From contig RSEE01000124.1 in NCBI GenBank assembly GCA_003971905.1, positions 1 through 64,000 on the forward strand: a stretch of DNA of 64,000 bases. The letters run 5' to 3'. This document shows, piece after piece, positions 1-64,000 of the stretch. The stretch's first letter is position 1. Each line of letters begins with the position of its first letter. Source of the DNA: Moniliella sp. 'wahieum' (taxonomy: Eukaryota). The position numbers and the translations under genes are program-made. The notes below the pieces were generated by a model. That model had not been told where the DNA came from and made no database searches. It saw only the letters and a list, made by a program, of their open reading frames with translations.

Positions 1-983
1 CCGAGCTGCCCCAGCGCACGCAGCTGCGATCAAGGATCGATCAAGCGCAGCGGAGCGCTGCTGAGCCGCTGACAGCTGGCAGGCACCAACCCTGCACGGA
101 CCATCTGAGGTCTCAATAAGCTTCCACTAAGCCTCACGCCAGCCAAGCGGGTGATCGAGTGATCGGGCCTCCGGTCCGCTGACGATTGCCGAGCTGACGG
201 GCGAGACGCGTGGCGTAGGCCCCGCTACCAGCGCGTACTGCGCGTACTGGCGTACCTGGCACGCGTGGCAGGGTGCAGCCTGGGGCAGCACGGCGTAGCA
301 GCGCGCAACTTGCGGGCCGGCGGCACGCGCGATTCTCTGGGGCAGCAGGCTTAGCTTAGCGCTAACCGTACTAAACACAACTGCATCAACGCGGACGATG
401 TGGAGGCGGGGACGTGCGACAGCCGTGGCAGGCAGACAGGTGCGTGTCGCATGCGGGACAGTCACATGTCACATGATGTCGCAATGTCACATGTCACACA
501 GGGCCGACGCTGGTTTATGAACCTTTCGTGGCCTCTCATCCACGCCACCCCTTGCCTTGCTGGCCCCAGCGGGCTACGCTGCCATCTATCCCATACAGTC
601 CATCCGCGCCCACACGCAGCGCTATAGGCGCAAGGCCCCCACCAGAAGAGGGGTGGAGCGCAATATGCTCTGTTGGGAGCGCAGCTTCACAGCGGGGGCG
701 GAGCACGCAACCTCCTTGTCCTTTGACAAGAGACACAATGGCCTGCGCCCTCCACGTCGTCCCAAGTGAATCAAGAGGACGTTGGGAGCGGGGACGAACA
801 GGGCAGAAAGGAGACATGGTGAGTACTACGTGTGGATGCTCGGCTGGGGCAAAAGCGGACACCCGCACACGCCTAACTGGGCCATAAGCATGACGGGTTC
901 TACTGATGAACAAGGAGAGAGGCCTCGGAAACGGGTCAACAAGGTCAGTACTCTTTCTCAAGCATAGAGAGAACCAAGCCCAC

Positions 984-1536
984 ATGATGAGAATGTGGCA
1001 CGGGACAGATCGGCAAGGCCCCTTGCCAGCCAAGTCCAAGTCGAGAATCCGCCCGGACCCGGACCGTCTGAGAGAGACGAAGAAGGTCGTCCTTGAGACT
1101 GTGGTCCCGCCCGTGGTAACCATCACCTCAACACACCCATGTGCTTTCCGAGCGACTTGGTAACTTGGGAGAGGTCTGCGTCGCAAGCTCCCGGGCGGGC
1201 ACAAGGACAATGCTTTGGATCTTGTTTTTCCGAGGGTTGACCTTTTCGAGGAGAGGAATGACTAATGACGTAGGCGCCTGCCTTGCCTGCCCCTTTCTTG
1301 GCTCTACAGGCTAGAATATCGCGGCCGGTATAAGCAATGGAGATAGATGTGGCTTCTTCGTGAATAGGGGATGGCCGCTCGAAATCGACGTCGAAAATGC
1401 CCACCAGAAGATCGTGCTTGAGAGCGTAGCCTTCCACCTCGTTGTCCTTGATGTCGGTCACGTCGGACGTTTGCGCACGGTGGTCGGCGGGCGGGGCATG
1501 CACCTGGGCCCTCCAATTGGGCGGAGCAGAGGCCAT
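984..1536 (-). pseudogene. DHH1: Decayed 5' part of a DEAD-box RNA helicase Dhh1/DDX6 gene
   Basis: Read across frames: NWRAQVHAPPADHRAQTSDVT..YALKHDLLVGIFDVDFERPSPIHEE..GRDILACRAKKGAGK / LEKVNPRKNKIQSIVLVPARELATQTS / QVTKSLGKHMG / VEVMVTTGGTT / LKDDLLRLSQTV / GRILDLDLAGKG / LADLS / CHILIM. This is collinear with Dhh1 up to just before DEAD. Q motif, Walker A and motif Ia are mutated, there are several frameshifts, and no intact DEAD follows. Confidence 0.85.
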
Positions 1537-1810
1537 GGTGCATGATGGGCGATGAGGAACGGGGTGGACAGCTTAGTGCGAGATGCGAGATGCGAGGTGG
1601 GGATCGTGAGGCACGTCGTGCGAGGTGCAGGTAGTTCCCCCCCCCCAAAGCGTAAAGGTGGTCGGGTAGGTATTCAGGTCTATCAACTGGCAACCCCTTT
1701 TCCATGGTATTCTCTGTTGCATGTGACATGCAACTAGATTACGAGTCCCTCTTTTCTTACATGCATGACGGTTCATGGTAAAATCAGGAAAGATTCGGAC
1801 GTAAGAAAAT

Positions 1811-1906
1811 GCTAGGATGGGCCAATGGTAGAGCCGTCAGACTTAAGTGTGTACATTACGTACGCAAGGTCTCTGAAGGTTGTGGGTTCGAGTCCCATTT
1901 CTAGCA
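1811..1906 (+). tRNA. tRNA with anticodon UAA (nominally Leu), 23-nt intron 1848-1870, short variable loop
   Basis: Acceptor stem GCTAGGA/TTCTAGC plus A73; D arm GGC/GCC around CAATGGTAGA; anticodon stem TCAGA/TCTGA with CT-TAA-G, then an intron at the canonical 37/38 position; variable loop AGGTT; T arm GTGGG-TTCGAGT-CCCAT. Mature length 73 nt. Confidence 0.9.
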
Positions 1907-1910
1907 CTTA

Positions 1911-1916
1911 TTTTTT
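1911..1916 (+). terminator. RNA polymerase III T-run terminator of the tRNA gene
   Basis: TTTTTT begins 5 nt after the tRNA discriminator base. Confidence 0.75.
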
Positions 1917-2638
1917 GCTGCTTTCGGGTCTCCTGTTTCTCAATTGATTTGGAGTCGCCTGGCCAAAGCAGTCATGCAGCGAGTACTGTGATTCGATGAT
2001 ACACATTGCATGCCAGGCCGGCCAGAGGGCCAAAAGGGCACGACAGGCTGGAGGGAGGTAATTACCAACCGTACTAAGACGGGCAAGAGCCTTACCCATA
2101 TAGTTGGGTTTTGCCGGTAGCGCAATATATTTTCGCGCAGCGCCTGCCACTGCTGATACCGCGCCGGTGTGGCGGGCGGCCAGGGGCTTAACTAACGGAA
2201 GCAATGCACTCCTCTCATCTTCAGGCAGACCTCCCAGGATCTCAGGGTGCTTTCGCGACGGCTAAGCTCGCCTCGCTCGAATCTCGCCACTGAGACTCTC
2301 TGCATATACCCACCAGTGCGCACTTGTGGAACAGCCCCAACCGGCGCTGGGACAGATCTTGGATCCTTGTTCCCCGCCACCATTGACCAGCACCACTTGC
2401 TTGGACGCCACCGCGTGTTTTTCGCTCTTTCATCAGTCCGACGCTCGCTCCCGTTCCCGTCACCGTCTAGCCCATTGGCGAAATGCGTTCGCCTTACGCC
2501 CGCAAAGACCGCGGCACCCCTGCCACGGACTCCCCTGAGTTCTTTCCCCCCAAGCTGCCCGACACACCCTCGACGTTTCGGTCGTCGCTGAGGCAGCTGC
2601 CACTGCAGCCACAAAAGTCTACGCCACCGGACCCAACC

Positions 2639-5036
2639 ATGGCACCACCACTTCGCTCAATCTCACTCACGCACCACGCCTTCTATACCCTGGGCGATGC
2701 AGTCGACTCGCGCTCCATGTTCCTCGCTTCCGACGACGCCGAGGTGGCGTCAACAGCGATAGGATCGCCCCAACCCAGCAAGCAAGGCAAATCGCTTCCC
2801 GAGAAGGAGACCCATTGGCTGCAGATGGAAAAGGAAGAAGCTATCCCGCCCAACAATATGTTTGCCGTCTTCTCTGCTTTGATGCTATGTGTTTTTGCTG
2901 CCGCTTTGGACCAGTCTGTCGTGGCCCCTGCCCTGCCGACCATTGCAGCTGATCTGCATGCCACGGCTGCGGGCTACTCGTATGTCTCTTCTCCTTGGGC
3001 TCTGTTCCTCTTGGTTTGGGGTTGTGGTTGTAACTAACATGATACTTTGCCTCTCTGCCAAGCTGGGTGGCCACGTCGTACATGCTGGCTACCACAACAT
3101 TAAACCCCATGTATGGCCGTTTGAGCGACATGGTGGGCCGCAAACCGCTCATGTATGGCGGCGTAGGCTTGTTCTTGATTGGAAGTGCTCTGGCAGGTAC
3201 GGCGCAGAACATCAACTGGCTCATTGTCGCTCGTGCCGTCCAAGGTCTGGGAGGAGGGGCGATCTCCAGTCTTTCCCAGATCATCCTGTCCGATATCACG
3301 ACGCTGGAAGAGCGGGGCAAGTATTCAGGCTGGATCGGAGCATGCTGGGGGGTGGCTAGTGTGGCAGGGCCGTTACTTGGAGGTGCGTTAACTACATGGG
3401 CAAGCTGGCGCTGGTGTTTCTATATCAATGTGCCCATTTGTGGCATTGCCCAAGTCCTGCTCGTCTTTTGCCTTCATCTCAACCCCAAACCGACAATGCC
3501 GCTGCGACAGCTGTTGCGTGAGTTTGATTTTCTCGGTCTCTTTCTCATCAGCGGCGGTGCGGTCCTCTTCCTTATCGGGTTTTCCACGGCAGAGACGAAT
3601 GGCTGGGAAGCTACCGAGACGATTGCAACAATCGTCGCAGGCGGCGGGCTAATGATCATCTTTGGCTTTTGGAACGCAAAGACAACGCGACAACCCATTG
3701 TCGCTCGTCGCCTCTTCCACACCCGCACTACCCTTCTCGTGCTGTTGCAAGTGGTCATGCACGGCATCACCTTTATCAACGTGACCTACTACCTTCCCAA
3801 CTTTTACCAGGTCGTGACGGGCGCGAATGCGCTCATGTCGGGCGTCTATGCTCTTCCCTACTTGGTCTGCTCCTCCTTCGTCTCAGCTGGGGCCGGGTAC
3901 GCAATTACCAAGGCACGAGCGTACCGGTTCATGTTGTGGATCGGATTTGGTTTCATGACGGTGGGATTTGCTCTGATGTGCATTCTGACTTCCAAGACAA
4001 GCCGGGTGCTGCAAGAGGTGTTTCCTGCTATCCTGGGCATTGGGGTGGGATGTTTGTACCAGACCCCCATCATTGCCCTGTCGGCTGCAATGCCGGTCGC
4101 TGAAATTGGCTCGACACTTGCAACCATGTTCTTTGTGCGGGAGCTGTCGACGACAATGGGCATTGCGATTGGTGGTGCGCTTCTCAACTCGGATTGGACT
4201 CGACGGGCCAAGAAAATTGCTGGTTTGCCAGCCGACGCTCCGGCCAAAGTCTTATCGGATGTCCACTACCTCCGCACCTTGCAGCCCCCCGAACTGTCCC
4301 AGCAAGCTCAGTACGAGTATAGTCTGGCGGTGCGGCTGATCTGGATTGTCGATACACCTCTGGCTGCGATTGGGCTGGTGGCATGTGCGTTGGTCAAGGG
4401 CTATAGCCTTCGCAGGGGGGTAGCAAAAGAGGAACCCGCAACGGATGATGGGCAAGAGATGCGCCCGATAACAGAGAAGAATGCAGAAGGCGGCACGTCT
4501 TCTGTCTTCCCCCCTCATCAACCTCCGGAAGGAGCTGTTGCCATCCCAATTACGACCAACGACGATAATGCAGTGGACACTGATTATAGGGTATCCTCAC
4601 CATCCCAACCGCACCTCGTCCCTCCCCATGACGAGGAAACAAGGTCCCCTACACCCTACACACCCTGCACACCTGAGCAGGGGTACTACACCTTGTTTGA
4701 CGAGGGGCCCTTGCCCACCCCTACCCACCCCAAAGCGTCCTGGGAACCATGGCAATCCTGGTCGCCCGATCTAGCCGCTTCTGCCAACAACCCCGCCAGT
4801 CCGGAACCGCAGATGTACTGGGAGCCTGCTACGCCCAACGACCCAGTGGGTACCAGCAGGCCCAACCGCATTCGGGTCGTGCGCCTACCATTTATGGCTC
4901 GCCTGGCTACGGTTCACCGTCGTATGCTTCGTCCCCTCAAACGCTGCCCACGATCCCCAACTTGCCTCACTCGTATGCCCACGGCATGGATATGGATTCG
5001 ATCGATCTGGGCAAGGCCAGTACCAAGCCGCAGTGA
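2639..5036 (+). CDS. MFS drug:H+ antiporter, DHA2 (14-TM) type
   Basis: [15 protein letters not shown], motif [41 protein letters not shown]. Intron 2980-3062 (GTATGT..CTAAC..CCAAG). The Pro/Ser-rich tail has a probable frameshift near 4830, so the stop is at 5036 or 5049. Confidence 0.92.
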
Positions 5037-5419
5037 CGCGTCACCGTGACGCCGTTCCACTCTCTTTGCCTGTACTCTGCCTCTGCCGCTCTTTGCCCTC
5101 GACTCCTACGACCCTTGCATGCGTGTAACGATTGCTCTGTTTTGCCATGCTCTTCTCACGTCCTCTGTGCCTAAACGTTCTCATCTTGCCCCTGCCCTTT
5201 GCCCCCCGCCCTTTGACCTTCATTCTTTCTTGCCTGCTCTGATTCTTGCTACGATCGATTCCTGTTACGACGTTACGAATATACGTACACACACTTTGAA
5301 CCAACCAGTCTGCGTGAGAAAACAATGTGGGAAATGCATTGGACCACAAAAAGGTGCCTGCACAGTGGAGAAAAAAACGTGAGCAAGCCACGCCTCTGCC
5401 TCTGCTTTTCTTTACCCCG

Positions 5420-8066
5420 TTATTCGTCGAGGACAAAGGTAAGAGGCTCAAACTGATAGCCTGCCGCGGCATAATGCTTGTTGCCCGCCTCAACCCAGTG
5501 GAGACGAAGAGCATGGAGGAAGGCCGACAGCCCTTCCATCAAGCACAGGATGGCAATCGTCAAGCAGAACCAAACGGCAAACATGACAGTCAACATGATC
5601 ACACCCCCGTGCCCTCCATGGGCAGCGCAATGGCCAGCGTCATGTTCCACACACCTCGCTCAGTTGCGCGTGCGCCAAAGACAAGGCCCACAGACGAAGG
5701 TACGAAGCCGTGTTGGAAATGCAGCCAAGGCAGTATTCGATGACGTGGATCACCTGGTGAATGATCACCTCTCCCAACTCGAATTCCTCGTGCTCCCCCT
5801 CACTGTGGTCCTCGGCCGAGCCCGCCGCGCCATTGGCCGATCCATTGCGATGGTGACTCCCGTTCGGCTCTTCGTCTTCCTCGTCGTCGGCCGTGGGCAC
5901 CGCAGAACCAACAGCATGGTAGCCCGCCTGTTTCGCCGCTGTCGCCTCCTTCCAGAGCAGGTACGGCTTGGCAGCCAACATCCAAGGGACACAGGCAAAC
6001 GCCAACAAAAGCAGCACAACTTGCAGGAAGGCCTGGCCAGGGTACAACTGCTCGTCCTCGGCAACCGATCCGGGGGCAAGGAACATGTAAATCAACATGT
6101 TCAGCAACCCGGGCGGGTTGTGGTGAATGTGGTTGCCGTCCTGGTCCAGCTCCCACCAGTCGATGGACCACTTGTACACAATTGTCCAGCTCAGATAGCC
6201 AAACAGGGCCAACATAAACAGCAGCTGCGGCACCACCTCAGCAACAATCATCTTGGTCCGCTTAAAGTGGATGTGGTTGGGAATTTGAAGGCAGATGGCA
6301 AACACCATGTGCACCACACCCAACAGGATCGACATTTTCATCTTCAAACTGTTGGTAAAGATGAGTGCGTTGTCAGTCCCATGCCAGCTCGGGTCGAGAC
6401 CGATGGGGTAAACTCCAGTCTGTTGCGCTTCCACCATCCCATCGGCCCGTGGGTAGGTCCAACCGGCGTAAAGAGGGTCATCGTCTTGGAGAACAGGTCG
6501 TTGTACATGGTGCCCGTAAAGATTGCAAATGCGCCCATAAGTAGGACAATGTAGCGACCGTAGAAAAACATGACAAAAATTTCGTCCTTCACCTTGGCCA
6601 GTTTGTCCTCATACAGCACCATAACCAACGCGGCGGAGAACATCAGCAGACCGTGGCCCACATCACCAAACATCACCGCAAAGAGGAAAGGGAAGGTGAT
6701 GACAGTAAACAGGCCCGGATTGACCTCCTGATAGGACGCAACACCGTACGCCGTGATAAGCGCCTGGAAGCCTTCGGTAAACTTGTTGATCCGCATGTAC
6801 GTCGGTGGCGTCACCGACGTGGGGATCACCTGGAGAACAGGCGAGGCGGCCGTACCCGAGTTTTCGGTGGCACGGCGAAGAGCAAGCTGAATGCTCGTCA
6901 GATCGGCAGTCGGGGCCCATCCTTCCGCCACAAACGTCTTGCCGCTCGCGTCGCGCTGGAAGAGGTTGAGCGTGGCGTAGATCAGACGTTCCTTGCGCAC
7001 CAGCTCGCCCCATCCCGACACGTTTTCTGCCAGACTGGCCAGCTCGGTGCGGCGGGTGGCCGCAGTGCTGTACAGCACGCTCTCCAAATCTTCGATCCGG
7101 CTGGTCACTTCGCGCAACGCTTCTTGCCGACGATCGGCATTCGCGTCGACGGGGTAAAGCGTGCCCCCCATGCTCTCGCTGATCTTGCGAATCTTGGCCA
7201 ACAGCTCAGCACCGTGGGCAAAGATGAAAACATTCTTGTACACCGGGTCCTCGCGTCCCGGCTCGTGGAACGGCGCAGCAATTTCAGCATAGTTCATGTA
7301 CAGGTTACCGCGGAGCACACGCCAGGCAATCCGCTCAAAAGTAGCCATGCGCGAGCGGTCAATCGTACCGGCAACGAACCTAGAAAAAAATGATGTGTTA
7401 GGGGGCAAAGTTCACACAAGCAGAGACAAAACATACTCGAGGTCCAGGTTGACAAAAGCGGATTCGTTGTCATGCACCTGCTGCAGCCCCGACTCGAGAT
7501 CATCCAAGAGAGGCGCACTGGCATCATCTGTCGAGATGCGGGTGCCGACAGTGTTGGCACCCGAGGGGTTGGCCTGCTCAAAAAAGACGGCCGTCTCACG
7601 GAGAACGTGACGTGCCTCTTCCAGCTCAACCAGGCGCTTCTCCAGTGTGTCGTACGAGCTGTTCATGTTGGAAACACGATCTTCGTCCTCCTTGAGCTCG
7701 GACGACAGCGTGTCCATTACCTGTGGCCCTCCGGCATGGGTGCCCAGCGAAATGGCGGGAGCGCCCCCAATCAGGACGGGCACGGCCGGGTCAAGGGGCT
7801 TGATGGGCACCCCTCCTTGGTCATGCAATCCTCGAGAAAGCGCACACGGCGATTCATGTCGTCAAGGCGCTTGATGTCGTCAACAAACGGCCGCTGGAAG
7901 GACTGGACGTCTGGGAGCAGGTCCTTGAACTGCATGTTGCCCAGGCCGCCGAGCTCGGCGACGGTGGCATGGGCCACCTCGCCAGGGACATAGATCTGGA
8001 CCAGGGACATCTGGGCGCTGCGGAAAAGCGATTCGTACGAATCGCCGCTGCCGGCAGCACCGCCAT
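5420..8066 (-). CDS. VPH1: V-type ATPase V0 subunit a (Vph1/Stv1 family)
   Basis: [100 protein letters not shown]. Intron about 7380-7436 and several single-base frameshifts. The start is inferred at ATG 8066 assuming one missing G. Confidence 0.95.
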
Positions 8067-8271
8067 CGCGTCCACGGGTAGCCAGGTGGTGGGGGGGTGG
8101 TGGTGGGGGGCAGGTAGTCGTGGCCAGGGGCGGACCACCGGGTGGGCTGGCGCTTGGAACGCTGAGGGGCGGCACGGGGCCAGCATATTACGTACTGCGT
8201 CTCGTAACTGCGAAAGCGAACTGCGGTATTAGTAAACCTGCTGAGTCAGCCCTCGCCATCGAAGGCGAATT

Positions 8272-8925
8272 TTGCATGGACACTTTCAACATGGCCTGAA
8301 CGTTCAAGTTGCACTCATCGATGATAGACGCCCATTCCTGATGCTCGTCTCTGTTTCCTTGCTCGCCATCCTTGGTAACCGGCAAGGACATCAGATCAAT
8401 CCGCCTTATACATGGGGTGCTGGTGAGTCTACGCCACGACACAGAGCTGCACAGACCAGCAAACGATTTCAGATGCGTCTGCTCAACATGGCCAGTCGTG
8501 GAGGGTCGATGGACACGAGACATGTGGACTGGCACTGGACGTTTTCGGAGTTAGATGGGCTCGATGGCCTTCCTCGTATGGATGCCTCATTTGGCGGTAT
8601 GCTCGCTTCGGGCGAGAAGGGGGCTTATGAGGCGATCATTGATCACGGGAAATTGATTGCCAGCGGGATCGCACTCGGGCTCAAGGTATGTTCGCTCAAA
8701 TTGAGCCCTCCCACTACCGCGACCGTGGATCACTTATTAGCCGAGTACCCAGGCCATATCGCCGGAGTGAAGTGGACTGACGCAAAGACAAACGGGTTTA
8801 ATGCTATACTGTTAATGAAACACATGCTGTCATGCATGCCATGGGGTACCATAGCTTCTTGCTCAACGATACAGTTGCGAGCTTGGGTGGAGACTACAAG
8901 CGGTGCACAACAAGACTTGCGATGA
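8272..8925 (+). CDS. Hypothetical protein
   Basis: 217-codon ORF filling the gap between VPH1 and the DUF952 gene. Possible intron from GTATGT at 8686 to CAG at 8873. No family recognised; start uncertain. Confidence 0.3.
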   Translation: MHGHFQHGLNVQVALIDDRRPFLMLVSVSLLAILGNRQGHQINPPYTWGAGESTPRHRAAQTSKRFQMRLLNMASRGGSMDTRHVDWHWTFSELDGLDGLPRMDASFGGMLASGEKGAYEAIIDHGKLIASGIALGLKVCSLKLSPPTTATVDHLLAEYPGHIAGVKWTDAKTNGFNAILLMKHMLSCMPWGTIASCSTIQLRAWVETTSGAQQDLR

Positions 8926-8963
8926 CAAAACGGCGAGGGTATTTGAGGGCATGCTCCTGCCTC

Positions 8964-9540
8964 TTACCAATTGAGCAGCCCCTCCAAACGGCTTTTGTTC
9001 GACCAGTCCCAAGCTTGGTTGGGAACGGAGCGTTTCAAGCTCCAGAATGTCTCAACCTGGGTCTTGGGATCCAACGTCTTGACGCAACAAGTGGACATTA
9101 GTATCGGCCTCACACAGAAGGTATTTTAATGCTGATGATACAAGTTCTGAAGCAGGATGGATGATGCAGATGGAAGAGGGAAAAGGAGGGAGGGTCGGAC
9201 GACGGGAAGGAGAGGGGAGAACGTACTGCATATAGGTGAGGAAAGGTGCCGGCTCCATCGGGGGCATTTTCATACTTGAGGAGGGCGGTCTGTTCGGCCC
9301 GCAGCGCAGAGGGAGAGATGGCGCATAAAACAACCTCGTTCATTGGGGGACCATAGAAGCGGTTGAGGGTGCCCAGGACCTGGTCTGTGGTGGAGAGGTG
9401 GATAAAGCCGTCGCCCTGGTCCATCTCGGTGCCGGTCCACCCGGTCGGGGGCAGGGCAGCGGCCTCCCTCTGCAGGAGGATCTTCCAGAGCATGTTTGGC
9501 GCAGTGGGGAAGGCGTTGCTGTCCCCCGTGGAGATGGCAT
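8964..9540 (-). CDS. DUF952 domain protein
   Basis: LWKIL..D..DGFIHLSTTDQV..TLNRFY..LKYE..GTFPHLY. Probable intron 9226-9078, then TLDPKTQVETFWSLKR..LLNW*. Start is ATG 9540 (needs one missing base) or ATG 9493. Confidence 0.85.
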
Positions 9541-9770
9541 CGTGCTGGTTGTATCGAAGTGGGGGCCGGCGCTTGGAGACGTGGAGAAACAAATCAACGA
9601 AAGGCGTGGGTGCGGGACGAAACAGAGGCTCTCACTGACACCAGGCGGCGAAATCCAGTCCAAAAATAGGTGCAAAATCTATTTTTCGCACGGATCTGCA
9701 ATTGCAACCCTGGCGAGCCAGGCACCACCACCTCCACTGCCACTCCCACCATCCGCTCCCGCCCCCCGTG

Positions 9771-12700
9771 ATGCCGCCCAAGATGGACGGCCGCGCCATG
9801 GGAAGGGGCGCTGCCCCATCACTCGGAGGCTTCCTTGCTCTGGGCGGCGCGTCGAAAAGCGCCGCCGGGGGCTCCCTCGCTGCCACCCAAGTCGAGGCCG
9901 AATTCCATCGCCTCCGGAAGGAGCGCGAAGCGCATCGCGCTGCCCTCATTAACGACGGGAGCATGCAGGATCCCGGTCAAGCCAGGTCACTTGGTGGTGC
10001 CCAGAACCTGGTGGGCACGTGCACGACGATGTGCCCGGCCTTTGAGCTGGTGGAGCGTGAGATGCAACGCGAACTTGACCCGCTCGAACAAGATGGCTCG
10101 CCTGCCGTCAAGATTTATCGTCGACCGGCTGCCGGACGGGAAGTGCCTTTGCCCGAAGACGTGCGACCGCCTCCGGTGTTGCTCAAGACTTTGGACTACC
10201 TCTTTCACGACCTATTGCCTTCCGACCCTTTCCACCCCGTTTCACTGAGATCCAGGCTTTTGTGTGGAATCGAACACGCGCTGTGCGCCAGGACTTTGTG
10301 GTTCAGAATGTCCACGGCGCCGAAGCCATTGAGGCACACGAGCGTATCGCGCGTTATCACATCCTCATTCTCCACTTCCGCGGTGGATCTGTTCAAGCCG
10401 ACGGCCAGATGGCTGAGCCGCCCGCCAACGCGGACGGAACGCGTGCGGAAAACACATGGAGTCAGCAGCAGGAGCTTGAGCAGCTCAGGAAGACGTTGCG
10501 CAGTCTTGTCGAGTACTACGACGATGCTCGTCAAGATCGGCCTGCGGATCAGGACCGGGACGCTCCCGTTTCGCCCATGAGGGGGAATTCCGAGCCTACC
10601 AGCTCTTGCTGGGCGCTTACGATTCGGAAGCGCTACGCGAGGTGGAGGTCTTGCCTGCGCCTGTCCTCGCCCATCCGACCCTGAAAACTGCACTGAAGAT
10701 TCGAGCGTTGATCCAGGGGTGTGATCCTGCTGCCTTGCGCCGGGCCGACACAGTCTCGCTTCCAGCTCATGGCTTGGCCTTTTTTGCTCGGTTCTTCTCT
10801 CTGGTCTCTCGGCCTGAGACGGACTACCTGCTGGGGTGCATAGCCGAGGAGCTGTTTGCCGATGTTCGGCGAGCAGGACTGCGGTCCTTGGCGCGGACCA
10901 TGCGGCGGCAGGATGTTCCTCCCCTCGACTGGCTCGCCCAAGCGCTGGGGTTTGACGATGAGGCACAGGTGATGGACTTGGCAGAACAGCTGGATATCCG
11001 CCCTATGCTCCACGAGCGCACCGGCGAGCAGCGCCTTGAGCTGGCTCATGCGCCTATTGCAGCCAGCAAGCCGATCAAGACACCCTTCTCTCGCGCCCTC
11101 GAACGCAAGCGCAAGGACAGGAGCTGCCAGGAAATCATCGACAACCCGGGAACTGCCCCGCCCACCGCCGCGCCATTCTCATTCACCGCCACCTCCACTG
11201 TTTCTCGCTGCCCCTCCATCGTCCGCAACGCCACCGTCACGCTCTGGGTTTGCGAACGGAGCCGCAGGTCCAGATCTTTCAGCAACGCGGCCCACACTGA
11301 ACGCGTTCGCCAACTCATTCGTCCCGCGCGCCCCAGTGCCGGCATCCTCTGCCCCAACCTTGGCTGCGACAAAGCAGGCACCTTCGGCTCCACCAACAAC
11401 CGGGGCGTTTTCTGCGGCAGCCACTCGCCCTAACAATGGATTTGCTGGGTTCTCCAGTGCCTTCACTCCGCCAGCTCCAGCTGCTGCAACCTCTTTTGCG
11501 TCCGCATCCACTCCTTCTGTGGCTCCCGCACCAGCGGTTCCGCCGCAGCCTCCGCTTCAACCCACGTTCTCGTCCCCTTTACCGGGGGCAACGGCGCCTG
11601 TTCCGAAGACGCCCCTGCCTTCGGCTCCTTCTCCAGCTGCAGCTCCATCTCCAGCTCCAGCCACATCCAAGCTCTTCACCTTTGCATCTGACCAGGTTCA
11701 TGCTCCATCATCCGCTGGCTTTAAGCCTCCCAAGTTGCCTGAGAACACACTTGGAACTCCTGGGGTGGTTCCTTCATCTAGTTCTCCTCGCACGGAAGCG
11801 CCTAGCACATCGACGTTATTCCAGCCTAAAGCTCCTTCTATCAATGCCGTGCCAGAGTCCAATAAGCCTTCCTTCCCACTCTTTGGTGGTGCCCCTTCTG
11901 TCACACCACTTCAGCCCGATACCCAAGGATCACAACCTGCTTCCCGCCTGCCCCCGCCTAAGCCTAGTGTAGGCTTTTTGCCCTCGAAACCAGTAACCAG
12001 CGAACCCAAGGTTTCTTCGCCCTTGGCCGTACCGCCTACGACAACACCAAGTTTCTCATCTCTGGCACGCACCCCTGCAGCCTCGGTCCCGGCCCTGAAA
12101 AGGCCCCAGCGGCCGAGCGCAGCTCAAGAACAGGAGTTTCTTTCTCGGCTCTGTGGCCGGATTTATGGGCGCCTGGCCCAGTCTGTCGTCAAGCGGCCTT
12201 CCCAGCGGGCGGCCAAGGTGGGCCAGCTGCGTGCGATGAACACGTTGCATCTGCAGCGGTTGGCTACCAACTTGTATGACCGTATGGTACCCAGTGCGGT
12301 GGAGCAAGGGGTGCAGCGTGCGTGCTCGGCTGTAGGGGCTATCAAGTACCGCAATGCTCACCTCTTGTCCCATTGGTTTTCGGCTTGGCGGGAACGGTTG
12401 GCGACCAAGCGCTGGAATGCGGTTTTGGCCCGTGTCGAGCAGGTAAAGGAGCAGGCGCAGGTCCATCGTCTGCCTCGTCCGGTTCACGAGAGGGCGATGG
12501 AGATTGATGGGACGGTAGAGGCGGTGGATGATATGAAATTGGCCCAAGCGTTCACTGCGCGGCGCAAGTTGCGCGACGCGCTCTGGGCTACTGGGCAGTT
12601 TACGTTGCTCGTGTACGAACGGGTACGGGATACGGCCGACTTGTATGCTGACTTGTGGCCAAAGAAGACGGATGCCCTGTGCAGCTTTTCCCCCGTGGAA

Positions 12701-14175
12701 GAAGGAGGGAGCGGGGCGCTGTCGGCGTACCTGCGCAATGCCTTGGCGGACGATGAGCTGCAGATCATCAACAAGCATCACTCGTTGCGCGTGCTCGCCT
12801 TTCCTTCCAGTCCCCTCAATGGAGGAGCAGAGGAGTCCTCGATACTGTTGTCGATTGTTGAATGTTCGCCGGCCAGCGTACAGGCCTGGGCTGATACGCG
12901 TCGCCGGATTGGCGAGTTGACGCGGCATGTCGAGTCGCAGCGCGTGCCCGGCAAGTGGTACGCCAAGCTCCTGGTTGTCGCCTGGCCCGGGCGCGGGGCG
13001 GAACAGACGACGCTGGAGCGGCTGCAGCCCGAAGTGGGTGCCTGGCCAGGTGGAGTGGACCAGGTGCACCTTGTTCATTTGGCCCCGGGTACCCGTCCTA
13101 CCTTTTCGCGTGTGGAGCCGGACGCGGGCCCCGCCCCGAAATGCTTGCCCAACTGTTCGATGCTGGTCTGACCCACCTGCTGTGGCGAGTTCAGCTCGCC
13201 CCCCGCGCCCCCGTAGACGAGGTGACGGCCAAGACTGTGCACGCGCTTGCTTCGCCTCTGCTGGCCGTGTGGCGCGCTGCGCTACTGGCCGTGCAACAGT
13301 CTGTGGATCAGATGGTGACTGTGTCACGCACCAACCCGGCCGTTGCGCGCGAGGCGGTCCACCACGTCTCCACTCTCTGGCTCGCTGCCATTCACTCGGC
13401 CAACCTACTGTTAACCCTGGTGTGGCAACACTCGGACACGCTCATGGACGAAGACGAGTCACTGCATTTGCCCCTGGTGGCGCTGGAGGAAGGGTACGAC
13501 TCCTGATAAGCGCTTTGGTCGCTGGTTCTGCGCACTGTCAACACGGCTCTCCAAACGCGCTTCTTCCCGGGCCTTGAACTGGTGGCGGGGGAAGTACGAG
13601 GGGCGTATGCACTGGGCATGGGTACGTCACTGGATGGTGCTGGTGTAGCCTGTGGCGGCAAACTGACTTGGGACCTTGTTTTTCTTCTTCTTTCTCTCTC
13701 CTTTCGGCACAGACCCGTTCCCGTTCTTCCGGGTGGTAGATGAGTTGCTAGCGCTTGCGCTGGGCTACCTTGATGAGCACTGGCTTCGACCTCATTCGAC
13801 CTCTTCCTTTTCCCCCGCTTCGCACCCTACGTTCCAACTCATTTGCCACCAGTGGGCCCAGAACGCAGCCGAGGCCGCGGGCGACCTGGCCACTGCCCCC
13901 CCCCCACATTGACCAAACGTAAACGAGACGCGGCGGGGCAGGAGGGGGAGGGAGCCCCTGCGCCCGGGGTCGGGCCAGCCCCCCAGTTCCCCACCCTTGC
14001 AAGGTCACCCCAACCGAACGGATCTGCCGACCAGGTCGGCCGCGCCAACATCCCCGACCCTGCCCGCCCTCCAGAACAACGCAGGCACGCGAAACGAAGC
14101 AAGGCCGAACCTTCCTCGCCCGCACTGGCGCGCTTGCAGGCCGCCTTGCAAGCCGCCCAAGCTCACTTGAGGTGA
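9771..14175 (+). CDS. SAC3: SAC3/GANP family mRNA export factor (TREX-2 scaffold)
   Basis: LVGTCTTMCPAFE..RE, AVKIYRRPAAG..LPEDVRPPPVLLKTLDYL, WNRTRAVRQDF, EAHERIARYHIL, then a Pro/Ser/Phe-rich region and a helical region. Frameshifts present; probable intron about 13622-13712; 3' end approximate. Confidence 0.88.
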
Positions 14176-14715
14176 CCGGGGTGACCCCTCCGTCCCGCTT
14201 GCCTGTGGGGGCTATAGTATGGACTACGGCATGGGCTATGGCATGGACTATGGCACGTGGTCCGGGTCGGCGCGGGTAGAGCGTCAGAGTGCGCTCGCTT
14301 TAGCTCTCGACACACTCTCGCGCAAACAAGGGGTAACAAAGATGGAATGGAACGACACGCTGATCTGACACGGGCCATAGCTTCACAAAAAGCCCATTGC
14401 CATGCATGCATCCTGCTTCCGTTGACCAGAGGCCGGAAGGGAAAGTAGTACGGGGAAAGTGGTACGAGGAGGATGGATGTGGATGTGGATGGGTGGATGG
14501 GTGGAGAGCGGGAGGGGGAGGGGGGTCAAAAACGCGTGCGGGGGCCGGGTATAGAACGAGGCAAAAAAAGCGAGCGGGGGGGGGATATCCAACTGAAAGC
14601 GCTGATGGCCCCAACGGTAGCAACAGATCGAACCTCGAACCGAGAATCGAATCCAGTCCGAGACCGACGAGCGCAGAGGTGGGGCCAGGAGGGGAGCCAA
14701 ACGAGTGCGGGCACA

Positions 14716-17700
14716 TCACGGCGCCGGCGGGGCGCGGGTAAAAGAATTGTACACGTTGGTCAAGCGCGCAACGGCAGAAAGGTGTTTGCGTCGGCGCGGG
14801 AGAGGCTCACGCTCGGCCGGTGAGGCCGGCACGGGCGACAGGTGGTTGGCCAAGGGATTGGACAGGCGCCAGGCGGAGCGGGAGGGTAGGTCGTGGGCAG
14901 TGACGGTTCGGCGCAGCGCGAGCGGCGCGGCTTCCTGGCCTTGCGACACGCGCATCGGCCGGTTGGCCGTCACCCCCGACACGGACGGCGTCGCGAGGGA
15001 GACGTTGCGCTGGCGCAGGGGGAAGAAGGAGGGGGAGGGACCAAAGGCATGCGAGACGGGTCGGGGACGTTGTCGTACCTGGTGCTCGTCTCGCTCTCCT
15101 TGTCGCTCTCGTTCGCCGGCCCGTTGGTCTACCCGCCGGGGGGTACGTAGGCACCGAGCGAATGCGCCATGGGCCGTGGAGTGGGCGGCGTAGAGGTGTC
15201 GCCCGGTGGGGGGGGGGTCCAGGGACCGGTACGGGAGCTGGGCCCAACGCGGCGCCTGCGTCGCCCCCACCCCCGCGCGCGGTCAACGTAGGTGTTAAGA
15301 GGGCGGTGGAGCTGCTGCCGGCGCCAGGGGAGCGCGACGACGAGGGGGGCATCGGTCAGGGGCAGATCAAAGTAGCCCGCGGGCGACGGCGAGGGCAACG
15401 CTGGGAGGCTGTCGCATTCGGCTTGTCCTTGGGCGGGGTGGGGCTCGGCAGCGCCGGGAACGGCACTGTGCCTCGGTGCGGCGATGAGAGGGTAAGACCG
15501 CTGGGCGTGCCGGGCCCAACTGTCTTGGCTGGGGCAGCATAGGGTGCGACGTACGTCGCGATGGGCTGTCCCAATCGTCCGGCGTGATTCGGCCTTGCGG
15601 TGCGCTGAGGCGCAGGGTGGCTGTGCCCGACGTAGCGGCGTGCACCTGCCCAGGGTGCAACAACGCCTCAGCCTCGATCCGCCCATGAGCTTTTGCCCGG
15701 CCAAGCGTGGCTGGAGCGCTGCCGCAGTATAAGAGGCACGGCGGGGGGTTGCTTCCACTTCCCTCTCCCGGCCTCGCCCCCTCTCTCCGTCTGCCGCAAC
15801 AGGCGGGGATGGGGACGAGGGGGTGGTAGCGGGGGAGTCGACGGTGGGAAAGACGACTTGGTTCTGGTCCGTATCGGGTGCAGACCCAGCTACAGCGGCG
15901 GATGGTTCGGTGGGTTCCGAATTTTCCCTCTCTCGTATCGTTTCGTCCGGACCGTTGCAGACGGGTGGGCTCTCCGGATGGGTAGCGGGGAAGTGAGCTT
16001 GAGCGGAAACGGAGGAGGCGACGCGAATGCGTTCCCCCTGCGGATGGGAAAGGGAGGTGGAGCGGGCGCCAATGGTCAGATTACCGCCGCTGGGCGCACC
16101 CAAGCCGACACCCGAGCTCGCTCCCATGCTCCTGCTCATCTCGTGGCCCGACGTGGCCGGAGGCGAGTCGTCAATAAACTCGGGGAAGGTGGCAACAAAG
16201 CACGAGTCGCACGCACGCGCCAACTCATTGGACATGCCTCCGCCCCCAGGACCAGCGGGCAGGTCAAGAAATTGCTCCGAGGTGCACCGGACCCGAGGCA
16301 AGTCCGTGTGGGGCAGGAGAACGGGGATGGAGGCGGCCGAAGTCCTACGTTCGCCATCGTACGATGCAATGGCGAACTTTCGTGTGGAACACGTGCCACA
16401 CACCACCCGTCCACAGAGGCGGCAATGATGTTTTCGCCGAAACAGGGAGAACGGTTCGTTGCACACGCACACGTGTCCCGCGTATTGTCCGGTACCCACC
16501 GGTGCATTGTACTCTTCCAACATAGGCACCCACATTGGCGGCGCGGGCGAGCTGGACCCCCTTCCCAAAGGTCCGGGGGGCACGCTGCGACGTCCACTGG
16601 GCGGGGTATCATCCGAGGCGCGGCGAGTGAAGAACGAATTGAGCGTCTCGAGCGCGCCGGACGATAGGGAGGCGATCGAACTGTGTCGATCCGGTCCGGA
16701 CCCCATGGATGGATGGGCGAAATACCACTCACCTCCTCCGTCGGCGCATCGTCGATCGATGCCAAGGTTGTGGCCGATGCGTACGATGCTGGGCGCTTCG
16801 CCAACCCGTCGTAGGGCGGCGGGGGGAAGGGGGTGCGTCCGGCCCTAGGGGGCTCGGGCCCCTGGGGAGCAAGGATAACGACAGAGAGCGTGATGGCGCC
16901 GAAGGCGGAGGCACAGGCGGAGAAGAAGATTCGAATCGTCGCTTGGTTTGCAAATACTCGGTCCGGGTCGATCGAATCTTGTCAATCCACCATTTCTTGG
17001 TGTCTGCATCGGGAGCATAGATGGCAAACGATTTTTCGGAGTGCGTAGCTCAAACGCATACTGACCCGAGTGCCATGATTCGGACGAGGAAGCTGGGCGC
17101 GGCGGAGGCGTGGCAGAAGTAGGAGGGGAAAACATGCGAACTGAGGCAGTAGAAGTAGTACGGGTGCGACTAGTCGTCCGAGAGCGCGGGAGAGCAGGGT
17201 GGTCAGTCAAAGGCGGGTCAAATGCTGCCCCCCAGTCGCTGGGGCCGGAAGGTTGGCCACTGATCCGATCATCAATAGCCACAAGGGTGCATTCAGCCAG
17301 ATCGAATCGGGCCCGGAAGAGGAGCGGTTGGCTCGCAAATAGGTCTACCGGCGACCATGGACTCGAGGAGCCCGATGCCGAGGACGAAGAGGAGGAAGAG
17401 CATGCTGACAGGGGAGGGGCTGCCACTCCGCCATCGATGGTGGCGGTGGTGGCCCGCGGGTGTACACAACACCGTATTCATCAGGAAAGGATGTGGGGAC
17501 GGGGTCGCCACCACCGCCGCTCGGGAGCCTGAAGGGGAGCCCGTCAGGTACCGACCCAACGCCGTTGGCCATCGCGTGAGGGCAGAAGAATCAAGCATGG
17601 GCCGTGCATAGACAAGAGAATCCGATAGCAAAAAGAACGCACGCGGCTGGACATTTTTACGGGTTGACTTCCAGAGCGTTCCACGTGCGACCAGCTGTCG

Positions 17701-19240
17701 TCCGGAACTCGCCGGTCCACCCGCACTGTTGGCCGAAACAAAATTTTCATCGACCAGAGGCAAAGGGAGGCCGTGAAGCGACCGTTGAATGGTTACTAGC
17801 TCGAGCGCGGCTTCGTGGGAGCGAATGGCCTCGTTGATACGAGAGGCAACTATCAAAGGGTTAGTTTAGCGTGCACGTTTTTCTCAATGGAACCGACAGT
17901 ATGGATCTCATACGTACCATGGTCAATTATTTCGGCGGCATGGGTGAGAAGGGGGGAATCGCGGTGGCTTGGCGGGGTAGCCTTGAGGAGCGCCTGAACC
18001 AGCAGGCGGTAGCGCGGGATGCGCTGGACAATGCTGAGCAAGTGAGCTTGGAACCCAAGCCCGACTCCTGGGACACTAGACGACGATGGGGCGGAGAACG
18101 ACGTGGCAGGCAATGGGGGGTCGGGTGGGGTAAGAGGGGAGGATGGGTCGAGGGTGCTGGCTGAGGACGAAGGGGTGTGGGATGCGGTACGCCGCATGGA
18201 AACCGTTCGCAGGCTCGGTGGTTGAACGCGGACACAGGCCGCCTCGGCACGCTGCAGGAAGGCAGCGAGTGCAGGGGAGGCGCGTTGTTCCTCTTCGATT
18301 CGGTTGAGAGCAGAGCCAAAGTTGCGGACAAACTCGGCATAAATGGAAAAGGAAGGGGCGATCTGGCTGATCAGGTCGCCCAACATGCCCATCTGAGCAT
18401 CCAAGTTACCTCACCAGAAGGGGCCAGGCGAGCTTCGAGGAGAGTAAGAAAGCGGTTGTTAAGAAGCAGGATGCGATCAAAATTGGCAAAAATCGCACGC
18501 AACGTTTCGGGTGGAAGAGCAGGAGCAGAGGGGCACGGAGGCAGGGGCAGCGACGGCCGTGGCTCATGGGCAAGAATGGATTTTGCCATGGCGCTAAACC
18601 CACCGCCGGGACTATCCGAAAGAAGGGGCGGTGGCGAAGTGGGAGGAGGCAGAGGCAGCACCGGGGGATGGGGGAGGCGCTGGAAGAGGATGCTGTAGGG
18701 ATGGAGGGGGAGGCAGGGGAGACCAAAGAGGCCATGCGCAGCGGCTGGTAGTAGGCACGCTCATGAGGGTCAAGCCGGCGACGTAGCGGCGCTCGGTTTG
18801 GAGGAGCTCGAGGGCAGCGGCCTTGCGCTTGTGGGACCAGTCGGGGGCGAGGTGGGCCGGAGCGCTGGTGGTGCTTGCGCGGCGTGTGGGATGCCGGGCG
18901 CGGGGGAGTGACGGCGGTGGTGGTGATGGTGGTGGGGGTGGCGGCGATGGGGAGCGTGGCGGCGGGGTAGGTGTGGGGGGGCTGCTGTCGTCGGAGGGCA
19001 GATCGGGGGGAGGGAGGGCATGAGGCTGGGGGACGGGGGGGAGGAGGGTGTGCAGAGGGGCTGCGGAGGGTCGTGGGCGGGCGCGGGCGGCGGCGGCGGC
19101 GGGGGGAGGGAGGAGGAGGCGGTGGAGGTGGTGGAGGCGCGCACGGCGGGACATGGAAGGTGACGCGGGGGGCGGCGGCGTCGCGCAGGCTGGCAGAGCG
19201 CGCGAGGGGCGGGGCGGCGGGGCGGGTGGGAGGCGGGCAT
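14716..19240 (-). CDS. don1: DH-PH-FYVE Rho/Cdc42 guanine nucleotide exchange factor (FGD1-like; same architecture as Ustilago Don1)
   Basis: DH: KRKAAALELLQTERRYVAGL, IFANFDRILLLN, LLSIVQRIPRYRLLVQALLKATP. PH: LVARGTLWK..PRAFFLLSDSLVYA, AFELRTP. FYVE: WVPD..C..CNEPFSLFRRKHHCRLCGRVVCGTCS..RACDSC. Intron about 17850-17916. Both ends are low-complexity and approximate. Confidence 0.88.
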
Positions 19241-19668
19241 GGCGCATTCTGCACCCGCCCCAGGATGCAGGCGGAGAGGGCGCGGGTGGTGGTGGTGGCG
19301 GTGGTGGCGGTGGGGTGGGTGGTGGAGGTGGAGGAGGTGGAGGCGCTGCGGGCGTCCTGTGCGACTCATCTGCTGAGCCTCAGCGCCCAGGCTGAGCTCT
19401 GCTGCGCGGCGGAATGCGCAGCGGAATGGGGCACGTGGCGGCCCCGCAGCGCCACACGGCAGCGCCACACCGCACAGCGCCACACTGCGCCGCCCTGCGC
19501 ACCCAGTCGCAGCCACGCACAGTGAACATTTCAGCTGCTCCCGGCGCCCGAGTGCTGCGCGCACACTGCCCCTGCGCCCGCGTGGGGGGTGCAGAGCAGC
19601 TGCGTCTATACTCGCCCTCCTCCTGCGCCCCACCCATCCACCCCACCCGACCCCCACCAGCATCCTCC

Positions 19669-22333
19669 ATGAACAGGACCAGGGACAAGCCCAAGCCCAA
19701 GCCCACGTCCAAGCCCGCCCAGCCCGCCGACCCCTCCCACGCGGACGAGCCGCCCGCGTCAAGCAACAAAAAAAAGCGCGCCTGGTTCTCCCGCTCCCAC
19801 AACCATCAGCCCGCCTCCGCCCCGGCCCCCATTAGCCCCTCGGCCAGCCACACCCTTTCCTCCAACACTACCAACCCATTCCGACGACACGATCCCTCGG
19901 ACGATGACGACGCCGACACTGCCTTTGTGCTTGTTACCCGCCTTGTGGGCCACCCGACCACACACCCTCTCTTCGGGCTGCCCACTCGAGCAGCTTCACC
20001 ATTTCCTCGTCTCGGACCAACGCGCGAGCCAAGTCGCCCGCGTGATTATTGCCTCCCTTAATGCCGAGGACGACTCACGGTTGGTCCCAGAGCAAGCTTC
20101 CTCGGCCGGTGTATGGCCCCTGAATACGCCCGGGCTTCAGCTCAGCACCGCCTCCGCTGGCTCTCGTCTTGTCCCGCCCATCGATCTATGGGGCTCGCTC
20201 TTGCTGTATCTCCTCCACACCGGGGCCCCCTCGACCCAGGTCAAGGCCTCGCTTCCAACCAACTGATGGCTGTCCTCACTGGCTGCTTTCCGACTCGGGC
20301 CGTCTTCGGCCACCGCCGCATCCTACCCACCACGCCCGTTTGGCCGTGGGCTCTACGTTGCTCTACCTCGCTACACAATTGGCTCCACTCCTGCACGTCC
20401 CATCGCCCCCACCCGTCTCAGTCCCCTCTTTACAACCTTGCCCGAGCAGGCTTCCGTGCATTCAACCGCCTCGTACGAGTCGCGGACCAAGCGAGGGCTC
20501 AGGTGGCCTGTCCGCATGAGGAGGTCAAAGGACAAAGAGCAGAACCGCGACTTGCCTCCTCCCCTTACCGAGTGGGATACGAAAGGCGCCCGCACCCGAG
20601 TCGACGCACGTCCAGCCTCCCGCCCCCACGAATGGAACGACTAGAGCAGCGGCCGATTCGGCGTTGGCCAGCCTTCCCTCCATTCTCCTCCAACTGGCCG
20701 AACAGCTGGCTTGGACCCTTCCGCGGCGTCCTCGTTTCCGCCCATCTCGCCTCCCGCCTCGCCGCCCGAGACGGCCGGCAGGCCCATACGGATGCGCATC
20801 CAAAAAGTCCACCTAGGCGACGCTGTGCGCGTCCCCGCTCTCCCTCTACCCACCGCAACCGACCACAGTCTCTTCCACTGGATGACGTTGCCCCACGTGT
20901 GCACCCACAAGGCAGACAGATTTACCCCGGCCAAGCATCGCCCGTGGTGCCGGGACCAGAGGCCGGACAAGTACCCCCTCCGCATACCCAACCTGGCCCT
21001 GCACTTTCCTATGCCCAGCCTGTTGTGCGTGCCCGAACTGATGTGCCCAAAGCGTTACAGCCCAGGCCCCTCCGTCTTCCGCTCCGACCGGCGAAGGGGA
21101 GGCGATGCGCAGCTTGGTCCCAGACACCTTTGTGCCCCACGGATTCGCAGGCCAACATGCGCTGCAAGCCTCGCTGGCTGTGCCTCCGACAATCAAACGT
21201 ACTTCATCTTTGCGCGGTCCGCACCCCTTCCCTCCTCTGCAAACGCTGGCAATAGCGACAAACCTTTGTCTTCTCCCGGAACGAGGGCTGCCGGGCCCCG
21301 CGTTCCACCAGCCGTCTGCCTTGCTCCGCTTGTGCACCAGGCCCCAGCTCCGCATGCCGCGGCACTCCTCCCTTCGGGACTTGCGCGGATGCATCCACTG
21401 CCCACTCTGCCCCAACGGCCCCCGCTTCCTCCGCGGGCTATGTTACCTCCTCGGCACCCTGTGCCCCACTCTGCTTGCACGCGCCGCACCGCGCCGCACC
21501 CTGCGCCTGTGTCCTGGCCACGATCCGATCCGACGTTGTGCCGACGGCCCTGTCGCCTACCCTTCAGGCCCCCCGTCGCACCACGCCGCCAACCACGTAC
21601 AGACCTCGCGCCTGGCCCGTGCGGATTCGTCCGACGCCCAACGTCTCGCTCGCCACGCCAGCTCTAAGAACTCTTCCTTGTTCCCGGCCCACGAGGCTTG
21701 CAGAGCATCCCACCACCACCACCACTACCACCGCCAGGTTCTGCTATTGCTCCTACTCTTGCTCCTGCCGCTTCTCACATAGCTGCCATACCCCCCTCTG
21801 AAACTGCGATGACGACGGACGCTTCCCCGATCCCCGCACAGCAGGTACATTCCCCCCCACGCTCCTCCCACAGGCCGGTGCGACGGATGCGGCGGTTCGC
21901 TTCAGCCCACCCTAGCCACCGGCCCGCTCCCTCGGCCCCATCTGTACTGCACCTGCACCTGCCTCTACGCTCCCACCCCGGCGCCCACCCTGGGCTCGTC
22001 CAACCCATGGTCGCAGCCACGATGCGTACTGCCTCGGGACGGCGAGGCCGTGGCGATGCCGCTGGTGCAGGTGGAGCTGGAACTGGAACTGGAGCTGGAG
22101 CTGGAGCTGGATGGGCGCTGGGACGGGTGCGACGGCCAGGGCGCACCAAGCCCCCTCGTCCAAAAAAACTGGGCAAGCGACGTGCGCGGTCGATTGCCCC
22201 GGCGGCGGACGAGGCGGAGCAGGCGGGCCACGCTGCCACGTATTCCGGTCCGCCGCCACCGGCTCTTCGCGCGTTGCCCCTTGCGCCCTGGGCTGGGTGC
22301 CGGCGCCGCCGGCTGGTGGGCTGTGACATGTGA
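19669..22333 (+). CDS. Hypothetical protein (frameshifted; may be more than one gene)
   Basis: ATG 19669 opens MNRTRDKPKPKP.. head-to-head with the GEF gene. Successive overlapping ORFs contain globular-looking segments (VARVIIASLN, DLWGSLLLYLLH, LYNLARAGFRAFNRLV). No family recognised. Confidence 0.45.
22074..22110 (+). repeat. (GARCTG)n hexamer repeat
   Basis: About six tandem GAGCTG/GAACTG units, encoding a Gly-Ala/Thr run in the presumed frame. Confidence 0.8.
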
Positions 22334-22952
22334 TGGTTGGTGTTGGGTTTTGTTTGTTTTTGGATACCTTGTTTCTGTGGTGCCTGTGCCCCCCGATGTG
22401 CGTGGGCGCGTGGCGGGAGAGAGGTGGGTGTGGGTGGGGGTGGCGTGTGTTGAAGGCAGAATGCATTCGAAAACAGATGGCCTTCCCCCCGCCCAAGGGT
22501 GGATGCTGTGGATGGGATTGGCAGCGGACGTAGGTCGGCAAGCGCAGGAGAATGCTAGGCGACCAGGAACTGCGCCCCCTGGCCTGGAAATGCACGCGAG
22601 AGGGAGGAGCGAGGTCACGTGCCCGGGTGGAGCAGGGCTAGGGGGCTTAGGTCAGCCGCTGGTTGGATGGCGGAGGCCGGAGGGGAGAGCCGGAATGGAC
22701 GGATCACCGATGGGCGCTCACCGCTCACCAGTCACTGCTGAGGGAGCATCCAGGCTGGCTGTGGAATCACCGATCCGCCCGTGCTTTCGTGGGTGTGACG
22801 GGTGACATGACATGCCATGCTCGGTGCTGCGGGCGCACGGCACGCGGTGGGCGCTGTCGCATCGGCTGGGCTGCACGCGCTTGCACACGCTGGCCACGCC
22901 CACCAGGCTGGCCACGCCGCCTCTTGTCGGCCTCCGCTGCCCCGTGTGCGCT

Positions 22953-24401
22953 ATGTCGCCCCTGTCCCCGCCCAGCCCCGCGCGGGGCCTCGGCCTCGTC
23001 TTTCCCTCCTCGCCCTCTGCCTCGTCCGCTTCCTCTTCTGCGCCCAGCGCGAGCACGGCAAGCGCCTCGGCCCTACCTCCGCCCGCTCCAGCTGCCCCGC
23101 CATCCCTCGCCCGACCCCGCCGAACGCGCACGCGCACACGCTGCCACCATCGCCGCCCTCGAGGGCACCTCTTCTCGTCCACCTCATCGCACTCCTCGTC
23201 ACTCGCTCTCCCCTCTCCCTCTCCTGCGCCCCAGACCACGCCCCGCGCCCCGACGCCCCCCGCCGCACCGCCCGTGCGCTATGACATTGATGGCTCTCTT
23301 GAGCCGTATGAGTACGAGCCAGCACCCGACTTTGGCCTGGACTGGGCCGCTGGCCTGCGCCGCGCCAGCCGCACCAGTAAACGTACCAGTCAATGGTGGT
23401 CTCGCCCCCAATCGTTGGCTTCGCCTCTGCCTGCGCCACGTACAGAGCCCGAGGAAGATGCCCAGCCCCTTGTCCACCGTCCTCACTCTGTCCTCCCACT
23501 TGCCCCGAACAGATGCAAGCCATGTACCGCTCCAACCCAAAGCGACGAAACAGATGCCGCCGGCTCCCAGAGCAGCGGAGCAACGACTTGGCTCGACTTG
23601 TGAAGTGGGCAGCCATGGCCTGCGTCGCTTACAACTGGTCGATCGAGCGTGTGCGCAAAAGCGCCGTCGATCGCTCGGGTGGGGTGCCCACACGCATTCC
23701 AACTCGATCACCTCCTCGCCTCTCCACCGCTCTCCCCACCTCGACTCGTGGGGCGGCGAAGGCCACACCCACCTCTCTGCCCCGGCGAGAGGCGCGGCAC
23801 GAGCCTCAGCTACTTTGCCTCGCCTCCAGACCCGCCGGGACCACGCCGCGCGCGCTCCTTCCCCCACACCTCGGTCGCAAGTGTCGATGGGCCCCAAGCT
23901 ACCCGTCTCTCCGCCCCGACCTGTCAGCTTACTCGCCCGCTTCCCCTGCCCCAACAGTTCCCCCATCCCGGCCCCCAATGCCCTCGGCTGTCCCATTGCC
24001 CTTACCTTTGTCCGAACCCGAACCCAAACTCGAACCCGAACCCCCTGAACCCCCGATCCAATCCTGCCTCCCGTGGCCGAGGACGAGGAACTGACCCGCA
24101 CGTCGTCCGATTCAGTGTCACAGCCTGCCTTGGCACCTGTCTCTCCTTGCCTGCCGTTGCTCCTCATTGTCCCCCGCCCAGCGGGGGGATATGTCAGCAT
24201 GGACCCAGGAGCGGGTCGTTGACACCGCCGGCCGCTGGGTCGCGCCCACGATACTCATCGTGCTCCGGAGAACACGAGCAGGCTCCCGAGCCGTCATCAT
24301 CGAGGCAGGTTTCGCACGTGGGTGCGAGTGTGCGCAACGTGGCCAACGTCGGTAGTACCCTGGCCCTGGCGGCCTCGAGCTCGGTGCATTGTATGCGCTA
24401 A
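22953..24401 (+). CDS. Hypothetical Pro/Ser-rich protein
   Basis: MSPLSPPSPARGLGLVFP.. followed by overlapping ORFs (VRYDIDGSLEPYEYE..DWAAGLRR; LARLVKWAAMACVAYNW). No family recognised; end uncertain. Confidence 0.4.
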
Positions 24402-24921
24402 TGGCGCAGTCCCTAACACCAGTGTGCGCCTCGTCTGGGTCGCCTCAGCTGAACCTTACTGGGTCGGTTCGGTGGTTATTGGGCCTGCGTTTTGGCGAGG
24501 CAGCACCATGCATATCATACCCATCTCCTCGGCTGCCTTGCTAATACGCCCTGTTCCCTTTTATTATGCCTGTCCGGCCGGATCGGGCGGCGGCCATGTT
24601 ACTTTCGCATCTCGCATCTCGCTTTCCATGTCATGTGGTTGCTCTGCCCAATGCCCCGTGTTGGTATAGTTGTGTGGTTGGTTAGGGGGGTTACCGGTTG
24701 CCAAGGGGGGTTAGGCTCTTAGCGGCCCAATCGATCTGTTTTTATATTTTGGGAGCGTGCATGTTGGGTGTTGGGTGCGTGGGGCAATGTTTCAATGGGC
24801 GGTCGGTGCAAACAGCCTCGCGAGCGTAGATGCTGCTCTCAACTCCACCCCGTCAACGGTAACTCGCCCGCCGCTCGATCCGGAATCCAGCCGAGCCACT
24901 AGCTCGCTCCACACCACCCGC

Positions 24922-26287
24922 ATGTTCGCCGCACCTTCCCCCCCGGCCGCCATGCGCCGCCCTGCACGCCACCCAAGACCAGACGCCCAACTCCAGCTCC
25001 ACCCCTTCGACCCCCACCACGTCGAGCCAGAGCACGACCTTCCCGTGCAAAAGGTGCTGTCCTTGCTCCGGCCGCGCCTGGCTCGGCTGCAGCTGCCAAC
25101 GCGTCGTTTTCCAGCAAGCCAAGATCCCTACCGCTGCCCTGCGCGCCCATCGCGCCATTTCAGGACGACCAGAAAAGGTGCTGGACGCCGTGGACATTTC
25201 CGACGACTTTTACCACCATCTTCTCGACTGGAGTGTAGCAAACCAAGTGGCCATCGTGCTGCGCCAGGCGGTGTATGTATGGGACTGCGATGCAGCCACG
25301 GTCGAGTTGCTAGTCGACTTGGAGCAGCAGAAGAGAAGGGGCGGTGGACCGTTTCACTCGTGACGCGGTCCGGTGGCACCCCGAGGAAGCTGTGTGGTTG
25401 GGCACGGCCAGTGGGGCAGCCCAAGTGTGGGACGTGGCAGCGAAAAAAAACGGGTTGCGCACGCTACACGTTCCGCCCGAGTTCTCGCTCCGGCCTTGCG
25501 TCGGAAGAGGCGGAGGAGGAGCAAGTGACTGTCCAAGTGGGCGCGATGGACTGGGCCGATGCCTCGACGCTCACGGTCGGGTATGGCACAGGCTGGATTG
25601 TCGACCATGACATTCGCTTGGCCTCGTCAGCCACGCGGATGCTGCGTGCCCATGCGGGCTTGGTGTGTGGCCTGGTCTACCGAACGGATGGCGCGTTGTT
25701 CGCGTCGGGCGGGAACGACAATTTGGTCCGTGGTGGGACCGACGCAAGAGGGCCCGATCCTGAGCCGCTCAGAGCACAAGGCAGCGGTCAAGGTATGTTC
25801 TTTTTCTTTCTCTTTTTCCTTCCCCCGTATCATCTAGGCGGCAAGCTGACGTTTTCTGTTCTGTCTGCCCAAGGCCCTGTCCTGGTCTCCATTTAATCCT
25901 CACATCCTCGCCTCGGGCGGCGGCTCTGCCTGTCGCACCATCAACATCTGGAACGTTGCGACCCAAGCACGCTTGATGAGCTGGCAGACCGAGGCCCAAA
26001 TCAGCTCGATCCACTGGTCCTGGTACCACCGCGAACTGCTCACCACCCATGGTGCCCACCCCACCGACGCATCCTGTACCGGTGCCATCTGTTTCTGGTC
26101 CTACCCTTCGGGCAAACTGCTGTACCGTATCGATCGCGCCCACGAAGGCCGCATCCTCGATGCCGTCCTCTCCCCCGACGGACAGAAACTCGCGTCCGTC
26201 GATACGGGCGCGAATGAGCTCAGGTTTTGGACCGTGTTTGATGCGGCAGGCAAGGCCGGCGCGCCCGGGAGGACAAAGCAGGCGTAG
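24922..26287 (+). CDS. Cdc20/Fizzy/Cdh1-family APC/C co-activator-like WD40 protein (divergent)
   Basis: PEKVLDAVDISDDFYHHLLDWS, AVYVWD, H..LVCGL..DGALFASGGNDNLV, HKAAVK|ALSWSP..ILASGGGS, QISSIHWS..ELLTTHG, HEGRIL..LSPDG..ELRFWTVF. Intron 25793-25873; frameshifts present. Confidence 0.9.
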
Positions 26288-26779
26288 GCCGAGTGGCGCT
26301 CCCTGGGGGGTGGGGGGGTACGCTGCCTTCGCTGGTCCACTTGTTCTGTTATCTTGTTTCCAGCAGCTAATAGCTACGATGGCTGTGTTTGTTCCTTGTT
26401 GTTAATTTGTTTTGGCTGAGGTCCTTGCGGCCTGAGGGCCTGAGGGTGGGGTGAGCGGGCCAGACCTCTTCCTATGTGCTATGTGACCGCCATCTCTACG
26501 CTCCCGTCGGCCAGCGACAAGAGGGCGGGGGGTACTCGTAGTGGGCAGCGCGTAGGACGCGAGGCGAGCCATGCACGGTGCCCTGCCATGGCCCATCAGC
26601 ACATCTGCGGGGCTCCTCCACGCTTCAATATCACACTCCTGTTTTTGAAATGTAGTCACCTGCCTCGCTGCCTCGATGTTCATTCATAGTTTCAACCGCC
26701 TGGGTTCGGTGCATCCAATTTTTTTGGCCGGCCTGTTTTCTTGGACGCCTTCGCTGTTCCCACCCCCCACACCACCGCC

Positions 26780-29700
26780 ATGGCCAAACCAGCGGCCACC
26801 GCGCCGCCCAAACCAGCGGCCAAGGGCTCGTCCAAGCGATCTCGTCCGATGCGTGGCAAAAAACGCTCCTCCGCCGCTGCCGCCCCCGCCGCTGCTGCCA
26901 AGGCCCCCCACAAGCCCCCTCACAAGGCCAAGTCCGTTCCAAACAAGCCACACAAGCCCGCTGCGCCCACCACGGCCGCTCAGCTGCTCGCTGGCCTCAC
27001 GTCCGGCGACTTTCCTCGTGGTGGCGGCTCCGTCTTGACGCCTGCTGAGTACCGCGACACGCTGCAGACCGCCCGTGCCGATGCGGCCGAGACGACAGTG
27101 GCAGCGGACGAGGCTGTCGTGTCGGGCGGCAAAAAACGCCGCCACCGTGCCCGTGACGGCGGCGACGACGATGAGGGTCCCTTCCACGAGGGCCGCTCGC
27201 GCAAGCGCAGGACCGAGGCTCCCCGTGATGGTGGCGCCCGGATCGAACATCTTAACTACAAAGTACGTCCCCACCCACGTTTTTTTTTCTAGTTTCCCCG
27301 TTGGCTCTACTTTTGTGCTGTGCGCTGACCTGGCTCCCCTGTGCAGCGCATTACCCCGGGCACCAAGTTGCTGGGCACCATCCTGGCTGTCCATCCCCTG
27401 GCCCTCATTATCTCTCTCCCGGACGGTCTTCTGGGCCATGTACCCATCACCAACATCAGTTCCCGCTTCACTGCCCACCTGCGCAACGCGACTGACGACA
27501 GCGACTCGGACGACGACTCAGAGTCGGAGTCAGAAGAGGAGGAGGAAGACGATGAGGAGGGGGGGGAAAAGACCGTATCCAATGCCCGCAAGAACAAAAT
27601 TACCCAACTGGGCCAACTGTTCCATCCAGGCCAAACGGTTTTGGTCGCGGTGGAGGCGAGCTATGCCCCAAACGATGTGCCAACACGCAAGAGCAGTGTC
27701 GCCACTGGCGCTGCCGGGCGGGAAGAGTACGACTTTGAAGCGCGCCGGGCTGTGCTGAGCCTCGACCCGGCCCTGGTCAATGCCGAGGTGGACGCGTCGG
27801 ATTTGCACGCGGGGCCTGTTGCCCGTTGCCATCTCGGCCAAGGAAGACAATGGCTGGGCAGTGGAGACAGGGGTGAAGGGCATCAAGGGATTCCTTCCGT
27901 TTGCTGGCACGGAAAAATGGGGTCCGGCCCCCGATTCGCTTCCGATCGGATCGGTCCACTTGGTTGCCATCCAATCCATCCAGGCGGGCTCGCTTGCTTT
28001 GGTTCGCCTTGGGCCCCACTCGGCCTTGACGGCCGCCACGATCAGCGCCAGCATGGCTCCCCGGATCGAGGGCCTTCTTCCCGGCACTCGAATTCGTACC
28101 TTGGTCGCTGGCACCTCGCCGGCAGGCATTGCAGTCAAGCTATGGGGTCTGTTTGATGCCACCGTCCCTGCCGTTCATCTGCCCAACAGCCCCGAGAGCT
28201 ACACCCCCGGCACGCACCTGGACGCGCGTGTGCTGGGTGCAGACGCCTCGGGCCCGAATCGATGTGTCGGGGGTGTCGCTGGGGGACGAAGAGGAGGACG
28301 CAGAGAAAGATGCCGAGGCGCCAGGCCAAGCCCAGGATCGTAAGATTGGCATGTCTGCCATCCCGCATGTGCTCCAGCTTGAGGCGCCTGCCGATCTGGC
28401 ACTGGCCTTGCCCGTCGGCGTCTTGGTCGACGCCACGGTCACGGCCATCAACCCGAGCTGGGGGATCACCCTCGCGCTTCGTCCTCAAGGCACCGGGACA
28501 GTGACGCCCGTACCGGGCTTTTCCCATATTTCCCATGTCGACGACCAGCATCTGGTCCGCTTGGACGAGAACAAGTACGGCGTTGGCTCGACCCATCTGG
28601 CGCGCGTCATTCGTCACGCGCTAACGGACCAGGTGGTGGAAGTTTCCCTCGCTCCGCGCGTCCTCGACAGAAAGTACTTGCGCGTCGCCGACATCCCCGT
28701 GGGCGTGGTGCTCAAGGGCACCGTTAAGAAGATCTCTGAAGACGCAATGTTTGTTGACTTTGACGGGCCAGTGGATGGGATTGTGTTCCCGATGCACTAT
28801 TCGGACGTGGCACTGAAAAAGCCCGAGCGCAAGTACCCCGTTGGGTCCAAGGTCACTGCCCGTGTCATCTTTGTCAATCCCACCCGCAACCGGGTCGTCT
28901 TGAGTCTGAAACGATCGATTGTGCGTGCCGAACTACCTATTCCGTCGAACCTCGATGAAGTGCGCCCTGGCGAGATTACGCTTGCCACCGTCAGCCGTAA
29001 GTTGGACAAGGGGGGGCTGCTCGTCGACTTTTTCCAGACCTTGCGCGCATTTGTACCGCGTACCGAGATTGCAGCAACCGCCACGCCCCCACGGTGCAGA
29101 TTGGCCAGACGGTACAGGTGCGCGTGATGCGGGTCGACGATGACCAACGCCGCATCGTCGCCTCCATTCGCCAAGCCTTGCCTTCCTACTTGGCCCAACA
29201 AGGTGCCTCGTCCGTACGGGATGGAACGCGGGTCGAGGGCACGGTGGGTCGGTGCAGAACGATGTGGCAACGCTTACGCTTCCCCTCACCCGGGCGCCAA
29301 GGCGGTCTTGTCGCTCAACGCGCTGGCCCAGGCTCGTTCGCGCGAGTCGGGTACGACGGTGACGGTGGAGCAGTTGGATGTGGAGCAGGGCTCCAAGCTG
29401 ACCGATTTGATCGTCACGGGGCGAAGCAAGGAGAAGGGTTGTTGATCGTCGTTCCCTCCTCAGATACCTCGGCCGTGGCAGCTCGGGCTCTGTCGGGGTT
29501 GGTGCCCGATATGATTCTGGAAGGCACGGTCACCGGCACAAGGAGCCCACGGCGGCTACCGTGTCTTTTGGGCCCGGCCGCTCCGGCCGGTTGCACTTGC
29601 TCGACTGTGTTGATCGGGACGGTTTGCAGGGCGCCAAGCTTCCCGAGGTGGGGAGTACGGTGCAGTGTGTGGTGCTGCGGACCAGCAAAAATGGCGGTAG

Positions 29701-31745
29701 GGCCGATGTGTCTTCTGCGCCCATGGCGCTGGCCGCCGCGCAGGCTACGCTGGCCACCGAGGTGCAGGATGGTGCTACGGGGGGGCGTACGAGGCGGTGA
29801 ACCGTGCGGTTCTTGACTCGGGGGCCGACGTGAAGGTTGGGGACAAGGTGGTCGGGGTAGTGCGAGGCATTGCGTCTCATGCCGGTCTGTTATCGACATT
29901 GCCCGCCACTTGACTGGACGGGCGCTCATCTCGCAACTGTTTGATACCTTTGTCCAAGAGTGGACGAGCAAGTTCGAGATTGGCCAGGTGGTCTCTCCCA
30001 CCGTGACCAAGATGACCGGCACTGGGGAAAATGTCAAGGTGGAGTTGAGTCTCAAGAGTGTGGCGCCTGTCCAGGCCGCTACCAAACGGGCTCCAACACT
30101 CCGTTTTGCGGATTTGGCCGTCGGTCAGGCCCGGCCCGGGTTCGTGCGCAACACGACCGACTTTGGCGTTTTTGTCCAACTGGAAGGATCCAACTTGGCA
30201 GGTCTGGCCCACAAGTCTGCCCTGGCCGACCCACCAACCAAGATCGAAGCTGCGCTCCAAGCTTACTCGGTCGGCGACCGTGTCGTGGCCAAGATTATCA
30301 AGCTAGACCCTGCTAACAAGAAGATCAGCCTGGGCCTCAAGCGCAGCTTGTTCACCACTGAGGAGCTCGACCAGCTCGTCAAGGACGCCGAGCCAGACGA
30401 GCAGCCGAGCGCCAAGGCGGGATCGAGCTCGGACGATGGCGAGGCGATGCCTTTGGTTCGGACGAGGAGTCGTCGGAGGATGAAGACAGCGACAGCGACA
30501 GCGGCAGCGAGGGGGACGACGAGTCGGACGATCTTCGGATGAACCAGTTTGATGGTGACTCGGACTCTGAGGAGGAGGATTCCGAGATGGACTCGGACGA
30601 GGAGATGGAGGTGGACGACGAGCCGGCTCCCAAGCATCAACTCGAACTGTCCGGTGGCTACAGCTGGTCGGGCAATGCAGCGGATGTGTCGGACTCGGAC
30701 GAGGCTGGGTCCGAGGAGGAATCGGATGAGTCGGACAACGAGGCAAGTGCCTCCAAGAAGAAGACGGCCAAGGCTCCTGTGCAGGATGTGACGGGGGCGC
30801 TAGCAACGAAGGCACCCGAGTCGGCTGCCGACTTTGAGCGCTTGCTGCTTGGTTCGCCTAACTCGTCGTTGCTTTGGATCCGCTTCATGTCCTTCTATCT
30901 CGCCATGGGTGATGTGGAACGTGCGCGAGCGGTGGCCGAGCGGGCGTTGACGATCATCAACTTCCGCGAGGAGACGGAGCGGCTGAACGTTTGGCTTGCG
31001 CGCTTGAACTTGGAAAATGCGTTTGGCGCAGAGGATGGGACGACGTTTGACGCTGCACTGGCTGAGGCGAGCAAGAACAACGATGCCAAGACGGTGGCAC
31101 TACGGGCCATTGACATGCTCAAGCGCTCGGGTAAGGTGGAGCGGGCTCTGGAGCTGTGGCAGCGGACGGCACGCAAGTTTAGCCAGTCGGCCAAGGTGTG
31201 GGTTGCCTACTACACCTTTCCTCGAGACGGATAATGCGTCCAAAGCGCGGGAGGTGGCCGCGCGCTGCTGCAGAGCCTGCCAAAACGAAAGCATGTCAAA
31301 GTTCTGTTGGGCTATGCTCTGACCGAGTACCGCACCCGGCCAGGGGGCGATACAGAGCGCGGGCGGGTGCTGTTTGAGGGCCTGGTGGATTCCCACCCAC
31401 AGCGGCTGGACGTATGGATGCAGTACCTGGACCAGGAGGAGAAGGTGGTGCGCACTGCTGGCGACGCCGAGGGCGGGGCGCAGCACGGTGCGCTCACTGT
31501 TCGAACGGCTGCTGGCACGCAAGCTGTCCAGCAAAAAGGCACGCTCGGTGCTGAAGAAATGGCTGTCGTTTGAGAAGAGGCACGGCACGGCCGCCGACCA
31601 GCAGGCGGTGCTGCAGCGGGCGCGCGACTTTGTCGCTGCCCAGCAGGCCAAGGCAGCTCCTGCCACCGAAGGGCCCGAGTCGCATTCGGACTCGGACTCG
31701 GACTCGGACTCGGCGACGAAGAGTAGAGGCAGGAACCTAGCATGA
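26780..31745 (+). CDS. RRP5: rRNA biogenesis protein Rrp5 (S1 repeats plus C-terminal HAT/TPR)
   Basis: DFPRGGGSVLTPAEY, RIEHLNYK|RITPGTKLLG..LIISLPDGLLGHVPITNIS, many S1 repeats, PESAADFERLLLGSPNSSLLWIRFMSF, ERLNVWLARLNLEN, ERGRVLFEGLV. Intron 27263-27346; multiple frameshifts. Confidence 0.95.
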
Positions 31746-33044
31746 ATTGTATTGGATTTGCAGACATCAAGGTGAACAGGTGGGAGAGACAGGAGAGACA
31801 AGACGAGGCTGCTGTGCCGGGGTGCTGTCGCCCACGTTCAACAAGACTCCATGTCTCCGCAACCTTCTGCCAGGGTGTTATTTAAGTCTGGCTCCAACGT
31901 CCTATCCCTTCCTACCCCAGAAGAGTGCCGGTTGGTTGCCGGGAACCGGTGAGGCCTACGGCCGGTGATGGCAATCTGATGTCGACGAGGCCGACAGGGG
32001 CAGCAGAGGACAGCAGAGGACGGCATGAGGACGGCGGTGGGGCGGGCGGGGTGAGACAGCTGATGCCCGTGGCGGGCGTGGATGCGGAAAAAGCAATTGC
32101 AAATGAAATTCCAACGGAACAACTCGCGACGCCTCGGGACAATCCGGCTGTGCTGCCGTGGCGGCTGCCGCGAACTCAGCACACGGCCAGAGTCTGAGCT
32201 GAGACCATCTGCGACCTGATAAGAGTTGAAATTGCTAAAAATCTGTTCCTCCGCCCAAGCCCAGCTGTCTTTCTCCGTAATCCTGCCATCTACCCCGCTC
32301 CGCCCGTCCCTGGACCACACTCGGTCCAGCTCTGAAAAAAGCAGCAGCTGTGGGATCTGAAGCTGGGAGCCGGCTGGGCTGGGCCTGGCGCAGCTGAGGA
32401 CGGCAAGAAGCAGGGGCTACCTGAGCGACTGCGCACACTGACCCTAAGCACGTAATGCAAAAGTGCCCTGAGGAGTGCCGGCCGCTTCCCATCAGATGGA
32501 CGAAAAGGGGTGGGCAAAGCAGGGCGGCCTTCCGCAGTGGAGCAAGAAGCTAGAGAGGTCACTAGGGTCACTAAAACACAGCCCACCTGGACCAGCCGAT
32601 CAAACGACAGGGGGATGGTACCGCGGGGCATCCAAGGCTTGCCGCTTACCCCTTACCCCTTACCGGCTAAGCGGCAGCGGTGAACGTTGAACACAGACAC
32701 ACTCAGGACAGTGCCGTGGAAGGCATGGCATCAGCAGTGTCTGGCTGGTCCGGCCGACCTCACGCACTAATGACTACGGGAACTACCCTTCTCCTCGAAT
32801 GCGCCTCCTAAAGATTATCGATTAGGATCCTTTCAGGCCCTCGGGCTGGTCCCTCGCTCTGGCCGAGTGTGTTGGTTAACCAGCCCAACCAGTGGCTGCG
32901 TCCGTCTGTGGTTTCGCCCGTTGTGAGCCTCGCCCTGAACGTTTCACCCGGCCGCCGCCGTACTGGATCCGTCGGATTTGCCAGATCTAGATCTAGTGGC
33001 AGCAGTCAATGAATTTCCGGCGCTGTTGGTCATTCCCGTTGGGC

Positions 33045-33052
33045 TATATAAA
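33045..33052 (+). promoter_or_regulatory. TATA box of the glutamate dehydrogenase gene
   Basis: TATATAAA about 90 nt upstream of the ATG, followed by a pyrimidine-rich leader. Confidence 0.65.
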
Positions 33053-33135
33053 GCTGCCTCCCCTCCTTGTCCCCCGCCCCCCCGCCCTCAGCACCTCTCA
33101 CCCCACCTCCTCTTCTCTCACTCCATCGCTGCACC

Positions 33136-34576
33136 ATGGTTGCCCCCAACGAGCCCGAGTTCCAGCAAGCCTACGACGAGCTTGTCTCCTGCCTCAAGGA
33201 CTCGACCCTCTTCCAAAAGCGCCCTGAACTCGAGCGCATCCTCAAGGTTGTCTCCATCCCCGAGCGCCTGATTCAGTTCCGTGTCGCCTGGGAGAACGAC
33301 AAGGGCGAGATTGAGGTCAACAATGGCTTCCGTGTCCAGTTCAACTCGGCTCTCGGGCCCTACAAGGGCGGTCTCCGCTTCCACCCGACTGTGACCTTGT
33401 CGGTGCTCAAGTTCCTCGGCTTTGAGCAGGTGCGTCTTTCTCTTTCCCTTGTAATCCGCCTGCCTTGATGACGTCCATTTGTACGGGGTTACTGATCGTT
33501 GCCTGTCTGAACTGCAGATCTTCAAGAATGCGCTTACTGGCCTCAACATGGGCGGCGGCAAGGGCGGTGCCGACTTTGACCCCAAGGGCCGCTCGCCTGC
33601 TGAGATTCGTCGTTTCTGCCAGGCCTTTATGAGTGAGCTTTGGCGCCACATTGGTGCTGACACGGATGTGCCCGCGGGCGACATCAATGTGGGCGGGACC
33701 GAGGTGGGCTACCTCTTTGGCCAGTACAAGAAGTTGGCCAACAAGTGGGAGGGCGTCTTGACTGGCAAGGGCCTCAGCTGGGGTGGCTCCCTCATCCGCC
33801 CCGAGGCCACTGGCTACGGTGTGATCTACTATGTGGAGAAGATGATCGAGACAGCTACGGGCGGCAAGGAGTCGTTCAAGGGCAAAAAGGTGCTTGTGTC
33901 GGGCAGTGGCAATGTGGCTCAGTACGCTGCGCTCAAGGCGATCGAGTTGGGGGCGACGGTGCTGTCACTGTCGGACTCGACCGGCTCGTACATTGCCAAG
34001 TCGGCCGACAAGGGCTTCACTGCCGAGGAGGTGCTCAAGGTGCAGCAGCTCAAGGCCCAGCGCAAGGGTCTCGTTGCGCTCGAGTCGGACCTGTCGAACT
34101 TTGTGTGGCATGAGGGCAAGCGGCCCTGGACCCTGGTGGAGAAGGTGGACATTGCGCTGCCCTGCGCGACGCAGAATGAGGTGAGCGGACCCGAGGCCGA
34201 GTACTTGGTCAAGGCCGGCTGCAAGTACATTGCCGAGGGCTCCAACATGGGCTCCACTGCCGAAGCGATTCACGTGTACGAGACCAACCGGTCCAAGGCC
34301 GGCATCTGGTACGGCCCGGGCAAGGCTGCCAACTCGGGCGGTGTGGCCGTGTCAGGCTTGGAGATGGCGCAGAACTCGCAGCGCGAGAGGTGGACGTCGG
34401 AGGAGGTGGACGCGCGTCTGAAGAACATCATGTCCGAGTGCTTTGACAAGTGCTACGCCACGTCGCAGGAGTACGCGCTGACCAAGGAGGAGCTTCCTTC
34501 CCTTGTCCGCGGCGCCAACCTGCACGGAGCCATCCTCGTCTTTGACGCTATGATTGCCCATGGTGACTTCTACTAA
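33136..34576 (+). CDS. GDH1: NADP-specific glutamate dehydrogenase
   Basis: [102 protein letters not shown]. Intron 33430-33517; reading frame intact. Confidence 0.98.
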
Positions 34577-34965
34577 GTGACTCGCCGTCATCATGCTGCC
34601 ATCCTTTGCACATTGTGCCTCCCCTTTCTTACCAGTCCTCTCTTTTGAGACTGACGATTGCTGAATATTATCATCTGTGTACATGTACTTTCATCCAGTC
34701 TTAGAATTTGGCTTTGGCAGAGCATTGAAGAACAATTCCCAGATGATGACGTGTTTCCTGCCTGAAGGGCAGTAGCCAAACTTGTCTATGATACACCACC
34801 AGTGACGTTTAACTTGCTAAACAATCTATGGCCGCGGTGGTCGGGAACATTCAAAGATGATCGATGAGGGTAAAACCAAGTTCCTCGCTGCCACAGGACA
34901 GGCCAAACAAGGGGGGCGAGCGATTGCGAATGCAGAAGATGAAACAGGGAATGACGTAAATAGAA

Positions 34966-37900
34966 TCAAGACAGATGGAACGACTTGCCACCTTCAACCA
35001 TGGCCTTGCGCAAACGCTGACCCATAACCCCCTTGGTAGAATAGTTGGGCAGTTTGAGGTAATTGACGCAGGTCATCACCGAAGGAAGGTAGTCGTCCGG
35101 CTGCAGTGGGGCCTCGTGCGGACGCCGTACCACCGTCAATGGGGGCTGCAACGCCTTGAACCCTCCAATGGGCAACTTGGGCGATCCCGTGAGCCACTGC
35201 AGGAAAAGGCGGCGCTCCTGAGCGTCAAAGGACGTCAGGAGCTGAAGCAAGTTCAGGTACGCTTCCGACTCGGAGGTGAATCCGTGGTCCGGTTTGACGT
35301 ACGTCGCCAGCGTCGCGTGCGACCAATCTTCCGGTGCGTTGCCAAACACTTCAACCAACTCGACCGGAGTGAAAGAAGCCAAAGCCTGGGGATCCATCAG
35401 TTTCTGGAAGCCCTGTCGGAAAGCAGCAACCAGGGGCGCAGTGCCACGACCAATCAAAACCTCCACCACCTCCGCCACATATGCCCTAACGTTCTCTCCC
35501 GTCACCGCCGTGTCTTTTCCACCCGGAACCAACTCGAGCGAATCGTACCCAGGCAACGTGAAATCGATCCCGAGTTGCTCCACCTCCGCCGGAGGGAGAG
35601 AAAGGAGCTGATTCAAAGAGGATGCCAACTTGGCGTCAATTTGGGCCACCGTCCGCACTGTCTTCGCCACGGGCCGACCAATGACGAGAGCCAGAAAGAC
35701 GGGGTTAAATTCGATGTGAATGATGCGAGAATCCAAGAGCGATTTCGCGACAAACGTGCCCAATGCTTGAAAAAACTGACTTGCTTGATCCCTGCCGGTG
35801 TTGTCTCCCCCCCAGTGGGAAGAGGAGAAGGGAACAGTCCTTGTGGCGCACGTACATATTCCTCGTCCCCGTCCCGCCCGCACCCAAGCCACATGGCCGT
35901 GTCGGTACGAGCAAAAGCGCGCGAAGCCAGCGAATAAAATTCCAATGTCGGGCCCAGACCCGTACCCACCTCGTCAAAGTATTCCACCTCCAGCATCGAG
36001 TCAGCCTTGGCGTACGACCCACAGATCTTGAGCACCGTATCGATCACTTTCTCCCGCCCAATCCGCACCTTTTGCCGGGGCAGGTGACCAATGTACCCAA
36101 ACGCCTCATCTCGTGCACGACTGACAGAGTCGCCCGAAGAACGAAGCAAGGTTTGCCAACGCGCAACCAGGCGGGTCGAGCCAAAGGCTGTGGCTTGTAA
36201 GTAAGCGAACGGGTAGCAAATGGAAACAGGAACGGATACGTCCGCGGCAGCTCTTGAGCCCACAGTGGAAGAATATGGCTCACCGACACCAGGGGCTCCT
36301 CGAGTTGCCGATTGAGTTTGGCTGTGAGCTTATTGTTGACAAAGAGCGACGTAAACTCCTGACTATTCGTCTCGGGCGTTTCAAGAGTGAATGCCTCGTA
36401 CAGCGCATGGAGTAGCGTCAAAGTCTTGCTCATCTCTGATTCGGGAGGGAAGACGTCTACTGCAGCGGGAGCATCGTCTGCACAAGTCAAGTCAGCGTTT
36501 GGTACCCCTCTCAAACCCCAAGTCTACTTACCCTTCGTTTGAGTACGATCGGGTTTGGGTGCAGGCCCGTTGACCTTGCGGAACGAGACGGGGTAAGGGG
36601 TGGACCAGAATGTGCGGTCCGGCTGCCATTCCGGGTTCTTCTCCTCTCCATGCGATAAACCACCCCAAAAACCGTCTCATCCAAGCCCACCTCTCGATCC
36701 CACCGAAAAGACAATGTGCCACTCGTCCGTGTTGAGTGATTGCTGCAGAGCGTCAGAATAGGACGTCGATCGTCTCCCCTCCGTTGGGCGAGAGCTGGAC
36801 CCGGAAGTAGAGGAACCTTCGCCGGAAGTAGACGGCTTGTCCTTGTCCACCCCAGTAGTCCGCTCCTCAGTCATTTCCTCCTGGGGTTCAGTGTCACCTT
36901 CGGCGGCGGCCTCGTCGTCGTCGGGCATGTCATCAAACGCGCCTCTCAACAACCCCTGCATCAAGGTACGAGCGGCCGCCTCACGACGTGCAGTCCCATC
37001 GTCGCCGTCGGACGGTGGCGAACCGAAAAGTGAGGTCCCCGGCGAAGCAGCTTGATCATTTAGTCTCGGTGGTGGTGCACCAGCTGCAGCAGCAAACGCC
37101 GCCAGGACCGACGACAGCCGACTTCCACCTGCACCATTAGCAACCGACTGTGCCACTTGGATCTTGGAACGGAGGAACTCGTCTAACTCGGATACGAGAG
37201 CAACAGCATGAATGCCGATCATCAGCGTCTGACACGATCGAGGGACGTTCGAATCAGACGAGACGAGTTTGAGCCGCATCTGTTTCGTTAAGGCCAAACC
37301 GGGCAATCGACGCATCTCCTCGTCCAACGCTCCCGACAGACTAACCACCTCGACCGATTCACTTCGGCTCACTGTTTCTTGAAGGCGTTGAACCAGTTTG
37401 CGTGCCCCGTCTGGGTGCCGAGCAACGGCTTGATCAAACAACTGCCTCCGTACAGTGGGAGGGAGAGGTGCATCCGTGTCGCCAAGAAGGACAAGCAGTC
37501 CATCAATCAGACCCGACTGGAGCAACTCCCATCCAGCCAGACCATCGTCCTCTGAAGTCACGGCCAGAAGGATCTCATCGAGCGCACGGCGAGCTTCCTC
37601 GGCGGAGGTGAGGCCACTCGTACGAATGTGATTCGCCAGAGCCTCTGCCCTAGGCAGGACGTTTGTGTCCGCCTGACGGGGGAAAGTGTAGAGCGCTTGG
37701 AAGATGCGAGTCCGCACAATGATCATGTCCTTCTGTTGAGCTGCAGTCAGATGCGATGCCCCCTTGGCATTGACCTTGGAGCGACGTTCCTCCTTAGGAA
37801 CGGAGTAGATCGGGCCCGGTTCACCTGACAGTTCTTGCTCAGCCAGCTGCTTGATTTCCCAGATGACGCCCTCCCGCTCCAGCACGCGTAAGTACTCTGC

Positions 37901-39468
37901 GCCCAACTTGACGACCAGGAGCTCGACAATCTGAAGGATCCCTGCACCAGCGCGGGTGCATCATCGGACGACAGCACGCCAGCCAAAAAGGCAGGGACAG
38001 CCACCGGAACCAAGAGCTGAGCCAACTGAGTCGGATTGGCAAAGCCAAAGATCCTCAGAATGGCTACAATCGCCTTGTGACGCACAGCGGGTGTGACAGA
38101 CGCAGCATGAATCTCCACCAGCGCCGGGAGCATAAGCTTGCAGAGCGCCAGGACGGGCTTGGCTTGTTGAGGATCCATCTCGGTTGGGGCGGCTTTGACT
38201 GCATTCAGCTTCGCCATTGAGGCAGCTTGATCTGCTGTCCGCTCGCCTGTTACGAGCTGCAACGCGCGCTCCGTGTAGTTGCGTCCATCAAACACCCCTG
38301 TCTTGGGATGATAGGGAAGTAACTCAATGGTCAAACTGAGTGCCTCTTGAAGTTGTTCCTTGGGCCGCGTGCTAAGGTTTTGCAGTAATGCCACCTTGCC
38401 TGTGCCTGTTGGTGGTGACACCGCGTCCACGTTGGGAGCACGGGATCCGGTAAGAATGGCATACAGTGCATCGCCTAGATTGCTTTCCAGCAGATGACGC
38501 GAAACGGCGGGGGAGGAACGGGTGGCATAGGTAAGAGCGCGAACCAAGTCGGTGACCATGGAACTAGGGATGGTAGCCACAGGAGCTGCAGAAGTAGGCC
38601 CATCAACATCCGGTGCTGGTGGTACAAGAACCTTCTCTAGAGCGACACACAGCTCAGGTGTAACCAATTGAGCCAGCATGGCGGGGAACGAGCGGTAGCT
38701 CTCGAGAATACGGACGATGGACTTGCATGTTTGCTCTTGAATACGCCTATCGCTGTTGCCGAGCATGTTGGACAAGAGAGGGATGGTGTCGCGGACATTG
38801 CCTACATCGCTTTCTTGGAGCTTGCGACAGCAGTTTGCAAATGTTGTCACCGCCGTCCGTTGGACGTGAAGGTTAAAGAAGTCGAGGTACATAAGGACAG
38901 CCATCAACCCACCGGCCTTGACGATTGAGGCAGGGTAGTCCACACTGATCTTTTCAAGTGTTTGCAGCACCTGTTCAGCCAGATCAATGACCTCAATCTC
39001 CAGTAGGCGGGAAACCATGGCTTCGACACCGCCAGATTGTACGACGACGCGAGCCGTCTGGGGCATGGCCTCAATCAGGTTGGCCAGGCACCGGCCGGCA
39101 AGCACCTGCCGCTCGGACTTGGACTCATTCCCAACTGCGCTCAGAATTGCAGCCACTTCAGGGTCTACTTCTTCCTGGGCAGAGTCTTCGTCGTCGTGCG
39201 CACCGGTGGGAGGCGTGCCACCTAAAATGCGGACAAACTCGCGAACAAAAGCGCGGGTGGGAAATTGACCAAGGAGCGAGTCCTCTTGACTGATGCTCAA
39301 GAGCCCAGCGAGCTCTTCGAGCGCATCAAGTTGTTCGGATGGTTCAGAGCCAGGTTTGATGGCGGACAAGAGTACCTTGAAGCGCTCGTTAAAGTTGGAG
39401 AAAAAGCTGGCCATGGCGCGGAGATCAATGCCGAGGTTAGCCCCGTCGGGATAGTAGCCATCGTCTCA

Positions 39469-39500
<32 letters not shown>

Positions 39501-39740
39501 ATCCTCGTCCCCCTCATCCTGGTCCTCATCCTCGTCCCCTAGGTCTTGAGGGTCCATACCATCGCCATCACCATCGTCGTCTAAAAGATCAGGGGCGATA
39601 CTGATACTAGGGTCATCAAGGACGGGGTAGTGGTCCGAGCCATGGCTGTCAGGAGCACCACTGGTAGATGCATGGGTTGCCGGTGCAGACGCATCGGGCA
39701 TGAGCTCGTCGCCGTCCGAGTCAAGCGTAGAAGACGGCAT
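34966..39740 (-). CDS. UFD4: HECT E3 ubiquitin ligase Ufd4/TRIP12 family (ARM repeats plus HECT)
   Basis: RCLANLIEAMP, IDLAEQVLQTLEKIS, YLDFFNLHVQRTAV, FVNNKLTAKLNRQLEEPL, LEVEYFDEVGTGLGPTLEFY, C-terminal YLPSVMTCVNYLKLPNYS..SFHLS*. Acidic N-terminus; several frameshifts. Confidence 0.95.
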
Positions 39741-41594
39741 GGTGGGCGGCGAGGAGGAAATGGCGGGCTCCGGCAGCGTAGGCTGGTGGCGGTGGTGGCG
39801 GAGACTGCTGGGTTGGTTGGATGTGGTCGATACGGGGGGAGCGGCATTAGGCCTTAGGCCTTAGGCTTGGGCGTATTGGGACAGCTGATTATGATGCCGG
39901 CCGGCGTCGTGATCGGAGGCATGGACACGTAGGGTTACGCATCCGATGCATGAGCAAGCGGTGATGCATGTGGATGATGTGTGACGGATGCATGACACTC
40001 AAAGTATGCGGCGACACGGCCTGTGGCGCGGGGCTCCTGACGCGTGACGATCGATGATCTGTCATGATGGCTAGGATGATCGATGACTCGACGACTAGCG
40101 ACCGCTCAAGCTGAGCGGGGAGCAGGCTTCGTTGTCCCCCCATCTGCTGCGTCTGCAAGGCAAAGCCTTGATGGCTAGGGCTGAGTAAATTTGAAATGGG
40201 TATGATCGAGGATCAAGGACCTTCGACACCCTCCGATCATCGATCACGGAACGGCAGTCACCGGACATCACGTGATCTGTATAAACCGCTCGCCCACGTC
40301 GCAGTCTCCCAGTTGCAACCAACCGTCCCCTAAACTACTGTTCTGATACACACCGCTGACTGCCAAACGCAGCTTTGAAATTTGATGGTCGATGCTGCGC
40401 GGGTCATTAAATTGCTCTCGGTTGTTATATAGTGCTGTTAGTCATTCAGGCCTTGGCTTGTGTAAATTTGAGGGCCACAGAAAGATGAGAGCTTTTGAGT
40501 GAAGAATCGCCGGGGAGAAGTAGCAATCGTTTGTGGGGAAGCAGGTAGAGTAGAGCGCATGGGAACAGGGAAGGAGCGAGACGCTCGGGACGAAGAAATT
40601 AGAAATGGGAGCGACATCAGCCAAACGATGATGACAGATGGACGCTCAGTGTTTCTATGGTTCTGATGTGTGGCTCTCTTTTCTGGCATTTTCTTTCTTA
40701 GGGTGGGCGCGGGGGGGAACGGAGAGTCGTCGGCGTCGGCCATATCGGGCTGGGCCGCGTTGGACGCACTGGCACCTGTGCAGCGGCTGGAGATGTGCAA
40801 GGGGAGGAAGGAAGAGGGGTGGGGAGGGTGGAGAAATGTGTCCGATGGAAATGGGGTGGGCGGTTGGGCTGAAAGCAGGAAGGCTGTGGTATATATGCCT
40901 CTGAGGAGAAGAGAACATGCGAGCTGAGTCACACGGAGAGAAAGAAAAGGGGAGCATAGACAAAGGGGGGAAAACAGGATATGGAACAAATCAGGGACCA
41001 GTCAATCTGTGGGACTAGACCAGGTGGGTCTGATCCCGACTTCGCTCGTGACTCTGGGGTACCATTGTCCCCTTGACAGATATTAACGCATGCGCGGCTT
41101 CCCTCCTACTTGATTGTTCCTTTCCCTTATCCCCTTTTCTTAGTATAGCCTCGTCGGGTCGTGGGATATATCGACTCCCCCCCCCCACAAAACAGAATAA
41201 CAGAGAAAGGAAGATTTATCTGTCAACAGTCAATCAGGTCATCATATTCGTCGTTCCTGTGGCACGTCTAGATGTTGGTGTATCAATACCATCACAGCTC
41301 TCAACACTGCTGAGGACCTAGTACATCGGGCGATTCCTATACGGTACCCCGTCTCTCTCACGGCAAGCATCATTTTGAGGAAAGTGTAACAGAGTACACG
41401 GATATGTAACAGTCGGGACTAAACGAGGGAGACCAAGGCCTGTCAGAGGCTGGGGGAAAGGCAAGATAGTTCGTGGGAGGAAACAGAAAGAAGCATCGGG
41501 CAGAGAACACAAGGAAAAGGAAGGAAGAAGAACGAGAGACACAGGATGCAGATTTGGAAATTTGGAGCGAGCTTAGTCATTCCGTGACAGGATA

Positions 41595-42030
41595 GCCCTA
41601 CACTTCCACGACGGACCCATGAATGTCCGGGTACCGCTCCCGCGTGGACGGGGGATAGCCCAGAAGCGAACGAAGTACTCATGCGGCCCCACGGCCCTTC
41701 CAGCGAGAGTCAAGGACGTGTTCGACCTGGTGATGAACCGCACCATCGTCAGCATATTCGGGGAGAGGAGGCCGGGGATCGATCAAGCGGGCAGGGTCCA
41801 TGCCACCCGGGGTGTATATGATGTGCACGCAAGAGGGACATATGAAACACGTCATGGAGGTGTAGGTAGTCGGGAAAGTGGACCTGGTATACGCGGGCGG
41901 CCCACAGCGTGGACAATGGGAAAGGGGCCGACGTCATGATAGTCGAGGCCGTCAGAAGGTCGCTGGCTAGACACATACCCGTCCCGGCGGACCAAGAAAA
42001 GCTGTCCAGCAGTGAATTGGTGTCATATCT
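41595..42030 (-). mobile_element. Degenerate Ty3/gypsy chromovirus pol remnant (integrase C-terminus plus chromodomain)
   Basis: FTAGQLFLVRR..SQRPSDGLDYHDVGPFPIVHAVG / YQVHFPDYLHLHDVFHMSLLRAH (GPY/F module), then QVEHVLDSRWKG / HEYFVRF / LGYP / SWV (chromodomain), broken by frameshifts. Confidence 0.82.
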
Positions 42031-42698
42031 GCCGAGACTTCACTTAACAGTGAGAGACCGCATTCAGTTGTTGGGGTGCGGTGGGCATATTTTTGAAGCC
42101 ATGTTCGGTTGAGGGTCGTCGGGTAAGCGACGATTTTGCGCGACAGGCTCATTGAGCGAATATGGGAGTAGGTTATACATCGTAATGGTTGGTATATCAT
42201 ACAGAGAGCCCCCCCCACAAGCTCTACAATTGAAGCATCGACGGAGGGAGCCGGGCCAAAAAGCGGGACTCATCAGACACAGTTGCTATGGTGCTGGGAC
42301 TGAGCCGCATGAGAAGGGCCCTTGTAGGTGGACGAATCAGATGAACCGCAACCGCTGAGAAGGCGGCGGAGGCGGAGGTCGACACGGCCAGAAGGACACA
42401 TGCAAAAACCTAGCACGACGGTGTACGGGTTGGCGCCGGCTGGGTGGCGAGGGGCAGTGTCACCACGCATTGCCTGTCACTAGCTAGTCACATTCACATG
42501 TCACCGGTGATGGGGCGCTGGGTGGCGTGTGGCTTCCCTCGAAGAGGCGATGAAGCTCAAAGGGGCCGCTGCGGGCCGTCGCAGGCGTGGGCGGTTGCTG
42601 CTTTTTGCCCAAACGCGTCGCCGCGCTCTTTTGCGACGAGCGGTGTCAGCGCTCCTAAGCGCCCCCCCCACGTATTCACCCCCCCGCCGCCGCCACTA

Positions 42699-42734
42699 CC
42701 ACCACCACCACCACCACCACCACCACCACCACCA
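42699..42734 (+). repeat. (CCA)n microsatellite, about 12 units
   Basis: Perfect CCA run ending about 15 nt before the presumed ATG at 42750. Confidence 0.9.
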
Positions 42735-42749
42735 CTTCCCCCGCCGGGC

Positions 42750-45700
42750 ATGTCCGCTCTGCCGGACGCCCCGCCCCCCCCGCCTCCTTGTGCTGCATGC
42801 GCCTCCTACACCATCAAACTCAGGGGAGAGTTTTCCCACCCCCGAGTATGTGCCCCTGCCTCGGCTCCTCCTCCACCTCTTCCCACCCCAGTGTGCTGCA
42901 ACGGTCCACTGACCCCTTCTGCTTCTGAGCAGGCTCTGCGCTCAGCGCCTTGCCTACTACCGCACTCCCATATTTGTCGACCGCATCACTGGCCGCCATG
43001 GCCTGAACCTCTTCCAGAGTTGCCGCGCTGAAGCTGCTGCCCTTGTGCTCCTGTATGTTGAAATGCCTCGTGCGCTCAAATATGCTCTGGTGCGCTCTGT
43101 CCAGAGCGCTAGCGGTCGTTCTCCCTCTCTCGCCCCAGGGCAAGGCACAGCCTTGCCACCCATCCAGCGCCTCACGCTCTTCCCGACTAACGAGGCTGGC
43201 GCGGGGCTCATGCCGGCCGCTCGCGTCCACCAGCTGGCGCTCCAGCTCGAACACGCGTTCAATCAACGCTTCTTCGTCGGCGAGTGTGTCGCTGTTCGTC
43301 TCACGCCTCACGAGCTTCGCTGGGGTATTATTGTGGCTGTCCGCCCCCGCTGGCTCTTTGGCGTTGCTTTGAGCAATCACCAGCCGACAGAGGCTTGCGG
43401 ACACCCTGTAATATCTTCGCCTCATGCTCCAGCAGAGGACTGCTCCTTTGATCAATGGCATTTCCAACGAGGCGCTGAGCAACTCTGCTCCTAAAGATGC
43501 TCCGGGCCCTTCGCCCCCACCAGAGCTAACCGCCGACACGCTCATCCACAGTGTTGGCACGTGTGCCCCGTTCTTCCCATATGGGCACATTTTGGATTCT
43601 CCCCAGGAGTACCAGTATGAGGTCCTGCTGGGGCCGCTGTACGACGCCACTAGCCATTCCTGGCCCGATGTAAGCGCTTTTGTCAATCAGTCTCGAAGGA
43701 CAATGGCATCTTGCATGCTTGCTCGTCCACCCCGTGCATGGGGAGTCCCTCTCCTCCGCCGCTTTATCCGCGCTGCGATGCAGCCCTCCTCTCCCCAGCC
43801 TTTTACTGCTCCAACCGAGCAATGTAATAGGCATGGTGTCTATCCTCCCTTCCACCGTTTTACCCCTGGAGAATCGGTTCCTGAGGAGGATAACTGGACC
43901 CCGCCCGCCGTGGAACGGGCTGCCCACCTTCTCTTAACAAACCCAGCAAATTCCTCGGCCTTGTACCGACGCCCGGAGAGCCCGCGGTCTGCATCCGGCG
44001 CAGATAGTGTACTGGCTGCACTTAAGGTAGTTTCCACGCTTTCCAACCCGTTCAAAGCGTAATCGGCTCCTACCCCTACGAGCGTCACGTTGCCTGTCCC
44101 CACCACCCGCCTCCTTTCGAATCAAGATCGGCATTACAGCCGCACCCAGATAGTCGATCTGACTAGGGATGATGATGAGAACGACGAGGAACCGACGCGG
44201 CCGTCCAAACGGCCAAGGCCATCCGACTCGAATCAACCATCCCGCCTCTCACTGTCCCTGTTACGAATGCTATTCCCTCTCCCGCCTTTCACCCCACATT
44301 ACGGCCGCCTGCGCTGGCATCAAACATGACTGTACTTCAACCTTGGCAGCAGCCCTTGGGGGTGCAGAACGCCTCCCTACTGCCCCACTTCCTCGTGGCC
44401 TTGAACCAGGGCACAATAACCCCTCAATTCCACCCGGCTTTCCCAACTTCCTGTTGGGCGTTCACACGCTGCCTCCCTGTGCCATCTTCCCTCCTCGGTG
44501 AGCCACTCGTGCAAAAACATGCAAACCAGGTGTTGGTCTTTCAGGCCCAGGCCCAGGCTCAAGCCCAAGCCCAAGCTCAAGCTCAAGCTCAAGCTCAAAC
44601 CCATGCACAAGCACAGGCCCAAGCCCAAGCCCAAGCCCAAACTGGATCTCGGGCTCAAACCCGGACTCTCTTTCAAACCCAGGATGAAGCCCTAAACCAG
44701 GCACGCCCAATCTCAAATTCTAGCCAAGACCCTATCGGCACTCCAACGTCATGTTCCTTCCTCGGATCCTCAAGCTAAAGTTGTGGGCACATTGCTCGCC
44801 TCCGTTAAGTCTCACGTTCAAGCAGAGTCGATCGCCGTGCCCCAGATGGGTACACTAGTATGTGCGTACCTTCCTATAATGTCTGCTATGCAGGGGCTAA
44901 CCTTCCCAAAGCACCTATCGGCGGCGCTGCTGGCAGTCAACTCGAGTCAATGCACGCGTCGGGCGCTAGCGGCAGATTTTTGCGGCAGAGAGTACACAGA
45001 ACAAACGCACAGGACACCAACATCTCATTGACGCGAGAAATGGCACAATGGTGGGTGCATGTGATGCAGGCGAGGCGTAATTATTCACATGCTTCCCTTC
45101 GCCTATCCGAAAACGAACAGGCCATATCCGGATTGCAGGGCTCGCTGGCTCGCTGGCGTGGTGTACCGAATCCAGGAGGTGGGAACACTCAAATCGAGGA
45201 GGCTCTACGCAGTCATCTGTCCCGCCTGAATGGCCTACATGATCACAGGCGCCAGCTTATGGCTCTGCAAGGGACACATCAAGCTCGCCTCCTCCAGCTC
45301 TTCCCGCCCCTTACGCGCATGAGTGTGTGCACCAGCTGCTAACCTTGCCCGTTGCGGAACATTTTCCAGACTCGCCCGCATTCGATTCCCTACTCCGGGG
45401 AGTCGCCTCCGCGCAGGCGCCCCTCCAACCTTCTCAATCCCCTACCTACCCAGCAGTCCTGGTTGCTCACCCTGACACGTCCACTGCACTCGATGTACGT
45501 GCTCTGTCCACCGCACCCGTTCCCTCCTCAGGGAACCAGGTATTGGCTCTGGTCAATCAACTCACCCCCAGGGCCACATCCAATCTTCCGCTCACGGTAT
45601 ACCTTCCTTGGGGTCCATCCCCTTTCAATCCCCTCCACAAACCACCAACCCTGCCGTCATTGAAGCGCCAACACTGCATTACATTACAATTCCCAGGCGA

Positions 45701-48121
45701 CTGCCCATCCATTGGGTCTCCGGCATCATTGTCACCAACCGTGGACAAAGAAGACCAGGGATTATCAAGGAAAGCAACGTGGTGCATCCGTCAATCCCGC
45801 TGTATTCACGGCCGCCGGCCGAGGATCTGGAATTACGGAGGAAAGCCAACGCGGTTCGTCCGCCAACCTCAGTTTGTTCTCTGCCCCCCTCAATCAAGTA
45901 CATGTCTTTTTTGCCCAAAAACGCCACGGTCGAAGCGGGTGCCATGGACTGTACCCCCGCGCCTCGTCGACGGGACCGACAGGACTCCATCTCTCCCTCC
46001 CAAGTACAATTTCGTCGGTCATCTGTGTCCTATTGAGTTGGAACGTGTCATTCGCTTGGCACGCCTTGATAAGTTGTGGCCCTGTTCTCGGACTGGATGG
46101 TTTCTGGTAGAGACCTGGTTCTGGCCTACAGTACAACCCAGTGGATCTGGGGAAACCTGGTGCCATGACCTTGCCAACTGACCTCCGTTATGGCTGCGAT
46201 TCATGGGTGTTTTGCAAGCGCTTGCCATTGACAGGGAAAACCAGGACTGTGTAAATGAGTTATCGGACCTATCTACCGCGACCACTCGCGTTGCCACTGA
46301 AGTGGTTCAGGCGTTTCAGAAGGCCGAGCAGTTGATGGCGGAGGCACTAGAGCGGCCCTGTCTCCTCGGGGAACGACCACATATCAGAAGAGGACAGGGC
46401 GGAGGGAACGGAAAAGACTGAGAAAACCACCGCCGCCCTGAACCCACGCCTCCAGACCAACTGTGGAAAGATGCCAAGACCCTTTGTGCCTCTCTGGGCC
46501 ACACGTGGGAGAAGGAACTGATTGATTCGTCATGGAAGAAGATCGCTGGCTACACGCCCTGCTCGGGTACGTCGGCTCGTGCCACCCAGAGGACCTTCCC
46601 CAGCCATTAGACGAACCGGGCAGTCTGCCGACCTGGGAGGAGATCCTTCAAGTTTGGTGCAGGGTGCAAGGCCAATCGTGCTGGGGGGGTGGTGAGGACG
46701 TTAAATCGGCGGGAGTCGGAATTATACACACTGCCCTCGGGACGCGGCCCAGACCCCGCTTAGCGTTCACCTCACCGAACGCTACTTCGCTCTCTCATTC
46801 ACCCAGAGATTGTTCATATTCTTTCCCTTATTGACAGCGTGTTGGCGCACCAAGACATTCGCAAGCGTTTGATCGAGCTCTGGACTGCGTATGATGATAA
46901 CACTAAGCGTATTGGTGCTATCGAGGAGCGCCAGAAGGAACTGGGTAACCTGGTTCAGGTTCATCTCAGAAGGCAACAATCGGATTTAGTAAGAGCGAAC
47001 CCCGCGCATACACCACCACAGCGCTGGCTAAATCCGCGAAGCCTGCACCCGCACATCGTGTCGTTCCTTCGCAGAGCATTGGCTTGGTGAATGGCGCCAA
47101 CACTTCTTTTTCTGGTGCATCCGCCTCAAAGCAGCATGCGACCGTGGTCCAAAGCAGCTCAGCCTCGACTCCGCCTGCTTCTCCCGTGGTATCTGCGCCT
47201 TTCCCTAGGTCTTTGCCGTTGGGACGGAAGTCCCTTGTGCCTCCTCTTGAACCCCTGCAACCCGTCGTCCCACCGTCACCCCGCTCACCTGAGCTCCCGG
47301 AGGTTTTGCCGAATGTGGCCAATCCCAATTTGGCCTTTATGGCTAAAGATGACCCTATACTGGATCCCTCGTCCATTGGCCGTCCTCTATCGCAATCCAC
47401 TCCTGAACCTGCCCGGAAACGACACCGACCGACTGCATGTCCAATTCCATCAGCTACTGCTGCCTCTCCTCATCTTCCAGCACTGGCCAAGCCTTCTACT
47501 GTCGTTCCAGCTCCGATGCCTGCCCCTGTGCGTCTCCCGGATTTGGCGCAATGCCAAAAGGGGCTGGCGGATCTGGCTAATACGCACAAGGAATTGGTGG
47601 AGATTGGTTGCCACTGGTCGTACTTTACCTGCGCTCGTCCACTCGGCAAGGATCGGTTTATAACCAGTATTGGTGGCTCGACAGTATTATTGCCTTTGAT
47701 GACACGTTAAAGGGGGGAGGAGTGGGCCAGCTCCTGGTGCAGACCTCTGATGTTGCGTCCGCTCAACTGATGCGCTTGGGCCCAGACCCCCCAGCGCTGG
47801 GCCACGGTGGTTGCTCGTGCCCAGGCGGAGCTGGGCACGGTATGCTGTCCTCGCCGATGGGCTGCATTTGACACGCCCGAGCAACTGGCTGGGCTGGTAA
47901 GTTGGCTTCACCCAGACGGGGTTCGCGAACGCGAGCTCCTAGAGGCCCTTCCTCTGTTTCTCCCCGACATTCAAGCGTCGATGAAGCGCCGCCAACAGAT
48001 CGGCAGCTTTGAGGAGCGTTTATGGTCGTTCGGTCCGTCCGTCCTAGCTCCCCTCAGCATGGCTTCCCTCACCCTGTTTATATTTACGGCTGGTCCAAGA
48101 AGGTTTGAAAAAGCTGCGTGA
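42750..48121 (+). CDS. ITC1: Itc1/Acf1-like ISWI accessory subunit (WAC..WHIM/WSD), highly divergent
   Basis: WAC-like: RLAYYRTPIFVDRITGRHGLNLFQSCRAE..MPRALKYALVRSVQ..RVHQLALQLEHAFNQRFFVGECV. WHIM2: RPLGKDR/YNQYWWLD..GQLLVQ. WHIM3: WAAFDTPEQLAGLVSWLHPDGVRERELLEAL. Many frameshifts; middle not reconstructed; ends approximate. Confidence 0.78.
44542..44640 (+). repeat. Coding (Gln-Ala)n repeat
   Basis: Tandem CARGCY hexamers encoding QAQAQA.. within the Itc1-like locus. Confidence 0.85.
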
Positions 48122-48224
48122 CGATGCGTGACATGTATATGAGCTCGATCGAGATAAATGAAGCTTGAAGCGCGCCTCACCAAGAGACATAAATAGGCAG
48201 CACGATCGGCATCCCGCCCAAGCT

Positions 48225-50374
48225 CTACCCGCTCGGCCGTGCCTCGACAGCCTGAGCAACCGACTCGGCGTCAACAGCGGCCCAAGCCGACATGCCCAGC
48301 TCCCAAGCATACAACATCGACGCGCCGCCGACTCGACCGGGGGTGGCAGTGCCGTCGGTGGGTGTCTCGGCTTCGGGAGCGGTGCGAGCACCTGGGCTGG
48401 CCAGGTCGCTTAGCGCACTAAGACCACTCCAAATTCCACTTCCCAGCGACCCAGACACGCGGCGTGGGTCCTGGGAGGCCGTCAGCATCGCGTACGCGCC
48501 TGTGCGCGTGAGGTAGGCACCGTCGGGCAAGCGGAAGCCCTGGTCCCACAACCGAGCTTCCCGTTGCGCTTGAGCCGCCGCGAGCGCAGCGAGGCGGACG
48601 CCCGGCGCACTGGGTTCCGAAGCTGCTTCCAGCAGGTCCGGTCCCGCGCCTAGAGGCGCCCGACGTGGGAGCGACAGCACGACGGCCCGGACGGGGGGGT
48701 TGGTGTGGGTAAAGGAGAGCAGGACCGGACCGTGGCCGATCCATAGCACCCCCCAAGGACAGAGAGACAAAAGGGGGCGGTGCTTGTCTCGAGCACGATA
48801 GCTCGCTTCCACACCCTGGAGAGATAACGCAAAGCTGGGCCGGCCGAAGTGGGTGAAGGAGAAGAGGGCAACGACGCTCGCTGTTCCGCGTCCTGGTCCC
48901 ACTCGGGGACGGGAAGCCAATGTGGTGGGGGCGCCCGATCTGGACTTGCAAGGTCTGCTGGCTGTGCAGGGGCGGGAGCCATGTCGGCAGAGGAGAAGAG
49001 GGTATGCTGGTAGTTGTGGATCACAACAATCTTGAGCGATGGATCCTTTTTGTTGAAGCGACCCACCATGCAGAGCAGATTGGCCTCGAGGTCTAGCTCA
49101 AGCGTAGACCAATACCAATAGCGCGCGGGGCGGAAGTTAGTGTGCTCCAATACCAGGTCTGCCTCCCGGGCGGGCACGCTGCCGTCCCGATTGACCTTCC
49201 AGGCGACATCGGCGGGCGTAGATGTGCCCGTCTCGGTATTGGCACGGTAAAGTCGGCATGCCAGAGGGGAAGGGTGGGAAAAAGGATGGGCAGGCTGTGG
49301 TCCTCCGTCCCCTGTGGGTGCTTGCCAAAGCGGATGGCACGCAGCTCCCGCACGGCGGAAAAGGTTTGTACAATGGCCAACAGCTGGGCATGGTCAAATT
49401 CAAAGCCTACAATCCACCCTGTTTCACGGAGGGTTGTGGTGCGGATGATCGTTGGCGTGCAGATATCGATGAAAAACACTTCCATTCCGCGTGAGATTCT
49501 GAGCGACAGGCGAATCGGTCAATTTGGTCGCACCTACCTCACGCAAAGGGGCGGGGGGTGGCGACGGACGTACGCAACGACAGGATAGTGAAATCGGATC
49601 TTGGGTCCCGTGTCTTCGGGCTGAAGACCCGTGGGCGGGAAGGGAATCGGCACGTCGGCCCAGTGGACCAAGTGGCCCGGCGCGACAGGCTGCCCCCACC
49701 CGAGCCGTTCGCGAGTATAGTGGGTGGTATAGATCTGGGCCATCAGTTTACGTGTTCTCCCTCGGAGGGAGAAGAGGTTAGGGCAATCACCACACCCCGC
49801 CCAGCGGCGACACGGTGCACCATCTGACCAGGGCTGCAGGGTGCGGACCACATGCGCTGGTGGGAGGCGAGATCGAGGGTGGAGAGGCCGAGCGTGGTGT
49901 TGTAAACAACAAACATCTGGTGCTCGGGCACCAGCACAAATCCGCTGTCCGCGCCCGACGAGCACCGGGAGACCCGGGCGACAAGGAAGGCAGCCCCCGT
50001 GTGGACAGGGTGGAGCGGACGAGGGGGAAGGGGAAGGGCAAGGGAGTGTCGGTGGGAGCATCGCTGCTGGCACGGCCCCATTGGCGCGCGAGACTGAGTT
50101 GGAGCAGCACCCAGACACGCCAGCTGGTTGCCACGTCCGGCACCACATCTGCCAGCGCCAGATCGGCGGCGTGCACGGCGGCGGACAGGCCCTGGCGGTG
50201 GGCGGCGGCGGGGACGAGGCGCAAGCGGAGGGCGAGGGCGCGCCAGAGAGGCTCGGCAGCGGCCACGGAGCGCCAGGCGCGGCTGACTTGGGCCACACGG
50301 GCGATGTCGGAGGGGGTGAGGATGGGCGCTGCGAGGATCTGGACGGCGACCTCGACGGGCAGATGGGCGAGCAT
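48225..50374 (-). CDS. F-box protein
   Basis: N-terminal LAHLPVEVAVQIL..LTPSDIARVAQVSRAWRSVAAAEPLWRAL. Downstream ORFs with beta-strand-like segments are joined by frameshifts; 3' end inferred. Confidence 0.75.
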
Positions 50375-50655
50375 GGCCGCGGGGGGAAGGGCCGAGGGGG
50401 GAGGCGTGGAGTCCGGTGGCTATATATATCCGCACTGAACTTCTCGCGTGGCTGGCTATCGCGGCTATCGCGGCGGTCGGGGTTGTGAAATTGCAGCGGG
50501 GCTGAACATTACAAAACATTCCACGCACCGCCGTTTGTCTTCGGCTCCCCAGACAGCCCCACCGCCGCCGGCCTGCCCCACCATCTCGTCGGCCGTCCCC
50601 GGGCCCCGCCCCCGCTTGCCGGCGCGCCCCCTCCACGCCCGCCACGACACGCGTG

Positions 50656-53253
50656 ATGGCCGTCACCGCCCTCCACTTGCCCGCCGTGGGACGCAGCCCC
50701 TCCCACCATAGCCCCCGCCTGCCCCGTCACAACGACTACGCCGCCGCCGGCAGCAGCAGCAGCCGCACCGAGGTCCCGGCAAGCCCCACCCCCTCTTCTT
50801 CCGACCTCTCCGACACGGGCTCCGAGCTCAGTGACCTGCCCTCCGACTATGAATTCAGCGCCACCTTTGAAGCCTCCTCTGCTCTCGGGTACACGCTGGC
50901 GTCGGCGCTTGCTGCGCCCACGCCCACCGCCACCACCCCCTCGGCCATTGGCGGCGAATACGGCGCACCCCTTCCCCCGCCGCAGCATCTCACCCCCGAG
51001 GCTGCCTTCACCGTCTTCCCCCGCGGCGATGATGCGCCTCCACGCTACGCATTTCTGCCGCGGAACGAATGGCATTGCGCCCCCTTGATGCGCCCGCCAA
51101 CCAGTGCGATTGCCCCGCCCAAGGGGACGACCACTGTGGCGACGCGTGCATCAACCGCAATCTGTCCATCCTCTGCGATCCAACGCTGTGTCGCAATGGC
51201 GAGCGCTGTACTAACGGGCCCCTCTACACCCGGCCCGTGCCGCGCTGCGAAGTCAAGCGTGTGGGCAATCGTGGCTACGGTCTCTTCACCCTCGAGCCGA
51301 TAGCATCGGGTCAACTCATTGACGAGTACCGTGGAGAAGTGATCGACCAATTCGAGATGCAACGCCGCGTTTCCCAACTTTATGTAAAGCTGGGCAACTT
51401 TTACATTGTTGTCTACGACCCCGCCGGAAAGCAGTCTTGACTCGGCCATCAAGGGGAATCGCGCCCGATTTGCCAATCACAGTTGCGAACCAAATGGCTA
51501 CCTGCAAAAGTTTATCCTTTATGGAAACGACGAACCGCGCTCGGCCGAGTTTGAGATGGGATTTTTGCTTCCCGCGACATTGCCGCTGGAGAAGAGTTGA
51601 CATATGATTACTGTACGCTCTCCCCCTCCCCTCTCCCCTTGATTGGGCCCGACAGTACTGACATACGGGGTGTTTGCTAGCTTGGGAAAGCTTCAAGTCA
51701 GTCTCGAAACCGATGGAGTGCTTGTGCGGGACCCCAACGTGTATTGGTGTGATGGACGCCCGGGCTGGCCGCCGCAGAGAAACGAGGGAAGAAAGGCCGG
51801 GTTCGTCCCCTGCGTCCAAACGGTCTAAGAGTGCAGCTAAACAATTGCCTCAATCCGATCAACTCCCCAAACAATCTCTCTGTCCAAGAAAAGACTTCAT
51901 ACCCCTTCTCCAAGTCTACGTCTGGGTCCGAGTTGGAACTTGATCGAGCGGCCAGCACGGAGGCAGGATCCTTTCCTGCCCAACACTCCTCCCACAACCT
52001 GTATCTTCGCTGGGATCGGTTGGGCAACCGCCTGGTCCCCTCTGTCCCTTCTCACTCGCATGCCCCTCAGCATCCCCATTGCCATCGTCATTCCCACCAG
52101 CTGAGCCGCCGGTTGCTAGGCTCCCTCGTCTCTGTCACGACCCCACCATCCTTGCCAGAAGACTCCCGTCCTTCCTGTTCTTATCGCCCACGAGATCCAG
52201 ACCGCATGGCCCGACGCGCCCGGGCACGGGGCATGCTTCCCCCTTTCCTGGAGGCGCAACAACAGGAGCAGGAAGCCGAACCACCCCCCATCCCCAGCAT
52301 GCCTACGTCCCTCCATTTTGCATCTACCTTCACCCACGCCCGTCGCTCAGCCAGTACGTTGCAGCTCCACAATCCCCCATTATCTCTTGATGTGGTGCTG
52401 ATCCCCCTACCACTTTCAGATGCAGCCAAAGCGCGTGGTAAGCAGGCGCCCGTTTCCAATGAGGCCGGAGATCGTGATAAGCAAACGTTGCATGGCTCGC
52501 CCAAGAGGCGAATCCCTGAACCGTCGAGTGCTCCACGTTCGGTTCCTTCGGGCAAGCCCATATCCCAAACATCCCAGACCCTCAAGAGTTCGATCCGACC
52601 TAACGATAGAGCGAGGCGGAAGACACGTCGGATTCCGAGGTGGAATGTGTGCTTCAACAAGTCGTCGTTCCCCCGACCACCGACGTACTGGTCATTTCCA
52701 GCGACGAAGAGGATGATCCAGAGGAAAAGGAAGTTGCACAGGGTGTGGGTTCCATGCCTTCCCGTCCAACTCCACGTTTGACGCAAGGGGAGGTGATCGA
52801 CCTTGGCATGTCCTCGGACGAGGACGTGGTGGAGATTACGCCTGTTCGCAGGACACCTCGCGTGAAGCCACAGCGGCGCCCACCACGTTCCCCTGCTGCT
52901 CGGATGCTCAGTGCACCCACGCGACAGAGCAGTGGAACTGATGGGTCGGATGAACCCCCGGCGGCGGAGAGTACGACGAGCTCTGCCCTACCCCTCCCAT
53001 GGGCCCCGCTGCAGTTGAAGCGGCCGAGCTAGGCCAAGACCTGGACCGGATCACCGACCAACTGGCGCGGTACTATCAAAACATGGATCACATTCCCTCT
53101 GCGCCTTCGCCCGCGTGGCAGACGGTGCAGCCGGACGAGGTACCGGACACGTTGGTCCGGTCGTACGAGCCAGAGGCAGACGAGGACTCGACCGAGCAAG
53201 ACGAGCTGACGGCCATGGTGCGCGAACAGCTTTCCAATTTACTTTATGGGTGA
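50656..53253 (+). CDS. ASH1: AWS-SET-postSET histone lysine methyltransferase, ASH1-like (H3K36 family)
   Basis: CDC..CGDACINR..C..C..C.N (AWS), RGYGLF..IDEYRGEVI, KGNRARFANHSCEPN, DIAAGEELTYDY, CLCGTPTCIG (postSET). Intron 51613-51680. Long disordered tail with no recognisable Set2 WW/SRI domain. Confidence 0.85.
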
Positions 53254-53523
53254 GATCTTCTTTGGTTAGAGGCCCTCCGCCGCATATTTTCACCCCCCCA
53301 CACACCACACACGGTTTCATCCTGGTACTTGCATCCCTTCAGCAGCACTGAGCATCCTTGCGTCCCCGGTGGTCAGACTAATTTCTGCATGTGCAAATGC
53401 AACCAATGGCCCTGCCAACCGCTGATAGATAAGATAGAAGCAAGGATTGTATACCAACGTGAGGGGGAAGAGGGGAACAGCGCGAAGGGTCCTGGAGACA
53501 AGACAAGCGGTAGCTCAAACGGG

Positions 53524-54449
53524 TTACATGATGGTGCAGCACGAGGAGTTGGTTTTGCGAGCAGTACTGTAAAACATTTTGCTCTGTTCGTTAAGCGAGC
53601 TGCTCTTCTCTACCAACTTGTCCAGGTCCTCCCCACGGCGCAAACCGAGTCGATGGTCTGGTGCAGGACAATCTTGGTATCATCAAGCTGCTGCTGGACC
53701 TGCATGATCTGGTCGGCCTGGCGGGGTCTTGATACCGCGTCAAGTACTCGGTGCCTTGAGGGAAAGCGTTCTGAGCATTGAGGATGCCCTCGCCCTTGGC
53801 AGGAGGTTGGGCACCCCCAGAGAGATACGGTTGACTTGGGCGTCGTACATGGACCGGGGCACCTTGAGTAAGAACTCGTCGAGCGCCTTGTTGAGCAGCG
53901 AGTAGGCCACACGGGTGGGGTACTCCGTGTCGCTGATGAGCACCCCACTAATCCCCTCGAAGCAGGGCGGACATGGACGGGGCGACATACTCGTTCTGCT
54001 GCACACTCTGCCTCTGGGTGGGACGAGTGCGCTCAGCCACCGTCTAACATGGCAAGGCAGGGAAGAGCAGGGCAGGGCAGGGCAGGGCGCGGCGGGGGGG
54101 GGGGGGGGGGGGCAGACAGGATGGATCAGCCAAGGTCACACGCAGGAGAGAACGGCACGCACCTTGGCCATGAAGGCCATGATGTCCTGGACAGTGCTGC
54201 GCTGGAGCCAGCTGAAGGTGGTAAGGTCCCAGCGCTGGTCAGCGGCACGGCCTGCCCGCCGGGCGGCTGGGCATAGATCAAGATGCCGTCTGTGGGGGCA
54301 GGGTGAGGGTTAGGGGGTAGGGCAGATGGGAGGTCAGTATACTCCTCAGCAGGACGGGCGCGCGCAACGCACACAGCTTCCTGTCGGCCACAGCGGTCAG
54401 TCGCGTGTGCGTGGGCAGCACACCGGAGCAGACGGAAGGGGACGCACAT
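53524..54449 (-). CDS. YKT6: Longin R-SNARE Ykt6
   Basis: Spliced [104 protein letters not shown] (CCxxM lipidation motif). Introns 54447-54381, 54372-54290 and 54162-54044. Confidence 0.95.
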
Positions 54450-54731
54450 GGGTAGTTGGGGGCAGTGGAGGTGGCGGTGGGTGGATGCTGCTCTGGCAAG
54501 CAAGAGGCCCGAGTCGAGACGCAGGCTGGAGCGCGCCGGCGTACGTCAGCGCGTGGGGGCATGGGTGATCCATCACGCAGGCAGACCACGGTCACCGGCC
54601 AACGAGCTCACCCACCGCCCCCGGCTGTCTGCCTCGCTTCAACCGCCCCCCCCCTTCCGCCCCGCATTCCGCCGCTGCTCGCTCCCACCGCACTTGGGCC
54701 CAGGACGAGCAGGCGCAGACAGCCGCCCACC

Positions 54732-55584
54732 ATGTCCTCCTGGCTGCCCAACTGGCGCTCGGGCCAGCCCACCCGCACGGGCCCCGCTGGCTTCCCGCCC
54801 GCCCCGCCGCCCCCGCCCATCCACCGCATCGATGTCCAGTGGGGCAAACAGAGGCTCTCCCTCCGCCTGCCCAAGAAGCCGCAGCCCGTCACGCTCGCTG
54901 ACTCAAGGAGGAGATCCAAGCAGCCACATCGGTGCCGTACGACAAGATGCAAGTCTTTTCCCCGGCCGGCAGGATGACCGACGACGCTGTCTCTTTGGCC
55001 CAGTACCGTCTCCGCGACGGGGACTGCGTGACGTTGGTTGGGCAACCGCTGCAGCGCCGACGCACCAACCATCCCCCGGGCGGCGAAAGGCACAGGCGCC
55101 GCGTGCTCAGCCCCGCGTTCCCCTCCCCGAGTACCGTCCTACCCTGAGTTTGAGCGCAGCAGGCTGCCGCGGCGAAACGCAAGGCAGCCGAGGAGGACCA
55201 GTCGGAGGAAGGCATTCTGCGTCGCATCCGGGCGGCCCAGCACGTTGCCCAGGTCGAGCTTCTCCCCGAGATGGTGCAGCTAGAACAGAGTGTCGCAGTG
55301 TTGCAGAGGAGGGTCTGGCATCAAGGCAGGCCGCTCATGAAGTGCCGCCCGAGTCCATCAATTTGACCGGACCCAACGCGGTGACCACAGGGCGGTTTAA
55401 CGTGCACCAAATCGTGTTGGAGCAAAAGAAGATTTCGGAATTGTTGCGTCAGCTTTTGTCCCTGGATAATGTTCAGGCACCGACGGATGAGCTACGCCAG
55501 GCTCGCAAAGCTGCGTCAGGCAGATTCAGGCCATGCTCGATCGCGTCGATGCGACCTGGACCCAAGCCAAGTCGCTGGGTGTGA
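54732..55584 (+). CDS. Ubiquitin-like plus BAG domain Hsp70 co-chaperone (BAG1-like)
   Basis: UBL: IDVQWGKQRLSL..TLA/LKEEIQAATSVPYDKMQV..MTDDAVSLAQYRLRDGDCVTLVG. BAG: KKISELLRQLLSLDNV..LRQARKAA/VRQIQAMLDRVD. Frameshifts present. Confidence 0.82.
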
Positions 55585-58146
55585 CGCCCAACATGTGAGC
55601 AGAGCTTGCGTGCCCACTTGGCTCTCCCGATTGCTCTTATATTTGCTACGACTGGGATGCATGCTTTTGCCTGTAATGTATTGCGCCAAACTGCTCATAT
55701 TGGCCTAAAGAATAACTCGGCATAGCAACTACTAGTATCACAGCGTGCGTGCGCAAACAGACCCCTTCTGGTGGTGTACGCGGAAGTGAGACTAGCGCTT
55801 AGTAGTATATCAAGTAGAGTAGAGCACGCGCCGACGGACGTCCACCCTTTCGCCATATTCAGATTTCAAGCTTCAGCTGAAGCCTCGGTGCCCCCCTGCT
55901 GGGTAGAAAACATGGCACACATGGCCCATCATTACATGTGGCCTGAGCCCGAAACGTTAAATATATCGCGAAGAACACGCCTATAATACTCCAACGCTTA
56001 ACTTAAACGCCCCACAACCAGATGGCAGAGTTCATGTGAACAAAAACGCCCATTTTCCCATTGCATTGATGGTATCCTTTCATGGTTGCGTACTTGCTGC
56101 AGTGGTGGGGGGTTAGGCTGGTCAACCCGGTCAACGTTCAACGGTTAACGTTTATAAGGGTTACCAACATATGCCTATGCCGTGTTACAGGTAACCGACT
56201 TGAAAAGGCTGTCATGCTGGCAAAACAGGCCTCACGCTGCCCAGGGGTGGCGGTTCAACGTTCAACGTGGAGCGCCGTTGAGCACGTCCAGCTGAGCTCA
56301 TGATAAGATCTGGAGCCCTGATGCATGATGGTCCTCTCCAGGGGTGAAGCGCATTCGTATAGTGGTGGTTGTCTAAAAAGAAATCTTCAGCAACGCCGAC
56401 AGACGAAGGTCAAGCAGCCGGTTGCCATCAGGGCTATATAGGATGCGGAACAAGGAAAAGAGAAGTGAGATCTGAGAAATAACGGAACCCTTACTAGGCC
56501 GGAGGGCCTGAGGAGGGACTGAAGGATGTTGGCCAAAAAAATACACACCCACCCGCAGTGGCTCAACACCTCAAGATCAACGGGGGCCACGCTGAGCGCT
56601 CAGCTTTTGAGCGCTCACAGCCGGCGGGCGAGCAGGAGGAGCGCGAGTGCGAGTGCGAGTGCGAATGGCTCGCACTGCTCAGATTTGCAACAATTCATAC
56701 ATCTCATGATGCATGAGAAGAGCCCCAGCATAATCCAGGGGCGTTTCTCTCTTGGTCAATTTACAGAAAGGCTGCGCCTCTTGCGCCTTTTATGATGATA
56801 CTTCTAATAGAGAGTCTAATCGATTATGCTCTCTTTCCCATCCGGGATATAGTAGGTGAAATTATGCCTTACAGCTTACAGGCTACTTATAAATGAAGAG
56901 GTAGAGATGGATCAATGCGGCTGGGGGGTGTAAGATACCTAGGGTAGCCCTTTTATATTGATAGCGTCGTGGTATGTGGTGCACGTGCACTTGACTCTTC
57001 CACAGCTTTGTGGTAGTGCCATACTTTTGAGGCGATTATATATACTCTACCTGTGTCCACAATGTGGGGATTGAGACTTTCTTGAAGAAATGGGACAGCT
57101 AGCTCGTTTCAGACAGACGCTGGAGAACAATGGTATATTGCCGAAAAAGGCACAGCATCAGCAGTATTTTAGCCACACAAACGCCGCCGTGGCGTTCCCC
57201 GCGGTCTTCCACACTTGTGTAAACGTGTACATGATGTACACACGTGCAAACAACAGCCTTACGAGTATTTAGCTTTACCAACTTCAGGCTGGACTGGCTG
57301 ACCTCATATGCTGTGTTTTTGCAGAGTTTTGCTATTAAGCTTCTAATGATCTGAATTGGTGCCGTGGCGCGCAGTAGCAATTTAAAGCGATCCGATCGTC
57401 TGTGCTTTTTGCTGCCGCATCGACCGCACCTCTCTCCCCGTCTGGCAGCGGCGCATCTCGGAGGATGCCGGAGCGACAGATCAGCTCGAAGCTTGAAACC
57501 TTGGAGCTTGAGAGGCGCAACAGAGGGCCTATTAGTACATTAGTGACAATCAATGGGGCCATGTAAGAGGGGGTCTAAAGCTTGTCCAAGCCAGGGGCGT
57601 GGCGCGTGACACGTATATGGATGTGAATGTCCGTGACGCGTGAAGCGTGAAGCTTGAAGCCTGACGCTTCAAGACAGCCAGGGGCCAAAAGCAAGCCGTT
57701 GGCCAACCTGCTAGGCACCGATGGTGGCCTCCGATTACGAATGTCGATTGCTGCGCCTGCTTTCCCAGTTCAAAGCCGAGGCGGAGCCACACGGTCAGCG
57801 GCGAGGGCGCATGGAAGGCGGGGCATGGCCCGACGGCGTGCTCACATACGCTTCCGTCCCATGTCGACCAAACGCAGCCACTGGCGCCGTGCACCCGCGA
57901 GCACCCCCGCACCCCTCCCGCGGACACTGGCCCCAGGCCATGTGTCTCACTGGTGCGCAGTCTGGTTTTCTAGTAGGGGGTGTAAAGGCAAAATAATGGC
58001 CACTGTTCGCCCCGGCAGCCCCAGCTGGCCGCTCGCCTGCCAGCTCCTCCAGCGTGGCCACACATGGTTTGTCCAGCCTACCCACTCGGTTCCCTCGTTC
58101 GAATCTTGGAGCACCACCACCACCCCTGCCCCCCCCCTCCATTCCA

Positions 58147-60652
58147 ATGGAGCGCGTCAGGCCCTTGTCCCCGGCCCGGCCCCTGCCTTCGTCTCCAGCC
58201 CACACGGAGGAGGAAACCAACACCTTCGTCACGGCAGCGCGACAACCGCGGTGGCAAAGTGGCGCCGGCCATAATACCCCCTTGACGCCTCTGGCTGTCC
58301 TTTCCGCGACGGACGAAGGCAGTCGGCTGGCTCCTCTCCTGGCGCCCTCAAATCCCTCGCTACTCTCGTTCTTCCATCTTCGCCTCGTCATCGCCCTACA
58401 TCACCACACCCGCTCCCAACTACGACTACCAGCAGCGCACCCTCAAGTGCCAAACCGCCATCTGCCACAACTCCTGGAAGCATGCGGTCTCGCTCTGCTA
58501 ACTTCCTCTCAGACCTGGTCCACACCTTTCCCCGTCCAAACCCACATCCTCTACCGCGATGGGATGAATCGGATGGTCAAGAGGAATGCTGGACACACTC
58601 ATTGGCCTGCCTCAGAGCCCAACACACGACGACATCCCACGCAATATGCCCAATCGGATGCGTCGTCATCGCCCATGTCATTGCTTGTCGTGGTGAACGC
58701 GACAGTATCCTTAAGCTCGATGCTGTCTTGGCGCCGTCATCTTTCTTTTCACCTTCGCCGTGGGTCAGCGCGGCATCCATTCCCCCCTATGGATCAAGTT
58801 CCTTTCGAGTGAGCGACACGTCCGTTGAAACCGCCTCTAGTATTTCAGCTCAATCCGATCTGCTTCCTACAACAATACCCGCCTCGCCTACAACGCCCAC
58901 GGCTCCTCCTTCTCTTTTGCCCCCCCCACACGGTTCATCTAGGTCCGAGGCCAAGCGTATGTTCTTATTCCTGTGGTACTTTTCTTGTTACTTGGCGGAT
59001 TCTAACTCCTGTATTCCCGCCGCTGAATTAGCAGAGATACGAAGCTGGGGTTCTTCTATTCAGTCATCAGCGCAGACTCGCATCCCGTGCTTCCACCACA
59101 ACCTCAACCATTGCAACGGAGCCGGCTTCGGATCTTCCTCGCAACGAATCAAGCACTTTCCTTTCCGACAAGGGAACCGACAGCTCTGCATTAGCTCGCG
59201 TGGGCGGGCCCGGATAACCCACAGACCCCTACTTACCCCTCCTAGGCTCAAATCCAACGTGTATTTGCATCGGGCCGAAGCTCACCAACCGCCTCGGCTC
59301 AGTATTCGCTTGTCAGGCGCCGGATTGGGGGAGTGGGATACTCTTTCGCCCCATACGTTCACACCATCATTCAGCGCGTCGATGACACCACACGAGTCGC
59401 GTTCCACTTGGGATCTACCCACGGGACCCTCACCCCAAGTGCGACAGAGCCAGCACTCCTTGGAGACGCAGTACTCGAACGATACCGGAATCGGGTCGAT
59501 CGGTTCCTCCCTAGACGACAGCCCTTGGCCAACGTCACAATCTCGTGACTCTGACATCGGTTTCACTTCTGACTCTTCAGGAGGAAATATTACTGCCACT
59601 CTTCTTTCTGTGCCAAACGGGCAGGGGACGGGGAGAACCGAGAGGGAAGACCCTCATCTCCAGCTTCGCCCTTCTTGTCGTCAGCGGTTCCCTCAAAGGT
59701 ACAGACTAAGGTACTCCGCAAAGTGTCGTCTCTTTGGGCATTAGGCACAGCCGCTACCGAGGACGTTCCTTCCCGGGCTTCGGTCGACTGCATCGGTGAA
59801 AACAAGAACACATCTCGGTTGGATCCAAGGCTCCAAGACGATTGGAGTGTTGGCATGAGCAGCACATCTTACCTGGCTACCTTCTTCTCTCTCTCTTGTC
59901 ACCCAAACGGCGAGGCGTCGCCCCCACCTCACCCCCATCATTTATTCGCCCTGCCTCCACCCGCCCTTTCAGTCCTACGTCGGCTTCGACCAGTTCTCAC
60001 TCTGCCTCCAAACATTCGCGGGACGGATTTCTGCCTAGTGCATCCTCAAGGCAAGAAGAGCACGTGCGTAGTCCCACCCCCGGAACGGGTACCACTCCCA
60101 CGACTCCCTCCCTATCCAAAAAGGGTGGCCTACGGTCCCGTCTGCGGTCTAAGGCATCCTTTGCTTCGCTTGTATCGGTGCGCAAGGACCCATACATCAC
60201 TCCTTCTCCCACTTTGCTTCCGGACCATCTTCCTGCCTATCCCCCCTCTTCTTTTGGGACGCCAGATTCGTCCAAAAAGAAGTTGTTACGCATTCGGACA
60301 CGAACGTCGCTGGCGGCGCTCCGCTAGGTTTCCTCCTACCTTACGGAATTGCGTGTGTACACGGACCCCCACTCACAACCGTTCCCCTATCGCGTTATCT
60401 ATATGTGTTCAACCCCTCTCTCCCCCCTCGCATCGCTCGATCGCGTCTGAGGCTGCCAAGTCATCATGGTACCTTTCTGGTCTTTTCCATGGCGTTGATG
60501 CTCACTCTACATATCCTCCTTTGTCCTCTTCGTCTGACCACCTCCCTCAAGACTCAAGGAAGGTGGTTCGTTTCTCTCTGTCCATCATTCAGTCTTTCCA
60601 GCAGGCCGCTTCACATGCTTCAAGGAAAAATTACACTCTCTCGAAGGACTAG
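58147..60652 (+). CDS. Hypothetical Ser/Pro/Thr-rich protein
   Basis: MERVRPLSPARPLPSSP.. and a chain of long overlapping Ser-rich ORFs, with intron-like segments near 58957 and 60328. No domain recognised; end uncertain. Confidence 0.45.
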
Positions 60653-61034
60653 GATTGAAAGTTTCGCTGGGCAGGGAACTCTCGTTGCCAAGGTGACCAC
60701 AGGAACTACATCCACTCCTGCCCTCTTATACGGCTTGTTACGGTAGGCAGCTTGGCATAGACAATCGACCGAAGGTGGCGTTGATGTCAGGGCCTGGTAC
60801 TTCCCCGGACGCGCCAGAGCAAGTGGAACAACCACCAGAACAGCTGGATCTTTTTTGCTGGCGCCCAGAGCAACGCGCTGGCATACTGTTACGTAATTCC
60901 ATTCGCGGTGGACGTGTTCCTCGGCGTCACGTGATGCCTGGTGTGGTGCTTGTTGACTTGGGGCCGTGGCGTTTCTGACAAGCGGCCAGTCCAACTCAAC
61001 CACCACCACCACCCACCACTACCGCTCTGTGGCC

Positions 61035-62831
61035 ATGGGCGAGCTGGCGCTGACATCCGATGCTCATGTTGCCGTGGATGTACTTCATGGTGCGTAGGAA
61101 TCGTAATCGGCACATTTCTGTCCGGTTTACTGACCATATGGCTTGCTATCCGCTCCAGTCGAGGTGCGGCTGCGTTACGACGCGCGTGTCGCCAGCCACC
61201 TTCTCGTCACTGCCCTCGACCAATACTTGGCGCGTCACATTCCGTCCATAACATGCAATGCGGAGCTTCCCGGATGGAAGGAAGATCCAACGCTTGCTTC
61301 CAACGTTGAAATGATTGCCGTCGGTGAATGCTGTGCGTCTTTTTTGACTGGGTCCACGTCTGCCTCCGCCTCCGCATCCATTTCGCGTATCCCTACTAAC
61401 TTGTTGTCTCTTCTTTAGCCAACGGGCAGCCCACTGTCACTCTCAGCCAGATCCATGTTCATGTTCATTTGTACAAGCTCGTTCCGGATGCGATCGAAGA
61501 GTTTACTGTCGGTGGAGACGAGGAAGGCGAGGAGGAGCCCGTCACGGCCGCCAGCACAGCCGCCTTGCCACGAAAAGAGTACGATGGCTTGTGGCGCAAG
61601 TACGTTTATTTTCTTGATTTTCTCTTTCTCCTGGTTGCTGTTTTCTGACCATGGTGGGGGGCTAGTTTAATCTACGACGATGATGTGAAGCAACGGTTGC
61701 TCCAGTATATCTACTCGACCATTGAACTGTCTGAATGCGGCATTGACGCTGACATCATTGCTTGGAATCGGTACGTGGCCCATTTTCTCTTCCCTCTTTG
61801 TACAGCCCGCTCACATCCGTTTTGGTCAGTCTCGTGTTGCTCCATGGTCCACCCGGCACGGGCAAGACGAGTCTGTGTAAGGCTTTGGCGCAAAAGCTCG
61901 CGATCCGATTGGGAACCAAGTATGCCAGCAGCCAACTGGTTGAGGTCAACTCCCACTCGCTCTTTTCCAAATGGTTTTCCGAGTCGGGCAAGTTGGTGCA
62001 GCGACTGTTTTCCATGATTCTGGAACTGGTGGAACAGGAGGACGCGTTTGTTGTGATCTTGATTGGTACGCATCGGTCCTCTTCATCCGAATTCATACTC
62101 ACACGTACCCTTTATCAGATGAGGTGGAAAGTTTGGCGACTGCACGGTCTGCTTCCTTGGGCGGCCTTGAACCCTCCGACGCAGTACGGGTGGTCAATGC
62201 GGTGCTCACGCAGCTGGACAAGCTCAAGCACCACAAGAATGTTCTCGTCATGACCACTTCCAACATTTCGGAGGCGATGGGTACGTGGACTCTTCTGGTG
62301 GTAGGGGTTCAACCAACGTGAACTGAAACGGCTTACTGATCTCGTTCTCTGCAGATTCGGCCTTTATGGATCGAGCCGACATTAAACAATACATTGGTCT
62401 TCCTTCCTCAGAAGCCATCTATTGGATCCAGCGCACATGTCTGGAGGAATTGATGGCCAAGGGCATGGCCACGCACGTTGTACGTTTCTCCTCCCCGCTT
62501 TATCAGCTTGCGTGGCTTGCGTGTGTTCGCTGACCCTCTCTGTTCACAGCCACTGTTGCAATGGCCCGTCGCATCCATGCTCACGTCACCCACGGGTCCA
62601 GACAGGGCTAGTTTTCTTTTGGCCCAACTGGCCCGCCAGACCAAAGGTCTTTCGGGGCGGTTGTTACGTCGGTTGCCTGTGTTGGCTCTGGCCCGACACA
62701 TCTCCTCGGTCGCGCGACCGATCCCGACAGAAATGTGGATCGAGGCAATGAGCAAGGCGGCTGCTGATTCTCAACAGGAGGCACGTCAAGTCCAAGCGGG
62801 TAGCTCTGCGCCCCTCCCTGAGCAGGCCTAG
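61035..62831 (+). CDS. PCH2: Pachytene checkpoint AAA+ ATPase Pch2/TRIP13
   Basis: [127 protein letters not shown]. About seven short introns, the first at 61090-61158. Confidence 0.95.
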
Positions 62832-63073
62832 TCGGGTCCATGGTCGCAACAAGCCATGCCCTTGGTCTTCCGGCATGTTCCCCTGCCATTCTCGTTCTTC
62901 GCGCTTTCATCGTAATTTGCATGACTGGTCCTGGGCCATGACCAGGTCGGTTCCCCGCTGTCTCTCACCTGCCTGCACGACTCTGTTTGGGTGAACCCGC
63001 GATCATGTACACATAGTCACCAGGCAATAGTACAAGTACAAGTACAATAATATACACACCAATCGCAACCTCC

Positions 63074-64000
63074 TCAAGGCAACACGTTCAGCACGTACAA
63101 CGCCCCGCCGGCATCTTGGGCCTTGACTACTTGCTTGGACAGGACGAGAGCATTGAGGGCCTTGTTGACTTGCACGCGCGGCAGTTTCGTGGCCGACACC
63201 AGGTCCGGCACTTAGGACCCACCAACATAGGTTAGCCTTTTTTTCAGCGTCAAAGAAGAGAGGCACGAGTACGTACAATGGGAGCCTGCGTCGCCGGCGT
63301 TGATCAATGCACCCAGTGTGGTCTGGGCCACTCTGGTCAGCGCCGGGTCCGAGCCGCGCCATTCGAGGGGAAGGCGGTCAATCGTGTCGGTGACAAAGAC
63401 CTGGGAAAACGAGAGGGAAACACGGTCAGAGCACATCAAATAGGTCAAAGAAAGTACCTATAGGGGCAACGTACCTCGCGTTGCTTTTTCTGCCGGTGTC
63501 AACTTGGGCTTGGTCGGTGCCGAAGGCTTCTTGAGTGCGCTCTTGCCTGGCTTGCCTGTCCCCGACGCGGCGGGGGCGCCAATTTGGGTTGCCTTGAATG
63601 GCACGGCCGCTGCGGGCGGCGGCGGGAGCGGAAAGGAAGCATCTGTCACAGCCGACTCATCGGCTGTGGCATAGGTCGTGTCGGCAGCGACGGAATGGGA
63701 GGATATGGTACTCTCAGCAGCGGTCGCAGATGGGTTGGATGTCGTGGTACCGAGGGAAGCGAGGAGCTGCTTGCGTTCCTGCACGCTCGTCGCCGCATCC
63801 GGCAGCGGCCGCTCGGACCAGTCGACCGTGAAGGCATTCATGCGCAGGCCATATAGGAACTCGGAGAAAGACTCTCCAAACACACTGAGCGACTCTCCAA
63901 TCCCCTGCCACGCAGCCAGGTTGGCTTCGAGGGTATTGGTCTCATCGCCGAGCAGGCCTAGTGCCTGGTCCAGGTGGGCGAGCGCGGGGGGAAGAACGGA
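63074..64000 (-). CDS. DAM1: DASH/Dam1 kinetochore complex subunit Dam1 (5' end outside window)
   Basis: LGDETNTLEANLAAWQGIGESLSVFGESFSEFLYGLRMNAFTVDW matches the Dam1 core (F.ESF..FLYGL.MNA..VD). Introns about 63475-63401 and 63276-63211; ends LYVLNVLP*. Confidence 0.85.

Follow-up and report, generated by a model that had tools for sequence, protein, structure and literature searches.

A tRNA gene carrying an intron and the leucine anticodon UAA occupies positions 1811-1906 of the forward strand of the window, the 64 kb stretch of DNA analyzed here. Cytosolic class II tRNA-Leu has a long variable arm (>10 nt), whereas the variable region of this gene is only 5 nt. The reading that currently leads, and to which we give an even chance, is that this is a tRNA-Leu(UAA) gene whose long arm has been swapped for a class I loop and whose product would still be leucylated. 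The wider claim, that in a eukaryotic cytoplasm a leucine tRNA lacking the long arm serves as a working, leucylated decoder of UUA and UUG, possibly the only one in its genome, is put forward tentatively, as something just short of an even bet.

The gene and its setting

The gene is the sole Rfam match within the 64 kb (RF00005; 50.6 bits, where the gathering score is 29; E 6.7e-08). The alignment covers the full model (1-71) and contains a 26-nt insert at the site of the intron. At its default settings ARAGORN does not call the gene; with introns allowed, it reports 1811-1907 as a tRNA-Leu(taa) whose intron is 23 nt long, i(39,23). The Rfam score is ordinary for an intron-bearing gene, given scores of 54.8 bits for an intron-bearing tRNA-Arg(UCU) in metagenome contig L075 and 60-70 for tRNA-Arg(UCU) genes without introns. 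The host is a basidiomycete fungus near the Ustilaginomycotina (smut-related), and the surrounding genes of the window (V-ATPase, RRP5, CDC20, and GDH) indicate a nuclear setting. The stretch from 1811 to 1906 is a real, intron-bearing tRNA gene.

The 5' exon (1811-1847), delimited from the Rfam alignment, ARAGORN -i, and the sequence itself, consists of the acceptor 5' strand GCTAGGA, U8 G9, the D arm, G26, the 5' strand of the anticodon stem, and C32 to G37. The 3' exon (1871-1906; sequence and Rfam) starts with C38 (1871) and continues through the 3' strand of the anticodon stem, the variable loop, the T arm, and the acceptor 3' strand TTCTAGC to the discriminator A73 (1906), which Rfam also places there. 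The two acceptor strands (1811-1817 and 1899-1905) form seven pairs, including G6.U67. Within the anticodon loop, which reads C32 U33 U34 A35 A36 G37 (1842-1847) before the intron, sequence, Rfam, and ARAGORN agree on the anticodon TAA (U34 A35 A36; 1844-1846), which reads UUA and probably UUG. The anticodon stem is UCAGA/UCUGA and the T arm is GTGGG TTCGAGT CCCAT. Replacing the long arm is the class I variable loop AGGTT (A44 G45 G46 U47 U48; 1877-1881; sequence and Rfam), whose U48 is able to form a Levitt pair with A15. The D stem contains G10-C25, G11-C24, and C12-G23, with C13.A22 unpaired; alternatively, it can be drawn with 4 bp and a bulged A.

An intron of 23 nt with its own 7-bp hairpin (TGTGTAC/GTACGCA, predicted by folding) interrupts the loop at the canonical 37/38 site (1848-1870). 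In nuclear pre-tRNA introns, position 32 pairs with the third-last (-3) intron base, with short helices beside both splice sites. Here, the -3 base G1868 can pair with C32 (1842), and A1867/A1866 can pair with U33/U34. A downstream T run is the terminator for RNA polymerase III, and a T6 run (1911-1916) stands 5 nt past A73. An A-box-like internal promoter element, TGGGCCAATGG (1818-1828), departs once, with G at position 11, from TRGYNNARNNG, and the B box, GGTTCGAGTCC (1885-1895), is a perfect match to RGTTCRANTCC (consensus sequences as given in PMC11028032). The gene therefore has the 37/38 intron, the 32/-3 pair, the A and B boxes, and the T run of a eukaryotic nuclear intron-bearing pre-tRNA gene. 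Every element that had been listed in the sequence-only reading (TAA, G37, C38, A73, A15/U48, the intron hairpin, T6, and the 5-nt AGGTT) is indeed present. With its helices paired and with promoter boxes, terminator, and splice geometry in place, the gene looks competent.

Minimum-free-energy folding favors a rod (-26.6 kcal/mol) over the cloverleaf (-20.0 to -20.5 kcal/mol), a result given no weight here, since thermodynamic folding often misses a cloverleaf. A second copy of the flanks was sought within the window and none was found, so no repeat or SINE-like origin is seen. A search for a retroelement primer-binding site (the complement of the tRNA 3' end plus CCA) returned nothing beyond the gene itself and matches at the level of chance (4 versus 1.44 expected), and no ORF overlapping the gene is of useful length for protein-database comparison.

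Leucine-type parts and class I core

Judged by comparison with other tRNAs, the gene is a mosaic, in which parts that appear to be of leucine type (the acceptor stem, U8-G9, a 3-bp D stem with A22, the anticodon loop, the T stem, and A73) are combined with a class I core. With a cytosolic class II tRNA-Leu it shares the leucine anticodon, G37, A73, and a leucine-type acceptor stem. An arm-less tRNA-Leu had been among the possibilities raised from the sequence, and this proposal has moved to the front: the gene matches long-arm tRNA-Leu(UAA) in its acceptor stem, A73, anticodon loop, D-stem type, and T stem, while the irregular D arm counts against the proposal.

Viral contigs were scanned with the window gene's T stem, acceptor 3' strand, and A73, a query that is blind to class and anticodon. 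The scan yields 31 loci, and in 30 of them ARAGORN calls a tRNA on the match: 24 Leu (20 UAA, 3 CAA, and 1 UAG), 3 Thr, 1 Tyr, 1 Ser (a wrongly called Leu-UAA with an intron), and 1 unassigned. The first nine bases of the window gene, GCTAGGATG, recur in 4 of 26 unique scan sequences, and all four are long-arm Leu(UAA). Among the comparison tRNAs, which come from giant-virus and marine contigs rather than fungi and many of which are closely related to each other, A4-U69 together with G5-C68 is found in 23/31 unique Leu tRNAs versus 0/122 unique non-Leu tRNAs (4 unparsed); none of the 55 unique Arg tRNAs compared has these pairs. A eukaryote-type long-arm Leu(UAA), L045, which adjoins a match and lies outside the pattern's selection, has the same base as the window tRNA at 51 of the 68 positions that can be compared, ungapped. 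At the 42 positions left free by the first pattern, it matches 29 and the best Arg(UCU) matches 20. For 101 unique neighbor tRNAs outside the pattern's selection, Leu(UAA) is again closest (maximum 57/73, median 54).

Long-arm class II tRNA-Leu(UAA) (L045, L126, L141, L146, and L147) thus shares with the window gene the loop CUUAAG, G37, and A73; the acceptor GCTAGGA followed by U8 G9, identical in 4 genes; A4-U69 and G5-C68; the 3-bp D stem with A22; G26; and the T stem GUGGG. It has G15-C48 and A38, whereas the window gene has A15-U48 and C38. The window gene also differs in a flipped U27-A43, in GU at T-loop positions 59-60, and in the absence of the arm, the variable region being ~13-15 nt in the long-arm Leu(UAA) genes compared versus 5 nt here.

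The class I core (A15-U48, U27-A43, AGGUU, and the T loop UUCGAGU) is identical to that of tRNA-Arg(UCU) genes. These (e.g., L003, L048, L075, and L101) resemble the window gene in G26, the anticodon stem, AGGUU, the T loop, U8 G9, and A15-U48, and members of fungal look also have the 37/38 intron. The identity is unbroken over positions 39-64 (26 contiguous nt), and the T stem departs at position 65. The D loop AAUGGUA is common to the window gene and the intron-bearing Arg(UCU) genes L051 and L101, and A73 is present in 52 of 71 Arg(UCU) tRNAs. A metagenome query with a 31-nt core (G26, the anticodon stem, C32-U33, the 3' stem strand, AGGTT, and T-arm positions 51-63) found 109 core-sharing tRNAs, 106 of which are Arg (TCT 71, ACG 29, TCG 4, CCT 1, and GCG 1; the others are TTG 2 and TTT 1), an excess that is partly built in because the query held the short variable loop and long-arm tRNAs could not match. 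Unlike tRNA-Arg(UCU), the window gene departs in the loop at 35-38, having no C35/U36, its acceptor stem is unlike that of all 41 unique genes compared, and its D stem has 3 pairs rather than 4. A nearest-neighbor comparison of the window tRNA is split between Leu(UAA) and Arg(UCU).

That the gene was recruited from another isotype through a new anticodon, as the sequence-only reading had suggested, is consistent with an inner core identical to Arg(UCU), but the ends are not Arg-like, and no simple anticodon change accounts for a gene that departs from Arg(UCU) or Lys(UUU) at four positions (35-38). As the main reading, an Arg(UCU) body whose anticodon loop had been rewritten was dropped, given the query-biased Arg excess and the leucine-type ends. 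Two other origins were rejected: a Lys(UUU) gene that had suffered a deletion (four loop positions differ, and TTT occurs in 1 of the 109 core-sharing tRNAs) and a Phe(GAA) gene (GAA occurs in 0 of the 109, and G20 and G34 are absent). The comparisons lean toward a Leu(UAA) gene that would have lost its arm, perhaps by a patch from Arg(UCU), over an Arg-type gene that gained leucine ends.

Leucine identity, UUA codons, and rival readings

Work in yeast indicates that A73, m1G37, G18, and psi55 are strong elements for leucylation, with G37U abolishing it, while A35 matters in vitro and has little effect in vivo; thus, the earlier statement that yeast LeuRS relies on A73, A35, and G37 is borne out for A73 and G37 and needs qualifying for A35 (PMC9976931, PMC3488233). 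Human LeuRS identity elements include A4-U69 and G5-C68, C3-G70, and the variable region (PMC6614811, PMC11028032). Position 3-70 of the window tRNA is U-A. The long arm is called important for recognition in PMC3488233, and PMC9976931 and PMC6614811 describe eukaryotic cytosolic tRNA-Leu as always long-armed. In E. coli, the long arm of tRNA-Leu is dispensable (PMC9976931), and a short-arm tRNA-Leu is charged by LeuRS in human mitochondria and in Streptomyces (PMC9976931, PMC6614811). For ArgRS, the determinants given are C35 and U36 in yeast (U/G36) and A20 and C35 in other organisms, and m1G37 is an antideterminant for the yeast enzyme (PMC9976931). The window tRNA, with A35, A36, and U20, is missing the ArgRS determinants.

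In the leading reading, this would be a nuclear, RNA-polymerase-III-type gene encoding a leucine tRNA whose anticodon is UAA, in which an ordinary 5-nt class I loop replaces the long arm. Leucine identity would be carried by the parts of Leu(UAA) type (the A4-U69/G5-C68 acceptor, A73, G37 beside UAA, and G18 G19), and the inner core would have been remade into a consistent class I core (A15-U48, U27-A43, G26/A44, G45 G46, and the T loop UUCGAGU). Transcription would proceed from the A and B boxes up to the T6 run; the 23-nt intron would be excised at 37/38, followed by CCA addition and methylation of G37; and LeuRS would charge the tRNA via A73, G37, and the acceptor pairs, after which UUA (and UUG) would be decoded as leucine. 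Counting against a working class I tRNA is the D arm, with either an unpaired C13.A22 and a G instead of an A before the stem, or a bulged A. The single A-box departure, and U3-A70 where the human set has C3-G70, also count against this explanation.

In 3 proteins of the window, 10 TTA codons were compared with homologues. The commonest residue aligned to them is Leu at 6, one is split between Phe and Leu, one follows the order Val>Ile>Leu, and two are variable; in the homologue alignments of the 3 window proteins, Arg or Lys is favored at 0 of the 10. The share of Leu among homologues at TTA sites is 110/120, 89/120, 110/128 aligned, 68/121 aligned, 7/9, and 5/9. As had been claimed, two of the codons lie on the forward strand in an MFS transporter, at 3373-3375 (codon 111) and 3388-3390 (codon 116). 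The first fits leucine (Leu in 110 of 120 homologues, Ile in 6, Val in 3, and Ala in 1), and the second is at a site that is often Phe (Phe 63, Leu 54, and Val 3 of 120), Leu being the residue in the two nearest homologues (84% and 59% identical). The suggestion that the tRNA is charged with another amino acid, making UUA ambiguous or reassigned, gains no support from the window, where none of the 10 TTA codons favors Arg or Lys. As far as these 10 codons show, UUA means leucine in this host. Ten TTA codons could not show low-level ambiguity.

The main rival reading, possible though less likely, is that the gene is a dead or idle paralogue: a Leu(UAA) copy that would have lost its arm by deletion or through a patch from a class I gene such as Arg(UCU), and whose product would be broken down fast or no longer usefully charged, decoding being left to another, long-arm Leu(UAA) gene of the genome. 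Such a gene would agree with the description of all cytosolic tRNA-Leu as long-armed (PMC9976931, PMC6614811) and with the judgment, reported in PMC8450103, that genes with mismatched anticodon and body are usually non-functional, as for human Leu-CAA-5-1 (very low read counts) and Serpula Ser-UGA/Thr-body repeats. The 26-nt identity to Arg(UCU) at 39-64 is as expected from a copied patch, and the irregular D arm and the A-box departure point in the same direction. So does the outcome of searches for an orthologue in metagenomes, prokaryote genomes, and viral contigs, collections with few if any fungal sequences: TAA is carried by 0 of the 109 core-sharing metagenomic tRNAs, a short-loop UAA/G37 pattern has 0 matches in the prokaryote genomes and viral contigs, and the exact 3' half of the gene has 0 matches in the viral contigs. 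The failure to find a second copy is weak evidence, because fungal genomes are scarce or absent in these collections. A single patch, however, cannot explain A15 or U27, since both lie across the anticodon loop and intron and both are compensated, by U48 and A43, respectively. In addition, no helix is broken, the promoter boxes and terminator are intact, as is the geometry of the splice sites, and the flanks are unrepeated within the window. An arginine ancestry, in which an Arg(UCU)-type duplicate was remolded to leucine through 35-38 and the acceptor stem, would give the same present function from another origin, and we consider it improbable. The arginine majority among core-sharing tRNAs (106/109), the D loop of L051 and L101, the frequency of A73 in Arg(UCU) (52/71), and the eukaryotic alloacceptor shifts documented in PMC3923123 (31 of 75 shifts) speak for this route, but the majority is partly a product of a query whose variable loop was short, and Leu(UAA) does better than the best Arg at the free positions (29/42 versus 20/42). 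The acceptor stem, moreover, is identical to that of Leu(UAA) genes, with its A4-U69/G5-C68 in 0 of 55 unique Arg tRNAs, and four loop changes would be required when even two-base anticodon shifts are rare (4/75; PMC3923123).

That the tRNA is expressed and mischarged, with phenylalanine the most plausible amino acid and UUA/UUG ambiguous as a result, seems very unlikely. Although A35, A36, and A73 are three PheRS elements and MFS codon 116 is Phe in 63 of 120 homologues, the listed PheRS elements also include G20 and G34, which are missing here, and A37, where the window tRNA has G (PMC11028032). Furthermore, the acceptor stem is of Leu type, the closest two MFS homologues have Leu at codon 116, and the other informative TTA sites are dominated by Leu, with no Phe majority. 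Even harder to credit is an assembly or base-calling error that made the odd loop or removed the arm of an ordinary tRNA gene. The bases of the window are known from the assembly alone, but the loop departs from Lys(UUU)/Arg(UCU) at four positions rather than by one indel, and the loss of an arm of ~10 nt that leaves a perfect class I loop and a matched A15-U48 is not error-like.

Comparison with other short-arm leucine tRNAs

The long arm counts as an invariable feature of cytosolic tRNA-Leu, used in part for discrimination by eukaryotic LeuRS and by the enzymes that reject tRNA-Leu. To our knowledge, the only known cases of a transition from class II to class I are in animal mitochondria, in tRNA-Tyr outside bacteria, and in some bacteria and phages. 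If the leading reading is correct, the long arm can be lost outside organelles and bacteria, the LeuRS of this lineage would recognize tRNA-Leu by A73, G37, and the acceptor stem alone, and a class II to class I transition would be under way in a nuclear tRNA family. The gene would also be a natural test case for the elements that a eukaryotic LeuRS really needs, and would illustrate the rebuilding of a tertiary core once the arm has gone (there are differences at 15-48, 27-43, and 59-60). Even a dead gene would be a clean example of the tRNA predictions that pipelines label Leu on anticodon alone.

In the literature, supplements aside, the only fungal or nuclear arm-less tRNA-Leu found were the tRNAscan-SE 2 examples. 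Human Leu-CAA-5-1 is like the window gene in being nuclear, in having a leucine anticodon without the long arm, and in being flagged as an anticodon/body mismatch, but is barely expressed (PMC8450103); the window gene has leucine-type ends and is not one change away from any class I tRNA. Animal mitochondrial tRNA-Leu(UUR) shares UAA, the short variable loop, and A73, which is a determinant there, and is charged by LeuRS without the arm; it is, however, organellar and has a dedicated mitochondrial LeuRS (PMC9976931), whereas the window gene has a nuclear-type intron and a T-run terminator. Short variable loops are also present in the type I tRNA-Leu(CAA) of Streptomyces coelicolor and in phage short-arm tRNA-Leu (PMC6614811). 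The Streptomyces tRNA coexists with long-arm ones in one compartment, and leucylation by a single LeuRS has been shown; it is bacterial, intronless, has an encoded CCA, and is recognized via the LSD domain of LeuRS, not via A73 (PMC6614811). Three phage short-arm tRNA-Leu genes are among the matches of the viral-contig scan, and these have A37, not G37. The window gene is like the actinobacterial and phage type I tRNA-Leu only in shape; it is eukaryotic, contains an intron, does not encode CCA, and has G37.

Anatomy and setting of the UAA tRNA gene

The sole Rfam match in the 64-kb window is to the tRNA family, RF00005, at 1811-1906 (+); it covers the whole model and scores 50.6 bits (threshold 29). 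A metagenomic Arg(UCU) gene that also has an intron scores 54.8 bits, so 50.6 is normal for a gene of this type. ARAGORN misses the window gene at default settings; allowing introns yields a tRNA-Leu(taa) call whose intron is 23 nt long. The acceptor stem (GCTAGGA / TTCTAGC) contains 7 pairs including G6.U67, and U8 G9 link it to a D stem that can be drawn either with 3 Watson-Crick pairs and C13.A22 unpaired or with 4 pairs and a bulged A. G26 is present, and the anticodon stem (TCAGA/TCTGA) closes a loop, CTTAAG + C, in which U34 A35 A36 lie at 1844-1846 (+), followed by G37 and C38 on either side of the intron. The intron itself (1848-1870, +) forms an internal 7-bp hairpin, and its third-last base can pair with C32, which is the geometry of nuclear pre-tRNA splicing. 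A variable loop of 5 nt (AGGTT), a T arm (GTGGG TTCGAGT CCCAT), discriminator A73 and, five bases past it, a terminator-type T6 run complete the gene. The B box agrees with the consensus given in PMC11028032 at every position, the A box at all but one. The cloverleaf with TAA, G37, C38 and A73, the hairpin intron at 37/38, the T6 run and the short variable region described in the sequence-only reading are all borne out.

The setting of the gene is nuclear and fungal. Long ORFs of the window, whose G+C content is 55-67%, carry Pfam families of an MFS transporter, V-ATPase subunit a, SAC3, a FYVE protein, CDC20, RRP5, glutamate dehydrogenase, and a HECT/TRIP12-type ligase. For two of these proteins the closest named relatives come from Violaceomyces, Ustilago, Pseudozyma, Kalmanozyma, and Tilletiaria, with identities of just 35-50%, and one homologue reaches 84%. 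The host is thus a basidiomycete close to Ustilaginomycotina and belongs to a poorly sampled lineage. The RRP5-like gene at 26,600-31,300 (+) is scattered over many overlapping ORFs in differing frames, which suggests numerous short introns or assembly frame errors. The glutamate dehydrogenase ORF (33455-34573, +) has a third-position G+C of 0.82, versus 0.5-0.75 in other ORFs, and lacks TTA, as expected of a highly expressed gene.

Meaning of the UUA codons

The sequence-only reading had raised the possibility that UUA is ambiguous or reassigned, and all 10 TTA codons of three window proteins were tabulated against homologues. Among 120 homologues of the MFS transporter, Leu is present in 89 at codon 20 and in 110 at codon 111 (position 3373); codon 116 (position 3388) aligns with Phe in 63, Leu in 54, and Val in 3, the two closest homologues having Leu, and codon 404 is variable. 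The middle ORF of the HECT ligase, with 9 homologues, gives a variable site at codon 24 (Leu in 1), Leu 7 and Val 2 at codon 224, and Leu 5, Phe 2, and Val 2 at codon 259. Its N-terminal ORF was compared with 150 representatives, yielding Leu 68 and Met 38 of 121 aligned at codon 81, Val 50, Ile 20, and Leu 14 of 131 at codon 360, and Leu in 110 of 128 at codon 382. Neither Arg nor Lys is favoured at any of the 10 sites in the three proteins. Most sites align with Leu, and ambiguity or reassignment is left unsupported; UUA means leucine as far as these codons show, low-level ambiguity being beyond the reach of ten. The organism must therefore have a UAA-anticodon tRNA that carries leucine, whichever gene supplies it.

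Leucine-type ends around a class I core

A scan of the metagenome collection held the core of the window tRNA fixed (G26, anticodon stem with C32-U33, 3' stem strand, AGGTT, and T-arm positions 51-63) and left the anticodon free. The 109 matching loci carry TCT (71), ACG (29), TCG (4), TTG (2), TTT, GCG, and CCT (1 each); TAA occurs in none of them. This resembles an arginine tRNA whose anticodon loop has been rewritten, a view set aside as the main reading: because the pattern held the short variable loop, long-arm tRNAs were unable to match and the arginine excess is partly built in, and the ends of the gene are leucine-like.

Many core-sharing Arg(UCU) genes (L002, L003, L006, L013, L110-L122, and other metagenome loci) lie in dense tRNA clusters beside long-arm Leu(UAA), Leu(CAA), Lys, Ile, Gln, and Asn genes, and several of these contigs are listed as giant-virus MAGs in the viral collection. 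In two low-GC contigs, L051 (about 215-300, reverse-complemented locus) and L101 (same region), an Arg(UCU) gene below the Rfam threshold has, besides a 37/38 intron, a D-arm insert of ~50 nt, placed differently in each. The inserts resemble spliceosomal introns (GTCAGT or GTAAGC at the start, TACTAAC within, CAG at the end), and their removal restores a normal D arm.

Comparisons free of this bias point to a leucine type for the ends, as judged against tRNAs from giant-virus and marine contigs, many mutually close relatives and none fungal. ARAGORN found 231 tRNAs on the 109 loci, of which 107 fit the pattern and 123 (101 unique) are neighbours. Of the unselected neighbours, Leu(UAA) genes come nearest to the window tRNA (maximum 57/73 identical, median 54); Leu(CAA) reaches 55, Lys 52, and Arg genes outside the pattern 51-52. 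A long-arm, eukaryote-type Leu(UAA) gene in L045, with a D arm of equal length, is identical without gaps at 32/43 of positions 1-43 and 19/25 of positions 49-73; of the 42 positions left free by the core pattern it shares 29, against 20 for the best Arg(UCU). A4-U69 together with G5-C68, both present in the window tRNA and listed as human LeuRS identity elements in PMC6614811 and PMC11028032, occur in 23/31 unique Leu tRNAs and 0/122 unique non-Leu tRNAs (4 unparsed).

A viral-contig scan that used the T stem, acceptor 3' strand and A73 and ignored class and anticodon gave 31 loci. ARAGORN placed a tRNA over the match in 30 of these, comprising 24 Leu (20 UAA, 3 CAA, 1 UAG), 3 Thr, 1 Tyr, 1 unassigned, and a single "Ser", in truth a mis-called Leu(UAA) with an intron. 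Four of the 26 unique sequences, each of the four a long-arm Leu(UAA) gene, share the first nine bases of the window gene. In L146, from a giant-virus MAG, a long-arm Leu(UAA) with an intron after G37 was mis-called by ARAGORN as Ser(tga) with a 32-nt intron.

With leucine-type ends and a class I core, the gene is a mosaic. The acceptor stem, U8 G9, the 3-pair D stem with A22, G26, loop CUUAAG, four of five anticodon-stem pairs, T stem, and A73 are leucine-type; A15 with U48, U27 with A43, AGGUU, and T loop UUCGAGU are class I and identical to Arg(UCU) genes, as are all 26 nt of positions 39-64 in, for example, L003 and L101. The differences from long-arm Leu(UAA) genes are concentrated where the core meets the variable region (positions 15, 20a/21, 48, 59, and 60), and both helix changes are compensated. 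One patch copied from Arg(UCU) might account for positions 39-64 but not for A15 or U27, since both lie beyond the anticodon loop and intron.

Function and origin

The arm-less tRNA-Leu proposed in the sequence-only reading is favoured by the leucine-type ends, A73, and G37. Literature supports the view that LeuRS in some systems can dispense with the arm: E. coli minimal substrates lacking it are still charged and the loop of human mitochondrial tRNA-Leu(UUR) is short (PMC9976931), and Streptomyces type I tRNA-Leu is leucylated (PMC6614811). The strong elements for yeast leucylation are A73, m1G37, G18, and psi55, with G37U abolishing charging (PMC9976931; PMC3488233); each is present or possible in the window gene. 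That gene has none of the arginine determinants, and yeast ArgRS is repelled by m1G37 (PMC9976931). We judge the balance about even that it descends from Leu(UAA) and works as a tRNA-Leu without the arm. Leucine or arginine origin alike requires ~13-16 changes, counted against distant comparison genes; we lean toward arm loss from a Leu gene, which would require no switch of identity, and a working descendant of an Arg-type gene that gained leucine ends seems improbable. Mischarging is very unlikely.

An idle paralogue is a lesser but serious possibility. Cytosolic tRNA-Leu is described as long-armed throughout (PMC9976931; PMC6614811) and the variable region is counted among human LeuRS elements (PMC11028032; PMC6614811), both of which tell against function, as does human Leu-CAA-5-1, the one nuclear, arm-less gene with a Leu anticodon met in the literature covered, which is a barely expressed tRNA-Met derivative (PMC8450103). 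No eukaryote is reported, in the part of the literature covered, to have a functional cytosolic tRNA-Leu without the arm, and no second short-loop UAA gene like this one was found in the metagenome, prokaryote-genome, or viral-contig collections, a weak result given their contents. The gene is real and unusual, and that it is an artefact is scarcely credible.

Short genes of two further kinds were seen. The tRNA clusters of L003 (354-425) and L024 contain a short class I tRNA-like gene with anticodon loop region TTTTAAA (Rfam 41.7 bits in L003), called Leu(taa) by ARAGORN in one locus and stop-reading (tta) in the other; L052, a 210-kb contig, has a 75-nt short-loop tRNA that combines anticodon CAA with A37 and is of the type I tRNA-Leu kind found in bacteria and phages. 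Genes of the window gene's kind are known elsewhere: organelles, bacteria, and phages have short-arm leucine tRNAs, and some nuclear tRNA genes carry an anticodon at odds with their body. The window gene would be a new variant should it prove functional in the cytoplasm of a eukaryote.
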